From: Candidatus Odinarchaeia archaeon
GTDB taxonomy: Archaea; Asgardarchaeota; Odinarchaeia; Odinarchaeales; Odinarchaeaceae
Length of the DNA: 12,417 bases
Assembly (NCBI GenBank): GCA_029856525.1
Contig: JAHQXC010000038.1
Span: forward strand, 1 to 12,417
Direction of reading: 5' to 3'
In this document: positions 1 through 12,417 of the stretch, one piece after another
Layout: each line of letters starts with the position of its first letter
How positions within the stretch are numbered: position 1 is the first letter of the stretch
Program-made: the position numbers and the translations under genes
Notes under the pieces: generated by a model
The model's database searches: none
Told to the model about the DNA's origin: nothing
The model's input: only the letters and a program-made list of their open reading frames with translations

Positions 1-1
1 G

Positions 2-88
2 CTTGAAGACTGTAAAGGCGTAAAATACAGAGAAGGATTCATATGCCCTAAAATACTGAAAAACCTAAAAGAACAGGGAAAACAATAA
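2..88 (+). CDS. 3' end of an unidentified gene (partial): LEDCKGVKYREGFICPKILKNLKEQGKQ*
   Basis: Manual translation: the frame starting at 2 is open to TAA at 86-88 and is followed by an A-rich intergenic region. Too short to assign a family. Confidence 0.4.
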   Translation, partial: LEDCKGVKYREGFICPKILKNLKEQGKQ

Positions 89-121
89 AAGCTTAAACAG
101 TTAAACAAGTCTAAATTCTAG

Positions 122-139
122 CGTAAAAAACTTTTATAA
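122..139 (+). promoter_or_regulatory. Archaeal BRE + TATA promoter for the mgtA-like gene, possibly also for the downstream hydrogenase genes
   Basis: CGTAAAAAAC followed by TTTTATAA (132-139), about 47 nt upstream of ATG 186. SD GGTGA at 175-179. Confidence 0.55.
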
Positions 140-185
140 TAGTAAGGGTTTCTATAAAGCTACAGTAGGTTAACGGTGAAATATA

Positions 186-2831
186 ATGGCGGCGTTAACA
201 GATAGAATCAGAGCAGACCGTAAACTTTTAAATAGAGAGGTTAACCCGCAGCAGTTAATCGGATTAGAGAAGCTTTTAACAGAGCCTATTGAAAAAGTAT
301 ACTATTATCTGAATACATCTGAAAACGGGTTCACATCCGAAACCGCTGAAGCGTTAATCGACATATACGGGTTCAATGAGCTGACAGTTAGAAAGAGAAA
401 GATCAGCGTACTACAGTTTCTAGAACACTTCAAAAACCCGATACTCCTAATACTATTATTCGCCGGTTTAATCTCCATATACTTCGGTGAACTAGTCAAC
501 GCGATTATAATATTCACGATCATAGGTGTAAGCGTAACCTTAGACTACTATCAGGAGGCTAAAGCTGATAAAGCCGCCGCGCTTCTAAAACAGAAGGTGA
601 CAACCACAGCCACCGTGTTAAGAGACGGTGTTAGAAAGGAGATTCGAATATCTGAGATTATACCAGGAGACATAATATATTTATCAGCAGGTGACATGAT
701 ACCAGCGGATAGCAGGATTATATCAGCTAAAGATTTCTTCGTAAACCAGTCCTCTTTAACCGGGGAATCCCTCCCAGTTGAGAAGAAACCGGTCTTAGAG
801 AAAGCATATAAGAATATCACAGAGTACAGTAACGCCGTCTTCCTGGGGACAACAGTGGTAAGCGGCACAGCTATAGCGGTCGCGCTTAAAACCGGGCGTT
901 TCACAGTTTACGGTAGAATCGCGGTTAAACTCCTCGCTAAACCCCCTGAAACAGAATACCAGAGAGGTTTAAGAAGATTCGGCTACCTGCTTCTACAAGT
1001 CACATTCGCATTAATCATCTTCGTATTCTTCGTCAACGCGCTTATACGAGGTGAAATCTTAAACTCACTAATCTTCGCCGTCGCTTTAGCTGTAGGTTTA
1101 ACCCCGGATCTTCTACCGATGATACTCTCAGTGAACTTGAGCAGCGGAGCTATTCAAATGGCTAAAAAAGGCGTGATAGTTAAAAAACTGGCGGCGATTC
1201 AAAACTTCGGAGGCATGAACGTTTTATGCTCTGATAAAACAGGCACGCTAACAGAGAATAAGATAGTTTTAGTTAAACACATCGACTTAAACGGTTTAGA
1301 AGATGAAAAAGTCTTATTATACTCTTATCTAAACAGCTATTATCAGACTGGTTTAAAAAGCCCTTTAGATGAAGCTGTTTTAAAACATGAAGAGCTGAAT
1401 ATAAGAGAGTATAAGAAAATAGATGAAATACCATTCGACTTCACTAGAAAACGTGTCACGGTAGTAGTGGAGTACGGCGGTGAACGGATACTAATATCTA
1501 AAGGCGCTCCTGAAGAAGTACATAAAATATGCTCAAGCATAGAGGATAACGGAGAGGTTAAATCTATAAGTGAAGAGTTTAAGAGAAAAATAACAGAGAA
1601 ATATATAGAGTTAAGCCGAGAAGGATACCGGGTTTTAAGCGTATGTTATAGAGTAGATCGCTCGAATAAAACAGTCTACACTATAACAGATGAAAGAGAA
1701 ATGGTTTTCCTAGGATTCATCGCCTTCATAGACCCGCCTAAAGAGAGCGTGAAAGAGTCGATAAAACTTTTAAAAGAAGCCGGCATAGAGCTTAAAATAT
1801 TAACAGGAGACAATGAACTTGTAACGAGAAAAATATGCGAGTATATAGGATTAGAGATTAAAGGAGTGGTTACAGGTGAACAGGTCAGCGAAGCCGACGG
1901 AGCCGCGTTAGCTAGAATAGTCGAAGAGAATAATATTTTCTGCAGGGTTACACCGGCTGATAAAGAGAGAATAATCACCACGCTTAAAGGAAACGGGCAT
2001 GTAGTAGGATTCCTAGGAGATGGAATAAACGACGCTCCATCCCTGAGATCAGCGGATGTAGGCATCTCAGTTAACAACGCTGTTGACGTAGCTAAAGAAG
2101 CCGCTGACATAATACTATTAGAGAAGAGACTCCGCGTACTACACGACGGAGTTATAGAAGGCCGGAAAACATTCACGAACACTTTAAAATATATAGCTAT
2201 AGGCGTAAGCTCTAATTTCGGAAACATGTTCAGCGTAGCCGGAGCCTCCTTCTTCCTACCATTCCTACCAATGCTACCAGGCCAAATACTGTTAAACAAT
2301 CTATTATACGACGCCGCTCAGATACCTCTACCAACCGATAACGTTGACAGAGAATTCGTTGAGAAACCTAGAAGATGGAGTATAAGCGAGATAAGAAACG
2401 CGATGTTCTACTTCGGGCCTATCAGCTCCATATTCGACTTCCTCACATTCTTCATAATGCTATACTTTTTCAACGCTACACCAGCCTTATTTCAAACAGC
2501 CTGGTTCACAGAATCCCTGATAACGCAAACCCTCGTAGTCTACTTTATTAGAACAAGCCGCCTATTTTATAAAAGCCGGCCTAGTAAGCCTCTACTAGCC
2601 GCCGGGTTAACAGTGATAGCTGTCGCTTTAACACTACCGTACACGATTATAGGAGAAATATTCGGGTTCACAATCCCACCGCCTATATTCTACCCGGTCT
2701 TAGCGTTAATAGTAGCAGCTTATCTTATCACAGTTGAAGTCGCTAAGAAAAAATTCTATAAAATATACAAGTATAAGCAGGCTAACAGTAAAATATATGA
2801 ATCTAATATGAGCGCGCAGCCTAGAATATAA
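186..2831 (+). CDS. mgtA: Mg2+-transporting-type P-type ATPase (MgtA family, P3B), 881 aa
   Basis: TGES actuator motif (LTGESLPVEK), phosphorylation motif CSDKTGTLT (D350), GDGIND hinge. MgtA-type signatures GLTP(D)LLPMI, NLLYD..Q...P.DNVD and FQT.WF.ESL.TQTLVV..IRT. Confidence 0.9.
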   Translation: MAALTDRIRADRKLLNREVNPQQLIGLEKLLTEPIEKVYYYLNTSENGFTSETAEALIDIYGFNELTVRKRKISVLQFLEHFKNPILLILLFAGLISIYFGELVNAIIIFTIIGVSVTLDYYQEAKADKAAALLKQKVTTTATVLRDGVRKEIRISEIIPGDIIYLSAGDMIPADSRIISAKDFFVNQSSLTGESLPVEKKPVLEKAYKNITEYSNAVFLGTTVVSGTAIAVALKTGRFTVYGRIAVKLLAKPPETEYQRGLRRFGYLLLQVTFALIIFVFFVNALIRGEILNSLIFAVALAVGLTPDLLPMILSVNLSSGAIQMAKKGVIVKKLAAIQNFGGMNVLCSDKTGTLTENKIVLVKHIDLNGLEDEKVLLYSYLNSYYQTGLKSPLDEAVLKHEELNIREYKKIDEIPFDFTRKRVTVVVEYGGERILISKGAPEEVHKICSSIEDNGEVKSISEEFKRKITEKYIELSREGYRVLSVCYRVDRSNKTVYTITDEREMVFLGFIAFIDPPKESVKESIKLLKEAGIELKILTGDNELVTRKICEYIGLEIKGVVTGEQVSEADGAALARIVEENNIFCRVTPADKERIITTLKGNGHVVGFLGDGINDAPSLRSADVGISVNNAVDVAKEAADIILLEKRLRVLHDGVIEGRKTFTNTLKYIAIGVSSNFGNMFSVAGASFFLPFLPMLPGQILLNNLLYDAAQIPLPTDNVDREFVEKPRRWSISEIRNAMFYFGPISSIFDFLTFFIMLYFFNATPALFQTAWFTESLITQTLVVYFIRTSRLFYKSRPSKPLLAAGLTVIAVALTLPYTIIGEIFGFTIPPPIFYPVLALIVAAYLITVEVAKKKFYKIYKYKQANSKIYESNMSAQPRI

Positions 2832-2853
2832 AAAGGTTAAAGGTGAAGCATGC

Positions 2854-3270
2854 TTGGAGGAGAATATAATAGATTTATTAAAGAGAAATATAGGCGTTGA
2901 AGAAATATTTAAAACAGCGTTTAAAAGCGGCGACCTGGAAGTAGAGTTAAATTCTTCAAAGATAAAAGAGGCTGTGAAGCTTCTTAAACAAGAAGGCTAC
3001 AATCATATAATAACTATTATCCCCGTTGAAGAAGACGGGTTCATCAAGCTCATATACTTTTTAGAGAGAAACGGGAGTCTAGCCGCTTTAAAAATAAGAG
3101 TACCATGCGATAACCCTATCGTAGACACAGTCAGCGACGTGTTTAAAACAGCTGAAAGCTTCGAGAGAGAAGCCCGCGACTTATATGGAGTGAACTTTAA
3201 AAATTTAAAAGCTGATAGAATAATAGCACCAGACAACTGGCCTGAGAAACCAGTCATGAAGAGAACGTGA
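2854..3270 (+). CDS. NuoC/MbhK/EchD-like soluble subunit of a group 4 hydrogenase, 138 aa, TTG start
   Basis: FEREARDLYGVNF matches the complex I 30 kDa ERE..D.FG..F motif, with a P.NWP..P tail. SD AGGTGA at 2841-2846. Confidence 0.85.
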   Translation: MEENIIDLLKRNIGVEEIFKTAFKSGDLEVELNSSKIKEAVKLLKQEGYNHIITIIPVEEDGFIKLIYFLERNGSLAALKIRVPCDNPIVDTVSDVFKTAESFEREARDLYGVNFKNLKADRIIAPDNWPEKPVMKRT

Positions 3271-3293
3271 AAACCGGATAAAAGTAAAGCTGA

Positions 3294-3299
3294 GAGGTG
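3294..3299 (+). promoter_or_regulatory. Shine-Dalgarno site GAGGTG for the NuoL-like gene
   Basis: Same GGTG(A) core as the SD sites at 175, 2841, 8641 and 11150. It sits directly before in-frame ACG (3305) and ATA (3308). Confidence 0.65.
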
Positions 3300-3304
3300 G
3301 AAAA

Positions 3305-5260
3305 ACGATAATACAGTTAGCAGCCGCAGCCGGTGTTTTAACACCTATAATCTCAGGGTTAGCTGTCACACTTCTATCCAGAGTACTCGAAGATAAGAGA
3401 ATACTCGCATATATAAGCGTAATCGCGTTAGCCTCTTCTTTCACACTCTTCTTAACAGTAGCTTTACAAGTACACGCTACACCTTTAACCATCCTATTAT
3501 TCACGTTCAAGATAGACGCGTCAACGGTTAAACTAGGATTACACATAGATTACTTAGCGGCCACCTTCACTCTAGTAACATTATTTATTTCAACTATCAC
3601 GCAAATCTACAGTTTAAAATATTATTCAGAACAGAATAAAGCCTATAATATAAGAGAATACAACAGGAACACGCCGCTAACCCTATTCTTCGCAGGGTTT
3701 CTAGCAGCCGCATTCAACTCCATGGATCTGATAGGATTACTGTTCAGCTTAGAAATGTTAACGATAACCACGTATCTCTTCATAGCCTATCCGAGTGAAC
3801 AAGTTAAAAATTTGAAAGCAGCGTTTAAAACTCTCATATTAACTCATATAAGCGGTTTAACCCTCCTAATATTCACTTTAATAATGTGGACTGCGACAGG
3901 GACAACTCTAATCTCAGCGTTAACCGGTTTAATACCAGCCGGCTCTCCTTTAATCACAGCAGGCGCAGCGCTGATACTATGCACGGCGATGCCTAAAACA
4001 GATCAGATACCATTCCATACATGGCTGCCTGACAGTACAGTCACACCAACCCCCTCAATAATAGTATACCATTCATGCGGCTTCCAGATAGGAGTCTATA
4101 TTATACTAAGATTCCTATTCCAGGTTTTCCGCGAGCAGCTTAACAGTCTACCAGTTATACCATTCCACAGCGTGCTCGGAAACATCACAGTCTGGGGTCT
4201 AACAGTTACAGTTATAGGCGCGTTAACCCTCATCATAGGCGCGGTTTACGGTATGCTAGAAAACAATTATAAAAAGATTATAGCTTATACAGCGATCTCT
4301 GAGACAGGTTTAATAATAATAGCCGCAGGTTTCACAACCACACTAGCCTTCACAGCATGCATATACTATACGATATCACACGCGTTAATATCAACGCTTC
4401 TATTCCTATCATACGGTTCAGTCGAATACGCGACAGGTGAAACAGACATCAACAAGATCGGAAACCTATACCAGTATATGCCTTTAACAGGGATCAGCGC
4501 TGTTATAAGCGTGATCGCGATCGGTGGAATGCCGCTTTTAAGCGAGTTCATCGGAAAATATCTGCTTATAAACGCTGCTTTAAACATCAGCGCACTCCCA
4601 CACATACTACTCATGTTCATAGGCGCCGCTCTACATATTGTAATAGCGATTAGAATACTTAACAGCGTCTTCCTCACAACCACATATAATATCCGAGTTA
4701 AAAGCCAGGTTAAAGACCCTCCGAGAGAGATGACAGCTGTAATGCTTCTCATAATAGCAGCTATATTCACGCTAGGCGTAGCCCCAAACCTATTCATAGA
4801 GTTCATAGTTAAACCAGCTGTTTTACAAGCCGGTTTAACGTTTACGCTAATAGAGAGCTTCGATCTACTAATAACAGGTTCAGGTTACCTAACATATATT
4901 ACAATAGCGGTCTCAGCTTTAAGCATACTAGGCATGGTAAGCTATATAATACTGGTTGGCGGTGGAAGAAAAAGAAAGATGAGAAGCCTGGAAGCTGAGA
5001 AACCGTTCATAGGAGGAGAAGATATAACAGTCGTTAAATCAACTTACACGGAGCAATTCTACTATTATCTTCTAGACCTTCTTAAAATTAGAAGAGCAGC
5101 CAGTCTACTAGACGTGGATAAATTCTTCGATAAAATCGCAGGCGGGTTTAGAAAAATCTGCGAGCGGTTATCGAAGCTAGACGTCGGATCATATTTAAAA
5201 GCATTGTTAATGTTTCTAGCAGGCTCCCTGATAGTAGCGGTTATAGCTTTAATAATATGA
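3305..5260 (+). CDS. NuoL/HyfB/MrpA-like antiporter-type membrane subunit, about 651 aa; true start near 3305-3308, not 3722
   Basis: Frame is open from 3260 to TGA 5258-5260. The extra N-terminal part encodes hydrophobic helices (IIQLAAAAGVLTPIISGLAVTLLS; KLGLHIDYLAATFTLVTLFISTITQIYSLKY). Motifs SLEML, PKTDQIPFHTWLPD..TPTPS...H, IAYTAISE, GGMPLLSEFIGK, and a C-terminal PFIGGE plus amphipathic helix. Confidence 0.88.
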   Translation, partial: TIIQLAAAAGVLTPIISGLAVTLLSRVLEDKRILAYISVIALASSFTLFLTVALQVHATPLTILLFTFKIDASTVKLGLHIDYLAATFTLVTLFISTITQIYSLKYYSEQNKAYNIREYNRNTPLTLFFAGFLAAAFNSMDLIGLLFSLEMLTITTYLFIAYPSEQVKNLKAAFKTLILTHISGLTLLIFTLIMWTATGTTLISALTGLIPAGSPLITAGAALILCTAMPKTDQIPFHTWLPDSTVTPTPSIIVYHSCGFQIGVYIILRFLFQVFREQLNSLPVIPFHSVLGNITVWGLTVTVIGALTLIIGAVYGMLENNYKKIIAYTAISETGLIIIAAGFTTTLAFTACIYYTISHALISTLLFLSYGSVEYATGETDINKIGNLYQYMPLTGISAVISVIAIGGMPLLSEFIGKYLLINAALNISALPHILLMFIGAALHIVIAIRILNSVFLTTTYNIRVKSQVKDPPREMTAVMLLIIAAIFTLGVAPNLFIEFIVKPAVLQAGLTFTLIESFDLLITGSGYLTYITIAVSALSILGMVSYIILVGGGRKRKMRSLEAEKPFIGGEDITVVKSTYTEQFYYYLLDLLKIRRAASLLDVDKFFDKIAGGFRKICERLSKLDVGSYLKALLMFLAGSLIVAVIALII

Positions 5261-5304
5261 AATCAAGGTGAGTTAAAGAAGAGAACAGGAGTGGAAGCCT
5301 AGAA

Positions 5305-5982
5305 ATGTCTGTAACCCAGATAATATTATATTTAATAGCAGCCGCGTTAACGGTTACAGGTGTAATAGTAAGAGAAAACCTGAAATCTATTAAAATATTA
5401 GCCGCCCAGGCGGCTGCGATTATAACAGTGAACTTAGCCTATTATATTGAACAGATCGCTGCTAGCCTTAACCCTCTAGAACCGGCTGCTATAATATCGC
5501 TTATAATAGAGGCTTCAGTCACGGTGATAGTCATCCCGCAGCTGATTAGAAAAGTGAAAACACATGTAATAAACGGAAACATGAAAAGTGAAAGCTTAAC
5601 ATATACTCCACCGGTTTTAAATCTGAAAACATTTTCAACTATAAGCTTAGGCTTCAACATATTCTTTCTATTATTCACATCACATTTATTATATGCTAAC
5701 CTACTGCCAAGCCAACTCCAACTTCTACCGCTAGCAATCCTAGTCTTAGTTAACAGTGTACTAGGCATGGTTTACAACAGAGACGCTGTGAAGATTACAG
5801 TAGCTTTGAATATGGCTTTCAACGCTTTCACACCATTACTCTCAAGTCTACCGCTACCATACATATTATTAGAGTTAACGTCGCTTATCCTAGTTAATAT
5901 CATACTCGTATTCATAGTCTCCGAGATGGCTGAAAAATATAATACGATAAATGTTTCAGAGTGGAGTGTAAACTATGATTGA
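5305..5982 (+). CDS. HyfE-like membrane subunit with a NuoK-like C-terminal half, 225 aa
   Basis: Strongly hydrophobic with about 7 TM segments. N-terminal IKILAAQ resembles HyfE. SVLGMVYNRDAVKITVALNMAFNA and the TINVSEW tail align by eye with NuoK. Position between HyfB- and HyfF-like genes matches hyf operons. Confidence 0.65.
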   Translation: MSVTQIILYLIAAALTVTGVIVRENLKSIKILAAQAAAIITVNLAYYIEQIAASLNPLEPAAIISLIIEASVTVIVIPQLIRKVKTHVINGNMKSESLTYTPPVLNLKTFSTISLGFNIFFLLFTSHLLYANLLPSQLQLLPLAILVLVNSVLGMVYNRDAVKITVALNMAFNAFTPLLSSLPLPYILLELTSLILVNIILVFIVSEMAEKYNTINVSEWSVNYD

Positions 5983-7411
5983 AGAACTACTCGCAGCCTG
6001 CTTCTTCACACCGCTCATCGCCGCACTGTTAGTAGCCCCGTTTGAAGCCGTCTGGGCTAAAAGCAGTAGAATAATACTTTTAACAGCTACACTAGCCGTT
6101 TTCACAATAAGCTTACTCTTCATCCCAGCGGTTACAGTTCACGGTATCATATTAAAACATTCCATTCTACCTATGAGCGTTAAACCAAGCAGTGTAGGAG
6201 TACTATTATCTATTACACTAGTAGCCTTCCTCTCATCACTATATAATTTTAAAGCCGAGCAGGGCGGGCGTCTTCCCCCACCTGTCTACAGCGGGTTCAT
6301 ACTATTGCTTTTAACTGTGATGATCGGATTAGTAGTATTCGACGACCTAGTAATATTATATATATTAGTTGAGACTACAATCGGAGTTACAGTAATACTC
6401 GTCACCCATAAAAAAGGTAAATTCCCGCTTCAAGCAGCCTTCAAATATTTAATAATCACAGCTGTGAGCGCTATACTATTTCTAGCAGGCGTCATAATAT
6501 TATTTAATTTAACAGGAGACTACTCTCTAATCTCATTATACGAGAAACCCTGGATTCTAAGAGAAAACTCGAATTTAACCCTGCTAGCAGTAGCTTTAAT
6601 AACAGCTGGTTTAGGAGCTGATATAGGGATCGCGCCATTCCACGGCTGGCTTCCAGACGCGGTTCCAGCTTCACCTGACACTGTTAACAGTTTCACAGCG
6701 GTTGAAGGAGTCCCCTTATTCTACGCTTTATACCAGCTGGTGAACCCTATATTCCAAGCATACCCGTCACCTTACATCACCGGTCTACTAGCAGGGCTAG
6801 GAGCGGTCTCCGTGATTATAGGGAATCTAATAGCATACCAGCAGAGAGATTATATGAGAATGATCGCGTATTCATGCATCGACGTCTACGGGTATACGGC
6901 TCTAATACTAAGCTTATTTAACACGGCAGCTTACACAGCAGGCTTCTTCTATCTCATAAACGCGTCGATTATGAAAATGTCTCTATTCCAAAACCTAGGC
7001 GTCGTTGAAAAAAACGCTGAAACAACTAACATGAATAATTTAAAAGGTTTAGCCGGTAAACTCGGGAAAACCTCTTATATTTATCTAGCTTCATTTCTAT
7101 CTTTAACAGGGATACCACCCTTCGCCGGCTTCTACGCTAAAATCCTAGCCTATAATGTGATATATAATTTTATAGCGGCTTCAAATATTATTCTAGGCGT
7201 TCTCGCGTTAACAGCTTTAATAAGCCTCTCACTGGTCGCGTTAGCCTACTTCGCGAACTCTTATCATAAAATATTCTTAGAATCAGCTGAGAAAACAGGC
7301 TTAAAAACAGGTGAACCTCATATATTAACCTGGCTTCCGTCTTTAATAGGAGTAGCCGTCTCGCTTATAATAGGAGTTCAACCTCAGCTATTATATGTTT
7401 TACTGAGTTAA
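5975..7411 (+). CDS. NuoN/HyfF/MrpD-like antiporter-type membrane subunit, 478 aa
   Basis: YILVE, AAFKYLII, PFHGWLPDA, RMIAYS, NLKGLA.K and LTGIPPFAGFYAK motifs. Overlaps the upstream gene by 8 nt, suggesting translational coupling. Confidence 0.88.
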   Translation: MIEELLAACFFTPLIAALLVAPFEAVWAKSSRIILLTATLAVFTISLLFIPAVTVHGIILKHSILPMSVKPSSVGVLLSITLVAFLSSLYNFKAEQGGRLPPPVYSGFILLLLTVMIGLVVFDDLVILYILVETTIGVTVILVTHKKGKFPLQAAFKYLIITAVSAILFLAGVIILFNLTGDYSLISLYEKPWILRENSNLTLLAVALITAGLGADIGIAPFHGWLPDAVPASPDTVNSFTAVEGVPLFYALYQLVNPIFQAYPSPYITGLLAGLGAVSVIIGNLIAYQQRDYMRMIAYSCIDVYGYTALILSLFNTAAYTAGFFYLINASIMKMSLFQNLGVVEKNAETTNMNNLKGLAGKLGKTSYIYLASFLSLTGIPPFAGFYAKILAYNVIYNFIAASNIILGVLALTALISLSLVALAYFANSYHKIFLESAEKTGLKTGEPHILTWLPSLIGVAVSLIIGVQPQLLYVLLS

Positions 7412-8100
7412 AGATAATCTTTTAATATTTGAAGCATCCGTCGACCGTTATCTAGCATTCCATCACCGTTATTAAAGAAAACGTAAACTTTATCCGGTTT
7501 CAACTCTAAGATTCTACCGGCGGCTTCTTCAAGCTCACGGTCACTGTAGTAGTGGTTATACCATGCGCTTCGACCATGCATCCTCAAATAAACTATGCCG
7601 TTCACTTTATAAACTTTTAGAGGAATCTTCGGGCTGTCAACGCTCACGAAGACGACGCCCTGTCTACCAGCCCAATCAGCGTAGTCATCTTTAAACCATT
7701 CAACGCTTCTAGCCTCTAAAGCCACTCTACCGGTTAAACCCGTCTGCTTAAAAAAATCTTCTATAATATTCAAGGAGTCAGGGTGAAGTGAAGGAGGCAT
7801 CTGAAAAAGATAGAAGTCGATTAAACTGTTTAAAGGCTTAAACAAGTTTAGAAAACCATCTAGATAGTTTAAAGATTCACCGGTGAACTTGCATATATGC
7901 GTGATCATCCTGTTCACTTTAACAATCCAGCGGAGACCACTGCTTTTATAAACCCAGCTTCGAATAAGCTTATCTTGAGGTAAACGGTAAAAGCTCATAT
8001 TCAATTCTACAGCGTTAAACCCTGACTCCCTCGCATACCAGTCTAAGCCGCGTTTATTCCAACGGTAAGCCCAACCAGACGTGCCTATAAACAACTCCAT
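7408..8100 (-). CDS. DUF72 (YecE-like) TIM-barrel protein, 230 aa
   Basis: Hallmark DUF72 motifs: IGTSGWAY, FNAVELNMSFY, VKVNRMITH, LFQMPPS, ALEARSVEW, YLRMHGR, Y...Y...EL, YVFFNN. Confidence 0.9.
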   Translation of the reverse strand: MELFIGTSGWAYRWNKRGLDWYARESGFNAVELNMSFYRLPQDKLIRSWVYKSSGLRWIVKVNRMITHICKFTGESLNYLDGFLNLFKPLNSLIDFYLFQMPPSLHPDSLNIIEDFFKQTGLTGRVALEARSVEWFKDDYADWAGRQGVVFVSVDSPKIPLKVYKVNGIVYLRMHGRSAWYNHYYSDRELEEAAGRILELKPDKVYVFFNNGDGMLDNGRRMLQILKDYL

Positions 8101-8119
8101 AAATATTCTTTAACATATA

Positions 8120-8140
8120 CTTTAAAATTAATTTTTCCCT
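8120..8140 (-). promoter_or_regulatory. Probable BRE/TATA for the DUF72 gene, giving a leaderless transcript
   Basis: Minus strand reads AGGGAAAAATTAATTTTAAAG, with TTTTAAAG at 8127-8120 about 25 nt upstream of ATG 8100. No SD is present. Confidence 0.45.
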
Positions 8141-8161
8141 TCAGCGGATAAAACTCCAATA

Positions 8162-8170
8162 TATTTATAA
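8162..8170 (+). promoter_or_regulatory. Probable TATA box for the second half of the hydrogenase cluster
   Basis: TATTTATAA in the 129-nt divergent intergenic region, about 60 nt upstream of ATG 8230. Confidence 0.45.
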
Positions 8171-8229
8171 TTAAAGTCGTTTAGTAATACGGATAATAGA
8201 ATATAATAGTTTTAGAAGACGGTTAAAAT

Positions 8230-8646
8230 ATGAATATAACAGGTAAAGCTCGTTTAAAATCACCTTGGCTGTTTCATTTAAACACAGGGTCATGTAACGG
8301 ATGCGATATTGAAATACTAGCAGCGCTTACACCTAGATACGACGCGGAGAGATTCGGGTGCATGCTAGTAGCGTCAATTCGACACGCAGATATACTCCTC
8401 TTAACAGGCCCGGTTACAACTCAAATGCATGAGAGATTGCTAAGAGTATACGAGCAGATGCCTGAGCCTAAAGCGGTTGTAGCGGTAGGGTCATGCGCTG
8501 TTTCAGGAGGCGTCTACACAGGCAGCCCTGTAGTCGACGGTCCAGCCGACAAGTTTATGCCAGTAGACGTGTACGTAGCCGGATGCCCGCCTAGACCTGA
8601 AGCGATAGTTAAAGGTATCTTAGAAGCCCTCAGAAAATTCAGGTGA
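8230..8646 (+). CDS. Group 4 [NiFe]-hydrogenase small subunit (NuoB/HycG/MbhJ/EchC-like), 138 aa
   Basis: GSCNGCDIE, RFG....S.RHAD.LL.TGPVT, VGSCA.SGG and GCPPRPEAI; ligands for one [4Fe-4S] cluster. Confidence 0.93.
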   Translation: MNITGKARLKSPWLFHLNTGSCNGCDIEILAALTPRYDAERFGCMLVASIRHADILLLTGPVTTQMHERLLRVYEQMPEPKAVVAVGSCAVSGGVYTGSPVVDGPADKFMPVDVYVAGCPPRPEAIVKGILEALRKFR

Positions 8647-9848
8647 AAAAATTGGATGCACGGAACATAGACTACGAGTACTCTAGGCTAATACTACCAG
8701 TAGGACCAGTCCACCCTTCTCTAAAAGAACCCGTGAATTTAAGTGTAACAGTTGTAAACGAGGAGATCGTTGACGTAAACGTGAAGTTAAATTACATTTA
8801 CCGTGGAATAGAATACTTAGCGGAGCGTCGTAACATAGCGCAGACTATTTATTTAGTTGAGAGAATCTGCGGGTTATGCTCTCAAGCCCATAGTTTAACT
8901 TTCATTCAAGCTTTAGAGGAGATCGCGAATATTCAACCACCTGAGAGAGCTGAGTTCATACGAGTTATATGCGCGGAGCTGGAGAGAATACACAGCCACA
9001 TGCTTCTACTAGGCGTAGTAGCCTATGATATAGGCTTAGACACACTCTTCATGTACGCTTTCAAATCAAGGGAGACGGTTATGGATCTGCTTGAAAAAAT
9101 TTCAGGTAAACGAGTCCACCATGATTTAAACACGATCGGAGGTGTGAGATTCGATATCGACGAGGATTTAAGACGCCTGATAATTAAAGAATTAAAATAT
9201 GTGAAGAGAAACCTCGACTACATATCCGAGGTTTTAGAAGATGCGACGGTGGAGAACAGGCTGAGAGAAGTCGGAGTGCTCCCTTCGAAAATAGCTGAAG
9301 AGTTATCTGTAGTCGGGCCGACTGCACGCGGCTCAGGTTTAACTAAAGACGTTCGATTCAACAGGTCTTATTCAGTTTACCGCGATTACAAGAACAGTTT
9401 TAAAATCGTTGTGTTAAAAGACGGGGATTGCCTGGCACGCGTTAAAATAAGAGTTCTAGAAGTATACGAGTCGATAAGTTTAATTGAAACACTGCTAGAT
9501 AACATGCCGGATACGCCTATAAGAATAGGTGAGAGAATACTTAAAATAATTAAAAGAATACCTGTAGGCGAAGCCATATCAATAGTTGAGGCTCCGCGCG
9601 GTCAGCTAGCACACTACGTTTATACGAATGGAGGGGAAGGGTTGAAGAGGCTCTCGGTTAGAACGCCGACGATACCTAATATAACAGCTGTTAAATATAT
9701 GTTAATGCACAGGCAGATAGCGGATATACCTGTAGTATTCTCATCTATAGACCCGTGTATAAGCTGCGCGAATAGAGTTACAGTCACAGACGCTGCTAAG
9801 AATAAAACTATAATAGTTAACTTAGAGAATCTTAGAAGGCGGATGTGA
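8643..9848 (+). CDS. Group 4 [NiFe]-hydrogenase large (catalytic) subunit, about 400 aa; start is GTG 8643 or TTG 8652
   Basis: L1 motif RICGLC (Cys at 8868 and 8877), L2 motif DPCISCANR (Cys at 9756 and 9765), plus GP.HP...EP, ELERIHSH and EAPRG. AGGTGA 8641-8646 could serve as SD for TTG 8652. Confidence 0.93.
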   Translation: MKKLDARNIDYEYSRLILPVGPVHPSLKEPVNLSVTVVNEEIVDVNVKLNYIYRGIEYLAERRNIAQTIYLVERICGLCSQAHSLTFIQALEEIANIQPPERAEFIRVICAELERIHSHMLLLGVVAYDIGLDTLFMYAFKSRETVMDLLEKISGKRVHHDLNTIGGVRFDIDEDLRRLIIKELKYVKRNLDYISEVLEDATVENRLREVGVLPSKIAEELSVVGPTARGSGLTKDVRFNRSYSVYRDYKNSFKIVVLKDGDCLARVKIRVLEVYESISLIETLLDNMPDTPIRIGERILKIIKRIPVGEAISIVEAPRGQLAHYVYTNGGEGLKRLSVRTPTIPNITAVKYMLMHRQIADIPVVFSSIDPCISCANRVTVTDAAKNKTIIVNLENLRRRM

Positions 9849-10796
9849 ATGGTTGAATTAATAGAGGTTGCAGCTATATTAGCGGCTATCCCATTATTAA
9901 TATTAGTAAGCCTTTTAGCTGAAGGCTTAGACAGGAAGATCTATGCGAGAATGCAGGGTAGAATAGGGCCGCCGATCCTTCAACCTCTATACGATTTAAT
10001 TAAGCTAGCCGGTAAAGAGAGGATTATACCGGTGACAGCTAAAAGAAACATTTTCATAATAGCACCTTACATCGCATTCCTCTTCTCTATAAGCGCTTTA
10101 GTGATACCGGCGGTCACCTTGATTTCAAACTTGAATTTCACAGGTGATCTAATATTAATAGCTTATATGATGGTTACAGTCACGTTAATGTATATTATAG
10201 GAGGAGCTGTTTCAGGGAACCCTTACAGTTCAATAGGAATGTCTAGAGCGATAGTGATGATGCTAGCCTACGAGATACCTTTACTAGCATGCTTCATCAT
10301 GGTGGCTGTTAAATCAGGTTTAACTTTAGGCTTATATAATATTATAATGGTTCAAATCGAGAGCAGACAGCCTTTAGCGTTTATATATCCTAGTATCGCG
10401 TTAACAGCAGCCGTCTTCCTGCTCTGCACACCAGCAGCCGCAGAGGTTCAACCCTTCGATATACCTGTCGCTAAAACAGAGATAATACACGGACCTCTAA
10501 CAGAGTACACAGGGTTATATCTAGCATTATTTAAATTAGCTAAATCTAATCAAACCCTACTCTTAAATATTTTAAGCGTTATATTATTCTTCTACCCTGT
10601 TTTCACACCGTTAAACTCGAATCTGTTAAATTTAATAATAGTGTTAACTATAGCTTTAATAATAAGATTCTTCACGGTGACTATTCCTAGAGCGGTTTTC
10701 GCCAGGCTTAGAGTAACTGAAGCCCTTAAATTATATTGGATTACGGCGAGTATACTAATACTGTCAGCTGCGATCTTAACAGGGTTGGGGGTTTAA
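9849..10796 (+). CDS. NuoH/HycD/MbhM-like membrane anchor subunit, 315 aa
   Basis: GLDRKIYARMQGRIGPPILQP.YD.IKL..KE, G..SGNPYS..G.SR, AYEIPL, PFD.....EI..GP.TEY.G and R.R motifs. Confidence 0.92.
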   Translation: MVELIEVAAILAAIPLLILVSLLAEGLDRKIYARMQGRIGPPILQPLYDLIKLAGKERIIPVTAKRNIFIIAPYIAFLFSISALVIPAVTLISNLNFTGDLILIAYMMVTVTLMYIIGGAVSGNPYSSIGMSRAIVMMLAYEIPLLACFIMVAVKSGLTLGLYNIIMVQIESRQPLAFIYPSIALTAAVFLLCTPAAAEVQPFDIPVAKTEIIHGPLTEYTGLYLALFKLAKSNQTLLLNILSVILFFYPVFTPLNSNLLNLIIVLTIALIIRFFTVTIPRAVFARLRVTEALKLYWITASILILSAAILTGLGV

Positions 10797-10797
10797 A

Positions 10798-11148
10798 TTG
10801 AAATTATTTAGAGTAGGCCGGATGATAACAGGCGTTTTAAAATCTCTATTCAAGAAACCTGTAACAGTGAAATATTACACGAAACCAGGCGTCCACACAC
10901 CTATCCCGGATAGATTCCGCGGTAGAATAATATATGATTACGACGGTTGCATAGGATGCGCTTTATGCGTTAAAATATGTCCGGCTGGAGCGATTCTAGC
11001 CACACCTGAGAGAAAAGTAAACTTTTATATGGATAGATGCATATTCTGTGGGGAGTGCGCTGAAATATGCCCGGTTAAAGTGATATCGTATTCTAAGGAT
11101 TTCGAGATCACATCTAGTGATAGAAGCCAGCTGACGGTGAGAAAATAG
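10798..11148 (+). CDS. NuoI/HycF/MbhN-like 2x[4Fe-4S] ferredoxin-type subunit, 116 aa, TTG start
   Basis: KP.T..Y...P......RFRGR, CIGCALCVKICP and CIFCGECAEICP. Confidence 0.92.
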   Translation: MKLFRVGRMITGVLKSLFKKPVTVKYYTKPGVHTPIPDRFRGRIIYDYDGCIGCALCVKICPAGAILATPERKVNFYMDRCIFCGECAEICPVKVISYSKDFEITSSDRSQLTVRK

Positions 11149-11164
11149 CGAGGTGAAAGCGTTA

Positions 11165-11641
11165 ATGGGTTCCGATGAGAAAGTAACTTTAAGTATACGT
11201 AACGTTGTTTTCACAAGCTATGAGAGTAAATCTTTAGAAGAGTTTTTAATAGAAAAATACGGTTTCAAGAAAATAGAGGAGAATATAGGAGAGCTCACAC
11301 ATTCGGAGGGAGAGTTCGAGCCTCCACCCCAGTTTAAAGCTTATAAAATCCTAGACCGTAAAAGACAGCGATCAAGCTGCACTATACTATATAGCGGAAG
11401 ATATTTAGAGGAGAGTTTAAGCGTATATTTTCTAGGCGAAGTTGTAAGAGAAAAATACACGGTTCAGTTAACCGAGACAGAGAAGCAGGTAATCCACGTG
11501 AATAAATATCAGATGATTAGAATCGAAGGATTCAGCGGACACGCGATACAGGAGTTCGTAGAGCTTTTAAGAGTTCAACTCGGTTTATCCTTCGAGTCAA
11601 TGGAGTGGAGCTTCCACCCTGAACCTGAAGTTAAAAAATAA
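11165..11641 (+). CDS. Hypothetical soluble protein, about 158 aa, last gene of the hydrogenase operon (ORF track start GTG 11153)
   Basis: Strong SD GAGGTGA at 11150-11156, 8 nt before in-frame ATG 11165 and 2 nt after the stop of the NuoI-like gene. Codon style matches neighbours. No family recognised. Confidence 0.75.
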   Translation: MGSDEKVTLSIRNVVFTSYESKSLEEFLIEKYGFKKIEENIGELTHSEGEFEPPPQFKAYKILDRKRQRSSCTILYSGRYLEESLSVYFLGEVVREKYTVQLTETEKQVIHVNKYQMIRIEGFSGHAIQEFVELLRVQLGLSFESMEWSFHPEPEVKK

Positions 11642-11642
11642 G
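11631..11642 (-). terminator. Possible oligo-T terminator for hsp20
   Basis: Minus strand TATTTTTTAA (T6 at 11638-11633), about 20 nt past the hsp20 stop. Archaeal terminators are typically T-runs. Confidence 0.35.
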
Positions 11643-11658
11643 AGAGCGGTGTTGAAGC

Positions 11659-12105
11659 TCATTGAATCTCGACTGTAAAGCTTTTCTTCTCCTCTTTCTT
11701 CGGAAGCCTAACCTCTAGTACACCGTTCTTATAAGATGCTTTAGCTTTTTCAGCGTCTACAGCTGTAGGTAAAGGCAGCTTCCTGTAAAATTTCCGGTAA
11801 ACTCGTTCACGTCTAATATAGCCTTTCTCCTCCTCTTTCTCCTCGCGTTTAACTTCAGAGGAGATTTCAATACTATCCTCTGAAACTTTTATCTGAATAT
11901 CATCTTTATTTAAACCAGGCATATCAGTGGTGATCACAAGCTCGCTGTCGGTTTCCATGATATCAACGTCAGGGGTTTTAACCTCTATTTCACCGGCTCT
12001 CTCACCTGGAAGAGCAGGGTAAGGCTCCTCCCATATCCTAGACATCATTTCATCCATTCTCTCCCACATGCGTCGAATCTCATCGAAGAAGGATCTCCTC
12101 GCCAT
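11659..12105 (-). CDS. hsp20: Small heat-shock protein (Hsp20, alpha-crystallin domain), about 148 aa; ORF track start is 12120
   Basis: P.VDI.ET..E......MPG..K.DI, ER.Y..F.R...LP..V..E.AKA.Y.NGVLEV.LPK and C-terminal VEI (IXI-like) motif. SD AGGAGGG at 12117-12111 favours ATG 12105. Confidence 0.95.
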   Translation of the reverse strand: MARRSFFDEIRRMWERMDEMMSRIWEEPYPALPGERAGEIEVKTPDVDIMETDSELVITTDMPGLNKDDIQIKVSEDSIEISSEVKREEKEEEKGYIRRERVYRKFYRKLPLPTAVDAEKAKASYKNGVLEVRLPKKEEKKSFTVEIQ

Positions 12106-12124
12106 AGCATCCCTCCTCATCTTA

Positions 12125-12162
12125 AAACTATAATGAAAATATAGTTTAACATATTATATTAA
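12125..12162 (-). promoter_or_regulatory. hsp20 promoter: TATA-like TTAATATA with a downstream 8-bp inverted repeat
   Basis: TTAATATA on the minus strand at 12162-12155. AAACTATA (12125-12132), 7-nt spacer, TATAGTTT (12140-12147). Confidence 0.5.
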
Positions 12163-12166
12163 TACC

Positions 12167-12194
12167 GGTGGAAAATATAAAGGTGACTGCCACC
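12167..12194 (-). terminator. Possible cysS terminator: short GC stem with a T-rich tract
   Basis: Minus strand GGTGGCAGTCACCTTTATATTTTCCACC just after the cysS stop: GGTG/CACC arms followed by TTTATATTTT. Confidence 0.3.
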
Positions 12195-12204
12195 AGTATA
12201 CTAG

Positions 12205-12417
12205 TTAATCTATGATAACGCGGACTCCGCTAGGAGTATCCGCTAATATAACGCCTTCAGATCTCAGAATATCCCTTATACGATCAGCTTTAACCCAGTC
12301 TCCGACTCTTCTAGCCTGCTCCCGCTCCTTTAACAACTCGCGTATTCGACGCGTTAAAACAAGCCGCTTACTCTCATATTTTAAGCCTAAAATATTAGAA
12401 AGCTCGATGAAATTTTT
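12205..12417 (-). CDS. cysS: Cysteinyl-tRNA synthetase, C-terminal anticodon-binding domain (partial, 70 aa; absent from the ORF track)
   Basis: Manual translation KNFIELSNILGLKYESKRLVLTRRIRELLKEREQARRVGDWVKADRIRDILRSEGVILADTPSGVRVIID* matches the CysRS tail pattern R..AR...DW..AD.IRD.L...G..L.D...G. Confidence 0.88.
   Translation of the reverse strand, partial: KNFIELSNILGLKYESKRLVLTRRIRELLKEREQARRVGDWVKADRIRDILRSEGVILADTPSGVRVIID

Follow-up and report, generated by a model that had tools for sequence, protein, structure and literature searches.

Whether each antiporter-like subunit of complex I-type enzymes moves a proton of its own, what role the Glu/Lys pair plays and whether Na+ passes through MrpD-type subunits are open questions (PMC8165549, PMC7419157, PMC7733839, PMC13220270). 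In E. coli NuoN, the E133A mutant behaves almost like the wild type and K217A retains 68-109% of wild-type pumping, whereas the impairment is severe in K247A and K395A (PMC13073174). Thus, the TM5 Glu/TM7 Lys pair, which a preliminary description of the DNA analyzed here had held to be central to pumping, is not so in NuoN itself and, because K247A and K395A are impaired but K217A pumps, a change in TM8 is more telling than one in TM7. In the Dietzia Mrp antiporter, the K220A and K251A mutants of MrpD (the TM7 and TM8 equivalents) lose salt rescue, and MrpD has been hypothesized to pump Na+ (PMC7733839); the Mrp cations bind between MrpA E706, MrpC H37/H40 and MrpD E137 (PMC7419157), and simulations indicate that Na+ can pass via MrpD E137 (PMC9568556).

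Departures from the lysine set have been described in complexes with hydrogenase-like partners. MbsH of the Pyrococcus furiosus MBS carries Glu219 at the TM7 site and is a proposed H+ pump that retains K250 and H330 (PMC7684303, PMC8165549). HycC of E. coli FHL-1 has Leu208 at its membrane-exposed end, and many mutants along its axis still produce H2; in both MbsH' and HycC, a TM15-loop-helix HL extension provides the tie with the NuoH-like anchor (for HycC, PMC9474812). Membrane-bound group 4 hydrogenases, some of them MBH-like and devoid of Na+/H+ subunits, have been reported from Asgard archaea (PMC11291895, Valentin-Alvarado 2024; bioRxiv 2024.07.04.601786, Appler 2024), with no residue-level remark on TM7 or TM8 in the accessible portions of these two reports.

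A group 4 [NiFe] hydrogenase with a partly acidic, probably distal subunit

We analyzed a contig of 12,417 nucleotides from a Candidatus Odinarchaeia archaeon (JAHQXC010000038.1; hereafter the window). The open reading frame at 5975-7411 encodes a 478-aa antiporter-like subunit in which E133, D216 (GAT 6620-6622), E244 and K389 are found exactly where the preliminary description had placed them (Table 1). The protein matches PF00361 with 129.9 bits (Pfam cut-off, 21.5) and its AlphaFold2 model (pLDDT 96.7) has a 14-helix fold, with TM7, TM8 and TM12 broken at 218-225, 242-244 and 378-383, respectively, that superimposes on MrpD, MbsH and MbhH with TM scores of 0.87-0.89. The best NCBIfam model is that of NuoN (TIGR01770), with 157 bits, far under the cut-off of 332.6; the scores are 140 bits with NF006240 (cut-off, 662) and 96 bits with the HyfF model (cut-off, 610). 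The closest named homolog (68%) is labeled Candidatus Odinarchaeum yellowstonii, which makes that genus the likely origin of the window. Alignment with E. coli NuoN (NC_000913.3) equates E133 with E133, D216 with K217, K389 with K395 and D303 with S304, and places the TM8 lysine of NuoN, K247, at V246, two residues past E244; there is no Lys within positions 235-262 of the 478-aa subunit.

Table 1. Genes of the hydrogenase cluster and residues of the 478-aa subunit in the window
Feature	Position	Strand	Basis
NuoC-like subunit	2854..3270	+	PF00329
NuoL/MbsH'-like proximal subunit, 666-codon open frame; E165, K246, H271, H374, E429, K433 numbered from 3260	3260..5260	+	
225-aa protein, likely NuoJ(TM1-4)+NuoK-like fusion, HyfE-like layout; invariant Q35, E69 (5509-5511), K163, N169 (5809-5811)	5305..5982	+	
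Distal antiporter-like subunit, MrpD/MbsH/NuoN/HyfF-type fold, acidic N-terminal half-channel	5975..7411	+	PF00361, AlphaFold2
D124, TM5 start, likely MrpD D128 (outer side)	6344..6346	+	39/39 clade, 16/16 outgroup; equivalence judged by spacing from E133
E133, TM5 Glu (NuoN E133), GAG	6371..6373	+	68/68 cores
G137, one turn from E133, small instead of Ile/Val/Leu	6383..6385	+	G 33, A 6 of 40 vs I/V/L 72/74
T162, TM6, new invariant polar residue	6458..6460	+	T 40/40 vs G/S 71/74
G214-A215-D216, Asp for TM7 Lys after invariant small residues	6614..6622	+	40/40 each vs K 73/74 at 216, F/I/V at 215
D216 codon, GAT	6620..6622	+	Sequence
N238, TM8a, new invariant polar residue	6686..6688	+	N 40/40 vs T/S/A
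E244, GAA, at TM8 break, likely TM8 Lys site	6704..6706	+	E 63, K 4 of 67; helix break 242-244; TM8 two residues shorter
D303, GAC, TM10 acid (HyfF E320, HyfB E310, HycC E294)	6881..6883	+	D/E 62/67
TM11: A330 where His is lost; K334 (AAA 6974-6976) kept	6962..6976	+	His 0/67, K334 64/67
K389, AAA, TM12 Lys (NuoN K395)	7139..7141	+	67/67
Hydrogenase small subunit (NuoB-like)	8230..8646	+	PF01058
[NiFe] large subunit (NuoD-like), CxxC motifs RICGLC and DPCISC	8643..9848	+	PF00346, PF00374
NuoH-like membrane anchor; loop acids D204, E211, E219 conserved 22/22	9849..10796	+	PF00146
NuoI-like 2x[4Fe-4S] subunit	10798..11148	+	
162-aa soluble protein of no known family, accompanies the complex	11153..11641	+	26/28 clade loci

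The 478-aa subunit belongs to a group 4 [NiFe] hydrogenase complex, with the L1 and L2 CxxC motifs of the large subunit, a small subunit and NuoH-, NuoI- and NuoC-like partners. Both CxxC motifs are kept in all 20 full-length orthologs of the large subunit, that is, these proteins retain the Ni-binding cysteines, the loss of which defines the Ehr complexes (PMC6349859). Four large subunits (L001, L003, L066 and L168) differ from the protein of the window in that they stop directly after the L2 Arg, with no C-terminal extension; selenocysteine was ruled out for these short forms, given that both L2 cysteines are there and the proteins end just past the following Arg. The same gene set was identified in 28 clade loci, with the gene for the 225-aa protein present in 24 and the remaining four starting inside the antiporter-like gene. 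The 162-aa protein, encoded after NuoI in 26 of these loci and with no match in Pfam or Atlas, is a possible extra subunit or electron-input adaptor. In this genus only, the cluster is split by an opposite-strand DUF72 gene (7408-8100) and preceded by a gene for a P-type cation ATPase (186-2831), and its second half is inverted relative to Thorarchaeia and Bathyarchaeia.

We regard the 225-aa protein as a likely fusion of NuoJ (TM1-4) and NuoK. PF00420 matches 16 of the 24 members of this family, along with weak MbhG/MbsG matches; the protein is equal in length to E. coli HyfE and has the same NuoJ+K layout, with only E 0.087 in hhalign. The structural model yields NuoK-like Foldseek rows as well as NuoJ/ND6 rows with Z of 6.5-7.0 from residue 1, each weak alone: Foldseek and VIA returned nothing significant, with unrelated helical bundles at the top and the NuoJ/NuoK rows at or below background, and MrpA and MbhD are absent among the matches listed. 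E69 and N169 are conserved in all 25 sequences and E172 in 22, with Phe at the latter position in this genome. A compensating Lys supplied by this protein was considered, but the sole invariant one, K163, is at a helix start and was judged unlikely to reach D216.

The preliminary description had credited the neighboring NuoL-like subunit with a full set of Glu, Lys, His and Lys. E165, K246 and H374 (each in 22 of 22 orthologs) and H271 (18 of 22) bear this out, but there is no TM11 Lys, the site being S378 here and lacking Lys in all 23 covering rows; moreover, 5 of the 27 orthologs have neither K433 nor E429, the latter an additional acid in TM12. In the NuoL-like proteins of L051, L061, L069, L139 and L140, the TM12 Lys and the adjacent acid are both neutral while all acids of the distal subunit are kept; the L144 gene shows the same loss of the two charges. 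The core of the NuoL-like subunit is followed, after TM15, by a conserved KPFxxED loop that fits the MbsH'/HycC layout, with a motif that we take to resemble its MbsH'/HycC counterpart. There is no ATG, GTG or TTG in the NuoL-like gene before codon 155 (3260-3722 in the window), and GAGGTGG at 3294-3300 precedes ACG (3305) and ATA (3308), so the gene probably uses a non-standard start; the orthologs of G002 and G003 have ATG/GTG near that point, and the contigs of run X1 match the window.

The operon has the shape of MBS, with the NuoL-like, 478-aa and NuoJ+K-like subunits. We found no Na+ module in the operon, no MrpB (PF04039) in 25 genomes (the 24 carriers of the complex and G001), and neither MrpE (PF01899) nor MrpF (PF04066) in five genomes, one of which is a single-contig, 98% complete genome.

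Relation to described antiporter-like subunits

The best solved-structure matches of the 478-aa subunit are MbhH of MBH and MrpD of Mrp, which share with it the TM5 Glu, the TM11 Lys, the TM12 Lys and a neighbor with an invariant TM3 Glu but differ in having the TM7 and TM8 lysines and MrpB/E/F. MbsH (PDB 6U8Y, chain H; E 2e-27, TM 0.87) is the second-best match and shares the TM5 Glu, an acid at the TM7 Lys site, the TM12 Lys and, likely, the distal place between the NuoL-like subunit and the NuoJ/K-like parts. However, the MbsH acid, E219, is Glu rather than Asp, and MbsH keeps K250 in TM8 and H330 in TM11; furthermore, MBS is a sulfane sulfur reductase equipped with a Na+ module, whereas the complex described here keeps the [NiFe] cysteines.

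HyfF of E. coli FHL-2/Hyd-4, which the tree places in the same broader group (support 0.898), is likewise without the TM8 Lys and carries an acid (Glu) in TM10 and the TM11 Lys, in a complex with a small NuoJ+K-like neighbor (HyfE) and no Na+ module. In contrast to the subunit analyzed here, HyfF keeps K232 in TM7 and H347 in TM11 and has Glu406 in TM12, and FHL-2 includes a third antiporter-like subunit, HyfD. HycC resembles the 478-aa subunit in the loss of the TM7 Lys at the far end of the arm and in the TM10 acid (E294) but has Leu at TM7, keeps K239 in TM8 and is the sole antiporter-like subunit of its complex. NuoN/ND2 shares E133 and K389 (K395 in NuoN), but K217 and K247 are replaced here, the partner is a hydrogenase and the orientation in the arm is likely opposite.

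Thus, each single change has a precedent in MbsH, HycC or HyfF, which tempers the surprise, and the TM7 acid alone is not new. The combined residue set is, apparently, an undescribed variant of a known subunit family: in the accessible literature, we found no description of a subunit that combines Asp in TM7 with Glu in TM8, an acidic TM10 residue and loss of the TM11 His, and this set goes unmentioned in the available text of PMC11291895, PMC13645896, PMC6349859, PMC10667645, bioRxiv 2024.07.04.601786 and PMC13220270; it may appear in supplementary material, for instance the alignment figure that accompanies PMC9474812 or the bioRxiv files to Appler 2024. The possibility, raised in the preliminary description, that the variant is already common in a characterized group is borne out only in part: a TM7 acid is present in MbsH, a subunit of solved structure, and, as Glu, in 18 of 176 distant domains.

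Conservation and origin of the acidic residues

Among the 39 closest matches, D216 and K389 are present in all, as is Asp or Glu at 303, and E244 and K334 are each present in 38. Of the next 16 matches, 15 have Lys at position 216 and the remaining one, P0040, is a divergent member of the Asp clade. For a wider census, 93 aligned rows were reduced to 68 distinct cores by dropping duplicates and rows without position 133 or 389; one of these, L067, is an outgroup, and the clade counts therefore refer to 67 ortholog cores, which come from Odinarchaeum-like, Thorarchaeia and Bathyarchaeia DNA and have a median identity of 49%. Asp occupies the TM7 site in 66 of the 67 cores, Glu in none, and is encoded by both GAT (13) and GAC (17). 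No letter differs between the window and the contigs of run X1, which possibly derive from the source sample and hence are not independent.

The change in TM7 and TM8 is therefore real and conserved, not an artifact or decay, in agreement with the earlier judgment that a sequencing error was unlikely, and the orthologs do not keep the TM7 Lys. Strain-specific decay or an assembly error, to which the lack of a standard start codon in the adjacent NuoL-like gene of this genome could be taken to point, is refuted by the Asp in nearly all cores, the use of both codons, the intact operons and the spread over two phyla, and we assign it a negligible probability.

In a FastTree analysis of 259 domains, which took in 14 of the sequences P0001-40 but not P0127, which was too short, the 34 sequences with Asp all group in a single clade (support 0.998), the sister of which is the Glu-bearing P0180 (support 0.976). 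This topology is consistent with a Lys-Glu-Asp path at the TM7 site. In P0180 itself, the charges of the ion pair are completely exchanged, with Lys in place of the TM5 Glu and Glu in place of the TM7 Lys. Among the 176 distant antiporter-like domains, the TM7 site is Lys in 144, Glu in 18, Asp in 4 (members of the Asp clade) and other residues in 10. In an Asgard antiporter-like subunit outside the Asp clade (L028:1-1362 in G060), there is Glu at TM7, Asp-Gln in TM8 and a TM10 acid, possibly the result of an independent acidification.

The surroundings of D216 have changed as well: in the comparison of 40 clade and 74 other rows, bulky residues give way to G137, G214 and A215 (Table 1). The TM8 Lys is absent from the protein of the window, as the preliminary description had it, but E244 is probably not simply a gain. 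Four of the 67 cores have Lys at position 244 with the same shortened TM8, and the helix of the model breaks at 242-244; therefore, E244 likely occupies the TM8 Lys site itself. In one lineage (P0007 and L045, 99% identical), E244K occurs together with K334E, a single event, which suggests that E244 and K334 may pair in the center of the subunit. Contrary to the earlier proposal, the axis is not acidic throughout: with K334 and K389 conserved in 64 and 67 of the 67 cores, only the N-terminal half is. The loss of the TM11 His had gone unremarked in the preliminary description.

Possible modes of ion translocation

Tentatively, we favor a carboxylate proton relay formed by the acids of the distal subunit, with approximately one ion moved per H2. 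Such a relay, located at the far end of the membrane arm, would replace a self-contained lysine-gated pump. Because the arm appears to be built like those of MBS and FHL, in the order NuoH, NuoL-like subunit, 478-aa subunit and NuoJ+K-like protein, the TM5/TM7 pair would lie at the distal end and the redox signal would enter the 478-aa subunit from the TM12 side, so that a Lys/Glu input switch would not be needed in this position. By homology, K389 can be predicted to face E165 of the NuoL-like subunit, and E133/D216 to face E69 and N169 of the small protein. Protons would be taken up at His271 of the NuoL-like subunit, pass through K389, K334/D303, E244 and D216 to E133, and exit near E69 of the 225-aa subunit. 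With two antiporter-like subunits, the stoichiometry would be close to one ion per H2, in keeping with how little energy is released when ferredoxin drives H2 evolution.

The fixation of the acids across a deep single clade, the MbsH precedent (TM7 Glu in a proposed H+ pump), the pumping of the NuoN K217A mutant (PMC13073174), the lack of the TM8 Lys combined with a TM10 Glu in HyfF, the single E244K/K334E swap and the KPFxxED loop, which presumably suits the MbsH'/HycC layout, are all compatible with a proton relay. So are the ATP synthase c subunit of this genome, which lacks the Na+ motif, and its membrane pyrophosphatase of the GNTTKA type, features that we take to be ion-specificity markers; only motif-less c subunits were found in five of the seven carriers with an ATP synthase, although the other two (G213 and G410) have a Na+-motif c subunit. 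However, the TM8 Lys is essential in NuoN and MrpD (PMC13073174, PMC7733839), the retention of K250 and H330 makes MbsH a partial precedent only, and 5 of 27 orthologs of the proximal subunit are without K433 and E429, through which it presumably connects to NuoH. Moreover, the strict conservation of Asp amid G137, T162, G214, A215 and N238 resembles a metal site. The cation route put forward in the preliminary description is a live possibility, somewhat less probable than the relay: Na+ (or K+) would replace the lysine amine, with D216, E133, T162, N238 and E244 forming a putative inward-open cation site, and the hydrogenase would export Na+. This site would join an Mrp-type cation pocket at the small subunit, where E69, N169 and E172 likely match the Mrp residues, as a short route in place of the absent MrpB/E/F/G module. 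The invariant Asp, the cavity-opening G137, G214 and A215 and the new polar residues T162 and N238 agree with a Na+ site, as do the inclusion of MrpD E137 in the Mrp cation site (PMC7419157), the simulated passage of Na+ via E137 (PMC9568556) and the hypothesized Na+ pumping by MrpD (PMC7733839). In addition to the negative searches for MrpB, MrpE and MrpF given above, NhaC was not found in 25 genomes, nor were CPA antiporters in nine Asgard genomes. Conversely, the small subunit has no invariant acids that would correspond to the MrpA TM21 exit pair, position 172 holds Phe in this genome, which looks H+-based, the Lys at position 244 in four cores would hinder a cation there, and CPA antiporters are present in 12 of the 16 Bathyarchaeia carriers. 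The non-carrier G001 lacks both the hydrogenase complex and CPA antiporters, so the absence of antiporters needs no rescue by the hydrogenase. The more specific proposition that the hydrogenase pumps Na+ directly through the carboxylate site without an Mrp module, as a natural H+-to-Na+ switch that energizes the membrane of archaea without ATP synthase, appears rather unlikely.

The distal subunit might instead be non-conducting, with its acids, protonated or cation-filled, acting as an electrostatic sink that keeps the arm assembled and makes the coupling looser, so that the enzyme would be mainly a ferredoxin-to-H2 vent. The losses of the TM8 Lys, the TM11 His and, in 5 of 27 orthologs, the proximal TM12 charges point in this direction, as does the survival of H2 production in many HycC axis mutants (PMC9474812); furthermore, 17 of the 24 carriers yielded no ATP synthase, and an undissipated gradient would restrain a tightly coupled pump. 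Nevertheless, the three new buried acids are strongly conserved, whereas relaxed sites elsewhere turn neutral (Leu208 in HycC, Thr at a TM7 site), and the ATP synthase link disappears inside one Bathyarchaeia family (1/7 vs 9/114). We consider a vent unlikely. A purely structural, non-pumping subunit, the other alternative in the preliminary description, is disfavored because the buried acids are fixed at a median identity of 49% and relaxed TM7 sites go neutral.

The clade represents a natural TM7 and TM8 double mutant under selection in two phyla, and it supplies a defined residue set that can be introduced into Mrp, MBS or complex I and would serve as a natural test of coupling in complex I-type pumps.

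Distribution of the complex and ATP synthase genes

The complex is encoded in three of the four genomes of this genus, 5 of 73 Thorarchaeia, 10 of 251 sampled Bathyarchaeia and six more genomes in one family. In 57 Asgard genomes of other genera, we found no ortholog (best E at least 1e-35), and the best matches, when aligned, mostly keep the TM7 Lys. The 17 carriers in which no ATP synthase was found are four Thorarchaeia (G061, G062, G064 and G376) and 13 Bathyarchaeia. Genomes without ATP synthase account for 4 of the 5 carriers and 3 of the 68 non-carriers among Thorarchaeia (that is, four of the seven such genomes are carriers), and for 8 of 10 carriers and 83 of 241 non-carriers among Bathyarchaeia, with Fisher values that ignore kinship. 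Kinship explains the Bathyarchaeia signal because there is no enrichment within the family of G063, where subunit I is rare in carriers (1 of 7) and non-carriers (9 of 114) alike. The four Thorarchaeia cases, all draft genomes, may be one event. Given that phylogeny confounds it, the association with a lack of ATP synthase was not taken as support. Bathyarchaeia that lack ATP synthase have been discussed before, as has the possibility that a hydrogenase energizes their membrane (PMC7886697); that this type of hydrogenase is common where no ATP synthase is found in archaeal genomes bears on membrane energization.

This genus also has a second, three-subunit cluster (L043:294-1853 in contig C96 of G000, L017 and L044), the NuoN-like subunit of which has Thr at the TM7 site; in G002, this cluster is located about 4 kb from the ATP synthase genes. 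Three separate group 4 hydrogenase-like modules are encoded on contigs C17, C54 and C63 of the 1.3 Mb genome G000.
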